Of a stretch of DNA of 64,000 bases, positions 1 to 64,000 are shown in pieces (the first letter of the stretch is position 1; every line of letters begins with the position of its first letter). A model generated the notes under the pieces. It was not told the origin of the DNA. It worked only from the letters and a program-made list of their open reading frames with translations, and made no database searches. This DNA comes from Pelagomonas calceolata (Eukaryota), in assembly GCA_918797485.1 (NCBI GenBank), contig CAKKNE010000004.1:2170001-2234000 (forward strand), read 5' to 3'. Position numbers and translations under genes: made by a program.

Positions 1-493
1 TGTTGGCAAGCCTATTTAGGAGCCTCGTGTACGAGTACGTGCACTTTCTATTTCCTATCTTTGAGCACTTCTTTGAGCGTCTCGCTAGAACTTGTGCGGA
101 ACACCCGTCGACGTCGTCCTTTCGTGTGTCAGTAGTGGTATGAGAGTAGGATCAGTTTTTGAAAGTCTAGTTGGTTTAAACACTAGGATTAGCAAAATCC
201 AGCTCACGAGTACGTCTTTATAGAGAGCTCGGCGTGTGAATGCTTAAAAGCTGATTGCGGCAGCGCGCGAAGCTCCACAAAGCCTCGCGAGACCGCGGGA
301 CAGCAGAAATCCGTCTTGCGAACGGCGGGATAGCCATCTTCTGCAAAAAAGCAAAAAGCAGAAGACGGGAGTCTCGCAAACGAGGGTGATTCTCGTTGCT
401 CCGACACACGCGCATCCGACGTGGAAACCCCCAGCCACCTGCGCTACAGCATAAAACGCCCCCAAAATCGCCTGACGAGCCGCGACGCGCGCC

Positions 494-1237
494 ATGGACC
501 AGCCCGAGCCGAAGAAGCGCCGCCTCGAAGGCATGTCCGTCGAGGACCGTTTACGAAGGTCCCGCGAACGGAATCGCGAGCACGCGCGTCGGACCCGGCA
601 GCGCAAGAAGGCCCAGTTGCAAACCCTACAATCAAGAGTCGCGGAATTGCAGGAGGAGGGCCGGAGATTGGAGGAGGCCTTCAAGGACTGCTCCACGGCC
701 AATATATTGTTGGGACTGAACAACCCGGCCATGGCGCGCACGGTCTCCGATCTCTTCAAGAGCCGGGAGGACGCGTCGCTCCGCGAGGCCATGAGCGACA
801 ACGTGAGTGAAGGAGACCACGAGGGCTCGCCGCGCGTGCGGCCCGTGTCTCCATCAAGTTCGAAGTCGTCGTTGGATGACCCGGACCTAGAAAGGTCCGC
901 GTCCGCGCTCCAACAGATCGCGACGGACGACGAACCTGTAAATAAGCCGACGATCCACTGGAAGTCGGGCTACGCCCTCGACGCGCGCGGCGCGCGCAAG
1001 GACTTGAGCCCGGCGGAGCTCGACAAGATGCGCCGCGAGCGCAACCGCCTCCACGCGAAGATGACGCGCGACCGAAAAAAGGTATATATTGAGACGCTGA
1101 CGAGGGCCGTGACGGATCTCGAAGATGAAAATAGGGCCGTGCGGCGCGCGCTGGCGCTGCAGCTCGATGCGACCGTCGGCGAGCCGGGGCGCTACCTGTC
1201 GTACGTCGGGCTCGGCGACGAGACGGTGCCCTGCTGA
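494..1237 (+). CDS. bZIP transcription factor with two basic-leucine-zipper regions
   Basis: Two basic regions, RSRERNREHARRTRQRKK and RRERNRLHAKMTRDRKK, each followed by a heptad leucine zipper; 247 aa. Confidence 0.88.
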   Translation: MDQPEPKKRRLEGMSVEDRLRRSRERNREHARRTRQRKKAQLQTLQSRVAELQEEGRRLEEAFKDCSTANILLGLNNPAMARTVSDLFKSREDASLREAMSDNVSEGDHEGSPRVRPVSPSSSKSSLDDPDLERSASALQQIATDDEPVNKPTIHWKSGYALDARGARKDLSPAELDKMRRERNRLHAKMTRDRKKVYIETLTRAVTDLEDENRAVRRALALQLDATVGEPGRYLSYVGLGDETVPC

Positions 1238-1768
1238 ACATTCCTGAACACATTCCTGTGCGTCTGCATTCCTATGCGTAAGATGGCACACTCTGGTTCG
1301 TCGCGGCGGCGGCGTGGGGGGTGCTGTCGTTGCGGCGCTAGGACTAGTGGGCGACGGCGTCGGCGCGGGCCGTCGGCTCGTGGGACGCGCTGGCGGAACG
1401 AGCGTTGTTGTGGTTGCCTCTGCGCCTAAGGGGTATTCAACTATAAAAGTTTACGACTCGGACGGCGTTTCGCGGGCGTGGAGCGCGGCTCGCGCTTTTC
1501 GCAGGGATCACATAGGAAGGTAGTATACCTTTACCTAGGTACATACGATACGGTACGAGCCCGGCGCCGCGCAGCTTAAGAGCACGTAATTGCTACGCTG
1601 CTCTGCAGCGCGCGTCTTTCTCGGCTTCGTACGATCAGTTCGCCACTGCCCGCACGCGCAGTTTCAAACGCGCGCGCCAACAAAGCACAGGGAGCCCGGT
1701 CAGACCGCCTGACCCAGAGAGCTCCATTTGCCAAACCGCTGCGCGCACGCAAGAGCACTGCACTACAG

Positions 1769-4354
1769 ATGGACGCCGCCACCCTCACAAAAATACGAGG
1801 CGGCATGGCCGGCCTCGCGCCGCCACAAGCGAGACAAAAAGTAGGCAACCGCGAGTGCGCGTACTCCTTCGACTCGCCCTACGCCGAGGGCGGGCTGTTC
1901 GTCAACCTCAAGACCTTCGCCGGATGTGGCAGTGACTTCGTGAAACAGGACGCGGCGCGATCGTCCACAACTTTGTACGCGCACCACCGCTGGACCAAAA
2001 TGCCGAAAGAGGACGTCGAGATGAGTGAACCGACGACTTTGGGTGTGGGCGTCCAGGGCGGTTTTGAATCTGAGGACGCTAGATATGATATTGTCAAGGT
2101 GCGGTCATTGGCTGTGGTTGCTGATGATGTAATATTGATACAACTCCCTTGTTCTGACATACCGGAGTATGTTACCATGCTCGTAGACGCCTGCTTGGAC
2201 CACGAGTCCGGCAGCGCAGAATCCGATCGAGCCTGGGCTCTTGTAGAAGATGAAGCGAAACCGTCAAAATACGCTGATACATTAATACAACTGAAACCGG
2301 AGGAAGGCGGTAGATCTGAACCGTTAAATCCCGACCCGGCGTCGTGGCGGTGCGAGTTGGATGGGTCGTCCGAGAACCTCTGGTTGAATCTCAGTACAGG
2401 CTACGTGGGGGGCGGCCGCGACCAGAGCGCGTGGGGCGGGCCGAAGGGCTCGAACGGTGCCCTGAGGCACTTTGAAAGTACGGGCAAGAAGTACCCGCTC
2501 GTTGTGAAGTTGGGCACGATCTCTGCCGCGGGCGCGGAGCTGTATTCGTATGCCCCGGATGAAGACGGCCCCGTCCTCGATCCCAAGCTCGCCGACCACC
2601 TGCGCTTCTGGGGCATCAATATTATGTCGTCCGAGAAGACCGAAAAGACGACGGCTGAACTAGAAGTCGACGCCAATCAAAAGTTCGAGTGGTCGGCGAT
2701 CGCAGAAGCTGGTTCACAGTTAACACCTCTGTCGGGCGTGGGGCTGACGGGTCTGGTCAACCTCGGTAATTCATGCTACATGAACTCTGTTTTACACTTA
2801 TTAGCGTCGGTGCCGGAGATCGGTCGGAGGTACCACGGTCTTGTCGATGACACTGACCAACTCGGACCCGCGGCGCTGTCGCTCGTTAACGTAGCAGACC
2901 CGTCATCCGATCACTTGGCCCAGACGGCGCGATTCATCTCCGCATTGCGCTCAAAGCGCTACGCCAAACCAGCAGAAAGTTTAATCGATCCTGCCTTAGC
3001 CATCGCCGAAAGGCCGACTCTCTCGAGTGATGTGGCCACAAAAGCTGCCGCCGCGACGGTGGCACCTAGAGGCTTCCGGGCCTTGTTCGGCAAGGGCCAC
3101 GTCGAGTTTAGTACGCCGCGACAGCAGGATGCCGCCGAGTACTTAATTTACGTCCTCGACACTTTATCGAAGGCCGAGGCGCCGGCGCTCGCTTCTGACG
3201 GGCGATTAACGCAAGCGGCGGAGCAGGCGAACAACGAACCAGGTCCAAAGCCCGTGGAATACGGCCCCTACGACGTCCTCTCTTCTCAACCTACACAGCA
3301 ATTGTTTGCGTTCAAGGTCGAGGAGAAGACGACGTGTCTACAATCTCAAAAAGTGCGGTACAAGGCCCAGACCGAGTTTACTTTAGCGTTAGAAGTGCCT
3401 GAGAGCATAGTACCTCGACCCACGGTAGAACAAGAGGCGAAAAAACCGAAGCTCGAGGACGTCGCAAAGCCGCGCTGTCCTCTAGATGCTTGTTTGTCCC
3501 ACTGGGCCGCGACCGAATCCGTCGTAGATTATACCTCTCCAGCAACCGGTCTCAGGGGCGAGGCGTCGCGTCATACGCGGCTGCAGACCTGTCCAAGGTA
3601 TTTACTAGTGAAGATCAACCGGTACTACGCTACGGCCGACTGGACTGAAAAGAAACTGGATGTGCTCGTCGAGGTGCCCGAGAAATTAGATCTGTCTCAA
3701 TTACGAGCTCCATCTACGAGACCCGCGGGCGAGGAGGAGCTGCCAGATGACGCCGCACCTCCCAAAGAGAAGTTCGTGCCCGACCCTGGGATATTGGCAC
3801 AGTTACTGTCCATGGGCTTCGATGAGAACGGCTGCAAGCGCGCGTGCAAAGCGACGAATAACGCCGGGCCGGAGGCGGCGTCCGAGTGGGTCTTTAGTCA
3901 CATGGACGACGCGGACTTTTCCGCGCCCTTCGTTGATGACGATGCGCCCTCAGAGAAAAAGGTGGACGAGGCGGCCGTCAACGAGCTCGTGATGTTCGGC
4001 TTCACGCCGCGCGAGGCCGAGGCGGCGCTCGTGGCGTGTAGTGGGAACAAGGAGCACGCCGCGAACTGGTTATTCGAGCAGGGGGAAAACCGGGACCAGG
4101 CCGTCGCCGACGTGCTGGACGGGCCCTCCGCTGCAGCGGCGCCGGCGGCTCCCTCAGACTTCGACGACGGCCCGCCTCATTATGAGCTGAAGGGCCTCGT
4201 GTCGCACATCGGCTCGAACACGGGCTGCGGCCACTACGTCGCGCACATCCGGGAGAAAGATGGAAGGTGGGTCATCTTCGACGATGAAAAAGTCGCCCAT
4301 TCCAAGAGCCCTCCGGTCCAGCTGGCGTATCTCTACCTGTACGCGCGGAAGTAG
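1769..4354 (+). CDS. Ubiquitin carboxyl-terminal hydrolase, USP5/USP13/UBP14 type
   Basis: ZnF-UBP-like N-terminus, Cys box GLVNLGNSCYMNS, QQDAAEY, two UBA domains (LLSMGF, LVMFGF), His box GHYVAH..WVIFDD; ends TAG TAG. Confidence 0.95.
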   Translation: MDAATLTKIRGGMAGLAPPQARQKVGNRECAYSFDSPYAEGGLFVNLKTFAGCGSDFVKQDAARSSTTLYAHHRWTKMPKEDVEMSEPTTLGVGVQGGFESEDARYDIVKVRSLAVVADDVILIQLPCSDIPEYVTMLVDACLDHESGSAESDRAWALVEDEAKPSKYADTLIQLKPEEGGRSEPLNPDPASWRCELDGSSENLWLNLSTGYVGGGRDQSAWGGPKGSNGALRHFESTGKKYPLVVKLGTISAAGAELYSYAPDEDGPVLDPKLADHLRFWGINIMSSEKTEKTTAELEVDANQKFEWSAIAEAGSQLTPLSGVGLTGLVNLGNSCYMNSVLHLLASVPEIGRRYHGLVDDTDQLGPAALSLVNVADPSSDHLAQTARFISALRSKRYAKPAESLIDPALAIAERPTLSSDVATKAAAATVAPRGFRALFGKGHVEFSTPRQQDAAEYLIYVLDTLSKAEAPALASDGRLTQAAEQANNEPGPKPVEYGPYDVLSSQPTQQLFAFKVEEKTTCLQSQKVRYKAQTEFTLALEVPESIVPRPTVEQEAKKPKLEDVAKPRCPLDACLSHWAATESVVDYTSPATGLRGEASRHTRLQTCPRYLLVKINRYYATADWTEKKLDVLVEVPEKLDLSQLRAPSTRPAGEEELPDDAAPPKEKFVPDPGILAQLLSMGFDENGCKRACKATNNAGPEAASEWVFSHMDDADFSAPFVDDDAPSEKKVDEAAVNELVMFGFTPREAEAALVACSGNKEHAANWLFEQGENRDQAVADVLDGPSAAAAPAAPSDFDDGPPHYELKGLVSHIGSNTGCGHYVAHIREKDGRWVIFDDEKVAHSKSPPVQLAYLYLYARK

Positions 4355-4499
4355 TAGTGGGTTGCCTCGGCGGCGGCGTAAACTAGGCTGTTTCTTATTT
4401 GAGGGCTCGGGCTGGGTGTGAGGGAGGTCACCTTTTTTGTTACGGTGCTAGGACTAGTTGGCGGAGCTCCTGGGAGGGAGACACCGATTCATCGCGCGG

Positions 4500-4523
4500 G
4501 CTAGTGTCTTACAGGACGCTAGC
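4500..4523 (+). promoter_or_regulatory. Representative copy of recurrent upstream motif GCTAGTGTCTTAC-N3-5-CGCTAGC
   Basis: Close copies at 12254, 17273, 20641, 27651, 58682 (+) and 25725, 31324, 59465 (-); degenerate copies at 15845, 22568, 23192, 24671, 38343. All are intergenic. Confidence 0.7.
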
Positions 4524-4694
4524 TGGCGCGCCTCGAAATCAAAAAAGCAGTGCTAAATCTCGAGCACCGGACCACCTGAGCGGGCTTTCTGCTGTGCAGG
4601 AGCTCCGTTCACACAATTGACAGCGCTGCGCAAGACGCCGCCGCCGCGCGTCGCGTAACCGCGTAGCATTTTAAAAGCGCTCTCAGACGCAGCC

Positions 4695-6911
4695 ATGGCC
4701 AAGGACGAGCCCCAGAAGAAGTCCGCCACGCTCCAGGCCTTCTTCAAACCCAAACCCACCCAGAAGAAGAAGGCCGAGACGCCCGCGGTCAAGCGCCCGA
4801 GCGAAGACACGAGTGACGCGACGGCCGCGAAGAAGCCCAAGCCCGCGCCCGTGGCCCAAAAAGCCGAACCGGCGACCAATGCGGACGGCCAGTGGACCGG
4901 CCAGGTCCCCTACGCCGCCGTGGCGGCTACCTTTTCAAGGATCGAGGCCACTACCAAGAGATTGGAGATCCAAGCCATCGTGTGCGAGTTACTGGAACAG
5001 ACGATCGCGCGAGCCCCGAACGACCTCGAGGCCATTTTGTTCCTGCTGTGCAACAAGGTGGCGCCCGCGTTCGACAACCTCGAGATGGGCATCGGGGATT
5101 CTCTGTTACAAAAGGCCATCGCGCGGGCGTTCGGGAAGGAGGTGAAGAACGTGAAGAGCGCCTACGAGCGGGAGGGTGATTTAGGATTGGTTGCCGAGGA
5201 CGCGCGACGGAAGCAGAAGTTCCTCGGCTTCGGGAGCAAGCCGAAGCCCCTCCAAGCATCACAAGTCCTCGAGGCCTACCGCGCCATCTGCTCCATATCC
5301 GGAAGTAAGTCGCAGGACCAGAAGGTGGGCAAGATGCAGAAGCTCATGATTAGTGCTACTCCCTGCGAGGCGAAATACGTGACGCGGGGCCTGCAAGGCA
5401 AATTGAGAATTGGCCTAGCTGAAACATCAGTATTGATAGCCTTCGCCCACGCCTTAGTGCGATCGCCTCCCGTTTCATCAGATCTGATGGAGACGGACGA
5501 GAAGTTACCATCTGTTACTCGCGAGATCACGGGAGCGCAGGCTTCTCACGCGCTGAAGATCGATGCGTCTCGAGGTTCTACGTTAGGAAAGAAGCGTTTG
5601 ACGAAAGATGAACGGTTGATTGCTGCGGAAGCTGTGGTGAAGCAGTGCTACGCGGAGGCGCCCTCGTATTCGACATTGTGCCAAGGCGCCCTGACGACAC
5701 CTTTGTGGAATTTACACACGAAGTGCGCGTTGGGTGTTGGTGTCCCCGTCTTCCCCATGCTTGCCAAGCCCACGAAGTCGGTTGATGAAGTACTTAAGCG
5801 ATTATCAGGCAAGGCCTTCACCTGCGAACACAAGTACGACGGGGAGCGGTTCCAAGCACACCTCGCGAGTGACGGGTCCGTCCGCGTCTTCTCGCGGAAC
5901 TTGCAGGACACGACGAAGAAGTGGCCGGAGGTCGCGTCGGTGCTGCGGGAGGCTTGCGTCGATACGACTACCTCATTTGTATTGGATGCGGAGGTTGTCG
6001 CCGTGGACACGTCGACGGGCGCCTTATTGCCCTTCCAACGTTTGAGTACGAGGAAGAAGGAAGTCACGGAAGGAGAATCGGGCGGGCCTGCCGTGATTGT
6101 CTTAGCGTTCGACTTGCTACTCTTGAATGGCGAATCTTTGCTCAGAAACACTCTTAGGGAACGTAGAACGCGTTTACATGCCTCATTCAAAGCCGTGAAG
6201 AATGGCTTCGCCTTCGCCGATTCGGTAGACGTCGACGGCGACGGCGACGATGTGGTAGCAGCGGAAAAGATCCAGCAAGCGCTGGAGGAGGCGATTACCG
6301 CGAAGTCCGAAGGGTTAATGGTCAAGACCTTGGACGACAACGCTACGTATGAACCTTCGAAAAGAAGCTTGAACTGGCTCAAGCTGAAAAAGGACTACCT
6401 CGACGGCGTCGGTGACAGTCTAGATTTAGTGGTCGTGGGCGCCTACACGGGCCGGGGCAAGCGTACGGGCGTCTTCGGCGCCTACCTCTGTGCCTGCCTC
6501 GACGCGGAGTCGGGGGACCTCCAAAGCGTCTGCAAGATCGGGACCGGTTTTAGTGATGAAGACCTCAAGAAGTTCCACAACGAGTCGCAACCTCTCATCA
6601 TCCCGAAGAAAGCTGCCAATGTGGTCTGCGGGGATGCGTTGGAGCAGGACATCGTCTGGCTCGAGCCGAAGATGGTCTGGGAAGTGCAGGTTGCTGATTT
6701 GAGTCTGTCGGATACGCATAAAGGCGCTTTAGGGAGGGTGAATGCGGGACGAGGTATCGGGTTGCGGTTCCCTCGCTTGTTACGTGCTAGGGACGACAAG
6801 GCCGCGGACCAGGCGACGACGTCCGACCAAGTGCTTGAATTATACTTGAACCAGGACTCGGTCAAAGGGACTGCTCAAGTTGACGACGACGACGACGACG
6901 GCTACCTCTAG
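4695..6911 (+). CDS. LIG1: DNA ligase I (ATP-dependent)
   Basis: PIP-like TLQAFF, DNA-binding domain (LRIGLAE), active site EHKYDGER, EGLMVK, WLKLKKDY, LRFPR; ends TAG. Confidence 0.96.
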   Translation: MAKDEPQKKSATLQAFFKPKPTQKKKAETPAVKRPSEDTSDATAAKKPKPAPVAQKAEPATNADGQWTGQVPYAAVAATFSRIEATTKRLEIQAIVCELLEQTIARAPNDLEAILFLLCNKVAPAFDNLEMGIGDSLLQKAIARAFGKEVKNVKSAYEREGDLGLVAEDARRKQKFLGFGSKPKPLQASQVLEAYRAICSISGSKSQDQKVGKMQKLMISATPCEAKYVTRGLQGKLRIGLAETSVLIAFAHALVRSPPVSSDLMETDEKLPSVTREITGAQASHALKIDASRGSTLGKKRLTKDERLIAAEAVVKQCYAEAPSYSTLCQGALTTPLWNLHTKCALGVGVPVFPMLAKPTKSVDEVLKRLSGKAFTCEHKYDGERFQAHLASDGSVRVFSRNLQDTTKKWPEVASVLREACVDTTTSFVLDAEVVAVDTSTGALLPFQRLSTRKKEVTEGESGGPAVIVLAFDLLLLNGESLLRNTLRERRTRLHASFKAVKNGFAFADSVDVDGDGDDVVAAEKIQQALEEAITAKSEGLMVKTLDDNATYEPSKRSLNWLKLKKDYLDGVGDSLDLVVVGAYTGRGKRTGVFGAYLCACLDAESGDLQSVCKIGTGFSDEDLKKFHNESQPLIIPKKAANVVCGDALEQDIVWLEPKMVWEVQVADLSLSDTHKGALGRVNAGRGIGLRFPRLLRARDDKAADQATTSDQVLELYLNQDSVKGTAQVDDDDDDGYL

Positions 6912-6927
6912 TCTTAGTAACAACTTA

Positions 6928-9900
6928 TCACATCCCCTTCATCATGTCCTCTTTCCTCTTCTCCTCGGCCGCATTAGCTCTGCGCTCGATCGCCGCCGGG
7001 TCGTTCTCCTCTTCCATATTCCACCTCCTAAACTTCTCCTCGTATCTCTCGAACATCTCGTTTGCGTCCGCATGCGGGTTCTCCTCCCGCCACTTCCGCT
7101 CCCTTTGCCCCGCCTCGATCCTCTCCCACGCCCGTCGCTCGTCCCCGAAGCCCGACACCCAGCCCCCTTTCACGACCATGGGTACGTCTTCGTCCGGCGG
7201 GTTCTCGTTGGGATCGTACTTCACGCCGTCGATCTCGAAGGGCTCCTCGTAGGTCTTGGTGTAGACGTCAAACACATCATCGGCCCACTCGTCAAAAAAC
7301 TCTCTAGATGCATCTAAGTACAGCGCGAAGTCCCTCCCCATGTCGATGGCCGCCTCGAGGTGCGCCTCGTCGGCCTCCACCATGCTCGACCCCTCGACCC
7401 TATAGCCTGAGTTAAAGCACTTGCGCGCGAAGCTCATCATGTTCTCTTTGAGGTTACGTTCCATATGATGGGCGTGGAACTTTCGTGCTAATTCTACGTG
7501 AGAAGGTACCTCATACACGTACCACTCACTATCCGGTTTAGTAAGGATGACCGCGGGGTCTTGTTTCTTGATTGACGGGTCGTAGTGGTTCAGAGGTTGG
7601 TTAAATACTGATTTGTCCTTGAGCAAGCATCTAGAGCATAACGGCGCGTAGGAGTCGAACTCGCCCCTAATCCTATTCCCTTCCTGGAACTTGAAGCGCA
7701 AATAAAACCGATCCTCATGCTGCGTCTGGTCTGCAACCGTATAGCCCCGTTCCTCGTCCTCTTGCGCTCTTAGTTTTTGCACATGTTTCCTAAAATCAGA
7801 TTCGTACTCGACGCGCGAATCGTGGACCAATAGACAAGCGATTTCAAGCTCTTGTTTTGCAAGCAGGTCTTTGCTGAAAACTTTATATTCCTCCACAGAC
7901 ATTGACGCCTTGGCTTCCTTCAGCGCTTTGATCTTCGCGTCGTCATCATTACTGGAGAGGGGGTACCAGTCCCGTACGATACATCGTTTCAGATTTTCAT
8001 AAGGGATCTGTAGCTGCCCGACGCTCTCGCCCACATCTTCCTCCTCCTCAACGCTCTGTAAATCTTCATACTCGTCCTCCTCCGAGGACTCGTAGACCTT
8101 TGGTTGGGCCCCGCGCACATGAAAGACGATTGCGGAAGGGTCGGACTCGTCGAGCGGTAACAAAAAGTCGTCGCCCCAGGTCGTGAAGCGCGTGCCTTGG
8201 ACACGTGTTGATGATTTCGTGGCATGCTTGTGCGCCACTTCACCATACCGATCCAGCCAGACGTCGCAGCGTAGTGTAGCAGGTGCTTTCACGGCCGAGC
8301 GACACTTGAAGATACGTACTCGTATAGCATTGACCGGCTTATCTATATCCTTAGGGTGGAGGAACGTGTAGGGCAAAGGTTCCACCTGCAACGGGTCGTG
8401 GACCCATCGTAAAGCCACTTCAACCTTCCCCAGATAATCTTGTGGCGTCAAGTAATGTCTAGGTACATATCCCGCATCATTATCACGCAGAGCGAAGATC
8501 CAGCCCTCGCCGACAAGTTCATCCTTCAGAACGACGACAGTTGCATGCTCCTCCATGCCCATCTCTTTCAGAAAAGACGCATCATCTTCTTTACCTTCAG
8601 GTATGAAGGCTTGAATAGCCCTTGCTAAGCATAATTCTCCAGCTCTAGGTGATTGATCTTCCCGCTCCGCCTGCCACCGTCGCTGCCAGTACTCATCGGC
8701 ATCGATATGTGGAAGTAGGGGGTACCAGCCCCGGACCGTCTTCCTGTCAGCTAACCGTTCCAGGTCAAACGAAACCTCCCCCAATACATCGTCGTCGTCG
8801 TCCACGCCCTCGTCCTTGTCCACGACCGTTAAAGTCAGCGGAAAGCCCAGGTCGTCCAACTGCTCGAATTCGAACAGTTCGCACCACGTCGGGACCAGCG
8901 TCGTCCACCGCGCCGCACTCTCCCAGTTCGTTTGGGGGTGGTACGGTATGGTGAGGATAGCGGCGGGGTCCGACGACGGTCTTTGCGTATCACTGCCAAG
9001 ATCGGCCGCCATCAGCCCTCGCGCTCGTATCAAATAAAATAGCAGCTTGTTCGGCCTCAACTTATATCTAGGTTTGTCCTCGCCCAACTCTCCCGGTAAG
9101 TCACAAGCTCGTTCCGGGTCGTGGGACCACCTCCCCGCCACTTCGATCCAGCCCCTTGTGGGTTGGCCCTCGGATAGAGGTCCATCATGTTGTATCGCGT
9201 ACCACCTCCTCTCACTCTTGCGCGACGCCAAGGACGCTATAGGTATCAGAACATCACCGATCCGATCCAAACTCCCGTCCTCGTCCCAGTCGTCCAACTG
9301 TATTTTCAGTACTTCACCAGCAAAGGCATCAAACTCAAACGCTTCGGCCCACGTCGGATTCAAAGTAGTGAGTTTCACAGACGTATTTCTCTGGTCGCCT
9401 TCTATCGTCAACGTGCAGACCGCATCCGACGAACCGCCCGATGGACTATTCCGGTCCCAGTCCATGATTGGGAGGTGTTTCCCTCGACTGACAAATATAT
9501 CCAGTCTATTCGGTAGTAAGTCAGGAAATTTCTCGGGTAGCAACATGGACTCGGGCTCCTCCCAGTAGAAGTTCTTGTCGTAGCGCCATCTGAGTGCGAG
9601 TTCCAATCTCCCTCGTTTTATTTCAGGGTACTCTATGACTCTTGCCAGCGCTTCCTGCTCCTTGGTGCTAAATGCGACGAGATGCACTCTTTGTAATCCA
9701 GGATAAGTCGCATCACCGATGGCCTCCACGGCGCATCTAAGGACGTTATCCAGCGACTGCCTCCCCCGAAAGATTCCCGCGGACAATAGCGAAAAGGCCA
9801 CAGTCTTGCACTTCTGCTCCTTGGCGCGCTTCATGGCCGCGGTGTAGGCATTTTTTAGTATTTGATCGCCTCGAGCGAGGTCGTCGTCCTCATCATCTTT

Positions 9901-12190
9901 AGCAGGAGGTAGTCGGCGGTAATCCGGCCCTACGGCATGAATCACGCACTCGCATTTCAACTGATCGAAGGGTCCACCGGTAGTAACGACGGCGTCGCCC
10001 GTCTTGCATCGCTTATTGTGATGGACCGGTAGCGCGAGTCGTTTCTCCGCCAGCAACTCCCCGCCGGCCTTTGTTATCGCGCCGTCGACCCCGCCACCAC
10101 CCAAGCATCCCTCATTGGCCGCGTTCACGATGGCGGACACATGCGCGTCCACTACACTTCTAGAAGATACGACTAGCTCGCCGCATTTCAAAGCATGTCT
10201 TGATAAGGGTTCGAGGTTGTCGACCAACCCATCTTCCGACGCTACAGGACCGATGGGGTACCATGCCCGATGCAATTGCCGGTCTTGTAACGAACCCACA
10301 GGAACATAAACGGCCCCGATCTCGTCATTGGCCGACGTCACGTCGAAGTCCCACAGCGTGAGCTCCAAGACCTCTGAAGGGAAGTCGCATTTGAGGGAGA
10401 AGGTCTCCTCCCAGACCGGGGCCAGCGTTTTTCTCTTGATGAGCGTCTTTTCCCGCTCTCCCGACAAATGCAGGCGTATCATGGGGTCCGCGGAGCCACC
10501 CGCGCCCAGGATCGAGGGGTCCATGACGGGCAGACCCCTCGCGCGAATCACATGAACTAACAAACAATTGGCATCTCTATCCGCTCGGTTCGTCGTATCC
10601 AGTAAAATCTCGGGCGTCGCGAAGACGTACTCGGGGTTGTGGTACAATCTCAGGGCGATATCGAGCTTGCCCCGACTCCGGTCGTCTTCGTTATCCTCGC
10701 CCATGAGCCAGAACCAGTCCCGATGTAATTGGCGATCGAGCAGTTTTGTGAGAGGAACGGCGCACTGGCCCATGAAGTCGTTGCCGCCGACCTGCGTTGT
10801 TTATCGTGAGTCTCGTGAACCGCCATTCTCGACGCTGAACAATCACCAGGTCCCAATCATCACAAACAATTCTCAAAACCTGCGGCTCGAGGTCGCCCTC
10901 GACGCTCACGTCAAAATACTCCTTCCAGAAGGGTTCCAAAGTCCGTTTCTTCACCTTGCTATTTTTACGTTCCTCCTCTAGCACAAAAGTCACCAGAGGG
11001 TCCGACGTTCTGTTACCAGTAATATCCGTATCCACGGCCGGGAGGTGCGTGCCTCGCACCAGATATATATGTAACGCGTTGATCTTATCATGCGGATACG
11101 TATCTCGCAGCATCTGGTCGGGGACCGGGAGGTCGAAGTCCGGTAGGTATAACCACCTACAAGCCAGCTCCAACTTTCCTAACGGTGCTTTATTAGCGTG
11201 ATCCATGAACTCGGCCCCATATTCACCCTCCGAGGAGTACTCACTGACATCTGATTCATCGGCCTGGTCCGGCTTTTTGGAGTTAGGTGGCAGTAGTGCG
11301 TACCACCTCCGATGTAGCTTCCTATTTTTAAGCTCTTTCACATCAATATAACATTTCCCCATGCAGTCGTTCCCTGAGAGTTGATCCCAGTCGTCTACAA
11401 TTACTTCTACGATCGAGTCGTCGGGGTCGTCGGCTCTCAGCTCAAAGGATTCCAGCCACTCCGGCGAGAGTTGTTTGTTTTTTACGGTACTTTCCAACTG
11501 CTTATCTTTGAGTCTGAAGGTGACCATCGGATCCGAGGTACCTTCCTTCCCGAACAATCTCCGGTCCATCGCCGGGAGCTTGCGACCTCTTATGAGTAAT
11601 ATACGAACAGCATTGGCCTCTCGACCCGGAAAGGCCTCCTTCTCGTCGTACTTGTGATCGATGACGACAGCATGCTCGGGGGAATGGACCCATCTCAGCT
11701 GTAGATCAATAGTACCCCTATTCTTCTTCGTTCTACCTTTAGTATCAGTTAAACGATAGGTGTTCACCACCAGCTGGCGGTGCTTCAGCGCCGACAGAGG
11801 TATGCGCACACAACCCATAAAATCATTACCTGAAAACCGGTCATAGTCCTCCACCGTCACTCGTAGCGTCTCCTCGGGATCATCGCAAGGCAGCAGGAAG
11901 TCCTCGTCCCACTCCGGCGTGAGCGTCTTGTACTGGGTCGAGGTCTGTTCGACCTCGTCCCTACCTTCTACCTGTAATTTTACGGTCGGGTCGCTACTAC
12001 CCGTACGTGTCAACCAGTTGTAGTCGCACATGATCAAGTCGCGCGCGCGACAGACCATGACTAATAAAGCGGACGGCGGCCGGTGCGCGTAGAGCTTGTG
12101 CTCCGGTTGCGTGAACTGGGCCGGGGGTTCTCGTCGTGCCATGCGCTCGACCTCGCTCATCGGAGGGAGTTCCTCCTCGGGGACGATCAT
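6928..12190 (-). CDS. Large multi-C2-domain protein (about 1735 aa; 7 C2 domains) with inserted macrodomain and SH3-like domain; exons 12190-10847 and 10791-6928
   Basis: Repeated C2 motifs (SDP.V, P.W.E.F, D.D...D..G). ORFs 10691..12190 and 6928..10773 join through a 55-nt GT..AG intron that restores DDWDL|VGGNDFMG. Macro motif IVNAAN..GGGGVDGAI..IHAVGP..SAGIF. Confidence 0.88.
10792..10846 (-). other. Spliceosomal intron (55 nt, GT-AG)
   Basis: Minus strand gtgattgttc...aaacaacgcag; removal restores the conserved C2 motif and the reading frame. Confidence 0.88.
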
Positions 12191-12525
12191 GCTGCCTTTG
12201 CTTCGGAGGCAGCCCCCTCAGCGCTGCCGCACACTGTGCAAAAAGCGCTGCTTGCTAGTGTCTTAGCTTCGCTAGCTCTCGCAGGTCGGCTAGCGTGCGG
12301 GGTGCGTAAGCAGCGGGAGGGAGGGCGCAAAGCGTAAGCTCCTGCGCGAGGCGTCTAGCGCGTCCCGGGTCGTTCAGATTTGCGTCTGGGCCCGGGCCGT
12401 TGGCGTCCAGCAAACGCGGGCGTACGGCACGCGTTTGGCTTCGCCCTGGTGGTGCTTGCCTGCAGCCTCTCTGCGGCGGGCTTGCCATCCCTGCGGGCCT
12501 CGCCAGCGCGGGCGGAGGAGAAGCG

Positions 12526-12978
12526 ATGCGCCGCCGTCACGCCTGCGCGGCCGCGCTGGCGCTCTGCCTGAGCTACTCTGAAGCCGTCGACTGCGTCGCC
12601 GCGGGCTTCGCGCCGTCGCTGCGCTGCGGCTCCTGCGCGACGTTGGAAGCGCTCGTGCCCGACGAGGACATTGTGAAAGACTGCCGGTCCTGCTGCGCCG
12701 ACGACGACAAAGTCACGTACGTCAAGGCGCGGCTCGAGGTCTGCGAATGAAAGCTCAAGCACTACCCCGTCGTCGCGGGCTTCGTCGAGAACAAGGCGGC
12801 CGCCTACGACAAGCTCGAGGTCGTCTACCGCCAGGGCCAGAAGCCGCGGCTCGTGCTGGTCGACGAGGAGGGCGACGTCGGCGAGACTCTACCGATTGGG
12901 GGCTGGACGGAGGACACGATCGTCGAGTACCTCGCGGACACGATCGGCGCGGCGGCGGCGGCGAAGGACGAGCTCTGA
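12526..12978 (+). CDS. SELENOF: Selenoprotein F (Sep15), 150 aa, Sec encoded by in-frame TGA at 12748-12750
   Basis: Signal peptide, Cys-rich domain (C..GF...L.C.SC...C..CC), ARLEVCE-TGA-KLKHYP (CxU motif), conserved PRLVLVD and WTEDTIVEYL after the TGA, C-terminal KDEL, downstream SECIS. Confidence 0.95.
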
Positions 12979-12986
12979 AGGAGCGG

Positions 12987-13056
12987 GGGGACCTTGATCC
13001 ATGACCGCGCGCGTCGGCCACCAAGGCGGACGCGCGCGCGACTCTCTCGGGTTTCC
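12987..13056 (+). promoter_or_regulatory. SECIS element in the 3' UTR of SELENOF
   Basis: ATGAC (13001-13005), perfect 10-bp helix CGCGCGCGTC/GACGCGCGCG, then CGAC (13039-13042), forming the G.A quartet; lower helix GGGGACCTTGA/TCGGGTTTCC. Confidence 0.85.
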
Positions 13057-13069
13057 TACGCCTTCTTTT

Positions 13070-13930
13070 TTAAGTTATGATTACTGTGCGTAGTCTATCA
13101 TTGAGCTCTATTTCAAAATCTGGCGCCGGCAAGTCGGCGAGAACTCTGTCAACAATTTGCCGGTCAGTGGAGTCGAGCTCGAGGTCGTCCAAACTCCAAT
13201 CGAGCTGGTGTGTCAACACCATGCACAAATTATATTCTATCTCACGCTTTTGATCAGCGTCTTGCGTACGTGCGAGTAAAAGTAGGGGCGCTTGCACGGC
13301 AACTCGGAGTTCGCTGCGGTAGTCGCTATGTCCTAAGAAGTGATACAACCAGAGGGAGAGACACCACGCATGATGCAAGTCGACGACGAGAGCGTGTTCA
13401 CTCCCCAGGTCCCCCTCGGAATCGAGGCTTGCTTCGTTCAAAAGTAACAATGCGTCGTGAACATAAGATTGTTCGACCAGTACCTTACCGTATCGAAGGG
13501 CCGCGGCGTATGTCTTCTCGTCCCGGCCGTAAGCTACTTCTGTCTTGGCATAAATTTCACGTAGATTTTCGAGCTCGTCGTCGTATCGGCCGAGTGCGCG
13601 GTTGCAACTTGCCAGGCCATCGAGAAGATCGAGAATAAAGGACAAGTTGTCGTCACAGGCGGCCAACCCCGCCAAACACACCACACGTGCTTCCTCGTAC
13701 CTGGCATCATCGCGCAAAGCGGTAGCGAGCATACTCATCGCGCTCTTCTGAGCCCAGTCCACCGCTGGCCGGCCCAGGTACGTCTTCCAGGCCGCCCACC
13801 CGAGCGCGCACGCCACGACGCCGTGGTACTCTTGCTCGCACAGGCTACACGTGTCCCACCGCTTCCAGCTCTCATAAAACGCATCCCCCAAATCGGCCTC
13901 CGCGACCACAATCTTGGCCTTCTCCACCAC
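13070..13930 (-). pseudogene. Apparently 5'-truncated TPR/kinesin-light-chain-like repeat protein with Cys-rich motif CSLCEQEYHG
   Basis: 286-codon ORF opening on GTG; W.TCSLCEQEYHGVVACALGWAAWKTYLGRP followed by TPR-like helices; related to 56620..57279. Confidence 0.55.
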
Positions 13931-14270
13931 GGTTCATACTCCGGGCTACCTGGGAGCGGGGCTATTATTGTTCTTCTTCTGGTCTCGGCAGCCGGACGTG
14001 GACACTTATCTCGCAAGGACCGTGTTCGTCCTTGCCGGGCTCTTTGTGAGCGCGGCCATTATCTCCTACAATCGGCCCGTACGCCGACCCCTCCCGGTCA
14101 TGATCGGACCTCCTTTGGTTCCCCTACTATCCATGATCGGTGCAAATCGTTTCTGCCCTGCTTATGCTCGGAGTGTCGGGATCGTTTCTCTCGTTCTATT
14201 CATGGCGTGTTTCGTTGTGAATTGCATTTGCAACATGGTCCAAGCTTCGCGTGATCGGAAAATGAAATAA
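13914..14270 (+). other. Hydrophobic (about 4 TM) ORF, probable 3' gene fragment
   Basis: 118 codons with no ATG at the 5' end, several hydrophobic segments, overlaps the TPR fragment head-to-head. Confidence 0.35.
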
Positions 14271-14450
14271 GTATAATTTCAGACTTAATAACCAGCACGC
14301 GGACCCGCCCACCCGGCGCCGCCGAGGCGCGTCGACAACGCACACTAGTCATAGTCCACGCGTGACCCCCGACGCCATCGACGCGCCGTCAAACAACCAA
14401 CACTCTAGTCATAGTCATAGTTACGACGGGCGCCGGCCGACGCGCCCCAT

Positions 14451-15476
14451 TTAGTTGTACTTCGAGAGGATGAAGTCCACGTCGCGCGGCGACCCGAGGA
14501 TCACGGGGCACCGCTCGTGGACGTGCGTCGGCTCCAGATCCAACATGCGCTGCACGGACCCGTTGAACATGCCCGTCGACGCCTTGCCGCCGGCGCATTC
14601 CACGAGCAACGCCATGGGGAAGCCCTCGTATAAAACGCGGAGCTTGCCCTTCGGCGATTTGCTATCAGCGGGGTACACAAACACGCCACCATACAGGATC
14701 GTGCGGTGCACGTCAGAGACCATGGAACCGACATACCGCAGCGCGTACTTCTTGGCCTTGAACTCGGTCACGGCGTCCTTGATGGGCTGGTCCCAGTACG
14801 GGAAGTTGCCCTCGTTGCACGAATAAATTTTCTTGCCGCCGCCACTGGGGAACGTCACGTTGGAATGCGTGTGCACGAATTCGCCGAGCGACGGGTCCAA
14901 GGCGAAGCGCTGGACCGACTGGCCCTTGAAGCACAGCACCAACTCCGTCGCGGCGCCGTACATGCAGTAGCCGGCCGCGACGATGTCTGAGCCGACTCGG
15001 AGGACGTCCGCCACACTGCCGAGTTTGCCGGGGGTCTTCTTCTCGTAGACGGCGAAGATCGTACCGGTCGACACGTTGCAGTCGATGTTCGACGACCCGT
15101 CCAACGGATCGAAGCAGACGCAGAAGCGACCCGCGTCCTTCTCGGGCACGATGATCGGCTCCTCGTTCTCCTCGCTCACCAAAACGCAGCACGAGCCGCT
15201 CTTCAGCAGAGCGTTGACGAAGATGTCGTTCGACAGGACGTCCAGCTTCTTCTGGTCGTCTCCGCTCGAGTTCTGGTCGCCGGCCATCCCAAAGAGATTG
15301 GCAATCCCCGCTTTCGCGCACGCTCTACTCGTGGCCTTGCAGGCCAGGGCCATCTGGCTCATGAGCACGGTCAACTCCTGGTCCTTGAGCGTCGTCATGA
15401 GGTACTCGGTCAGCGAGTGGAACTCGCTGTCGAGGTCGCCGCCGCTGCCGGGCGTCGTCTTCGAGAAGTTCGCCAT
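14451..15476 (-). CDS. FBP: Fructose-1,6-bisphosphatase class I, cytosolic
   Basis: QKKLDV, SEEN, FDPLDGSSNID, RYVGSMVSDVHR, GKLRVLYEG; likely start MANFS at 15476; no targeting peptide. Confidence 0.96.
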   Translation of the reverse strand: MANFSKTTPGSGGDLDSEFHSLTEYLMTTLKDQELTVLMSQMALACKATSRACAKAGIANLFGMAGDQNSSGDDQKKLDVLSNDIFVNALLKSGSCCVLVSEENEEPIIVPEKDAGRFCVCFDPLDGSSNIDCNVSTGTIFAVYEKKTPGKLGSVADVLRVGSDIVAAGYCMYGAATELVLCFKGQSVQRFALDPSLGEFVHTHSNVTFPSGGGKKIYSCNEGNFPYWDQPIKDAVTEFKAKKYALRYVGSMVSDVHRTILYGGVFVYPADSKSPKGKLRVLYEGFPMALLVECAGGKASTGMFNGSVQRMLDLEPTHVHERCPVILGSPRDVDFILSKYN

Positions 15477-16040
15477 GGCTGCCTGCGTGTTTTGTGTGTT
15501 ACGGCGCAGCGGCGTCGTGCGCTCTCGCGATGCTTTCGTGTTAATAGATGCGCCGCCGCGCGGCTGTCCGACGGATGCTGGGGCCAAAATTCGCTGTATG
15601 AACCCTAGGGACAGCCACGTTGCACGCGCAGCCGCCCGCGCGTTCCTGAAGTCATGGCGAATAGTGTCTGCAACGCTGGTCGTAACACTCTCGCGGGTCG
15701 CCGAGGAATCACGGTCTAAATCCTCCTCGACCGCGTGATGTCACAGAAAATGACAAGCTCGTAGGAACCATCCAACACGAGGTCGGACGGGTCCGAAGAG
15801 TCCTGCTTTGTTGCACGGGTGCGCACGCGGCGATTTGGCGCGGGGCTAGTATGTCGACGACGCTAGGTACGAGTTCGGCCGAATCGTTCAGGCAAGCCAA
15901 GCGTGGCCGTTTCATCAACGAAAACGCATAATTACCGTTCTCATACTACCGTGATAGCCGCAGATTTCTCTGCCACATCGCTTTGGCGCTGCATCACGGC
16001 ATTTGACGCTGCACCCGAAACCGTGCGCGCGACAAGCATC

Positions 16041-17087
16041 ATGAGCGGGGCGACGCAGCTTATCATGCCTCCGGTCTTCCCGCAGCATTTTTTCCCTCCG
16101 CAACAAGGCAGCATGATCGCCCCGCAGCCTATCATTCAGGCCGTGGGCCGCGGCGACGTCGAAGCGGTGCGGGCCTGGCTCGAGGCCGGCGGCGACGCGA
16201 GCGCGCTGAGCGAACGCGGCACGGCGTTGATTTGCTTCGCCGCCTGCACTAGCGGCGCTGCGATGGTCGAGCTGCTCCTGACCGCGGCGCGACCGGCGAA
16301 GGCCAGCTACGCCGACGACGAGGGCTGGACTGCTTTACACGCCGCTGCCGGGAGCCTCATCAAGGACCGGAGCGGGCCGGCCGCGGTGGCCCAACTCTGC
16401 GACCACGGCGCCGACGTGAACGCCCGCATGTTTACTTCGTTAGAGTACGACGAGGACGGCGAGCCTTATTATGATGAGCCGAACCCGCCGACGCCGCTGC
16501 TGTGCGCGGCGGACTACGGCCTCTCGTGCGAGATCGTCCGGGTGCTCCTCTCGCGCGGCGCAGACGTGACGGCTACGAGTGCGTCGGGCGACAGCGCCGA
16601 GGACTACGCGCGCGCGACGCTCGATCGGCCTGTCGTCGCGAGCATCGAGGACGCCGTCGCGGAGTACGACTACGACAGCGTGGCCCAGGCCATCCAGTAT
16701 TGGGACGACCTCGACGAGCCGTGGAGGCTTGAAGGCGAGGTCGAGCGCATCATCGAGCTGCTTTCCGGCGTCCGCACCGCCGGCTCCTGGAAGCGGTACG
16801 TGGCCGCGTGGCGGGTCGAGCTTCTCCTGCTGCAGCGGCTCTGCGCGGACGGCCGCGCCTACCCTGGTGAAGTCCGTCGCCGAGACTACCAGTGGCGCCC
16901 AGCGTCGATCGAGGACCTCGAAGCGACCAGCGGTTGTAAGGTGACGCCGGGGAAGAGGGACCAGGACGCGAGCAGCACTGAATGGCGGACTACCAAAGCG
17001 CTGATGGCGTGCCTCGTAGACCTGCCGCCGCCCCTCGTCGGCAAGGTGGCGAGCTACTGGCGCACCGCGCGTGACCCGCTTTACTGA
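16041..17087 (+). CDS. Ankyrin-repeat protein (paralog 1)
   Basis: GWTALHAAA, GADVNA, TPLLCAA, GADVTA; shares C-terminus with the next gene. Confidence 0.85.
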   Translation: MSGATQLIMPPVFPQHFFPPQQGSMIAPQPIIQAVGRGDVEAVRAWLEAGGDASALSERGTALICFAACTSGAAMVELLLTAARPAKASYADDEGWTALHAAAGSLIKDRSGPAAVAQLCDHGADVNARMFTSLEYDEDGEPYYDEPNPPTPLLCAADYGLSCEIVRVLLSRGADVTATSASGDSAEDYARATLDRPVVASIEDAVAEYDYDSVAQAIQYWDDLDEPWRLEGEVERIIELLSGVRTAGSWKRYVAAWRVELLLLQRLCADGRAYPGEVRRRDYQWRPASIEDLEATSGCKVTPGKRDQDASSTEWRTTKALMACLVDLPPPLVGKVASYWRTARDPLY

Positions 17088-17528
17088 GATGGTAAGTTTT
17101 TGTTCTGTGATAGCTAAGGCTTACACACCCACGTACACACCCTCCGTCCGCCGCGGTGGTGGTCCGCCTGCCTGAATGAACAGGTCTACTCCAGCCCCGC
17201 TATATATGTGATTCTGAGGCGATGGGCTCAAAAGCAGGCTTTTTGTGATCCCTGGGTGAGAGAACCGTGCTTGCTAGTGTCTTACTGCCGCTAGCTCTAG
17301 ACCAGAGCTTGGTCGATTTTGCACGCGGACGAGCGCGCTGTAATTTGTGTTTACGCTGTGTACGCGTCTCTCTGGTACTGGCAGCACACGCTTGTGTTCT
17401 CTGTCACAACTTGTGCAAGCCACAGAGCGCACTGTGGGCTCACAGAGGCTCGAGTGCTGCCACCACGCGCCACGCAGCCGCAGCGCACGCATCACTCTCG
17501 AGCGCAGCAAGGCCAGGCTATATTGGAC

Positions 17529-18761
17529 ATGTCCACCCCGAAGCGCATACTGGATCACGTACGCGATGGCGACGTCGCGCCGGTGCGGGATTGGCTCGCG
17601 ACGGCGACGTGCCAGGACGCTCTTGGTCTATTCTGGAACTTGTTAGGTAGCCGGCGCGCGGCGAACCTCAGATTCATATCGCTAGTGTTGGACAGCGGGA
17701 TGGTTACGCTCAGCTGGGCGGAGCACAAGGCCGTGCTCTATGCCGTCGGGCAGGCCGCCGGGTCCGACGTGCAGAAGGATATACGCCGCGCGGCCGAGGC
17801 GATCCTGGGCGCGCCGGAACGCTCTCTCGACACCAGGAAGGTGTTGATCAAAGAGTTGTGTGAAAAGGTGCTATCTCTTACTATCAGGGAACAAATCACC
17901 CGAGAGCAGGCGGTAGTCATCGCGGCTGCCGAGCTCGACTTCACCGACAAGAAGGGCGTGTACCTTGAAGCTAGTTATCTTGTAAGGGCCGCGACTTTCT
18001 CCAATGCCAGCGTGGTCCGCGAGCTTTGCTCCCGCGGCGCCAACCCAAACCACGTCAATGAGCACAACTGGACAGCACTCCACACGGCCGCGCAAGGGCG
18101 TCACGTCGACGTCGTACGCGCATTGCTTGATTGCGGCGGCGACCCGAACTTGCGCGTGGCTCCTGAGGATGAGTTTGATGAACGTCTGAACCCACCGACG
18201 CCTCTGATGTGCGCCGCCGCCAGTACGCACTCCGCCGAGGTGGTTCGAGTGTTGCTGAGTCGCGGTGCCGACTTCACTGCGACGAATGCAACCAACCGCG
18301 ACGCCCAAGCTTACGCGCTCAAGGCTCTGAGCCGACCCACCCGAGATGAATTTCCTGACGACGAGGATCGCGGTGAGTGGGAACTGCAAGACTGGCGCCT
18401 CGCCGGCGAAGCAGAACGTATTTTCGAGCTGCTCGCCGATGTTCGCACCGCCGGCTCCTGGAAACGCTACGTGGGCGCGTGGCGGGTCCAGCTACTTCTG
18501 CTGCAGAAGCTCTGCTCGACCGGCCGCGCCTCGCCTGTGACTGCACTCGGCCCCGACCACGCCAGAGGCCCAGCGTCGGTCGAGGCGCTCGAAGCGACAA
18601 GCGGTTGTAAGGTGACGCGGCCCCGGAAACGCGCGCCACCGACGGACGCCACCGAAGAAGGGCCCACCGACGCGCTCATGGCGCGACTCGTCGCCCTGCC
18701 GCCGCCGATGGTCGGAAAGGTCGCGAGCTACTGGCGCACGGCGCGGGATCCGCTCTACTGA
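17529..18761 (+). CDS. Ankyrin-repeat protein (paralog 2, tandem duplicate)
   Basis: NWTALHTAA, TPLMCAA; near-identical end LPPP(L/M)VGKVASYWRTARDPLY. Confidence 0.85.
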   Translation: MSTPKRILDHVRDGDVAPVRDWLATATCQDALGLFWNLLGSRRAANLRFISLVLDSGMVTLSWAEHKAVLYAVGQAAGSDVQKDIRRAAEAILGAPERSLDTRKVLIKELCEKVLSLTIREQITREQAVVIAAAELDFTDKKGVYLEASYLVRAATFSNASVVRELCSRGANPNHVNEHNWTALHTAAQGRHVDVVRALLDCGGDPNLRVAPEDEFDERLNPPTPLMCAAASTHSAEVVRVLLSRGADFTATNATNRDAQAYALKALSRPTRDEFPDDEDRGEWELQDWRLAGEAERIFELLADVRTAGSWKRYVGAWRVQLLLLQKLCSTGRASPVTALGPDHARGPASVEALEATSGCKVTRPRKRAPPTDATEEGPTDALMARLVALPPPMVGKVASYWRTARDPLY

Positions 18762-18791
18762 ATGTATTATGTGTAAAACATGTCAACAACA

Positions 18792-20495
18792 TTACCAATC
18801 TAAAGCCCTCGCCTCATCGCCCTCAAGCACACACAACAGCTCGCTCTCCGCGTCGGGCCGCCGCCAGAGCCCGTCCGCCCGCGCCCGGCCCCACGGGTAG
18901 GCGTATAGCGCGGCGGGCGCCTCGGCGACGTGGGGCAGCCAGTCGATTATATCCGCTCGGCGGCCCGCGCCGGCGCGCGCGTCTGCGATCGCGAGAGCCG
19001 CGTAAGTAGAGACGTCGCAACCGTAGGCGCCGTGGAGTGCGAGATCGAACACGGCCCCGCGCAACGCGGCGACGGCCTCCATACCGCGCGTGTTGCGCCG
19101 GCGCCGGGGCGCCAGCACTTCTAGCGCCGTCGCCGGCAGTTCCGCCGCGTCCGTGGAACCGCGCGTCCCAGCCAGGTGCTGACTCGTCGACCGGTGGATG
19201 GCGCCGTGCAGGGCGTGGCCCCACTCGTGCGCCAGGGCGCGCGCGTCGGGGCTCGACGAGACGATCGCCCCGACGGCCGGCAGCCGTGAGGGCGTGAGTA
19301 ATCCCCACGTCTCCGCCGGCGCGTCCGCGCCGCTCCCGTCGACGTCGCACGCGCAGGCCACGGTGTAGTGCGCGCAACCGGTGGGCTTTCCCGGCCGCGG
19401 CTCCAAGTCGAGGTAGATCGTCGCCCGCGTCCCGCGACCGGCAACCACAAGCTTCCGCACGCCCGGCGCCCAGGCCTCGTCGGCGCCGCACGGGACCTCG
19501 TCGACCGTGAAACCAGGCGGCGCGACGCAGATCGCGGTGACTACGTCGCCATCGTCGGTCGGCTGCCTTTCTCGGAGTCGGTGCGCCGCGGCCAGCCGGT
19601 CCGAAGGCTCGAGCCGCTCCAAGCCCAACAGCGCCGCGCCTCGTCGCTCCTCGAAGGCCGCGCGGCGTTTTGCTGTGGTCAAAGCGGCGTAGACGAACGC
19701 CTTGGCCGCGTCGACGCCGCCAATCAACGAACCCTCGAGGGCTGAGTGGGCGGTCACGACGCCCCGGCGCGCCGACGCCAGAACGTCGAGCGCGTCGAAG
19801 CTCAGCGCCGCCTCGTGGTGGTCGAAGACGATCTTTCGAGCAGTAGCGTCATGCGAGACGGTCAGGAAGGCGGAGACGGCCGAGCACGTCGAAAAGAGGT
19901 CGACGCTGTCGCCATTATGGGAGGCGCAGCCCGGCGCCGCAGCGTCGACGGCGGCCGCGACGCGCTCGGCCCCGACGCACGGCACGCGTATCCAAGAGGC
20001 GCTCTCGTCGAAGTCCGTCGCGAACAAAAGCTGGACGGCCTGGCGCTCCGTGGCTCTCGCCGGAGCGACGCCCGCGTCGCGCGAGAACTCGGAATGGAAG
20101 GCGTCCGCCAGTCGCCGCGCCGAAGGCGGCAGATCGTTGCCAGCGGCGCATGCGGCCGCGGCCAACGCCAGCGCGGCGCTGGCGTTGAGCTCCTCCATCA
20201 CGCCCTCGACCCTCGCTGCTGCGCCTGACGCGGCCGCGCGCCAGTCGGCGCAGTCGTGCGCCGCCACGCACAACGCCGCCGGGTCCAGCACACTACACAG
20301 CGCCACCGACACGGCGTCGAGCCGTCGCAGCGTGAGCAGCGGGTCCCGGTTCTTGCCATTGATGGCGTCGGCGTGCGTCCGTGCTGTGGCGATCGCTTGC
20401 GTCGCCGCGGCGTCCCAGTCGCTCGGCGTTTTGATCTGTGTGCCGGCGAAGCCGAAGTTACGACGAGCTAGGCGTGTTACCGCACGGCGCATCAT
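18792..20495 (-). CDS. Peptidase M3 family, mitochondrial intermediate peptidase-like (divergent)
   Basis: Arg-rich presequence, LD.VS..LC.VLD.A, IYLDL..RPGK, CAHYTV, zinc motif HEWGHALH, GTR..D..ELP. Confidence 0.8.
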   Translation of the reverse strand: MMRRAVTRLARRNFGFAGTQIKTPSDWDAAATQAIATARTHADAINGKNRDPLLTLRRLDAVSVALCSVLDPAALCVAAHDCADWRAAASGAAARVEGVMEELNASAALALAAAACAAGNDLPPSARRLADAFHSEFSRDAGVAPARATERQAVQLLFATDFDESASWIRVPCVGAERVAAAVDAAAPGCASHNGDSVDLFSTCSAVSAFLTVSHDATARKIVFDHHEAALSFDALDVLASARRGVVTAHSALEGSLIGGVDAAKAFVYAALTTAKRRAAFEERRGAALLGLERLEPSDRLAAAHRLRERQPTDDGDVVTAICVAPPGFTVDEVPCGADEAWAPGVRKLVVAGRGTRATIYLDLEPRPGKPTGCAHYTVACACDVDGSGADAPAETWGLLTPSRLPAVGAIVSSSPDARALAHEWGHALHGAIHRSTSQHLAGTRGSTDAAELPATALEVLAPRRRRNTRGMEAVAALRGAVFDLALHGAYGCDVSTYAALAIADARAGAGRRADIIDWLPHVAEAPAALYAYPWGRARADGLWRRPDAESELLCVLEGDEARALDW

Positions 20496-20718
20496 ACGGC
20501 GTCTAGGCTGCCGAACGCATCAGAATTCCGAGTCACGAGGATGGCCGCATGGTGGAGGTATCATACCGACACCTCGCAGTTGTGCGAGGCTGGCTGTGCA
20601 GCTGAAAACTGCCCCAAAAGCAGAGAGAGCTTGCTTGCTTGCTAGTGTCTTACAAGCCGCTAGCGCGGTTTACTCTGGATCGAATTATGCCCCGCCTCCC
20701 CAACGACGGCGACGTCGT

Positions 20719-22323
20719 CTAGTCCAGCGACACCATCTTCTCCGGCTCCTTCGTCACGGCCGGCGCCGGCGGCGGCACGACGACCGGCGCCGGCGCCGGC
20801 GGCGCGGCCTGGGGAATGATCGGCGACGGGGTAGGCGACGCCACGGGCGCGGCCGGTGCTTCAGGTGCTTCATATGACGACCCCGGCTCCTCCTCCGGTA
20901 ACTCCCTAAAAGTACAAATAAAGAGGCACGTGCAGCAGTAGCAGAGGCACAGACATATGAGTAAGGGAATGAAGATAATAATCGCGTGGAAAGAAGAGTA
21001 ATCCTGCGCCTTGACCGCGACCAAGATCGCGACGACAAAAACGCAGACAAACGAGCAGCACGCGGCCGTCCCCGCCGCCGACGCCTCCTGCGCGGCCTGG
21101 GCCTTGACCCGATCTTCCGGCGTCATCCAGGAGTTATCGGTGGCGCCCTCCGGGGGCGGCGTGATCGTGGCTTGGATCGTGTTCGACAAGGCGCAGTAGC
21201 CGCATCCTCCCAACAGCTGCGACCCGCAGTAGACCCAGATGGGAATGAAGACCTCGTACCAGCTCATCTGGGCGCCCATCAGCTTTACGACTATGAGGAT
21301 CTCCTGTAATACTCTGAAGAGTAGTCCAAAGATGGCCCTCCGGTGCATCGACCGGATCGCTCTATTTTGTGCCGCCCGCATCATCTGCACTTCTCGCTCG
21401 AAGTTGGCCTCATCAGAGGTATCGGACGTGTCCCCCAGGTCGATGGGCGGGATCGACGTGCACGCTCCCGGGATGAGGACGCACAGCCTCAACGCTTCGG
21501 ACAAGAATAGAGGAGCGAAGACGCCGCCCCAGTTGTCCCGGTCCTCGGACGGCGTCGAGATCATCCACACCAGTAAGATCTGGAAGATGACGAGGAGTAG
21601 GAACACAACCAAGTGGAAGATCCGCGCGGAAACCGGGATGTCGTCACCATGAGCATCATCATCGTCAAAATCTTCATCCGTAGGGTTCTCGGGATCTGAA
21701 GGCGCGCCGCCTTCCTCCTCACCAGAACATCCTTCCCCAACGAAGGCCAGGTGGTTCAACAGTACGAACGCGTCGATAACCCAGACAGGTAAAAAGACCC
21801 AGCCCCACGGTATATCCGTGGTGTTCTGCACATTTGTTGATAGTAACACGGGAAAGTACAGCCCGAAGAAGCCCACAAAGGCCAGAGCAATGAGTAGAAT
21901 AGAACATCTCGTCGTCTCACTCATATGAGACATGGTGCGCATGACCTTGTTCTGATCTACACTCGTCGGGTTTTCTGTCAATTGCACGCCTAGTTCCCCT
22001 AGGGCATCGTAGACCTTCCTTCGCTTCGGATCAGATAAAACCTCATACGCTTCTTTGGCGCGGATGAACCGCTCCCGGTCCTCCTGCGTGACCGGAATGC
22101 CTCTCTGCCTACGTTTATCAGGATGCATTTCCAGCGAAATCTTGCGGTAGGCCTTCTTTATTTCCGTCTGCGAGCACCTCCGGTCCACACCTAATAACTC
22201 ATAATATTGGTTGTCCCGTTCCGGGTTCAATATCGGTCCGAGGCAACACAACGCTAATCGAGAGGGCGGCGCCGGGTCCACGGCCGCGCTGCTGTGGGCG
22301 CGGTGGAGCTTGGGGCGGCTCAT
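20719..22323 (-). CDS. DnaJ-domain multi-pass membrane protein
   Basis: J domain YYELLGV..IKKAYRK..HPDK..AYEVLSD; multiple TM segments with W..VF.P.W repeats (TMEM185-like). Confidence 0.88.
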   Translation of the reverse strand: MSRPKLHRAHSSAAVDPAPPSRLALCCLGPILNPERDNQYYELLGVDRRCSQTEIKKAYRKISLEMHPDKRRQRGIPVTQEDRERFIRAKEAYEVLSDPKRRKVYDALGELGVQLTENPTSVDQNKVMRTMSHMSETTRCSILLIALAFVGFFGLYFPVLLSTNVQNTTDIPWGWVFLPVWVIDAFVLLNHLAFVGEGCSGEEEGGAPSDPENPTDEDFDDDDAHGDDIPVSARIFHLVVFLLLVIFQILLVWMISTPSEDRDNWGGVFAPLFLSEALRLCVLIPGACTSIPPIDLGDTSDTSDEANFEREVQMMRAAQNRAIRSMHRRAIFGLLFRVLQEILIVVKLMGAQMSWYEVFIPIWVYCGSQLLGGCGYCALSNTIQATITPPPEGATDNSWMTPEDRVKAQAAQEASAAGTAACCSFVCVFVVAILVAVKAQDYSSFHAIIIFIPLLICLCLCYCCTCLFICTFRELPEEEPGSSYEAPEAPAAPVASPTPSPIIPQAAPPAPAPVVVPPPAPAVTKEPEKMVSLD

Positions 22324-22683
22324 GGCCGGTCCTTGGTTTCAGCTTTTTTTGTTCGGCGCGGCGCGACGGCGTGGTGCGCTGGCGGCCTTTCCTTGGTTTC
22401 AGGCTTTTTCTGCGCCGCGGGGCGACGGCGTGGTGCGCTGGCGCTTTCTAGCGCTTTGCGGAGTACTTGTGGACTGCGCGCACGTGTCTATGCGATTTCG
22501 CGGGCACAAATGGGCTCGATATCCAGCGCCGACGCGTGATCTGCGAGAGTTATTATCGAGCCGCCATCTAGCGACTAGGACACTAGACGGATAAACGCAC
22601 AGCATCGATGGCGTGCTGCCCGGGAAAACGAACTTTCCGAGGTGAGACTGGGGACGAGTTTTAGTGAGGGGGAGGCGCGGCGT

Positions 22684-22887
22684 CTATTCGGCCGGCAGCT
22701 GGACCTGGATCTTCGCGCCGGAGCCGTCCATCTCGGCGGTCGGCTCGATCGGCTTCTTCTTGCGGCCGTCCGGGCGGTTCGGGTACGCGTCCATGTCGTC
22801 GCCGTGGTGGGCCAACATGCCGTGCATGGAATAGTCGAGGCCCGTCTTGACCGCCTCGCGGTCGGGGACGACGTCCGTCACGGCCAT
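22684..22887 (-). pseudogene. Orphan 3' gene fragment resembling an ammonium transporter (AMT) C-terminus
   Basis: GC3-rich codons; DREAVKTGLDYSMHG resembles the AMT tail motif E..GLD.S.HG; no upstream TM domain. Confidence 0.35.
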
Positions 22888-23286
22888 GCTCACCCCGTGC
22901 CGGCCGGCCGCGCCCCGGCCCCCCGCGCCCCGGCGCGCGGTCAAGCGGCCCCCCGCGCGCGCGAGATATGATTTCCGATCATTTGACTTCCAGCGGGGTC
23001 CTCGCGCGTCGACGGCGCCCCCTGAGCTCGAGTTTCCGGTTTGCAAGTTCAAAGGTCTCGCTAGTTGTCGCGACTCGCGCGCGGAAGCGATACAGCGAGC
23101 TTGCGCTGGCAAAATTGACTCCGACACGCGCGTGTAGATGGTTCGAAGTGCAAACGGCCGCACGCTCGAGCGCAAGCGTTTCTGATAATCAGCTAGCGAC
23201 GGTAGGATACTAGAAAGATAAACGCACATGCAGCTGTTCGAGTATCGTCCGGTTCGCTAATGGTCCAAAGAGATCAATGGGACACT

Positions 23287-23707
23287 TACTGGGGGCCGAA
23301 AATTATTTTTTTTAATTCGCGGCCGACGAGCCGCCCATGGCCATGGCGGCCGCGCCAGTGGAATCCTGTCAATCCCTGCCAACCAGGTCTCCCGGGGGGC
23401 GCATAGGGCCGGTACTATACACGTGCAAGCGCCTACACCGCATACGCCGCCGCTTCAATCATTTTTGGTCGATTTCTCTCAGCAGACCACAGATAAATAG
23501 CAGCTATTTCCCATGGTTTGCTTCCAGGGCTCTCCGAGAGCACTGGGCCGCCGCGTCGACAGCGTGTGCGGTACAGGCGCTTACCCACTACCAGACCTAC
23601 CCCGAGAGGCCACCAGGAGCCGAGCTACCCCCGAAAAAAGTGTGCAATTTGGGCCCGATGGCGCCCCGTTCCCGTCAAAAACGTCAATTACCCGAGGGCC
23701 CCCAGTA
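23287..23707. mobile_element. Candidate non-autonomous DNA transposon (MITE-like, about 420 bp)
   Basis: Perfect 11-bp inverted repeat TACTGGGGGCC (23287-23297) / GGCCCCCAGTA (23697-23707) with terminal TA; no convincing ORF inside. Confidence 0.35.
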
Positions 23708-24873
23708 GTCGCCGTAGCGGTCTCGTCGGACCCCATACTACCCCGCCGATAGTCAATTACAAGTATATGACATCTACACCACGAGAAGGGTACTTTTGGC
23801 CGACCACGCTCGGGACGTGAACATCTTGATCTGGACCTCGCGCAAGTCAGTCGATGATGGAACAAATGATCGCGTCATGGTCCATGGTAATGGTACACGC
23901 GCTGATGGCCGCAGATCCAAGTAATTCGCCCGTCTATGTGAGTTCGTGGGGCCGCAAGACCAACGAGGCGCGGGAGCATTTGGAAATAGGAAATCAAATG
24001 TAGTACACGCTCAAGCCGGTTATCTGGCCCGTCCCGTAACCGAAGCGCCTCAAACGCAAATTTATTTTATAAACCACCGGTCTGGGGCCTTTCTGGTGCT
24101 CCGTCAACGCACAGTCGTTCGCGGAGAACGGTCAAGTCGGTCGATTGTGAATAGAACAACGGCGTTATGGTCCATCTGGATGGTGGCGTCGCTGATAGTC
24201 GCGGTTCTAGTAGTTTCGCCAATCTTCATGCAAACGCGGGGTCGCCAAGTCGTAGAATCGGGCGGCTCCAACGGAGCCCTTAATAGGTCTCACGATCGCT
24301 GAGGTGAATAGGACGGAATCTACCCCTACCAAACGGAAGGAAACGAACATAAACGCGAGAGTTGTCTAGTAGAATTCTTCTCCCGCCCTCCGAGCGCGGG
24401 CCGTCGGCTCCGGTTCCGTCGATTGTCGGTGAAAACTGGGCTGGAGTTGATATAATGTACCAATTGGATGGTAGATGGCGGCGTCAATCGCTGGTCTACT
24501 TTGAAAACTCGTAAGACTCATCCGCGAATGTCGTGGGCGGTGCCTTCCGGGAGGCGCGAGGGTATGTTCCCGGACCGATACTCTCAAATATTTGGTCTCG
24601 GCGAACCACTAGGATGTATTCTGAATTTGGGTCATTCTTTTGACGCTATCGAGGCGTATCTTTAGATTTTCTAGTATGTCACACGCTAGCTTCTTGCTGC
24701 TGCTCCTTGGGCGCTATTCGTAAAGAATAGTACTAGCCAGCATCTGCGAATTGACCAGCGGTCCCGCGGTGCTCACTCTCTGTGAATCCTCTGTGGCACG
24801 ACGCCGCAGCGATGGCGTGGAGCCCGACGCCACCGGCGCGCCGAAGAACAGGGACGATACTTACACAGGGCTC

Positions 24874-25572
24874 CTACGTCGCCTTCCGCCGCGCCCCGCG
24901 CGCCATCGCGACGAGCTTCCGGAACCAGAACAGATTCAGCGCCCAGAAGACCGCCGAGCACATCAGAAAGGCCGTGTGGACGCCCGCCCGCGCCGCGTCC
25001 CACGGCTTTGCATCGCGGTTCCAGTACACAAACAGCGGCGGCCACGCGACGCGGAAAACTAAATAGGCGACGGCGCCGACGAGCCCGTTGACGAAATATA
25101 AAGTTGTACGGCTCCGGCCGAGCTGCTTGAGGAACCAGGAAATGTGGAGAGACGGCGTCGAGAGCTCCGCGAGGTAGACGTGCGCCGTCACCGCCCGCAG
25201 GGGCCCGTGCGTCTTGGCCAGGCCGTGCGCCGCCAATCCGACAAGATGGTGCGCGAGGAACGGGATTGAGATGGAAGTCCCTTTCACGAGGGGCAGCACG
25301 CATTCATATAAAGTGTCGAACCACAGATACCCCGCCATGCGCTGGACTAAAACCACGGGCAGCGGGCCGCCTTTCATCAGAAGGTGATGCGCGGCGCTGA
25401 GGCCGACGTAGGCGCCCTGCGCCGCCTCGACGGCGCGCACGCTCGCCTCGAAGCGCGTCCTGAACGCCCAATGCTTCCGGAGCGCCGCGTAGGCGGCGCC
25501 GGCGACGAGGCAGCAGCCCGCGGCCCAACTCAACGCGGTGCCATCGATGCTCTGGGCGATCGCCTGCAGCAT
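24874..25572 (-). CDS. TLC (TRAM/LAG1/CLN8) domain membrane protein
   Basis: GYLWFD, LAHHLV, AELSTP, LVFRV, LNLFWF motifs. Confidence 0.85.
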   Translation of the reverse strand: MLQAIAQSIDGTALSWAAGCCLVAGAAYAALRKHWAFRTRFEASVRAVEAAQGAYVGLSAAHHLLMKGGPLPVVLVQRMAGYLWFDTLYECVLPLVKGTSISIPFLAHHLVGLAAHGLAKTHGPLRAVTAHVYLAELSTPSLHISWFLKQLGRSRTTLYFVNGLVGAVAYLVFRVAWPPLFVYWNRDAKPWDAARAGVHTAFLMCSAVFWALNLFWFRKLVAMARGARRKAT

Positions 25573-26030
25573 GGCTTACAGGCAGCGGTGTATATATAGG
25601 GTGCAGCTGGCGGCTCCTTCTGCGGTCCAGGTGCGCGCGCGGGGGCTCGAAACGATCAATGCGTAGTTCAAAGCTCGACGTATGAGCCCTACACGAGCAA
25701 GCGCTGCGCGTGCGCCGATGCAGGGCTAGCGGTGTAAGGCACTAGGAACCGCCTGCCGGCTGGGCATTTCACTTAAATCGCGCGACCTCACGGTCACATA
25801 GATTGCCAGAAGCAATTTCGGAGAGCTCTGAACGCGTTGCAGCGGCTGCAGAGACGCCAGACCTCGCTGCGGCTTCAGAGAGCACAATAGCTCCGGTCTG
25901 CGCTGCGGACGCCTGGGCTGCGGACAGCCGCCGCGGGAGCAAAGGACTCCGGAGACGCGCGCCGTGAATCAGTAAACGCGCTGCACCGCGAAAAAGCCGC
26001 GTGGACGCCGCGCCGCGCCGCCGCGTAACA

Positions 26031-26921
26031 ATGGGCCGCTCGTCGAGCAGCAGCTCGAGCAGCAGCAGCAGCTCCTCGTCCTCGTCCTCATCCGAAGAGG
26101 GAGGCGAGGCCGCCGCGCGCGCGCGCGCCCGCGAGGAGGTCCAGGGCCGCAAGCGCCAGTTCCAGACCGTGGGCTCCGACTCCGACGACGAGGCGGCGCC
26201 GGCGAAGCGCCGCAAGAAGGAGAAGAAATCCAAGAAGCGCAAGCACAAGCACAAGAAGGACAAGAAGAAAAAGAAGGTACGCGTTTCGCAGCGCGACGCC
26301 GTCGTCACTCTATCTATGCCCACGCAGGAGAAGAAAAAGAAGAAGAAGAAGAAGAAAAAGTCGAAAGCCAAGAACGCGGGCGCCTGCGACCAGGACCGGT
26401 TCGGCTCTCGGGGAGTCGTGCGCGAGAGCGACTTCTTCCGGAAGCGGCGCGAGTTCGAGGCGTGGCTCGGCGAGGTCAAGCAGATGCCCGGCTTCAGCGG
26501 TTCGAAGCGCGAGCAGCTCGAGCTGTTCCGCGAGTACGCCGAGGACTTCAACACGTGCACGCTGCCCTCGGATAAGTACTACGACCTCGAGGCCTGGGAG
26601 ACGGCCGAGTACGCGCGGAAGCTGCGCGGCGAGCGGGCCTCGACGAAGGAGCGGACCGTCTTCGACGACGAGCGGGAGCTGGAGCGCGAGCGGCGCGCGG
26701 AGGCCGAAAAGCGAGACCGCGCGGCCGAGCAGGCCGAGCTGCGGGACCGGGCGCGCGACGGCGACCGCATGAAGGACGTGCGCGAGGCGGACTTTCTGCG
26801 GGCCGAGCAGCAGCACGCCTACAAACGGGGCGACCAAGACGCGGTCCGAAGGATCCAGCGGAAATTAGATGCGCTCGCGCCCGAGAAGGCGGACGCGGGG
26901 CCGAGGCATCCTTGGGCTTAA
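26031..26921 (+). CDS. Lys/Arg/Glu-rich probable nuclear protein of unknown function; probable 51-nt in-frame intron 26277-26327
   Basis: Poly-S and poly-K tracts, conserved-looking core EFEAWLGEVK..F.EY.EDFNT.TLP..KYYDL; gtacgc...cacgcag interrupts the poly-K tract. Confidence 0.8.
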   Translation: MGRSSSSSSSSSSSSSSSSSSEEGGEAAARARAREEVQGRKRQFQTVGSDSDDEAAPAKRRKKEKKSKKRKHKHKKDKKKKKVRVSQRDAVVTLSMPTQEKKKKKKKKKKSKAKNAGACDQDRFGSRGVVRESDFFRKRREFEAWLGEVKQMPGFSGSKREQLELFREYAEDFNTCTLPSDKYYDLEAWETAEYARKLRGERASTKERTVFDDERELERERRAEAEKRDRAAEQAELRDRARDGDRMKDVREADFLRAEQQHAYKRGDQDAVRRIQRKLDALAPEKADAGPRHPWA

Positions 26922-26948
26922 GTTAATTCACTTGTTAATTCACACACA

Positions 26949-27437
26949 TCACACGTCGAGGCGGACCCGCGCGCCGCCGTCCCCCATCATCGCTCCGTCC
27001 ATGTTTGTGACGTAGAGCTCCGCGAGCTGTACACCATCCGCCGTCTGGACGCCGCGGGCCGTACCTTGCGCCCAGAGGTTGCCGCCCTGGATTTGGAACT
27101 GCAGCGCGAGGCGATCGCCGGCCCGAGCGCTCGCGTAGACGCCCCCGGGCTCGAGCCCATAGCCGAGCTCGGACGTGACCGCTGGGTCGTTGTTCAACGC
27201 GACCTTCGCAAGCCCGAGGAGCTCGTCGGCGAGCGCGCGGTCCCGCCGCGGCACCGAAGCGGCAAACAAAAAGAGGCCGCCGGCCAGTTTCGCTGGCAGC
27301 GGGACGTTCGTCAGCTCGGGCCACTCGTCAGCAGCGGGGCCGACGCGCCGTCTCACGCCATGCCGCGTCGATGGCGACGGTGCGTGCCGCGGCGCGAAGC
27401 CGCTCGCGAGCACCAGCAGCGGCGTCACTCGCAGCAT
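26949..27437 (-). CDS. Small protein with probable bipartite plastid presequence, unknown function
   Basis: MLRVTPLLVLASG|F followed by an Arg/Ser-rich transit-like segment; GC3 codon bias. Confidence 0.7.
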   Translation of the reverse strand: MLRVTPLLVLASGFAPRHAPSPSTRHGVRRRVGPAADEWPELTNVPLPAKLAGGLFLFAASVPRRDRALADELLGLAKVALNNDPAVTSELGYGLEPGGVYASARAGDRLALQFQIQGGNLWAQGTARGVQTADGVQLAELYVTNMDGAMMGDGGARVRLDV

Positions 27438-27856
27438 CTTGTGAGGTCAACTATATCTGTCACACAGCAGTCGCGTATGCGGCGGCCACACCCAGATGCT
27501 GAGGCACAGGTGCAGATGGCACACACGCGAGACGGCGTCTCCTTGCAGGCGTGGCAGAGAATGATATTTATAGGAATTGATTCGATGCCGCGACCAATTT
27601 AGTGCAGCAATTTGCGCGTGCAGGCTGGCTGCGCTGCCAGGCTGGGGATCCCTAGTGTGTTACCGGCCGCTAGCGCGCAAGCTCGGCGGTTTGTGGCAAT
27701 TTCGCCGGCAACGCAGCTATCACTCGTTGGTAGAATCACAGAGGGTAGCCCTGGTGACTGCCGAGGCCCCGGGATGGGGTCGGTAACAGCTAATGGACGC
27801 GTAGTTTAAAAGCAGCTTGGCACCGGCTGTGCCAACACGAACGCGAGAACGCGAGA

Positions 27857-30592
27857 ATGCTCACAGCCGAGCCCGTCGACCTGCGCGGCCGCCGTGCGCT
27901 AGCCAAAAGCCTCGAGAAGGAGGAGCGCCACGCCACGGACCAGCTCAAACAAGCACTCAAAGCGTCAAACGCCGCCGTCGATGAACTAAGAGCGGTCGGC
28001 TCCGAACTCGAGGACGAGGCCGAGCGCGTTTCTGAAAGAGCGAAGAAGGACCGCGCGCGCGTCGACGACGTCGAGGCCCAGTGCGCCTACGCCAAGGCGC
28101 GGCGCGCGGAATTGGATCGGCTGTCGAAGCGCGGCGCGCGCGAAGCATTAATAAAAGAAAAAAAGGCCGCCGAGAAAGCGTCTGACGAGGCGAAGGCGCA
28201 GCAGCTCCGAGCCGAATCTGATAGAGACGCGGCCCGGCGCAAGGCGGCGGAGGATGCGAAGGCCGCGCGCGACGCGGAGGCGCTTTCGGCCGCTCTCGAC
28301 GCCGAAGCATTAGACTCGAGGCGCCTCGCGTCGGCCTGCGCCCTCGCGCGGGGCGCCCAGGCCGCGCGCGTCGATAGGAGGGAGGAGCGGCGTTCCATGA
28401 AAGAGGCGCGGCGCCGGGCGCTCGAGGCGCCCCTCGCGGCTTTTGATCGGAAGCGCCGCGCCAACGCATTGCGCCGCTTTATAACAACCTGGGCGCGCGC
28501 GGCGACGCAGGAGAAGGGCCTGCGGCGGTTGCAAGCGCGGGCCTTCCGCGGGAAAGCACGACGCTACCTGCGCGCGTGGCGGCGCGGCGCGATCACGAAC
28601 GCGCTGGCGGACGTGGACCGCGGGCGCCGGCGCCGCCGGCGCGGTTTGCGGGCCCTCGCGCATTTTGCGCGCGCGGCCAAGGCCGCGCGCGCCGCGCGCG
28701 AGGCGGCATTGAAAGCGCGACACGCGCGCGAGGCCGCGGCCCGGCGGCGGCAGGCTTTTGAGCAGTGGCAGGCGGCGGCCTTAGATAGGCGCCTCCACGC
28801 CGTCGCGCGCGCCTGGCACCGCGGGCGCATGCGCGCGCTCGCGCCTGCCGCCGACGCGCACGCGTCGCCGGCGGCGAAGGAGGCCGTCGACCGCGCCCCG
28901 GTGACGCCCGTGGCTTTGAGGTTGCCGCCGCCGACGCCCGCCGCGCGGCCGCCCGCGCCCGCCGCACCACCGTCGCCGCCGGTACCGCCGCCGCCGCGCG
29001 TCACCGACGCCGCCGCCGGGGCCTTCGCGGCGCGGCGCTCATTGAAGCGGGGCCTCGGGACCTGGCGCGCCGTGCGGCTGGCGCGGGCGGCGGCGCGGCG
29101 CCTCGACGGCGTTTTGATGGACCGCGCGCAGTCTTCAATGAAGGCGCGGTCACTAAGGATGTGGGCCGCGCGCGCGGTCCAATACAAACGCCACCGCCTC
29201 ACGGATGCGGCGGGGCCCGACCGGCTGTTAAGGTTGCGCGCGCGGGCCTTGGTACGGACGTGGCGGACGCGCGCGCACCGCCGCGCACGCGCCGCGGCGC
29301 GCGTCGAGCGGTGCGCGGCCGCGGCGCGGCGGGCGGTCGTGGGCCGGGCGCTGCTCGCGTGGGGCCGCGCCGCGGCGGCGAAGTGCCAAGAGAAGGAGGC
29401 GCTGCTCGTCGTCGAGGCCGAGGCGCTGCTGGCGGTGCGGCGGCAGCGCGAGCGCGAGCTGGACGCGTGCGGGCCGGCGCCCTGGGCCGACTCGGAGCGC
29501 CGGGCCCACGCGGCGCGCGGCGTGCTGGAGGAGGCGGGCCGCGACGTGGATTTGAGAAGGGCGGCCGTCGCGACGGCGGTCGAGAGGCGACGGAGCCACC
29601 TCGAGCGCATCGCGGCCGCGGAGGCGGATCGGGTTAGTCAGGAGGCTCGCTTGCAAGCTTCCACGGCGGCCAAGGACGCCTTGAGTGCCGTGGCCGCTTG
29701 CTTAGCGTCCCGCGACGCTCGGTTGAAGCGGGCGGCGGCCGAGAAACGGAAAACCACCGAAGTGTCGATCCGCCAGCTCGAGGGCACCTGCGCGTCGCTG
29801 ACGCACCAGGCGTCCGACGCCGAGCGGCGCGCGCGCCAGGCCGAGCTCCAAGCTACAAAACGCGCCGAGGACGACGCGTCGTCGCTGCAGCGCGCCGTCG
29901 CCGTCGCGTCCGATTTATCTCAATTGCTGAGAGAAGCCGAGGCCAAAGAGGAGGCGTCGAAGAAGGACGTCGAGGCCCTGGACCACGCCGCGGCGCGGCT
30001 GCGGGCGCGATTGGAGGCCGCGGAAAAGGCCGCGGCCGAGGCGAAGCACCGGGACGCGGACGTGCGCCGGCGCTACTGCGACACCGCGGAGCTCCAGGCC
30101 GCGCTGGCTTCCGAGAAAGCTCGAACGCACCGGCGGCTGGCGGGCCGCGTCAAGGCCCTCGCGGCGGCCGACGAGGTCCTGCCCCCGCGCGAGCGCGTCA
30201 ACTTGGCCGCGCAGCTCAAGCGGAAGCGCGACCGGTTGCTGGCCGCGGCGGCGCGCGCGGCGGCGTCCAGCGACTCGGAGTCGACGTGTTCTCCTGAACA
30301 ATTTGGTGCGGCGTTCGGCTCGGGTGCACCCTCGCCGGCCTCCGCGGGCGCGGCGTCGCCGGCGGCCTCGGATGCGACGCTGACGATGTCCTCGTCGAGC
30401 GGCGAGGACGCGGCGAGGGCATCTCCGGCGGCAGAATCGGACGCGGCGTCGTCGCCAGGCAGCGCCGCGGCGGCGGACTCGTCCCCGGGCGCCGCTGACG
30501 AGTCCGGCGATGCGAGCGCGGTCGACGCCGACGAACAACCTGCACCGAGTCAGGACGGGTCCGAGTCCGCTGCACCAAGCCTCCTAGCTTGA
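27857..30592 (+). CDS. Ala/Arg-rich coiled-coil protein with Sfi1-like Trp repeats
   Basis: 911-aa ORF; heptads; repeated L/F..W motifs (RYLRAWR, AFEQWQ, GLGTWR, SLRMWA, ALLAWG). Confidence 0.7.
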   Translation: MLTAEPVDLRGRRALAKSLEKEERHATDQLKQALKASNAAVDELRAVGSELEDEAERVSERAKKDRARVDDVEAQCAYAKARRAELDRLSKRGAREALIKEKKAAEKASDEAKAQQLRAESDRDAARRKAAEDAKAARDAEALSAALDAEALDSRRLASACALARGAQAARVDRREERRSMKEARRRALEAPLAAFDRKRRANALRRFITTWARAATQEKGLRRLQARAFRGKARRYLRAWRRGAITNALADVDRGRRRRRRGLRALAHFARAAKAARAAREAALKARHAREAAARRRQAFEQWQAAALDRRLHAVARAWHRGRMRALAPAADAHASPAAKEAVDRAPVTPVALRLPPPTPAARPPAPAAPPSPPVPPPPRVTDAAAGAFAARRSLKRGLGTWRAVRLARAAARRLDGVLMDRAQSSMKARSLRMWAARAVQYKRHRLTDAAGPDRLLRLRARALVRTWRTRAHRRARAAARVERCAAAARRAVVGRALLAWGRAAAAKCQEKEALLVVEAEALLAVRRQRERELDACGPAPWADSERRAHAARGVLEEAGRDVDLRRAAVATAVERRRSHLERIAAAEADRVSQEARLQASTAAKDALSAVAACLASRDARLKRAAAEKRKTTEVSIRQLEGTCASLTHQASDAERRARQAELQATKRAEDDASSLQRAVAVASDLSQLLREAEAKEEASKKDVEALDHAAARLRARLEAAEKAAAEAKHRDADVRRRYCDTAELQAALASEKARTHRRLAGRVKALAAADEVLPPRERVNLAAQLKRKRDRLLAAAARAAASSDSESTCSPEQFGAAFGSGAPSPASAGAASPAASDATLTMSSSSGEDAARASPAAESDAASSPGSAAAADSSPGAADESGDASAVDADEQPAPSQDGSESAAPSLLA

Positions 30593-30603
30593 AATAACTA
30601 TAT

Positions 30604-30628
30604 TTACTCATCATCATCGTCGTCGTCG

Positions 30629-30660
<32 letters not shown>

Positions 30661-31155
30661 ATCATCATCCTTGTCCGCGACGATTGTCGACGCCGCCCGG
30701 TACTCGCCGAACGTCTCGATCTCCGCCTCGCGCAGGCGCCGCTCGGCCGTCTTCGTACTCCACTTCACGTAAAGCCCGAAGACGACGCTGAAGACGAGCG
30801 TGCCCCCGACCAAGTTCCAGATGGCCTTGTAGCGCGCGAGCTCCGACGTCCGCAGCGTCGTCGTGAGCAGCGTGATGTGGTCCGTGATGATGCGGTCGCG
30901 GATGCTGCCCGGCTTGCACGCGGCGCGCGCCTCGGCCGCGGCCTTGATCACCTCGTTGGACACGAGGGCGCGCGCGCCGGCCTTCAAGGGAGTGAGCAGC
31001 CCGACGGCGGCGCCGGCGGCCGCCGTGCCGGCGCGCCGCCAGCGCCGCCGCCTCGCACCCGGGGGTTTGAGGCCCATCGTGACCGGCGCCGTGAAGGCTG
31101 CGCATTGCGTTGCTGTTAGTAATGCTGCGGCGAGGTATGTGGTCCGGCGCGGCAT
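30604..31155 (-). CDS. Probable plastid-targeted membrane protein with poly-Asp tail
   Basis: Signal peptide ending CAA|F, one TM segment, acidic tail encoded by a (GAC/GAT)n tract at about 30608-30670. Confidence 0.7.
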
Positions 31156-31636
31156 GGTTGCAGCTACTCTCGCCACTTGGAGTTGCAACTGCGGAGGTTG
31201 CAAATCCGCTCAGGCAAGCGTCTCCGCGAGAGAAGCACGTATTAATGGACTGCGTCCGATACAACCACAGGCTGTCTGCAAAGTGAGCAGCCAGGGCTTG
31301 CTTTTTGGGTGCGCCTGCGACAAGCTAGCGGCCTGTAAGACACTAGCAAGCAGCAATTCAAGGCCATAGCGCCGTGCGGGCCCGCGCAAGGAGCAAGCGA
31401 GAGAGTCCTCTCGACGGATGGGGGAGCGGGGAGGGCGCACGGGGCGCTAGCAAGAGAACCCGAAGACCGAACCCGAACTAGTCGCCACCAGTCCAGGACT
31501 CCTCCAGACGCGCGGGAGCGCTGCGCGGCGACCTGGCAGCGGCTCCTTCAGGCCCGAAACTCAGCTAAAATTCTGACGTGCTCGTTCTCAGCTGCAAGGC
31601 AAGAAATTGGGCTCCAGCAGGGCCGTAAGGCTGCCC

Positions 31637-32284
31637 ATGGAGGTGCAGCGGGCCTCGCCGGTCGCCATGGCGCCGCCGGCGCCCCTGGCGCACCTGCCGC
31701 CGCCGCCGGTGCCCCTGTTCATCGCTTCACCTCGAGCGCGCCAAAATAATCTGGCGGCGCCCGCGCCCGCGCCCTTTGCCCTGCCGCCGTCGCCGCAGCG
31801 GCTGCCTTTCGCGGCGCCGCCGTCGCCGCAGCAACTCCCCTTCGCGGCGCCGCCGTCGCCGCAGCAAGGCGCGCCGGCGCCGCCGACGAAGGCGCCAGTC
31901 CCGTTCGCCAAGGCGCTGCACAAGATGCTCGGCGACGCGCCCCAGCTGATCCGGCTGGACGCGGAGGAGGGCTGCGTCGTCATCCCGTCGCCTTCAGCAC
32001 TCGAAGGCATCCTGGGCAAATACTACCGCCACTCGAAGTACGCCTCGTTCCAGCGACAGTTGAACAATTTTGGGTTTCATCGGCAAGCGGGCGCGGGCGT
32101 CACCATATATAGGAGGAGTCCCGAGGCCGGCGGCCGCATCGACTCGGTGGACGCGATCCTGGGCATCCGCCACGTCGTGCGACGGAAGGCGGCGGCGCCG
32201 CGGCCCAAAGCCCAGCTCGGCGACCGCTACTCCGCCGTGTCGGCCCTGCTCGCGCTGAAGCAGAGCGTGGCCGTGATCGCCTGA
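31637..32284 (+). CDS. Heat shock factor (HSF-type DNA-binding) protein
   Basis: PFAKALHKML, LGKYYRHSKYASFQRQLNNFGF; Pro-rich N-terminal repeats. Confidence 0.9.
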   Translation: MEVQRASPVAMAPPAPLAHLPPPPVPLFIASPRARQNNLAAPAPAPFALPPSPQRLPFAAPPSPQQLPFAAPPSPQQGAPAPPTKAPVPFAKALHKMLGDAPQLIRLDAEEGCVVIPSPSALEGILGKYYRHSKYASFQRQLNNFGFHRQAGAGVTIYRRSPEAGGRIDSVDAILGIRHVVRRKAAAPRPKAQLGDRYSAVSALLALKQSVAVIA

Positions 32285-32401
32285 TCCACCCTCAATTCGC
32301 AGTCCCACTCCTCCCTCGCGCGCCACTCCTCGTAGAGTAGACTGGCCGCCGCTGACACCCGCCGGCACCAAAAGTTTAAGCCCAAGTGTATGACAATAAA
32401 G

Positions 32402-35400
32402 TTAAAAGGTCGGCGACTCCTCGCCCTCCTCGGAGCCCGCGCGCATCCGCGGTGGCGTGAACGAAAACCCACCCGCCGCCTGGCCCGAGGCGAAGGTGAA
32501 GCCGCCGGGGCTCGACCCCGCGGGGCTCCCGCCCAGCGAGATGGCCGGCGGGCTGAACGAGAAGCTCGCCGCCGCGTCGGCGCCGTCCTCCTCCTCGTCG
32601 GCGTCCGTGACCCACGAGTCCTCGCCGTCGGAGCCCTCCAGGTCCGTGGCGTCGCACTCGTCGTCGTCGTCGTCGTCCTCGGAGTTGTCGTCGCCGCGGT
32701 GGGCGCCGGGCGGCGTCCGCGAGAAGCCGCCGGTAGAGCCGCCGAAGGAGAACGGCGTCTCGGCGAGCGAGAACTTGGTCGGGTCCTTGGGCCGGTTCGG
32801 GTTGACGGCCGCGGCGCCGAAGGAGAAGCCCTTCGACGGCGCGCCGTCGTCGCCGACGCGCACGGGCGCCGCCGCGGGCGCGGGCGCCGCGAAGCCGGAA
32901 AAGGAGGGCGCGGCGCCGCCGCCGAAGGAGAACGAGGGCTTGTCGCCGCCGCCGCCGAAGGAGAAGGACGGCGCGGGCGCCGACGCGGCGGCCGACGGCG
33001 CCGGCGCGGGCGCCGCGAAGGAGAACGACGGAGATGCTGTCGCGCCGCCAAAGGAGAACGACGGCGTCGCGGGCGCGGGGGCCGGCGCCGCGGGCGCGGG
33101 CGCCGCGCCTCCGAAGGAAAACGAGGGCTTCGCCGCCGCCGCCCCGCCGAAGGAGAACGTTGGTGCCGGCGCGGGCGCGGCGGCGGCTGGCGCGGGCGCC
33201 TTGGCGGGCGAACCGAAGGGTAGCTTGCTCGGCGCCTTGGTGGGCATCGGCGGATAGCCCGAGGCCTTGGCGGGCGCTGGTGCCGGCGCCGGCGCACCAA
33301 AGGGTAGCTTGCTCGGCGCCTTGGTGGGCATGGGCGGATAGCCCGAGGCCTTGGCGGGCGCCGGCGCACTCCCAAAGGGTAGTTTGCTCGGCGCCTTGGT
33401 CGGCATGGGCGGGTAGCCGCTCGACGCCGGCTTGGCCGCGGCCGGCGCGGGCGCGCCGAAGGATAGCTTCGGCGCGGCGGGCGCCTCCTCCGACGCCTTG
33501 GGCGCCCCAAAGCTGAAGCCGCCCGCGGTTGGCGCGGCGGGCGCCGGCGCCGCGGCCGGCGCCGGCGCGCCGAAGCTGAACCCGCCCGCGGGCGCCGGGG
33601 CACCCGCCGCGGGCGTGCCAAAGCTGAACCCGGCGGCGGGCGCCGGCGCCGGCGCGTCGGCCGCCGGTGCCGGCGTGCCAAAGCTGAATCCGCCCGCGCC
33701 GATGCTCCCCGCCGCCGGTGCCGGCGCCGGCGCGCCGAAGCTGAACCCGCCCGCGCCGATGCTCCCCGCCGGCGCCGGGGCTGGCGCGCCGAAACTGAAG
33801 CCGCCCACGCCGACGCTGCCGCCGCCAAAACTAAAACCGCCCGGCCCGACGCTGCCCGGCGCGCTCACGGCGTTGCCGGAGGCAGCGGCCTTTTGCGGCG
33901 CGGCCGGGTTCGGCGTCTCGCAGGCCGCGCACTTTGATGCATCCTTGTCGTTGCGCACGTCGCACACCTCGCACTTCCAGGAGCCCTCCTTCGCCGCGGT
34001 CAGCGACGCCCACGTCGCCGCGGCCTTCGACTCCGCCGCGGGGTCGTCGTCGTCGTCCGTGGCCGTGGCGTCATCATCAGAATCGCCGTCGCCCAGCACC
34101 CAGTCCACGTACCACTCCACAAAAGCGTCGCGCGCGACCGTCCCGCCCGGCGCGAGCTTGCGCAGCGTGCGCCGGTGCTCCTCCTCGCAGTACGTCGTGC
34201 CGAGCGCCTCCATGAGCGCCTGGAATTTTGATGAAGGCACGGACGTCGCACCATCGGCAACGGTGTCGAAGGCCTCGCGCGCGCTCTGGCTTTCCTCCTC
34301 GCGCTCCTCCGCGTCGTCGTCGGAGTCGTCCTCACCGACGTTCGCGCAGAGCGCGACGTAGTAGCGCGCGAAGGCCTCGCGCGTGATGCGGCCGGAGCCG
34401 TCGTCGACCTTGGCGCGCTGCGCCTCGAGCTCGTCGCCGTGGAAGCCCTCGCCCACGCTGTCGAGTAGGTCCTCAAACCGGTCAACTGGTACAACGCCGC
34501 TGCTATCGACCTCATCAAAGGCGCTCCGGGCCTTGGCCGCCTCCGCCGAGTCGCCGGCGGACGGCTCCGGCGGCGGCGCGTCCGGGTCGGCGCGCGGCGC
34601 GGCGTCCCACTGCTCCTGGGGCGACTTCGGCGCCTCGTCGGCGGGCGCGCCGAAGCGAAAGCCGTCCGCGCCGCCCGCGGTCGCGACTGCCGGCGAGCCG
34701 AAGCTGAAGCCGGCGGCGGGCGCGGGCGCCGCCGCGGGCGCGGGCGCGGGAGCCCCGAAGCTGAACCCTCCGGCTGCCGGCGACGCCGCGGCCGGAGCCG
34801 GCGCGCCGAAGCTAAACCCGCCCGCACCGATGCTTCCAGCCGGCGCCGGCGCCGGCGCGCCAAAGCTGAAGCCTCCCGCGCCGACGCTGCCGCTGCCAAA
34901 ACTAAAACCGCCCGGCCCGACGCTCCCGGGCGCGCTCGGAGCGCTCGTCGCGCCGGCCGCGGCCTTGGGCGCGGCCGGGTTCGGCGTCTCGCAGGCCGCG
35001 CACTTTGATGCGTCCTTGTCGTTGCGCACGTCGCAGACCTCGCACTTCCAGGAGCCCTCCTTCGCCGCGGTCAGCGACGCCCACGTCGCCGCGGCCTTCG
35101 ACTCCGCCGCGGGGTCGTCGTCGTCGTCCGTGGCCGTGGCGTCATCATCAGAATCGCCGTCGCCCAGGACCCAGTCCACGTACCACTCCACAAACGCGTC
35201 GCGAGCGACCGTGCCGCCCGGCGCGAGCTTGCGCAGCGTGCGCCGGTGCTCCTCCTCGCAGTACGTCGTGCCGAGCGCCTCCATGAGGGCCTGGAACTTG
35301 CTCGAGGGCACTTCCGTTTTTCCGTCCGCGACGGTGTCAAAGGCCTCGCGCGCGTTGCCGCGTTCCTCCTCGCGCTCCTCCTCGTCGCCACTGTCGTCGC

Positions 35401-38269
35401 TGGCGTCCGCGTTCTCGACCAGGGCCACGTAGTAGCGCGCGAAGGCCTCTCTCGTAATTTTGCCAGAGCCGTCGTCGACCTTGGCCCGTTGGGCTTCGAG
35501 CTCGTCGCCGTGGAAGCCCTCGCCCACGGCGTCGAGTAGGTCCTCGAAGCGGTCGACCGGTAATGAACCGCTCGTGGCCGCGTCGACGTCGTCGAAGGCG
35601 CTCCGGGCCTTGGCCGCCTCCGCCGAGTCGCCGGCGGACGGCTCCGGCGCCGCCGGCGCGGGCGCCGGGGCCGGGGCGGCGGCCGGCGTCGCCGGTGTCC
35701 CGAAGCTGAAGCCGCCGGCGGGGGCCGGCGCCGGCGCGCCGAAGCTGAACCCGCCCACGCCGCCGCCGCCGCCGAAGGAAGGGGCGGGCGCGGGCGCCGC
35801 GAAGGAGAACGACGGCTTGGCAGCGGCGGCGGCGCCGAAGGAGAACGACGGTGCCGGCGCCGGCGCGGCGGCGGCCGGCGCGGGCGCCTTGGCGGGCGAG
35901 CCGAAGGGCAGCTTGCTGGGGGCTTTCGTGGGCATGGGCGGATAGCCCGAGGCCTTGGCGGGCGCCGGCGCACTCCCGAAGGGCAGCTTGCTCGGCGCCT
36001 TGGTCGGCATGGGCGGATAGCCCGAGGCTTTGGCGGCCGCCGGTGCCGGCGCGGGCGCCCCAAAGGGCAGCTTGCTCGGCGCCTTGGTGGGCATGGGCGG
36101 GTAGCCGCTCGACGCCGGCTTGGCCGCGGCCGGCGCCGGCGCCCCAAAGGGTAGCTTGCTCGGCGCCTTGGTCGGCATGGGCGGGTAGCCGCTCGACGCC
36201 GGCTTGGCCGCGGCCGGCGCCGGCGCGCCGAAGGAAAACGAGGCCGCCGCGGGCGCGGGCGCCGCGAAGGAGAACGAGGGCTTCGCCGCCGCCGCGCCGC
36301 CAAAGGAGAACGACGGCGCCGGCGCCGGCGCGGCCGCTGGGCTGCCGAAGCCGAAGGTCGCCGGCTTTGCGGCCGGCGCTGGCGCCTTGGCAGGCGAGCC
36401 GAAGGGCAGCTTGCTCGGCGCCTTCGTCGGCATGGGCGGGTACGCCGATTTCGCAGCAGCGGCGGGCGCCGGCGCGCCGAAGGGTAATTTGCTCGGCGCC
36501 TTCGTGGGCATCGGCGGGTAGCTCGACTTCGCGGGAGCCGCGGCCTCCGCGACGCCGCACGCCGTAATCTTCACCGGTTTAGCAGGCGGCGTGCCTGCCT
36601 CGAACGCATTCAGTAATTCCAGACCCTCGACGACCTCCCCGAAGACCACGTGCTTGCCGTCGAGGTGCCGCGCGGCCGCCAACAAAATAAAAAACTGCGA
36701 CCCGTTCGTGTTCGGCCCGCTGTTGGCCATGCTCAGCAAACCTCGTCGATCATGGCGCATCTTACAAGCTTCGTCAGCGAACTTGCCGCCCTGCCAACAC
36801 TCGCCGCCCGTGCCGTCGCCCCTCGTAAAGTCGCCGCCCTGGGCCATGAAGTCGGAAATGACGCGGTGGAACGTTGTTGACGCGTAGCACCTTTTAGTCT
36901 TGGCGAAGGTGGCCTGGGAATAGCCGCCCTCGCCGGTACACAACATCCGAAAATTCTCGGCCGTTTTTGGGACCTTGTCGGCGAACAATTGTATGACCAA
37001 CCGTCCTAATTTTTCCCCGTCCTTCTCGAGCTCCAAGAAGCAGCGCGGCCCGGTGCCTTCCGCTTCCGGCGCTTGTTCCTGATATTTTTTCTTGAGCTGC
37101 GCCCAGAGCTCGTGCTCGCGGCCGGCGTACTTCTTGAGCGTCGCGTCGACCGTATCTAATTTCCCGGGGTTGTGCTTCTGGTAAAACTCCACGAGTTTCG
37201 CGCGGTGGTCCTCCTTTTCTGGGGTCTTCGCGCCGAACGTAGGCGTGGTGCCGAGCTTCGAGGCGGAGCCGAACGTGGGCGCGGCGCCGAGCGCCGACGG
37301 CGAGCCGAAGGCCGGCGTTGACCCGAGCGCCGCCGGCGAGCCGAACGTGGGCGCCGTGCCGAGCTTTGAGGCCGAGCCGAAGGTCGGCGCCGCGCCGGGC
37401 GAGCCGAAGCCGCCGAATGCCGCCGGGGCCGGCTTGGGCGCCGCCGCGGGGGCGAAACCGAAGGTCGGCTTCGCGGGCGCCGGGGCCGCCGCCGGCGCGA
37501 AGCCGAATGTGGCTGGCTTCGCGGCCGGCGCGGGCGCGGGCGCGCCGAACGGCAGCTTGCTGGGCGCTTTCGACGGCATGGGCGGGTAGCCGCTCGGCGC
37601 CGGCTTCGCGGCGGCCGGAGATCCGAAGGGGAGCTTGCTCGGTGGTTTGGACGGCATCGGCGGGTAGCTCGACTTTGCCGCAGCGGGCGCCGGTGCGGCC
37701 GCGGGACTGCCGAACCCGAAGGCCGCCGGCTTCGGAGCTGGCGCCGGCGCTGGCGCCTTCGTGCTCGACGCCTCGACCGCCGCCTCGGCCGCCTGCCGCC
37801 GCGCTTGTACTTGCGCATATACTTCGTCGACGGACGGCGGCGGCTCCGGCGTCTCGGCGATCGTCCTTTCCAGTTCTTTGCGCGCCTCCACCAACTTCCG
37901 CGCGACCGCCTCGGTTTCCTTTTTTATTTCTTCCCGTCTCAAACGCGCGGCCTCACGGTCCGGCCGCGCCGCCTCCCAGGCCAACCGCGCGCGCTGGAAC
38001 CGCTTCAGCTCGCCGCGCGTCTGCGGCTTGCTCACGGGCGGCGCCGCCTCGGGCAGGTCCGCGGCGACGTCCAGAAACGCCTTGAACGCGTCGGGCTGCC
38101 GCTTGTCCACGCTCGCCGCATCATCATTGCTCGTCTGTGTCGGTGCGAGCGCCGACCGCGCCTTCGACGCGGCGGCGGCGGCATGCGCGAGCGGCGAGGG
38201 CTGAGGCGAGATGTCCGGCGAGAGCAGCGACTGCTGGCGGCGGCGCCGTCTTTGTGGACTGATGAACAT
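32402..38269 (-). CDS. FG-repeat nucleoporin-like protein with cyclophilin domain, two RanBP2-type zinc fingers and EF-hand-like repeats (about 1955 aa)
   Basis: Dozens of FSFG/GFG repeats; cyclophilin FHRVI..FMAQGGDF..SMANSG..GSQFF..KHVVFG (about 36555-37050); W.C..C...N......C..C zinc fingers at about 33910-33985 and 34980-35055. Confidence 0.88.
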   Translation of the reverse strand: MFISPQRRRRRQQSLLSPDISPQPSPLAHAAAAASKARSALAPTQTSNDDAASVDKRQPDAFKAFLDVAADLPEAAPPVSKPQTRGELKRFQRARLAWEAARPDREAARLRREEIKKETEAVARKLVEARKELERTIAETPEPPPSVDEVYAQVQARRQAAEAAVEASSTKAPAPAPAPKPAAFGFGSPAAAPAPAAAKSSYPPMPSKPPSKLPFGSPAAAKPAPSGYPPMPSKAPSKLPFGAPAPAPAAKPATFGFAPAAAPAPAKPTFGFAPAAAPKPAPAAFGGFGSPGAAPTFGSASKLGTAPTFGSPAALGSTPAFGSPSALGAAPTFGSASKLGTTPTFGAKTPEKEDHRAKLVEFYQKHNPGKLDTVDATLKKYAGREHELWAQLKKKYQEQAPEAEGTGPRCFLELEKDGEKLGRLVIQLFADKVPKTAENFRMLCTGEGGYSQATFAKTKRCYASTTFHRVISDFMAQGGDFTRGDGTGGECWQGGKFADEACKMRHDRRGLLSMANSGPNTNGSQFFILLAAARHLDGKHVVFGEVVEGLELLNAFEAGTPPAKPVKITACGVAEAAAPAKSSYPPMPTKAPSKLPFGAPAPAAAAKSAYPPMPTKAPSKLPFGSPAKAPAPAAKPATFGFGSPAAAPAPAPSFSFGGAAAAKPSFSFAAPAPAAASFSFGAPAPAAAKPASSGYPPMPTKAPSKLPFGAPAPAAAKPASSGYPPMPTKAPSKLPFGAPAPAPAAAKASGYPPMPTKAPSKLPFGSAPAPAKASGYPPMPTKAPSKLPFGSPAKAPAPAAAAPAPAPSFSFGAAAAAKPSFSFAAPAPAPSFGGGGGVGGFSFGAPAPAPAGGFSFGTPATPAAAPAPAPAPAAPEPSAGDSAEAAKARSAFDDVDAATSGSLPVDRFEDLLDAVGEGFHGDELEAQRAKVDDGSGKITREAFARYYVALVENADASDDSGDEEEREEERGNAREAFDTVADGKTEVPSSKFQALMEALGTTYCEEEHRRTLRKLAPGGTVARDAFVEWYVDWVLGDGDSDDDATATDDDDDPAAESKAAATWASLTAAKEGSWKCEVCDVRNDKDASKCAACETPNPAAPKAAAGATSAPSAPGSVGPGGFSFGSGSVGAGGFSFGAPAPAPAGSIGAGGFSFGAPAPAAASPAAGGFSFGAPAPAPAAAPAPAAGFSFGSPAVATAGGADGFRFGAPADEAPKSPQEQWDAAPRADPDAPPPEPSAGDSAEAAKARSAFDEVDSSGVVPVDRFEDLLDSVGEGFHGDELEAQRAKVDDGSGRITREAFARYYVALCANVGEDDSDDDAEEREEESQSAREAFDTVADGATSVPSSKFQALMEALGTTYCEEEHRRTLRKLAPGGTVARDAFVEWYVDWVLGDGDSDDDATATDDDDDPAAESKAAATWASLTAAKEGSWKCEVCDVRNDKDASKCAACETPNPAAPQKAAASGNAVSAPGSVGPGGFSFGGGSVGVGGFSFGAPAPAPAGSIGAGGFSFGAPAPAPAAGSIGAGGFSFGTPAPAADAPAPAPAAGFSFGTPAAGAPAPAGGFSFGAPAPAAAPAPAAPTAGGFSFGAPKASEEAPAAPKLSFGAPAPAAAKPASSGYPPMPTKAPSKLPFGSAPAPAKASGYPPMPTKAPSKLPFGAPAPAPAPAKASGYPPMPTKAPSKLPFGSPAKAPAPAAAAPAPAPTFSFGGAAAAKPSFSFGGAAPAPAAPAPAPATPSFSFGGATASPSFSFAAPAPAPSAAASAPAPSFSFGGGGDKPSFSFGGGAAPSFSGFAAPAPAAAPVRVGDDGAPSKGFSFGAAAVNPNRPKDPTKFSLAETPFSFGGSTGGFSRTPPGAHRGDDNSEDDDDDDECDATDLEGSDGEDSWVTDADEEEDGADAAASFSFSPPAISLGGSPAGSSPGGFTFASGQAAGGFSFTPPRMRAGSEEGEESPTF
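33760..35660 (-). repeat. Internal direct duplication (about 820 bp, offset about 1071-1077 bp) within the nucleoporin gene
   Basis: Near-identical nucleotide copies at about 33760-34575 and 34830-35660, each encoding EF-hand-like pair, ZnF and FG block. Confidence 0.9.
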
Positions 38270-38703
38270 CGTTCTTTGCAACCCCTGATTGCAATTTGAG
38301 CAGCAATGCAGCCCTGGTTACGAATTGCCGGCTTGCAAAAATCCTAGTGTTCTTGTGACTCTAGCAGCCCTGGGATTATCGAAGCTCTGCTGCGACTCGC
38401 TGCGGATTTTGTGGCGCGTGCCGGAGTCCAGCGGCCTCGAACCCGTTTCGTCACTTGGCCTCTTCACCCTACTACTCGCCCGAGCGGCCGGCACCCGCCT
38501 GACGCTGCCGCGGCGAGGAGATATCCCAGCTCTGTGCCTGCTGGATTTTCCGTGCTCGTGCGGCGCGTGCTCGCCCACCGCTGCGATTTGAGCCGCTGCG
38601 CGCCGTCGCCGCGTGCCTCGCACCGCATCCCACCTCCCGACGTGCCCTCGACCCCACGCGCCGCGCGACCCTCGCGGACCGCCGCGCCGCCCGCAGATTA
38701 ATC

Positions 38704-38907
38704 ATGGCCAAGCCCGCCGCCAAAGCCAAGAAGGACTCCAAGCCCAAGTCGAAGAAGCCTCTCAAGGGCTTCATGCTCTTCTCGAAGGAGATGCGCCCCA
38801 AGGTGAAAGCCGAGGACCCCGACCTGACCTTCGGCGGCATCGGCAAGCGCCTCGGCGAGCTCTGGCGCGGCCTCTCGGACGCCGAGAAGGCCAAGTACAA
38901 CAAGTAG
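38704..38907 (+). CDS. Small HMG-box protein (NHP6-like)
   Basis: KKPLKGFMLFSKEMRPKVK...FGGIGKRLGELWRGLSDAEKAKY. Confidence 0.93.
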   Translation: MAKPAAKAKKDSKPKSKKPLKGFMLFSKEMRPKVKAEDPDLTFGGIGKRLGELWRGLSDAEKAKYNK

Positions 38908-39052
38908 GCTCTCTGTGTTGTTGGGAGCCCTGTCTAGAGCATACGCTCGACCTAAGATTAGCTTATCTACTACATGACAACACGGCGTGTGGGGGCCGGG
39001 GCGGGACGGGCGCGCGGTCCGCGTCGGCCAGGTGCACACCACAGAAAAAAAC

Positions 39053-39721
39053 TCAGGAGATGCCCGCGAGGCGCATAAGCTGGCGCGTGACGCACTCCTC
39101 GTCGTCGGACGACTCGCAGACGACGGGCGACGGCGACCGCCGCCGAATGGGGGGCGGCGGCGCGGGCGCCGGCGCGGGCACGAAGCCCACCGTGGCCTTC
39201 CAGTAGTCAACCCCATAGTCCGTCAGCAACTCGCCGCCCGTCGGCACCGGTTTCGTCACGACCAGTAACTGTGCTGGTCGGGAAGCGATGGTACAGGACT
39301 GGAAGGTCACGTTCGGCTCGTGGCCGACGCCTCTAAAATCATTAACGAAGCGCAGCTCGTTGCCCACCGACGCCGCGTCGATGCTCAACGACTCCAGATG
39401 CGGCACGTCGCTCTCCAACGCCAACACGTAGTGGCCCTCGACGTCCGGCGGCCGGACGCGCCCGACGTACTCGCCGACCACTTCGAAGGGCTGCCAGGCG
39501 CGCTTGGCAAACAAGCCGAAGGCGCCGTGGCACGGATGACGCGGGTCGTCGATTCTTCGAGGCGTGACGCCGGGCAGTCCAATAATGATTTTCGGCGGGC
39601 CGTCGTAGACGTTGCGGTCCGTGTAGGTCGCTTCCTCGTGCGGCCAGTGTTTTGGTGGTAACGGCGCGGCGTCGGCGTCGCACTGCTTGCTGTGCATGGC
39701 TGCAGCTTGGTTTGCAGCCAT
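39053..39721 (-). CDS. SET-domain protein
   Basis: GLFAK, VGEYVG, RFVND, PNV, GELLTDYG. Confidence 0.87.
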   Translation of the reverse strand: MAANQAAAMHSKQCDADAAPLPPKHWPHEEATYTDRNVYDGPPKIIIGLPGVTPRRIDDPRHPCHGAFGLFAKRAWQPFEVVGEYVGRVRPPDVEGHYVLALESDVPHLESLSIDAASVGNELRFVNDFRGVGHEPNVTFQSCTIASRPAQLLVVTKPVPTGGELLTDYGVDYWKATVGFVPAPAPAPPPPIRRRSPSPVVCESSDDEECVTRQLMRLAGIS

Positions 39722-40004
39722 CTTAGAGTCGTAGCGATGGCGCCAAGCGCAGAGGCCGTCAGTAGGTGTTAGAGGGATCAAAATGCCGCCCCTGCTTACG
39801 CGTGCACAGTCGTTATGCCCGCGGCAGCGCGCGCGCACAGCCCTCGACAGTGCGGGTGCTTGGCACCGCTGGCAAACTTGAGGCCTGCCAATCTCCGCAC
39901 ACACAGCGGTGCAGGCTAAAAGCGATCATTCACGCGTAGCATTCATAGCCACCTTTCATCACCTGCAGCAGCTTGCACGAACGCCCGCGCGACGTGGAGT
40001 AATC

Positions 40005-40730
40005 ATGCATCGGTCAGCACTCCTGCTTTGCCTTGCGGCCCAAGCGAGCGCATTTCTGCCGCCCGTGGCGAGACAAACGAAACACACGCGCGTCCGCGCG
40101 GCCGACGACGAGCCCACGTCGCTGGGAGGCGCCATGTTCAAGCAATTGTTCGGCGGCGTGCAGGAGGCCGTCGAGCGCCTGCAAGGCGGCGGCACCGATA
40201 GCACACGCGACGTGCGGTCGACGGACGTCGCCGCGGGCCGCGCGGCCGCGAAGAAGGAGTCCGGCGTCATCTCCGACATCGACAAGCGCGCCCAGTCGGG
40301 CGACGTCTCCTTCGAGGACTTCCTTAAAATAGGGAGGACCTTCAAGCAGTTCAAAGGCAAGGTGCCAGGGATGCCCGGCACGCTCACGGACGACCAGGTC
40401 CAGGAGACCCTGAAGAAATTTGAAATTCATGAGAAGATCGTCAATGCGATGACGGATGCGGAGCGCGCCGACCCGCAGATCATGCTTGACGACGTCGAGA
40501 ACACCGACGAAAATTGCCCCTTGATCCAGCGCGTCGCGAAGGACTCGGGCTGCGCGGAAAAGGACGTGGCGCTCTTCCTGGCGGACTTCGAGGCCATGCG
40601 CCAATCCACGCAGCGCATTGCTGCGGGAGAGGATCCCGACGCCGTCAACGCGGACATTGGCTCCTCGAACCGGGCCGAGCGGAGGGCCTTGAAGAAGCAG
40701 AAGAAGAAGAAGGGGGGCAAGCGGAGATAA
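40005..40730 (+). CDS. Plastid-targeted protein with stand-alone SRP54/Ffh M-domain-like region
   Basis: ASAF presequence; GDVSFEDFL, VPGM, IVNAMTDAERADP, RVAKDSG..V..FL..F..M; no NG GTPase domain. Confidence 0.75.
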   Translation: MHRSALLLCLAAQASAFLPPVARQTKHTRVRAADDEPTSLGGAMFKQLFGGVQEAVERLQGGGTDSTRDVRSTDVAAGRAAAKKESGVISDIDKRAQSGDVSFEDFLKIGRTFKQFKGKVPGMPGTLTDDQVQETLKKFEIHEKIVNAMTDAERADPQIMLDDVENTDENCPLIQRVAKDSGCAEKDVALFLADFEAMRQSTQRIAAGEDPDAVNADIGSSNRAERRALKKQKKKKGGKRR

Positions 40731-40740
40731 GTATAGCTTC

Positions 40741-41784
40741 TTAGGACTGGTCGAAGGTCCGGTGCGACGCGTACATCGCCGAGGACACGTCCCTCAGCAC
40801 GGGGTCCGCGCGCCACAGCTTCCGGTAGGCTCGAGCGGCCTGGGCCACGTCGGCATCGGAGTGGCCCATGATGTCCGCCACCGACGTAAAAGGGACCAGT
40901 TCCACGGTGTCCGGCAGGGCGTCGCCGTCGCGGCACGCGACGACGACGCAGTAGACGCGCACGCCCGTCACGGCGCCGCCCAGCGCCAACACCTCGGAAT
41001 TGTCCCGCAACCGCAGGCGCATGCCGAAGTGCACGACGAGCCGCTTCGGCAGATAGCTGAGCTGGGGCGCGAGCGGCACGCTGCTGCCTCTCGTTGGATC
41101 TCCTAATTGATAGATGGACGGGTCCATGTGGAGCACGTAGGCTCTACGTCGTGAGACAGGCAGTTCGCTGATTGCCGCATCTAAGCACGACAAGGTAGAA
41201 CATTTCAGGAGCGGCGAATTCGCGTCCAGCTCGTAGTCCGTGGGCTCGCCCGCCGGCAATGTGAGAGCCGACCCTCTATATTTATGCTTGTGCGCTTCAT
41301 GATCTTCGGGCCAGACGCACTGGGAGTCGAAGGGGCCCCGGCACACGATCCCCGATTTGATGATCCCGGGCGCGTTGCAGGCCTTATCTTCCGAGGCGGC
41401 GCATTTACTACAGTGCGGCGCGCAGCAGGCGCGCACGCCGGGCCACCGACCTTCGTCCGAGAGTAATCCTGTACTGCACACTTCGTTGCTTTTCTCGTGC
41501 TCCGGTCTCTCGGGATGACTGGAATGGCGGCCCGCTAGCTCATGGCTGAAGTCGTACTCGTTGCCGTACTGCGCGTCGTCGTCCCGCGACAACAGCAAGG
41601 GGTGGAGCCTCTTCTCCACGGCTCGCCTATTTTTATAGAGGATGCCGGCGCCCAGTAAACCGATGACGATGGCTATCTTAACTAAACCACGGTATCTTCT
41701 ATCAAAATACGGGTTCCTATACCTATACTTCTTCTGGGCGTACTTCAGGGCCCGCGCGTCGACCCAGGTGGAGCTACTGAGCAT
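40741..41784 (-). CDS. Type II membrane protein with Cys-rich luminal region, unknown function
   Basis: 347-aa ORF, N-terminal TM anchor, ACCAPHCSKC motif. Confidence 0.7.
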   Translation of the reverse strand: MLSSSTWVDARALKYAQKKYRYRNPYFDRRYRGLVKIAIVIGLLGAGILYKNRRAVEKRLHPLLLSRDDDAQYGNEYDFSHELAGRHSSHPERPEHEKSNEVCSTGLLSDEGRWPGVRACCAPHCSKCAASEDKACNAPGIIKSGIVCRGPFDSQCVWPEDHEAHKHKYRGSALTLPAGEPTDYELDANSPLLKCSTLSCLDAAISELPVSRRRAYVLHMDPSIYQLGDPTRGSSVPLAPQLSYLPKRLVVHFGMRLRLRDNSEVLALGGAVTGVRVYCVVVACRDGDALPDTVELVPFTSVADIMGHSDADVAQAARAYRKLWRADPVLRDVSSAMYASHRTFDQS

Positions 41785-42207
41785 GTTTTTTTGTTGTGGG
41801 CTGCCCTTCCTAGTGCTAGTGGTGTGTGGGGCTGCCGGAACGAGCGCGTGCGTGCAAAGTGCACTGCTTCAACGCGTCGATGGCGTGCAGCTTTCGGCGC
41901 GCAAAGGCTGTGTGCTGGCTTCGCCTTAAAAATTTTTGCATGCCGGTCGCGGGTTTTGTGCGAGAGCTTGCGGCCCGCGCACCCGTCCCGGGCGCACGAG
42001 CGACGACTAGATCGATCACGATCCAGCCAGACTAGGGCGCTGGGCTAGTACGTTTCGCGGTGCGGCCGGCGCCGCACGTTGGCAGTCTACGAGCTTGTAT
42101 CACGCTGGTCTCGTGAAAAGGCAGCCGAGACGAGCTGCCATTAGCATCTTGCCGGTCGAGCCGCGCCGCCGCCGCGACACGCGGCCGCCGGAACGTATAT
42201 TACTACC

Positions 42208-43743
42208 ATGCCCACCTCCCCAGGGTCTCCAAGCGTCGTGGGCCGCCCCGTCGTCGAGGATCCCTACGGCGACGACTCGCAGGACGACCAGTTCGAGGAG
42301 ACGACGACCAGTTCGCCCATTCGCGACGTCGGCGCCGGCCCTCCGAAGGCAGCGACACCGAAAGCAGCGACCCCGAAGCCGCGCACGCCCAAATCCGCGA
42401 CGCCCAAAGCCGCGACGCCCGCGAGATCGTCCATAGACGATGATGAGGATGATGGCTACGACGACGACTTCAACGAGTCTCCCCAGAAACCGAAGAAGAC
42501 GGCCGATCGGCCCCTGAAAATCGGCTCGTTAGTACTATCTGTAGAACAAGCTAAATTGATGAGGGTCGCCGACGAGGACGAATTGATGGCGCGCGCGGAC
42601 AAGACCCTCAAGAAGGGCCGAAAGGCCCCCGTGAAGAAACATACCATCGACATATTGAGTGAACCCAACCCAGCCAAGTTCAGTAGGGAGCGCTACGAGG
42701 CCGAGAAGATGTTGAGACGGGAGGAAGCGCGCGTCGAGCGGGAGAGGAAGGCGCGCGAAGATCGCGAGTCCGCGGAGAAGGCGGGCATTGACGGCCTCGG
42801 CGACGAGGCGAAAGCGGAACCTACAACAAGATTGGACGCCGTCACGCAGAACAAACTCATAAGGAAGGCTCGTAGACAAGGCTTACCGGACGACCACTAC
42901 CTCGGATCGACGCAGCGAGAGCTGAAACGGCCCGAGCTCCGAAAGCCCGGTGGATGGCTCCGCGAAGATGATGCAGTAAATTGCACGTTCCAGCCCAAAG
43001 TAGCTACCGCCGAATCGTTGCGGGCTCAGAGAGCTTGCGGGTATGAATTTGCGAGGGATAGTGGTAAGAAGGCGGACGGCGACGAATTTGTCGAGCGGTT
43101 GGCTCGGAGTGCGCGCCATAGTCGACGAGCGAAGGAGGAGGCCATTGGGAAGCAGGAATATAGCTATAGATTGGACAAGAAGCAATGTCCAAAATGTGGT
43201 GCTGTCCAGAGTTATGATGAATACGTAGAGCGCTTTTCGAAGGGCCGGAACTGCCAGGAATGCCACGTGCCCTACAGACATAAGAGGCCCGCCGGGTCGA
43301 AGGGTCTGGATGCCTGGCTCGAACGGCAGGACAAGGAGTTGCAAGCGCAACGGGAAAGGCGCAAGGAGCTCGTGCGGCGGCACGAACAATCACTGAGGAA
43401 GGACGAGTTCGGCTCGGAAGAAGCGCTCAAAAAGATGAACAAGTACCAGAAGGAACTAAGAGCGAAGGTCGAGCAGGGGCCGTCCTTCCTAGAACGGTTA
43501 GATGAGGACGTCCGACGGCGCAAGGCCGCGAAGGAGGCGCGCGCGGCGGAGAAGAAGGTCACAACCCGCAAAACGGCCTGGGAGGAGGACCTAAACCAGT
43601 TCCTGCGGGAGGCGGCGGCCGCGGCTCCGGAGCCCGAACCGGTGGAACGGCCTATTGTACGAAAGAAGAAGGTGTCGTCGAAGCCTGTACGTCGGGGCCT
43701 GCGCGTGCGCGGGCCGGGGCATCCCAACGTGGCGGACCCCTAG
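42208..43743 (+). CDS. Charged coiled-coil protein with CxxC..CxxC zinc ribbon, unknown function
   Basis: 511-aa ORF; CTFQPK, CPKC..CQEC. Confidence 0.75.
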   Translation: MPTSPGSPSVVGRPVVEDPYGDDSQDDQFEETTTSSPIRDVGAGPPKAATPKAATPKPRTPKSATPKAATPARSSIDDDEDDGYDDDFNESPQKPKKTADRPLKIGSLVLSVEQAKLMRVADEDELMARADKTLKKGRKAPVKKHTIDILSEPNPAKFSRERYEAEKMLRREEARVERERKAREDRESAEKAGIDGLGDEAKAEPTTRLDAVTQNKLIRKARRQGLPDDHYLGSTQRELKRPELRKPGGWLREDDAVNCTFQPKVATAESLRAQRACGYEFARDSGKKADGDEFVERLARSARHSRRAKEEAIGKQEYSYRLDKKQCPKCGAVQSYDEYVERFSKGRNCQECHVPYRHKRPAGSKGLDAWLERQDKELQAQRERRKELVRRHEQSLRKDEFGSEEALKKMNKYQKELRAKVEQGPSFLERLDEDVRRRKAAKEARAAEKKVTTRKTAWEEDLNQFLREAAAAAPEPEPVERPIVRKKKVSSKPVRRGLRVRGPGHPNVADP

Positions 43744-44165
43744 GCTTTCGTTTGTGGGGGGCTAAGTATCCGACCGCGGAATAGGGAGTCGCTCATTGGG
43801 GCTAGCCCCCCGCGGCCGCGGCCGCGGCGCGCGAACAACCCGCGAAACGCACGGCTAGGCGTCCGACGACGATCTGACCCCTGGCGTGCTACGCGTTCGT
43901 CGCGAGGGACGCGTGAGCCGGTTGCTCGATGTTCGCGGCCCAGGACACGAGCTGCCTGTGGAGCAAGCAAGCGTCGGCTCCCATTGGCCTTTGAGTGCAG
44001 TTGAACGCGAAGCAGTCGCGTTTGGCAGCCGTCAGGCACTTGTCGCCGACGGGGTTCCAACCCCGCAAGGTTTGGAACCCCACGCGTGCGCTCGGAAGCT
44101 TTGGAGAGCGTCTCCCGCACTGCGCAATTGTTCGCCGTCAAAATCGCCGTCGTGCGCGGCGTGCC

Positions 44166-44585
44166 ATGACGACGCCCACGCAAGGGGCGCTGCCCTCGAC
44201 GGCGCCGCAGCGCTGGACCTGCCGATCCTGCAACTACGACCACACGTCGAGCACCGAGGTAACGATGGCGGTCTGCGCGGCCTGCTGTACGCCCAAGGCG
44301 CCGCCGCCGCACCGGCGCAGCGTCTCCTTCAGCGATGTGGACACGATCGACGTCGTCGAGCCAGCCAACGAGTGGCCCGACGCCGAGCGCCGCGGCATGC
44401 GCGTGAAAATTGCCAGAGACGACGTCGACTGGTCCCAGGTCCCTCAGAAGCGGCCCGACGACGACGGCCCGCACGTGCTCGGCGTGGCGCTCGACTACGA
44501 CGGAAGAGCCTACGAGGTCCGGGTCCTCGACGCCTACACGGCCTGGCTGCCGCGCTACCGCTTCTCCGTCGTGTCTGACTCTTGA
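44166..44585 (+). CDS. Small protein with N-terminal RanBP2-like zinc finger
   Basis: WTCRSCNY...VCAACCTP; GC3 bias. Confidence 0.6.
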   Translation: MTTPTQGALPSTAPQRWTCRSCNYDHTSSTEVTMAVCAACCTPKAPPPHRRSVSFSDVDTIDVVEPANEWPDAERRGMRVKIARDDVDWSQVPQKRPDDDGPHVLGVALDYDGRAYEVRVLDAYTAWLPRYRFSVVSDS

Positions 44586-44934
44586 GTGCTCGACGCTACA
44601 TGCAGAGCACCGCTACATATCCCTCGCTACGACTGGTGCATGCGAACACCATGCACAAACGCACCGCCAATCACCGCGCCCCTTGCTGCTCGACGCCCAA
44701 TGCAGAGCACGTATCTATCTCCCCCGCAGCCGCGAGAAATCGCGCCACGCGGCGCCTCCCCTCTGAGCACCTAAGTATATATCACACTCACATTATGGCC
44801 CGCGCAATTCGCGGCCCAGAGGATACCTGGCCAGCCTCGGCGCCATCGAGCAGTCTCAGCGCCTAGCGCCGCACCTGCTTCAGCAAATAAATTCCGAGTC
44901 GCGGCCCAGAAGCATCGACGCCACCGAACAGTGT

Positions 44935-47604
44935 CTAGAGCCGCACCTGCTTCAGCACGGGGTTCTCGTCGAGGCAGTACGCGAGCGCGACCGCCGCCGG
45001 CTCGAGCAGGGCCAGCCGCGGCCCGCTCGCGGAATCGACGCCCGAGCCTGTTAAATCCAACGTCTTCAGCGACCGGTTCTTCACCAACGCGTTGGCGACC
45101 TCCACGAGCGCCTCGGGGCCCTTCTGCGTGAACTTGTTCCGCGACAGATCCAGGGAGGTCAAGCCTCTATTGGCGCGGAGCATCCTTCCTAGGTCAACGC
45201 CCTCACTCAGGGCATTGGAGCGCAGGCCCAGCGTTTCGAGCGAGAAGTTTCGCTCCAGAGCATTTGAGATGATCTGCAACCCATCGTCCTGGAGCTTGTT
45301 GAAGTCCAGTATTAGTTGTTTGAGGTTGCACTTGAGCGCGGTTAAAGCCGACGCGCACTCCCTCATCGCATCTAACGACCGTTCCCGATTGTAGCCGACC
45401 CAGGAGTCGCACAAGCACGCGTGGGAGAGCTCCAAGACTTCCAAAGGAGGACAACATTTTTTAAGGGCTTCGAACAACGGGACCGCGCCTTCCACTCTGA
45501 GAATTGTTTTATTTAACACCAGCCTTATCAGTTGGCACTTCGGCGTCCGCAGGGCCTCGGCCAAACAGTCACACGACCAAGGGACACAAACGCCATTGCC
45601 GGGAGCTTCCACCGCGACGAGTTCAGGCTGCGCCCGTAGCCCCCGCGCTAAGAAGGCGGAAGTGCACATGTCCAGGCCCTTGGCGTCCAATATGACTCCG
45701 GGAGATGCTGGTCTGACAATACTTTCGTCCTCCACACCCGAACCTTCCCGCAGGTCGATCCAATCCAGACATTCTAAAGCGTGCGAGCCTTCGTAGATAG
45801 CCTGCGCGAGGCCGTCCTTGCCGGCCCTATCGTCGATGTGGGAACCTCGCAAATCTAGAGAACGCATGCCTCGTCGTTGCGCGAGGTGCTTGGCTAGCCT
45901 TTTGACACCCCTGCCATCGTAGCAGCCCCGGTCTATGCCAGTATCATCGACAAAGGTGCCTTGGAGCTTGTTATCTCTGAGTGATACAACTCGGATGTGT
46001 TCGGCAGAATCAAGACCCATCGCCAACGCTTCCAAATGAATAGGTCCCAAATCATTGGAATCCAGGTTTAAGTACCTCAAAGTAGAGCACTTTTGCAATC
46101 GTCTACATAGAAACGTGACCTCGAAGGGCTGCCAGCCGTCGGCCTGGGAACAGGCTAAATTTGCACGTATACCATTTATGTCGATCCCGTTGAGCGCGAC
46201 CAGTCGCTCCGACTCTTCCACAGCTGCTGCTAACGCCGTACCACCAACCCCATCATCAATGGGGTTATCCCTCAGATCTAGGCATCTTAGACCGTCTCCC
46301 TCGAGCAGTGCGTCAGCGATGAACTTACAAGCGTCCTCGTCAACGTCGTTGTCTCTGGCTTCTAGTTCTGCCAGTAAACACAGCGGCTCCCGGATGGAAT
46401 ACGCGAGTTGTCTCACACCTTTCGAGTCCGTGCCGCCGTCCGTGAGCTGGCAGGTGTTCATTCGTAAAACGCGTAGCGCGCGGCACGTCCGCAAGGCATG
46501 CCCTATCGCTTCGCAGCCCGACGCGTGCACTGCAGAACCGTCCAGCGTTAAGGCTCTTAAACCTGGTCGCAGATCCGCGGACAGCGTGCCCGCAATTAAC
46601 CAAGCGTCCGCCTGCGACAGGTCCTGTAAAATTAAGTGCCCGCCCCGTAAGTTGACATCTCTCGCTTGCTTTGCAGATTCTTCGGCGGCCTCATGTTCAA
46701 TAGCGTCCACGTTATCATCTTTATCTGGTTCACCCTTCATCCCATAGAGTAGCTTGTAGATCGGTAACGGCGCGCCGTCCAGACACAGGACGTGGGGCGG
46801 CTTCGAAGCTTTCGACACAAGGACAGCGATGAACGCGCCATCCACGTCGGGGTGGACGTCCTTGGACAGGTCGAGTTCTTGTAAGTCACCATCTAAGATC
46901 TGATCAACGGGGAGCCACGACCGGCCAATCCTCAAACGTGTGGGAGGTCTCCGCAGCGACACGACACAAGAAGCTAAAGTCTGGGCAAACACGGTAGTGA
47001 TCTCCCGGTTCCACCCGACATCTAACACCTCCAGATCCAGGTCTCTCAGATTGTTACATATGTAGTCGACCCCATCGTCCGTGAAATCATTCCTACCTAA
47101 GTGTAATTCCCTCAGTTTTGGGCATCTACCAGCAGCAGAACAGAGTTGTTTGAGCGAGATATCATCAATCCCCGAGTGGTACAGATCTAACCCCGTCAAC
47201 GTGTCTTTCCTCTTGAGAATGACCTTGTCCAGCTCGAACAAATCCGACGTCGAACTCAAATTCAGAAAGTCGCCATCATGATTATGGTCATCATGATCTG
47301 CTTGAGTGATGGGAAATGCATCATATTGGTGGCCCTGATAATCATCTATCCGAGGCCCAGTATACGTAGACATCTGCCTTAACTTTTTTTCGGGCGTCCG
47401 CAACGACAAGGCTCGGTCGAACTCCTCGTCGTCCACAACTTCTATCAACTCCTCGTACTGCTCTCTGGCCTCCGCGACCATGCGCCGCCTCTGAGCTTCC
47501 TCTATTCTAAAAACGGCCTGGTCGCCGTCGATGGCGGCGAGGTCCCTGGCTGCTCGCGCCTTGAGGACGGCCTTCGAGGCTCTTGTTTTCGGTGATTTCA
47601 TCAT
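44935..47604 (-). CDS. RNI-like leucine-rich-repeat protein
   Basis: Many LxxLxLxxNxL repeats (LRELHLGRNDF, LRCLDLRDNPI, LTSLDLSRNKF). Confidence 0.88.
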   Translation of the reverse strand: MMKSPKTRASKAVLKARAARDLAAIDGDQAVFRIEEAQRRRMVAEAREQYEELIEVVDDEEFDRALSLRTPEKKLRQMSTYTGPRIDDYQGHQYDAFPITQADHDDHNHDGDFLNLSSTSDLFELDKVILKRKDTLTGLDLYHSGIDDISLKQLCSAAGRCPKLRELHLGRNDFTDDGVDYICNNLRDLDLEVLDVGWNREITTVFAQTLASCVVSLRRPPTRLRIGRSWLPVDQILDGDLQELDLSKDVHPDVDGAFIAVLVSKASKPPHVLCLDGAPLPIYKLLYGMKGEPDKDDNVDAIEHEAAEESAKQARDVNLRGGHLILQDLSQADAWLIAGTLSADLRPGLRALTLDGSAVHASGCEAIGHALRTCRALRVLRMNTCQLTDGGTDSKGVRQLAYSIREPLCLLAELEARDNDVDEDACKFIADALLEGDGLRCLDLRDNPIDDGVGGTALAAAVEESERLVALNGIDINGIRANLACSQADGWQPFEVTFLCRRLQKCSTLRYLNLDSNDLGPIHLEALAMGLDSAEHIRVVSLRDNKLQGTFVDDTGIDRGCYDGRGVKRLAKHLAQRRGMRSLDLRGSHIDDRAGKDGLAQAIYEGSHALECLDWIDLREGSGVEDESIVRPASPGVILDAKGLDMCTSAFLARGLRAQPELVAVEAPGNGVCVPWSCDCLAEALRTPKCQLIRLVLNKTILRVEGAVPLFEALKKCCPPLEVLELSHACLCDSWVGYNRERSLDAMRECASALTALKCNLKQLILDFNKLQDDGLQIISNALERNFSLETLGLRSNALSEGVDLGRMLRANRGLTSLDLSRNKFTQKGPEALVEVANALVKNRSLKTLDLTGSGVDSASGPRLALLEPAAVALAYCLDENPVLKQVRL

Positions 47605-48155
47605 GGCTGTGCTCAGGCAGCCCCTGGCTTGGGTGGGGGTGCTTTGGGGGCTGAACTCCGCTGTCGCGCGATCGGTGCGACTGCTGGGCGCCTCAGTGCG
47701 TATTTGTTCGAGCGATGCGGCTCTGAGGCAGCCCAATTATGCGCGCACGCTGTGCACAGCGGCGGCGGCTTGGGCTGGGCACAGGTCTCCCGGTTTTTCG
47801 TCTCGAAGGCGTCTGAGGCCGCTCAGGGAGGTGTGGGAGGCCTCTTTATTTGTCTGAGGTGGCGATCTGCCATCCTTCGTGAAAGCTCCAGTTTGTGGCA
47901 GTCTCTCAGACCATACTTTGCGAGGCGCCAGCGACGCGCATAGACATTGGTTCACCCACCGGCCACGCGCAGGAGTAGCAAGGACTGATATCATTCGCAT
48001 CTGGCCTTTGGCGCCTCATAAACGAGCCAGAACACAGCCACTGAAGAGATCTCCTGGCAGTGCTCTCACTGCGAATTCTCACCCACGGAACGACGAGCGC
48101 GGCCTAAGGAGGCTACGCAAAGCGCACACAGCGCTGTAAGAAGAAAAGCAAGACG

Positions 48156-48533
48156 ATGTCTCAACCGCCGCCGGCCGCGCGGGCCGCGCGACGCGCGTCG
48201 GCGCCCGAATTCGGCCAGATCGACGCTCACGCCGGCCAGCGCACGCCTCCGCAAGACCAGGCCGTGCACCACATTCACCGGCAAGTAGCCAAGCTCGAGC
48301 TCGAGCCTCGAGTGACATACGCACGCTCACCGTCGCTCGAGTGTCAGATGACGGCGCCGCTCGCCGCGCCGCCGCCACCCGTCTCGCCGCCGGGCTCGCC
48401 GCATCCTACCACAAGGAAGTTCTTCGTGTTCCCGGAAACGCAAGCTTCAGACGTGGTGCCGTGGCCAGAACGGTGCCGAAGCGCGCCGTCGGTGTCCATC
48501 GACGAGGTCCTCGCGCCGCTCACGCGCCTTTGA
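48156..48533 (+). CDS. Small Pro-rich hypothetical protein
   Basis: ATG-initiated 125-aa ORF, divergent from the LRR gene; no recognisable domain. Confidence 0.5.
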   Translation: MSQPPPAARAARRASAPEFGQIDAHAGQRTPPQDQAVHHIHRQVAKLELEPRVTYARSPSLECQMTAPLAAPPPPVSPPGSPHPTTRKFFVFPETQASDVVPWPERCRSAPSVSIDEVLAPLTRL

Positions 48534-48705
48534 CTTTGTGAAGGCAAGTATCTTCAGCCAGGATGAAGTGACTGTCCCCACCCCCGTTTGTCTGTAGTAG
48601 TGGGTCGCGGCGACGGCGTGCCCTGACACGCCGCCGCCGCGGGCCGCGCCCCCCTCCTGTGCCCTAAGATTGATTGTAATGAAATACATACAGGGGAGGC
48701 GGCGC

Positions 48706-50604
48706 CTAGTCGTTGAGCGCCTTGTCGAGCGCCCGCGCCCTCGCGAGCTTCTTGACGGGCGAGACCGTGCCGCGCCGCTTGCGTCGTTGTAAGGTCACGT
48801 GGATCGTCGCCTCGCGCGGGCAGGGCGTGAACATGCTCAATAAACTCGTCCGGCGCCCCGTGGTTGGTGGTGTCGGCTCCTCCGCCTTTACCGGTACTGA
48901 GACCGGGCCGACGGACTTTTTCAGCGACAATCTCCGAAGGGGCGCCACGTTCACGGGCTCGAAGTTGCAATCTAGAGCTGGTTCTTCCTCCTCATCGCTG
49001 TCTTCTTCTTTACTGTCGAAGACGTCGGTCTGGACGTCTTCCCGCGACAATTTTAGGAGCAACACTCGATCGGAAGCAGCGACCACGGTCGCAGCTCGGA
49101 AGTTTATGGACGTATGTAGGCCGTTTTCGCCGAACGCCGCACCTTGCGAGAGCGTCGCGACCTTCCGTCCGACGAGCCGCTCGGGTAGTGGTAAATCTAA
49201 CGTATACACGTCGGGGTTCTCTTCTATATACTCATCCACGGTCTCGACGTGCTCGTACTCCATACCCGCACTTTTCAAAGCCTCGATGGCCATGTAGTCC
49301 CTCTCGGCGCACTCCCGCGCGTGGCGCTCCCTTAACAGCCGTCTCCGTTCTTCCAGCTCGAAGGAACTGATCTCCTTCTTCAGCAGGTCAACACGAGAAG
49401 CCAACACGTCCTTCTTCCACTCCTTGAGCGGTTTTGTAGCATCGGAAATGAAGACGTCGACGTCGCCGCTAAACACAACGTAGAACGCGTCCGCCCGGTC
49501 GTCCTGCAGCACAACAGCTCTATCCTTCCGGAAGGCCTCTACGGTAAGATTCTGCACGAGCGACAGGCGCGTCTCCTTGGACAGAGAAGCGAAGAAGGGG
49601 TGCCCTCCCACCGCGTCGTCGATGGCCGCCACATTCGACTCCGTTCTTTCCGATGGAGGTACTTTCAATGTCTCAAGTAATGCACGAGAAGGCGGCTTAA
49701 TTGATGAACTTGTAATGGGATGGCCCATGAGGTCGTGGCGACACAGCTCCAGCAGAATCGTACGAGACGAGGCCGACACGCACGTCGCGGATCGTTTCGC
49801 CGTGCCCGAGGGGTCCATGCCGTTCTCGCCGAACGAGTTGCCCTGCCGTAACACGCCAACTCTTCCACCAATGACATAAGGGGCTTCTTCCATCAATTCG
49901 CTCTTGTTCCGCGCGATGCTACCGGCCGGTCGTTCCTTGAGCATCAGCTTCACCTCGCTCCGTTCCCGCCAGCAGTGCACGCTCACCTCGCCTTGATACA
50001 CGATGCAGAACGACTCCGCGGCGTCTCCTTGTACTACTATTATATCGCCATACTCATACTCCGCGCATTTCAGCGCCCGGCACATCTTCCGTCGCATCAA
50101 TGGTTTGAGGTCCTTGAAGATCGAGTGCCACGACACGTGTCGCTCGACGACGTCGACGTCGTACTCCGTTCTTGCTTCAGGTTCCGTCCGCAACACGCGC
50201 AACAGTTCTTCATCTACGAGATCGCCGAACGACTTTCTCAGACGACTAGCGGTCTGCTCGACGACGTCACCCGACATCATCGCCACGAGCCGCATGGACG
50301 CCTCGGCGGCGTTCATGTCCTTTGACGAACCGGCGACGAGCTCCTCCAACTTGCTCAGGTTCTTGGCACTATTGCCGTGCACGTCCCAATCCCGCGTCGA
50401 GCGGCCGCCCGCCAAGCGGTTGGCCGCGGTTGCCGCGCGCTTGCGCAGCGTCTGGCGCCGCATTTTGATGACCTTCGTCGGCTTCAAGGGTGCTACGTCG
50501 TCTTCTTCAGATGTGTGTGCTAGGATCTCCTCCTTGGTCGGTGCGAGCGGCGACGCGGGCAGCTCCTTCGTGTCCGTGGAGAGGTCCAGGCCGACGGCGG
50601 CCAT
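48706..50604 (-). CDS. Protein with two cyclic-nucleotide-binding domains
   Basis: IVVQGD..FCIVYQGEV..SFGE..RSATC and VVLQDD..FYVVFSGDV..AFGE..RAATV. Confidence 0.88.
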   Translation of the reverse strand: MAAVGLDLSTDTKELPASPLAPTKEEILAHTSEEDDVAPLKPTKVIKMRRQTLRKRAATAANRLAGGRSTRDWDVHGNSAKNLSKLEELVAGSSKDMNAAEASMRLVAMMSGDVVEQTASRLRKSFGDLVDEELLRVLRTEPEARTEYDVDVVERHVSWHSIFKDLKPLMRRKMCRALKCAEYEYGDIIVVQGDAAESFCIVYQGEVSVHCWRERSEVKLMLKERPAGSIARNKSELMEEAPYVIGGRVGVLRQGNSFGENGMDPSGTAKRSATCVSASSRTILLELCRHDLMGHPITSSSIKPPSRALLETLKVPPSERTESNVAAIDDAVGGHPFFASLSKETRLSLVQNLTVEAFRKDRAVVLQDDRADAFYVVFSGDVDVFISDATKPLKEWKKDVLASRVDLLKKEISSFELEERRRLLRERHARECAERDYMAIEALKSAGMEYEHVETVDEYIEENPDVYTLDLPLPERLVGRKVATLSQGAAFGENGLHTSINFRAATVVAASDRVLLLKLSREDVQTDVFDSKEEDSDEEEEPALDCNFEPVNVAPLRRLSLKKSVGPVSVPVKAEEPTPPTTGRRTSLLSMFTPCPREATIHVTLQRRKRRGTVSPVKKLARARALDKALND

Positions 50605-50885
50605 GGTCGCTGCTCGTTTCGTGGCCAAGGGCAGCTCTTGCGCGCGTACGCCCTGCGTCTTTTGGCCCACTGAGCCTTGTTGCCAGCCCTCGCGTCGGCG
50701 GCGCTAGTGGCGGGCCTCTTGTGCGTTTCTGAGGGCTCTCGGCTGCTCCGAGAGGCCCTGGCGTGTAGTTGTGGGCGCAGGCCTGCAGGCCACAAAACCC
50801 GAATGCGCAGCAGTTGTGCGGCCTCCAAAAGCGGAGCGCGCGCGTGAGCCTCGTACGAGTGGATTCGTAGCGTTTTGCGGACACG

Positions 50886-51742
50886 ATGGCTCAATATGGT
50901 ACGTCACCTCCATCATACCTCGAGACGAGCCGTTGCCGTGAGCCACAGCCGGCAAACACACTGCCGGATGAGACCCACAGAAGGAGTCGCGCGACGGCTC
51001 GACGCCGGCGCCGCGCCGCCCAAGCCGCACACACGCGCCGCGCGCGCCCCGCCACCCACCCCAGACGCCGCCGCGGCGCCCCACCCCCGACGCGGCCGCG
51101 CCGCCCGCGCAACGCCCAACCTCCGTAGGCAAGACGTCCTACTGGGACGAGCGCTACACGAAGGACCCCGAGCCGTTTGATTGGTACCAGCGCTATTCCG
51201 GCATCCAGGAATTACTGCAAAAGTACGTGAAGAAGGACGACGCCGTGCTCATGGCCGGCTGCGGCAACTCGCGACTGTCCGAGGACATGTTCGAGGACGG
51301 CTTCGCGAACATCTCCAACGTCGACATTTCAAGAGTGGTCATCGACCAGATGGGCGACAAGTACAAGGACAAGCCTGCTTTGACCTTCCAGCAGATGAAC
51401 GTGTGTAGTCTCGAATTTCCCGACGAATCGTTTGACGCGGTCATCGTCAAGGGCACGATGGACGCCATTTTATGTGGGGAAGGCTCGACGGCGAACGTCG
51501 CGAAGATGTGCATGGAGGTGTCGCGGGTGCTGAAGCCGTCCGGGATCTTGTTCGTGGTCAGCTACGGCGTGCCGGATAATAGAATGCAGTACCTCGAGAA
51601 CGAGGACTACTCCTGGACGGTCACGACGCACACCGTGCCCAAGCCCACGGTCTCCGCGACGGCCGTGCCCGACACGAAAGACGCGAACAGCGTGCACTAC
51701 ATCTACGTCTGCGCCAAGGGCGGCAACGCCGAGGAGGGCTAG
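50886..51742 (+). CDS. SAM-dependent methyltransferase, METTL13-N/EEF1AKMT4-like; exons 50886-50898 and 51129-51742
   Basis: 230-nt gtacgt..ccgtag intron gives MAQYGKTSYWDERY..FDWYQ; VLMAGCGNS, VDIS, KGTMDA, RVLKPSG; ends TAG. Confidence 0.92.
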
Positions 51743-51857
51743 AGTTGCGCTTCCTGAGTAACTTTTGCGCGAGGGACTTTTTACCGTTCATTCTTACAAC
51801 TACGCTCGGGCGGGTCGCGCCGTCATACGCTCGGGCGGGGCCGGATAACCTGCGCGG

Positions 51858-52445
51858 TCAAGTGTTCGCGCCGTCAACGACGCGGCCGCGCCCCGAGTAG
51901 GGGGCAGCACGCCGTCGACGTATCCGAAGGCACCCCGCGCCCGCGCCGGAGCGCGCCGATGACGTTGAGGAGGGCCGGGGAGGGGCGCCTACTGCTGCTT
52001 CGCCAGGAGTCCCGCGTGCCTGCGCGCGAAACGCCACCCGTCGCGCGAGAACAAAAACAGGAGAACCGCCCGAGGGAATCGAACCCCCACTGCGGGAACT
52101 AGAGTCCCGAGTCATTCCTTTAGACCAGAGCGGTTGTGTGAAGTGGAGGACACTGGTGGGCGCGTCTCGGTGCAGGCCACCTTGTAAAACGTGTGCACGC
52201 GCCCGCACGCGTCCGTCGCCGTGATCGTGCCGGCGGCCTCGTCGACGGCGATGGAGTCGCGGAACTTCGTGATGGCGGGGCCGCTCACGCGCGGGCAGTC
52301 CGCGGGCGGCGGCGGCACGCAGTCGCGCGGGTACCTACAGTAGCGATTTGTCACGCGGGTGCGCGTGGGACGCGGCCGCGGGACTGTTTCATGAAGTCGG
52401 ACTGAATCTGCGGGCGCGTGGCCGTGTAACGCGCCATTTTTTCCA
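51858..52445 (-). CDS. Small spliced hypothetical gene overlapping or hosting the tRNA (3' structure uncertain)
   Basis: Strong GC3 coding bias at 52181-52334; a 50-nt GT..AG intron 52384-52335 gives MARYTATRPQIQSDFMKQ|YPRDCVPPPPADC..HTFYK; possible second intron 52180-52020 contains the tRNA. Confidence 0.45.
52053..52057 (-). terminator. RNA polymerase III terminator (T5) of the tRNA
   Basis: TTTTT 6 nt downstream of the discriminator base on the minus strand. Confidence 0.75.
52064..52134 (-). tRNA. tRNA with CUA anticodon (putative amber/UAG-reading suppressor tRNA)
   Basis: Minus strand ACCGCTC TG GTCT AAAGGAA TGAC T CGGGA CTCTAGT TCCCG CAGT GGGGG TTCGATT CCCTC GGGCGGT T: 7-bp acceptor stem, D-loop GG, 5-bp anticodon stem with loop CT-CTA-GT (anticodon 52102-52100), canonical T arm, A15:U48. 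Confidence 0.92.
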
Positions 52446-52927
52446 TTTTTGCTTGGCGTTTGGGCGCTGCCTGCGTGCGTGGCGGTCTCGTACGGAGCGA
52501 GGTGGTAGCGCGCGGCGAGAACGTGATCGCGGCGGTCTCGCGCGCAGCCCTTTGCATTTTCTGACGCCGCTGGCGTGCCGTTCACAGCCAAAACACGAAG
52601 ACAAGGCGACTGCCAACTTTGTCGAGGTGACGAGCTGGGGCGGCTTCGCGGAGCCGTCGGTGGGGTGGGACTACGTGCTGCCATGGGCGGGGGAGGATAG
52701 AAACGTCGAGCTATTTCGTGCGGGGTCGCCCTGCCAGCCGCGTTGCGCTCGGAGAGCGGCGGGCAAGGGCTGCCCTTCCGCGCGCCACGGACGCGGCGCT
52801 TCCGGCGCGGCGACCCCTGTGCCGTCGCCGCCGGCGCGGGCAGCCACAAGCGCTCGAGCTCCGGCCCGGGGCAGCGCGAGCACCTGAGGGCGCCCCGCCA
52901 GACGCCGCCGCGGCGAGCAGCACAAGC

Positions 52928-55900
52928 ATGGGCCTCGCCGAGCGCCTCGCGGCGCATCAAAACAAGGAAGAGGAGGACGACCGCCCTCTAACGGAAGACG
53001 AGGAGCTCGCCAAGAGGATGGCCGAGCGGTCCTGGGCGGAGCGCCAGGAGGAACCGGAGGGCCTCAAGCGGATTAAGCGCATGGGCAAGCAGATGGCGCC
53101 GGATCGCACGTCAGCCCATCTGGCCATGCGCTTCGGGGCACGAGCAGCTCTGCTCGAAGCGTTCCGCGACGCGCGGAAGCAGCAAATCGCCAAGGGCAAG
53201 GCCACACCCATGACGGGAACCTCGACAGTAGCGACGATGGAGGCGACGATGACGGACCACCAGAAGGCCCAGATCTGGCGGTTCTTTAATTCTCAAACAC
53301 AGATGGGCCTCGAGATTCCCTTCTGGCTGGCCCTGGATTGTTTGATGCAGCGCGAGCTCTGTGGGCGGGCTTGTCTCGGACGAGCGCCTCTCGATAGGGA
53401 AGCGTGGGTCGTCGGCAAGAAGCAGGAGAAGATGTACGTTGTTGTAAAAGGTTCCGCTTGTGTCGTCGAAGCGTCGGACGGCGGGGGGACACCTTCTGGA
53501 GGAACGATGGCTTCTGAGGAGGAAGCGACAGACAAGGCCATGGTCGAGGGGCCGGTCTGGAGGAAAGATCCTGCGAACGATTTGCGGAGGGCCTCGCACG
53601 TGTTCGGGTGTCTCAAGGTGCCCGACGCCGTCCAGGAATGCCTGACGAAGGCCTGTTCCGATGCTAGGAAGCTCCGGTCCTTCCTACTGAAGGAGATCGA
53701 CCGTTCAATAGAGTTTGATGCGTTACTCGTGAAGGAAGGGTTTCCCATTGAAATTGGATTGACGAGGACGCCTCGAGAAGGCGACGCGACCTTCCTGACC
53801 GCTGAAGAGCCTCCACAGGAGGAGGAAGAGCCTCCCCAGGAAGAATCTTCGGAGGACGAGGACTCGGATGATCCTGATGTCATAAAAAGACGGGACGAGG
53901 CGAATGCGGACGAGGACGCGTTGTCTGATGTCGACCACGCCGAAGCTTCTAGGGTGATGAAGTCACTCGATGTCATGGCTCAGAACCAAAGATTGGCTAT
54001 AGTGGAGATCGAGGCCGCTTTGCCAGGTTTTCCTGATAAATTATTTGGCAACTTTTTACTGGAGCAGTTCAAATCATTGGATGTGAATTCCGACGGGGAG
54101 ATCGAGTTGAAAGAATTAGCGGAGTGCTGTCGGCGGTGGCGGAAGATTCGGAGGGACAAGGAGCGGTCGCTGGAGCGGAAAGAGGCGAAGCGACTGCGCC
54201 GGGAGGCGCGCTGGAAACAAGCTCTGGAGGAGCAGGTGAAGCCCGAGTACCGGTTCGGCTTGGATCCGTGTCCCACGCCATCGACGCGATGTCTCACTGG
54301 TTGATGTCCACGCAGGTTTGGACGCGGCCGAGGACGAGCCCGACGAGGACAACTCGTGGCAGGACTGGACGTGGGATAAACCCCTGGGGGCCAAGTTTTC
54401 TGCTGGTGCCGAATATTTGTCGTTCAGGACCGGACGGTCGTGGGACCGGCTCTGGAAGGACGCGCAAGAACCGGCAGTCGCTCCCGGACCGGTCGGCCGA
54501 TTGACGCCGTCGGAAGTCCTAGCTTTACGAGCGCGGGGCCTGGGCTTTCTCGCACCACACGCGCAAATTAGAGAATTAGATTGCAACGATCTACTGGTGG
54601 ACGAAAGCACGAAGCCCTCGGAGGTCTTTTTGACGCTGGACGGCACCGTGGCCATCGAGATGCGACGGGAACTCGACGAGGACGACGACGCGGGCGTCCA
54701 CGCCGCCGTCGAGAAGGGCTTGTTCCGGGACACGGTCACTTTAGCTGTCTTGCCGGCGCCTGTGTTGGTGGGTGAGTTCGCGTCGATCGACGGCTTTGGC
54801 AGGAAGCAGTACTGCAAGGTCACGGCGCTCGGGGATTTGCCCGTCCATGCTGGCGTGAATGATGATGATCTGAAATTGGATGCAGCAGAAAAAGACGTGG
54901 ACCCGGGCACGGGCAAACGTAGAATACGAAAAGGGACGCGCGTTCTCGCGATCTCGGCCAAGTTGTTCGAGAAGCTCCTGGCGCAGCGGCCCGAGGAGAA
55001 GCGAGCTCTTGAGAAAGCGGCTCTGATTAAGAGAGCGTGGCTCGACGAGCGCAAGAAGCATCGCTGCGAGGTTCGACGTAGGAGGAATCGCGCGCGGAAG
55101 AAGCGGCTGTCGCTCGGTGAGGACGACCAGTCCACCGTCGTCACGGGGGGGCTGTCTCATGCCGCTCCGGAGTTCACAGGAAGTCGTTATTGGAAGCTCT
55201 GGTCCTGCGGTGCTGTCCTAGCGAAGGGCGCCGAGGACTTGCCTTGGAAAGCTGAGGCATTAAGAACGGACGACAATAACCCGTTATGCGTCCCGCCGTC
55301 CTTCTACTCGGGTGCTGTCTTAGATTTTGATGAAGCACAATTAGCTATGGACTTGGTGGTGGATCCGCCGGACGACGCGGACGTGGAAGATGCCGCGGCG
55401 CGCGCGCGGAAGATCCGGATGGAGGTGTCGCTGGCCGATACGGGTGCGCTAGGATCGTTTTCCTTACCGGGGTTGTTTGATGAGCTGGAGGAGGACGGCG
55501 GCGTGAAGTCGCCGCTGCAGCACTGGAAGGAGGTTCGCTGCCAGCGTCCACCTTCAATGAACGCGCCATCGACGCGCGCCGTCGCCGCACGGGTGATCGA
55601 GACCCCACCAAGACGCCATCGCCGCGACTCACTGGTTGATGTCCACCCAGGTCCTGCCCGAGGAGCGCGAAGCTTTATTGCCGCCCGACGAGCACGACTA
55701 TGTGATGCGCCAGGAGAAGGTCCGGCCGCCCTCGATCACCCAGTTGAAGGCCGTGGCGAAGACGCCGTTCCTCATGCCTTATCCCTCGATGACTTTGAAC
55801 CGAACTCTGTTAGGAGTGAACCTGCCGGAATGCTCAAAATTGGAATTACCCGCGAAGCAGTGCGACGACTCGAAGCCGCCTGTTCTGGATCCCCAAGCTA

Positions 55901-56601
55901 GACGGGACCTGGCCGCTGTGGGTCTCGCAAGGAGACGAGCTAAGCTCGGGAGGAACACAATGCGCGACCCGCGAGATGATACAAAACGAAATAAGATGTT
56001 GTTGGGAGGCTTCCCGGGCAACTATAAACCTAAACAACAGGAGGTTGACGCAGCTTTCAAGTTCAAGCCTAAAGAACCGAAAGCAGGGGTCGTTATGGCG
56101 GGTCCGGGCTACAAGGCCGCGAAGGAAATGGTCCGCGACGACGACCGCAGGCCGATCCACTCGAATCTTGGCGATGCTCTTCACAGTCTAGTGGGCGTGC
56201 GCGGCGCGCAGATCAGCGACATGTCGGAAACGTTCGCGCGGACGCGGCGCGAAGAAGCGGCCGCTTTGCGCGAAGCTCGCTTAGATGGCACATATAGAGA
56301 GCCCTGGGACATCGAGCCCGAATTACTACGGTCGACGCAGGAGGTGCTCGCGGACGGTCTGAAGTCCTTCGAAAAGACGTCGACGGAAAAGTGGCCGACG
56401 GTCCGGGAGCTCTCACCCAGGCGAGCCGCGGCGAAGGTCGGCGAGATGACGGCGCCGTACGAGTACGGCGCCGCGCCGCCGCCGGACCGCAGCTCGACGC
56501 CGGGGCCGATGTTCCGCTTCCAGGCCGCGGCGCCGACGGTGTCGAGAAAGTCGGTGCGGGGGTCCTTGCGGACGACGCCTACGCCGAGTCTTTCTTCGTA
56601 A
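52928..56601 (+). CDS. Large protein with EF-hand and degenerate split cNMP-binding-like regions; introns about 54258/54270-54315 and 55533-55650
   Basis: Three consecutive ORFs joined by two introns with the same 3' end; EF-hand FKSLDVNSDGEIELKEL; MYVVVKGS and VFLTLDGTV..VGEF motifs. Confidence 0.75.
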
Positions 56602-56619
56602 GTTTTGTTAGTACACCGT

Positions 56620-57245
56620 TTACGCGCTCCCCGGCGGCGTCCCGCGGGCGCGGAGCGCGGCTCGCGACTTTGGTAGTTCGGCCTCTATGTCCTTGGTGAG
56701 CGGATGCGCGCTCCCGAGGACGCGCCGCGCGAGCCGCGCCGTCTCCTCGAGCGTCGTCAGCGCCTCGTGGAGATCATCGAGCGTAGCGCCGTCGTCTTTG
56801 TAGAGCGCCTTCGCGTAATTCCACTTCATCCTGTGCGTGAGAGCATTACTATCTCCGAGAACACGTTGCGCCACGGGTATCGATTTTTGAAAAAGTGATT
56901 TGGCTTCTTCGAAGCGCTCCAGGTCATGCAGCGTCGCCGCGTAGTTGTTGTTTGCCATGAGGGTATCTTCACTTTCCTCGCCAAAAAGCTCCAGACGTCT
57001 TGAACATACGTCCTGTCGCAGACGAACGGCCTCTTCAAACCGTCCAAGCTCTTCATACGTGGTTGCGAGATTGCCCTGTATGGCAAGAATGTGTACTTCT
57101 GATGTACCAAGGCGCCGCGCCGTAGCCAACTCTGCCTCTTTAACAAGTAATGCGTCGTTGTCGTGGTTTACAGCGGCTAAACCGAGCCCTAGCAGGTTCA
57201 GCGCCAATATCCGAGGTTGGGCCCCCTCCGGCCGCCCCAACGGTT
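56620..57245 (-). pseudogene. 5'-truncated TPR/kinesin-light-chain-like repeat gene
   Basis: LGRPE..QGNLATTY..LGRFEEA..NNYA..RFEEAK..RRVLGSAHP; same family as 13070..13930 but lacks the Cys-rich N-terminus and a 5' ATG. Confidence 0.6.
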
Positions 57246-57562
57246 GCCGCACGCTCAGCCGCCTCCGCTTCAAATCCAAAAGCGGCGACTACAACGGCTG
57301 TGTCGCCCTCTACGGCAGGAACAACGGCTACTCCAGCGGTGGAAGCCCGATTCAGATGCAAAATTGTGTCTTAGATGATAACAAGGGCGGCCAGCGCCAG
57401 AACGTCCAGATTCCCGGAAGTGGTCGCAAGGACGCCAAGGGCAAGCTCGACTTCTATCTGACGAGCGATTTGTGCATCGGTTCGGTTAAAGGGTCCGTTA
57501 GCGACAACAAGCACGTGTACTCGGACCAGTGCCGTACTGAGTACATCGTCAAGCGCGTCTAG
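57245..57562 (+). pseudogene. 3' fragment of a Cys-containing (ricin-B/beta-trefoil-like) extracellular domain
   Basis: GCVAL..GSPIQMQNC..Q..LCIG..VYSDQC pattern with GC3 bias; no start or promoter, abuts the TPR fragment. Confidence 0.35.
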
Positions 57563-57912
57563 ACAACCGCAGCAACTGGCACCAAGGCCACACCTTCCCC
57601 ACCATTCCCCACCACCCCGCGCGCGCCCGCTTATAAATAAACTACAACAAAAATAATACTGGCACGAACCCCGGGCGCGCCCCTCCGGGTAGGGCGCCGC
57701 TATCGCGCGGCGACCCCCGACGCGCCACCGTCGCGGCCCTGGTCGCGGCCCTGGAATTCCGATGTCCGGCTTGCTCCCCCTCGCCGTCGTCGCCTCCGAG
57801 CTAACACTCGGGGCGACGGCGTACGAGGGCGGGGGCGGGGCGGGCGTTCGGTCACGCAGCGCCCGCGGCGGCCAGGTAGCTAGACGGCCTAGCTCGCAAG
57901 CAAGCAATAAAA

Positions 57913-58452
57913 TCAAGCGATCTGCCCGCAGTCATTAATAAGCACCGTCCGCGCCGTCTTGCCCTCTTTCGACCCGACGCGCTCGATGGCCTTGACCACG
58001 TCCAAGCCCTTCGTGACCTTGCCGAAGACCACGTGCTTTCCATCCAAAAAGGACGTCGGCCCCGTGCAGACGAAGAACTGTGAACTATTGGTACCGGGGC
58101 CCGCGTTCGCCATCGACAGCGTGCCCGCGCCCGCGTGCTTTAACCTAAAATTCTCGTCGTCGAACTGCGGGCCGTAGATCGAGAGGCCGCCCGTGCCATT
58201 GCCCCGCGTGATGTCGCCGCCCTGGCACATGAAGCCGGGGATCACGCGGTGGAACGAGCAGCCGCGGAACCAGAGCAGCTTATTGGTTCGCACGTCGACG
58301 CCCCGCTCGCCCGTGCAGAGGCACCGGAAGTTCTCCGCGGTCTTCGGGACGACGTCGGCGCGCAGCGTCATCTCGATGCGCCCAGCCACGAGGCCGCCGA
58401 TGGTCATATCAAAATAAACGACGGGGTTCGTCGTGCTCGCGTAGGCGGACAT
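57913..58452 (-). CDS. Cyclophilin-type peptidyl-prolyl isomerase
   Basis: [45 protein letters not shown]. Confidence 0.95.
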
Positions 58453-58743
58453 TTTGCTGGGGCGCGTCGATGGCGTCACGCTGGGTCGCGTCGATGGCGT
58501 GCGCGGCAGCGATGCGCTGCTCTCGGCAGCAGCTCTCCTGCCAAGTAGAGTGGTCCTGACGGTACGGCACGAAGCGGTGCTCGTACTTCCGCAGGAAATC
58601 AGGAGGTGTACGGAGCTGTGTCAGAGTGCGGCGGTGGCGTTGTTTGACTGCTTTTCAGCGGTCACAGCTCCTGTGCAGATTGCTAGTGTCTTACGGCCGC
58701 TAGCCTAAACGTGCGGGAAACGATATATGTCACAAAACTTAAC

Positions 58744-59304
58744 TTAGGAATAATCCCTGACAGGCGGCGGCAGCTCCCCACAATCGTAGATCACGCACGG
58801 CGCCCGCGTCTTCCCCGACACGCCGCCCTGGTGCTCGATCGCTTTCACGACGTCCATGCCGTCCGTCACGGACCCAAACACCACATGCTTGCCATCCAGC
58901 CAGTCGTGCACGTCCAAGTTGATAAAAAACTGCGACGCGTTCGTGTCCCTTCCTCTATTCGCCATCGATAAAATCCCAGCCCCCACGTGCTTCAAGGCGA
59001 AGTTCTCGTCCGCGAAGGCCTCGCCGTAGATCGACAACCCATTGGCGCCCGTCCCATCAATAATGTCGCCGCCCTGGCAGATGAACCCCGGGATCACGCG
59101 ATGAAAAACGGACCCCTTGAACGTCAGCTTCTTGCCGTTTGCATCCCGCTTCTCGCCCGTGCAGAGACATCGAAAGTTCTCCGCCGTCCGCGACACGACG
59201 TCGGCCCGCAGACTCATCACGATCCTGCCCATCTTCTGGCCGCCGATCGATATATCGAAGAAGACCCTAGGGTTCAACTTCGCGTCGCGGCCGTTGTGAG
59301 CCAT
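58744..59304 (-). CDS. Cyclophilin-type peptidyl-prolyl isomerase (tandem paralog)
   Basis: [43 protein letters not shown]. Confidence 0.95.
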
Positions 59305-59683
59305 TGGTGTTGTTTGTGGCAGCCCGCGTCGATGGCGTGCTGTGGGATGCTAGTTGGGCAGCCGCCGCGCACGGGCTAGAAACGACTTATGCGATACACT
59401 TATAACTCAAGGGCAGCCCACCGGCTCGTGCGCTAATTTTTGCAGCGCTTGGATAAAAAAACGAGCTAGCGTCATGTAAGGCCACTAGCAAGCAAAGCAG
59501 ACAGCCGCGGCCTGGTCGCTGCGCGCCTACGGCTCACGCATCGATCTCCTGAGGAGTTCAGGGCAGCGCTGCGACCGCCAAATCTCAGGCGCGCCGCACG
59601 ACTTCCCGCCCCGCGCCCGTTCTCGACCCAGGGTCACAAGAGGCCTGTCGAAGACCTAGGTCACCGCGCGCCCCTACGAAACG

Positions 59684-60886
59684 ATGGCCGACGCCGACGC
59701 CGCGATCGCGTCGTTCATGGCCATCACCGGCTCGGCCGACGAGAACACGGCGCGCTTCTGGGTCGACGCCGCGGGCGGCAACGTCGAGCTCGCCGTGGGC
59801 AATTTTTTGGATGGCAACAATGCGGGCGGCGCCGCCGCGCCGCCGCCGCAGGACGACGCCGCGGTCGCGGCAGCTTTACATGCACGGGAGATGGAGCACG
59901 AGGTCCGCGCGCCGGACTCTGTCAAAAGAGGGCGACTCCTCGCGGACTTCCCGGGCGCCGACGACGACGAGGACGCGTACACGCCGGGCGCCGGCGCGTT
60001 CGACGACGACGAGGACGACGAAGAGGCGGAAAAGCCGGCGGGCGGCCTGTCGTCCATCTTCGCGCCGCCGACGGAGCTCACGCATTCCGGAGACTTCCAG
60101 AAGGCCCGGGCCGACGGCAAGGCCCAGAAGAAGTGGTTATTAGTAGTAATCACGAACGAGGCCGTGTTCGCGTGCCACGAGATGAATCGCGACTGCTGGA
60201 GCGACGACACGGTCCGGGCCGTCGTCGAGGCGTCGTTCATCTTGTGGCTGCGGCCGCACACGGACCCCCAAGCCTCGACCTACTGCGACCGCTACGACCG
60301 CGACCGCGCGCTGCCTTTACAGGGGGGCTACTCGGCGCACCCTGTGCACCCGCATTTAGCTGTTGTCGACCCGCGAACCGGGCGGCGCGTCTGGACCAAG
60401 GACGGCAAGGTGTCCAGGGATCGGCTCGTCGAGCTGCTGTCGGACATCACGGAGCGCCACTCGCTCGAGGAGCTCGCGCCCGTCCAGGTGGCGCCCCGCG
60501 CGGCGACGCCGCCCCCGCCGGCTCCGCTCGTCGGCGGCGCGGCCCTCGGCGGCGGCGTGGGTTCGGCCTTCGCCGCGCCGCCGCCGCCGCCCGCACCGCC
60601 GCCGCCGCCGGCGGACCCCTGGGCCGACGCCGTGCTCTCGCCCGAGCCCGCGGCCGGTGGCGTCATGGTCGCGTTCCGCGGCCCGGGCATCCAGCGAAAA
60701 CGCCGCTTCGTCGAGACGGACGCCGTCGCGGCGCTCTTCAAGTACGTCCAGGCCGAGGCGAAGCCGGCCGGCGGCTTCGACCTGCTCTGCGGCTTCCCGC
60801 CGCGGCAGCTCGCGCCGATGGCGTCCACGCCGCTCAAGGACGCGGACGTCCACGGCCAGGCGGTCCAGATGAAGCTGACGTCCTAG
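59684..60886 (+). CDS. UBX-domain p97 adaptor (UBXN7/Ubx5-like)
   Basis: N-terminal UBA-like, VRAP, IFAPP, UAS domain (KWLLV..F.C..MNRD.W, DPRTG), C-terminal UBX with R..GFPP. Confidence 0.9.
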   Translation: MADADAAIASFMAITGSADENTARFWVDAAGGNVELAVGNFLDGNNAGGAAAPPPQDDAAVAAALHAREMEHEVRAPDSVKRGRLLADFPGADDDEDAYTPGAGAFDDDEDDEEAEKPAGGLSSIFAPPTELTHSGDFQKARADGKAQKKWLLVVITNEAVFACHEMNRDCWSDDTVRAVVEASFILWLRPHTDPQASTYCDRYDRDRALPLQGGYSAHPVHPHLAVVDPRTGRRVWTKDGKVSRDRLVELLSDITERHSLEELAPVQVAPRAATPPPPAPLVGGAALGGGVGSAFAAPPPPPAPPPPPADPWADAVLSPEPAAGGVMVAFRGPGIQRKRRFVETDAVAALFKYVQAEAKPAGGFDLLCGFPPRQLAPMASTPLKDADVHGQAVQMKLTS

Positions 60887-61360
60887 GCACGGCGGTGGCG
60901 TTGTTCCCCTCGTAAAAACGCATTCGTGTACTTAACCGGCGGAGGGCCCTGTCGGGTTTTCTCCACTGGGCGTCCAGCCTCTGGTTTGCGAACCGAGCGG
61001 GGGATCGACGCGTTACCGCCGTTATTCGCCGCGCGTCCGTAACCGCCGCAACCGCGCCGCGCGACTCGGTGAAACAGCAATAAAAGAACAAGTGCTCTCT
61101 CTTCACTTAGAGAGCAGCCACACTTGAGAGTACTCTCTGAAGCCGAGAGACGAAGAAGATGGAGATCCCGCCCCCACACATACTCGCCCAGCTGGACGCT
61201 ATCATCGTCGGTCAGTCGAGGGCCACGAACGACGGCGGCGGTTCCGTCGACGCGCCCGCGCAACTGAGCCAGTATCTCGGCTAATGGATCAAGAAAAACT
61301 TACGAGCAACCGTCGAGCCTGGGTCGTCCTAGCACCGTAACAGATATAGATATAGATACC

Positions 61361-64000
61361 TTACCAGCTCCCGAGGATCTCCTTGATCGTCCGCTTCCGG
61401 CCCGGCGACTGTTTTTTCGCCTCCGCCGCCGCCGCCGCGGCTTGGGCCAAAGCCTCCGGCGCGCCCCTCCCTCCTTTTTTGTACACCTTGGAGATGGGGT
61501 CGTAGTACACGCCGACGGAGGTCCGCGCGTGTCTAATAGCTTCCGCTAATTGCGGCGTGGCCTTCCCTGGTTTTGGCAAATGAACATCACCTTCGACGCC
61601 GGAGAACTCCGCCAGACCGGACGACGGCATGAAGTACTGGACCGACTCGCCCACGAAAACGATGAGTGACCGACCCCTTGCTTGTAAAGCTTCCTTGAAG
61701 TCCTGACGAGTAGGTTCATGTCTACGAGCGGGCCACCACGGATACCCTCGAATCCGAGCCCACACTAGTTCGCCCGTCGGCTTCGAGGGAATATACACCG
61801 CACCGGCGCCGTCGGCCGCCGTGCCCGCGGTCGGCGCGTTACCCGACGCTAATAGACTATGAGCCGCCTTCACGCGCGCTTCCAGCGGTCCCAGGTGCTT
61901 CGCGACTTGCTCCCTTAAACCTTGATACAAACACTGAAAAGTAGCGGCGGCAGCAGGAGCTTCCGTGTGATGTACTCTTTTCAACCTAGCAACGCCAGCC
62001 CGCCACAAATCCCGATGCTTCCCCACGTCGCGATTCTTCAGGTCGCTACAAGCCCCGACGATCTCGAAGTAGTCGCGCTCGGACTCCAGGTCCTTTTCCA
62101 CTCGAGCATGTATATCTAGAATCTGATCTGGTTCTTCGTCCTGTTTCAAAGCTTCGCGACCGTGATACACGAGTTCATACAGCCCCGCCTCCACCTCCAG
62201 CGCCTTATCGCACAGTTCCGAGAGCGACGGATGCTGCTCGCTTACGACTTCCGCTGGAGGGGGTTCGCCGTCATTGCAAGCCTTGATCCTAACGAGAGTA
62301 TCGTCCAACTCCGCCGCGTTCATGCCCGCGCACGCGTTGACGTCGTTCAGTTGACAGCGCCAGGGCGCCGCTGCCTCTAAAGCTGCTTGCGCATAAGCGT
62401 CGACGTCCGCCATTTTCACTTCTCCACTCGTACCGACGAGGGTCCGAATGCGCGACGAGACGGGCTTGGCCACCTCCGGTTCAATAGCGACAGCTTGGGG
62501 CGTCGAGCCGGGCCAGGGCAGCGACGCGCACCGCGACATCTCGACGACGGACCGAGAAGCTTCTATCCTAGAAACGTCCCCATCCTCCTTCACCGGCCAC
62601 GGCGACGGCTCCACACCACCGGCACCTAGGTAAGCCGCAAACGTGCCGTCGATCTGCTCCGCCAGGTGGTTCTCGCGATGGCCTCGACAGTCGAGATTCT
62701 TCCGCACCGGTAGAGGGCCCTCCTCGACCGTCCGCCAGATATTCGTCGGGTGCGCCCGGTCGTCCTTTGAACTGACCCTAACTACAAGGGAAGGTGGAGC
62801 ATCACACTTCAGCGAAAAGTAGCGAGACCACCTCCGGTCATCCCCGAGCATGTCATTTCTGAGAGGCTGCGAGTACCGCAACTCGTCAATCGCTTCCGCG
62901 CATCGGTCCGCGTCGGCGCGAGCATGCAGCAGCTCGTCGTTCAACATACCCGCACGTTCGGGGTCGTCGCAATCATTTAATTGTTTTTGCGCGTCTTTTG
63001 CACGCCTTGCAGCTTGTCTAGCTTCCTTGGACCGGTCCTCGATGCCGTCGATGACTCTACGTATAGCCTCCTGCAAGGCTGGCGTGAGTAAGGCATCATC
63101 ACAGAGGTGTTTCAGCAAAGCGGCGGCATGCCTAGGTTGCAAAGCTGCAAAGCTTCTACGCTTCTCCGCGAACAAGTAGATAGCTTCAGCTAATGCCCCA
63201 TCGTCGCTATCGACGGCGTCGTCGAAGGGAAAGCGGTTGTAGTGGGGCACCTGTTCGATCTTCACGCGTTTGGCCCTTGGTAGATGAGATTTCCGAGGGC
63301 CACTTTCCACCAGAAACTCGGGATAAGCCGTGCGAGCGACTTCCACGATACTCCGTAACTTCCGACCACCATTGGGAGGCAGGAAGTACTTGTCCACATG
63401 GGTAGAATTGGGCCGGGGCTTTTCTTCCCTCGTCCACCCGTCGGCGTCCATGCGCGCCTCGAGGCCCTTGCGGTCTTGGACCGTTTGCGAGGTCTTCACG
63501 ATCTGCCTCGGGGCGTCGATGCGCGGCGGAGGCGGCTTCTCACCTCTCAAAACGCGTTCGAAGGTCCTCACGAGTCGTTCCGCCGCTTGCGTGAAGGGCG
63601 ACACCGGCCCGTGATACGTACTCGAATTGAGTGCTATTTGCTTGATATCTTTCTTCAATGATTCATCATCCGCATACTTCTCGAGCTTTTCTTTACATAG
63701 AGCTAAGTCAGCTACGTTCGGGCACTTTTCGTGATAATCAGGACACCCGATCTCCTCGCAGATCTCCTGCGAGAGCCGCGTCCGGAACGGGTTCGGGTCC
63801 GCTAGAGCTGGGAATTCTAACGCCCAGCACGCTTCGAGAGCTTTTCTACCGTCGGCCGAGACGCCCTTGCCCTGCGGCGCCGGCGCCGGCGCCGGCGCTG
63901 GTGCGGCTTCCGCGGGCGGGGGCGGCGCGGCGGCGGCCGGCGCGTCGACGTCCATGGCGTCGTCGCCGCCGCCTCCTCTCTCGTGCAGCACATCACCGGA
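61361..64000 (-). CDS. Chromatin protein (5' partial) with bromodomain-like, MBD-like, WHIM/WSD-like and PWWP domains
   Basis: Frame open to the window edge; PF..CPDY..DL..NSSTYH; GWTRE..DKYF.PP.G.KLRS..EV; LGDDRRWSRYF..RGHRE; VWARIRGYPWWPA. Confidence 0.85.
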   Translation of the reverse strand, partial: SGDVLHERGGGGDDAMDVDAPAAAAPPPPAEAAPAPAPAPAPQGKGVSADGRKALEACWALEFPALADPNPFRTRLSQEICEEIGCPDYHEKCPNVADLALCKEKLEKYADDESLKKDIKQIALNSSTYHGPVSPFTQAAERLVRTFERVLRGEKPPPPRIDAPRQIVKTSQTVQDRKGLEARMDADGWTREEKPRPNSTHVDKYFLPPNGGRKLRSIVEVARTAYPEFLVESGPRKSHLPRAKRVKIEQVPHYNRFPFDDAVDSDDGALAEAIYLFAEKRRSFAALQPRHAAALLKHLCDDALLTPALQEAIRRVIDGIEDRSKEARQAARRAKDAQKQLNDCDDPERAGMLNDELLHARADADRCAEAIDELRYSQPLRNDMLGDDRRWSRYFSLKCDAPPSLVVRVSSKDDRAHPTNIWRTVEEGPLPVRKNLDCRGHRENHLAEQIDGTFAAYLGAGGVEPSPWPVKEDGDVSRIEASRSVVEMSRCASLPWPGSTPQAVAIEPEVAKPVSSRIRTLVGTSGEVKMADVDAYAQAALEAAAPWRCQLNDVNACAGMNAAELDDTLVRIKACNDGEPPPAEVVSEQHPSLSELCDKALEVEAGLYELVYHGREALKQDEEPDQILDIHARVEKDLESERDYFEIVGACSDLKNRDVGKHRDLWRAGVARLKRVHHTEAPAAAATFQCLYQGLREQVAKHLGPLEARVKAAHSLLASGNAPTAGTAADGAGAVYIPSKPTGELVWARIRGYPWWPARRHEPTRQDFKEALQARGRSLIVFVGESVQYFMPSSGLAEFSGVEGDVHLPKPGKATPQLAEAIRHARTSVGVYYDPISKVYKKGGRGAPEALAQAAAAAAEAKKQSPGRKRTIKEILGSW

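Follow-up and report, generated by a model that had tools for sequence, protein, structure and literature searches.

Conserved tRNA genes with CUA and UUA anticodons in the alga Pelagomonas calceolata, a candidate family of low-level stop codon suppressors

Unless the genetic code has changed, a cognate nonsense suppressor should harm its bearer, and the closest known nuclear tRNAs with CUA and UUA anticodons come from eukaryotes in which UAR codons were reassigned. In the passages of the reports considered here, tRNA-Sup(CUA)/(UUA) pairs serve glutamine in Tetrahymena and hexamitins, Glu/Lys in the ciliate PL0344 and Glu in Blastocrithidia (PMC5304391, PMC10553269, PMC12153298). One of these passages also states that the UUA tRNA of Tetrahymena reads both codons while the CUA tRNA reads UAG (PMC10553269). 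In such lineages, as far as these excerpts go, UAR is a genome-wide sense codon and the tRNAs are for the most part similar to a sense isotype (68-93% in PL0344). The tRNA-Pyl/PylRS system provides another example of a CUA anticodon in genomes that also terminate at UAG, with a tRNA described in part of one source as carrying G1-C72 and G73, and A73 or U73 in some cases (PMC9976931). A third point of comparison is the placement of tRNA genes inside other genes. According to the section consulted, intronic tRNAs are common, and their control by the host promoter is known in Caenorhabditis elegans (PMC4999229), so that intronic location alone is not new; an intron of GUT15 yields a tRNA-like RNA in Arabidopsis, in the portion cited (PMC6152437).

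The tRNA genes reported here, from Pelagomonas calceolata and related metagenome loci, share with the UAR-reassigned eukaryotes a standard cloverleaf that comes with both cognate anticodons, CUA and UUA, as a pair, and a Glu/Gln-class body. They differ in that TAG and TAA are ordinary stops in the alga, in that their acceptor end is distinct, and in that the genes sit in short introns, as shown for one copy and predicted for the others. With the Caenorhabditis intronic tRNAs and the Arabidopsis GUT15 RNA, insofar as the excerpts describe them, they have in common a sense-strand tRNA in a spliceosomal intron, a conserved pairing with the host gene and possible control by that host. Those cases, however, concern tRNAs for sense codons, a suppressor allele from the laboratory or an RNA that resembles a tRNA, whereas the algal genes have naturally conserved stop-matching anticodons and fill at least half of an intron of 106-149 nt. 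No earlier description of this family was found in the collection of papers searched, and the word 'tRNA' does not occur in the main text of the published P. calceolata genome paper.

The starting point was the single tRNA that ARAGORN detected in the window, by which we mean the whole 64-kb stretch of DNA analysed. This gene occupies 52064-52134 on the minus strand (read from 52134 to 52064), is 71 nt long and has A1-U72, U73, a 4-nt variable loop and G37. A permissive ARAGORN run on the window returned only noise. The tRNA scores 50.6 bits over the full RF00005 model of Rfam (gathering score 29, E 4e-9), and with its cloverleaf, its invariant residues and a score above gathering it has the properties of that class; family alignment and pair counts agree. 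Its anticodon loop has seven nucleotides (C32 U33 CUA G37 U38) closed by a 5-bp stem, and U8, A14, A15:U48, G18G19 and a TTCGA T loop are present. A T5 run on the same strand at 52053-52057 is a possible Pol III terminator that is not kept in all orthologues. An earlier note, made from the letters alone, had described a complete cloverleaf with all stems paired. The tRNA is real and the named residues, the A15:U48 pair and the T5 run are there, but there is a U13.U22 mismatch. The cloverleaf is the MFE fold, with a stability not above that of shuffles (z -0.63). The CTA anticodon read in the same note was recovered by ARAGORN and Rfam at 52100-52102 on the minus strand, and the same triplet occurs in this body in 12 other contigs.

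Loose polyA read ends at 52064 and 52094 brought to light a further gene whose 3' half is the same. Relatives were collected with an anticodon-blind pattern in which the acceptor ends and the D-loop and T-loop residues were fixed and 31-61 bases over the anticodon arm were left open, a design that could miss relatives with an altered acceptor end. The pattern matched 108 metagenome loci. The family body was present in 24 of these, 12 with CUA, 12 with UUA and none with any other anticodon, and the other 84 matches were unrelated tRNAs or chance. Together with the window, 25/25 family genes carry CUA or UUA, although the 24 loci are not all independent (L022/L051 and L037/L088 are identical where they overlap). 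No member with a UCA anticodon was found among them. Isoacceptors that serve one split codon box usually differ in just this way, C34 against U34 with U35 and A36 fixed. Position 33 is always U and position 37 always a purine in the family alignment, and CUA and UUA genes scarcely differ in their acceptor and T arms. Judging from neighbouring proteins, the family spans at least two species-level lineages, because the neighbours in L020 and L037 fall in clusters without a P. calceolata name and the L018 neighbour clusters with P. calceolata.

The CUA tRNA is under strong purifying selection. Ten CUA contigs match the window tRNA exactly, though their flanks mostly align at only 82-95%, and the tRNA of L089 carries G31. 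In L012, a CUA orthologue is syntenic over 8 kb with approximately 65-75% identity outside the methyltransferase exon described below and 87% within it. Its tRNA keeps CUA with 7/71 changes, including a compensatory replacement of A31-U39 by C31-G39, whereas 44, 59 and 63% of fourfold sites differ from the window in three neighbour genes (binomial about 4e-10). The L006 tRNA shows 0/71 changes against 30% at fourfold sites. In the alignment of seven family variants 98% of cells are paired, and at two anticodon-stem pairs (columns 28/40 and 30/38) both partners are substituted; taken by itself, the number of pairs does not reach significance (165/500) against a shuffle control that ignores relatedness. 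The relative keeping CTA that the earlier note had proposed to look for thus exists in L012, and its view of a dedicated, conserved tRNA rather than a one-base mutant accords with the 25/25 anticodons and the strong purifying selection.

The UUA genes occur in three settings: 3' of a host stop codon (L020, L024, L071, L072, L080, L104), within a coding gene that stays in frame across the tRNA (L003, L037, L073, L088) and upstream of another ORF (L018, L086). Contig pieces and L080 depths in DNA run X1, which may be the run behind the window, point, among the pieces listed, to four family genes, one CUA and three UUA. Five group-1 UUA contigs (L024, L071, L072, L080, L104) share an identical 7-nt insert between positions 37 and 38, where tRNA introns canonically lie. 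It is also present in polyA reads, and taking it out gives the sequence of the copies without it; it could be a tRNA intron, in that case an unusually short one, or a tolerated insertion.

The intron holding one UUA copy is spliced out of its host mRNA. At locus L080, an RNA joint 76->245 was supported by 79 reads of X21, 14 reads of X24 and one X6 RNA contig, and was absent from DNA run X1. We placed the intron at 75-206 because the 36 letters inside the joint equal the length of L080 209-244. This 132-nt GC-AG intron encloses the tRNA at 110-187; a GT donor just upstream of the tRNA, considered as a candidate, proved wrong, as the reads give the GC donor. Approximately 25-fold depth persists over the intron, and about a quarter of host reads retain it. 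The group-1 UUA host is expressed in the polyA runs examined. Separately, Introner-like insertions that are present or absent among orthologues were seen in L072, L080 (368-647), L037 (~3770-3850) and the window (~54259-54320), and the one in L080 is spliced (RNA joint 367->648). A conserved helix between the ends of the tRNA-bearing introns, or a mobile Introner-like unit, was considered and dropped, as the end motifs are similar with no consistent helix in MFE folds.

A comparable arrangement is predicted for the window CUA gene. The neighbouring synteny anchor is the main exon of a TAG-ended METTL13/EEF1AKMT4-like methyltransferase (51128-51742, plus strand), 99-100% identical to a protein cluster that holds a Pelagomonas calceolata member, which assigns the window to this species or to one very closely related. 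Alignment of 11 loci suggests a three-exon host gene of 87 aa on the minus strand (52446-51989) with the tRNA in its second intron. Exon 1 would span 52385-52446 (ATG at 52446, a second ATG at 52437), followed by a predicted 50-nt GT-AG intron at 52335-52384 and by a putative exon 2 of 56 whole codons at 52164-52334, which lacks a Pfam match and shows 68% aa identity to L012 at 52% fourfold-site divergence. The tRNA would then lie in a 144-nt GC-AG spliceosomal intron (52020-52163) whose donor- and acceptor-like ends and exon frames are kept in 11 aligned loci, with an alternative GT donor at 52151. The coding part of exon 3 (51989-52019) would comprise nine codons and a TAG kept in 10/10 sequences; it varies synonymously in the required frame and the sequence past the TAG is not conserved. 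The distant homologues P0270 and P0273, both short, run straight across the junction predicted by the GC donor 52163. The 87-aa protein has no Pfam match and no usable Atlas match, and a spliced version was sought in databases, where the close matches were all unspliced DNA predictions. Splicing here is deduced from alignment because the host is near-silent in polyA runs: in four polyA runs of one sample (6-12% read), depth was about 0-3 with no joints. Most UUA copies lack a nearby Pol III terminator. A T4 run between the tRNA and the acceptor is present in 9/11 CUA copies versus 1/11 UUA copies with a full trailer, and in the remaining 10/11 UUA copies the first T4 is at least 185 nt away or absent from the sequence available. 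Given the T4 in 9/11, independent Pol III transcription of the CUA copies is possible.

TAG and TAA are in ordinary use as stops in the DNA examined. In agreement with the earlier note, five frames of the window end in TAG: those at 4352, 6909 and 38905, which from their translations we take to be USP5/13-like, ligase-like and HMG-like, and the Pfam-supported methyltransferase (51740) and UBX (60884) frames. PolyA ends of the methyltransferase mRNA map approximately 33 nt past its TAG. Two of the TAG-ending genes, 4352 (+) and 6909 (+), are followed directly by tandem stops, reading TAG TAG in one case and TAG, one codon, TAG TAA in the other, cases too few for an enrichment test. We then scanned for in-frame stops by codon score, using a codon model from 12 confident window ORFs (4,596 codons) and a test that needs 40 codons on each side of the stop. 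In the window, 47/921 stop-ended 40-codon stretches score as coding upstream (25 TAG, 12 TGA and 10 TAA). Clear coding continuation was found only after the TGA at 12748-12750 (+), an ordinary selenocysteine codon in a SELENOF/Sep15-like gene, which provides a positive control. The stretches ranking next are antisense to a long repetitive ORF. The window also contains, at 32402-38317 (-), a 1,971-codon open frame of low-complexity repeats, by eye presumably nucleoporin-like. In 59 kb of family loci, 47/861 stretches score as coding upstream, and TAA ends 14/47 of these high-scoring stops compared with 10/47 in the window. We conclude that UAG and UAA are stops here because the scan finds no clear TAG or TAA continuation and polyA ends follow the methyltransferase TAG.

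Our search of approximately 123 kb (window plus family loci, partly redundant) gave no programmed UAR readthrough target, and neither the CUA-host TAG nor that of the methyltransferase is followed by a conserved readthrough extension. In-frame UAR is not frequent at conserved positions: the 64-kb window has none, and the 59 kb of loci yielded one probable null allele. This sole sense-strand in-frame TAG (L037, 4666-4664, minus strand) lies in a helix-hairpin-helix-like gene adjoining the group-2 host and aligns without gaps to TAT in L003. All four members of the L037 protein cluster stop at that codon. The tyrosine at this position is shared by homologues up to one from a plant and by the sister protein P0292, and does not fit a Glu identity. 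Programmed readthrough was rejected for this site, since the sister keeps Tyr and the TAG copy has seven private changes where P0292 and L003 agree, versus two for P0292; on that count the copy is probably a decaying null allele. The actual UAG recoding that the earlier note raised is so far unsupported, with no target in the ~123 kb scanned.

The body of the tRNA was compared with 214 parsed tRNAs from fetched loci, a mostly viral set partly chosen by body-biased patterns, so that the reference consists of phage and viral-contig tRNAs and not of the alga's own. The top match, Gly(UCC) at 46.8/64, belongs to a TTA/TCC tandem pair in the giant-virus-like contig L014, followed by the eukaryote-type Glu(CUC) of L148 (44.5/64) and a phage Gln (43.0). 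Among the L148 tRNAs that could be parsed, the same Glu(CUC) compares with 32.5 and 31.2 for Gln, a lead of 12 positions, and the Gln of L147, which shares U73, the D stem and A31-U39 with the window tRNA, reaches 38.8/64. The Gln-like identity favoured in the earlier note is so far unsupported; Glu fits the body better. In the excerpt used, the E. coli Glu determinants are U11-A24, U13-G22, no residue 47 and U35, with G1-C72, U2-A71, A37, C36 and a triple with A46 as a further set, and eukaryotic Glu and Gln determinants are listed as no data (PMC9976931). Agreement with the E. coli set covers U11-A24, the lack of residue 47 and U35 in 7/7 variants and U13.G22 in 5/7, the two window-type CUA variants having U13.U22. 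The acceptor and loop set departs from it, with A36, G37 (6/7 variants; A37 only in L012), G46, A1-U72 and C2-G71, and the bacterial Gln acceptor pairs G2-C71 and G3-C70 are missing from the family body.

Two further identities were tried and rejected. The UUA anticodon loop equals that of the L148 tRNA-Tyr except at position 34, but the body reaches only 32/64 and lacks C1-G72/A73. tRNA-Pyl has a 6-bp anticodon stem, a small D loop without GG and no TPsiC. The window tRNA has instead a 5-bp stem, G18G19 and a normal T loop, carries A1-U72 and U73 in place of G1-C72 and G73, and has UUA paralogues; the Pyl label given by ARAGORN derives from the anticodon alone. Glutamate is weakly suggested as the best guess for the family. 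As far as these comparisons reach, it seems about as probable as everything else together, with the rest shared about equally between glutamine and another amino acid or a synthetase of the family's own.

The family has no close counterpart among the viral sequences searched. The exact T-arm/acceptor motif has no viral homologue, blastn against the phage collection gave no match, and the open pattern returned 31 viral loci, none in the family and the best at 66.7 bits. Phage suppressor tRNAs resemble the window tRNA in that CUA and a similar D stem occur together in six viral contigs and one genome contig, but they differ in their acceptor stems, have A37 and score 42-55 bits with the CM. Outside the family, the body is matched best at L014 4001-4292 (same sequence in L076), where near-identical TCC and TTA tRNAs stand in tandem, both with A1-U72/U73 and long T runs, on a contig with thymidylate synthase, RING and PD-(D/E)XK genes; either homology or convergence would account for it.

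We consider it slightly better than an even bet that these genes form a conserved family of low-level, host-coupled UAG/UAA suppressors in a standard-code nucleus, competing with eRF1 and likely charged with Glu. What selection preserves is a complete, elongator-like tRNA whose anticodons are precisely the two able to pair with UAG and UAA, and readthrough of selected stops would be its function. Against this reading stand the lack of a readthrough target, the atypical acceptor end (A1-U72/U73) and the silent CUA host. Several of the same observations, together with the intronic location, the missing terminators and the introns kept in about a quarter of L080 host reads, would also suit a tRNA-shaped RNA without a decoding role, one that is un- or poorly charged and is kept for splicing or processing, as a decoy or sensor for tRNA-binding proteins or, with the least likelihood, as a deacylated aid to termination. 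Intronic tRNA-like elements affecting splicing have been reported, in the passages at hand (PMC6152437, PMC7722341). Such an RNA would leave unexplained why 25/25 genes carry only CUA or UUA while the surrounding stem changes with compensation, and a termination helper would be expected to include the missing UCA member; we regard this explanation as unlikely. Still less probable, by a little, is an orthogonal family (one CUA, several UUA) conditionally released from introns, in which an own enzyme or pathway would place a set, possibly non-standard, amino acid at marked stops of few genes, much as for Sec. A dedicated Sec/Pyl-like recoding by orthogonal tRNAs, with an own synthetase or on-tRNA conversion and restricted to mRNA-marked UAG/UAA in a few genes, is a shade more doubtful again. 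The near-invariant acceptor and T arms, which fit no tested identity set, and the distance between the best non-family CM score (66.7 bits) and those of family members (91-102 bits) speak for it, and a small target set would escape a 123-kb scan; against it, those ~123 kb showed no target, signal, synthetase or elongation factor, and the Pyl determinants G1-C72 and G73 are absent.

The remaining explanations appear improbable to varying degrees. Infection-triggered ochre/amber suppression, which would spoil termination on AT-rich giant-virus mRNAs, would make sense of UUA probably outnumbering CUA three to one in a GC-rich host and of the silent CUA host in the runs examined, but the group-1 UUA host is already expressed in the same runs and host genes also end in TAA, so that we find this defence improbable. 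Only marginally more so is the idea that these are disguised sense tRNAs whose A36 is edited (e.g., to inosine), allowing them to read CAA/CAG. The C34/U34 pair would suit Gln, but the copy ratio is opposite to codon use (CAG 91 versus CAA 35) and no change at A36 appeared among 40 rows listed, in approximately 25 precursor reads, although precursors need not be edited; we know of no precedent for such editing. Import of the nuclear tRNAs into an organelle with reassigned UAR seems yet harder to credit: in the passages listed from one study, pelagophyte mitochondria are thought to import tRNA-Thr but no UAR reassignment appears (PMC7936722), and the one variant code reported in a pelagophyte, in the section cited, is code 4 with UGA=Trp (PMC13582874). 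Finally, no expression was seen for the CUA gene, as would be expected of an assembly error, a private mutation or a neutral pseudogene. That explanation is largely refuted by CUA in 12 other contigs, the divergent syntenic orthologue and strong purifying selection, and has a very slight chance of being right.

If the genes are suppressors, the tRNAs would be made in small amounts from host-gene introns. They could be released from the excised intron by RNase P/Z or be transcribed by Pol III gated by the host promoter; the polyA libraries showed no mature tRNA. Once charged, likely with glutamate, the CUA and UUA tRNAs would compete with the release factor, giving readthrough at selected UAG and UAA codons. 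Such host coupling and low abundance would explain why the cell can tolerate cognate suppressors. The earlier note had noticed neither the UUA paralogues nor the intron setting. In this alga, which is abundant, in culture and has a published chromosome-scale genome, amber- and ochre-matching tRNAs are under strong selection while both codons are still stops. If decoding is true, this would represent a stable natural 'ambiguous intermediate' of codon reassignment, or a regulated readthrough system, and the coupling of suppressor expression to introns would be a natural design for low suppression.
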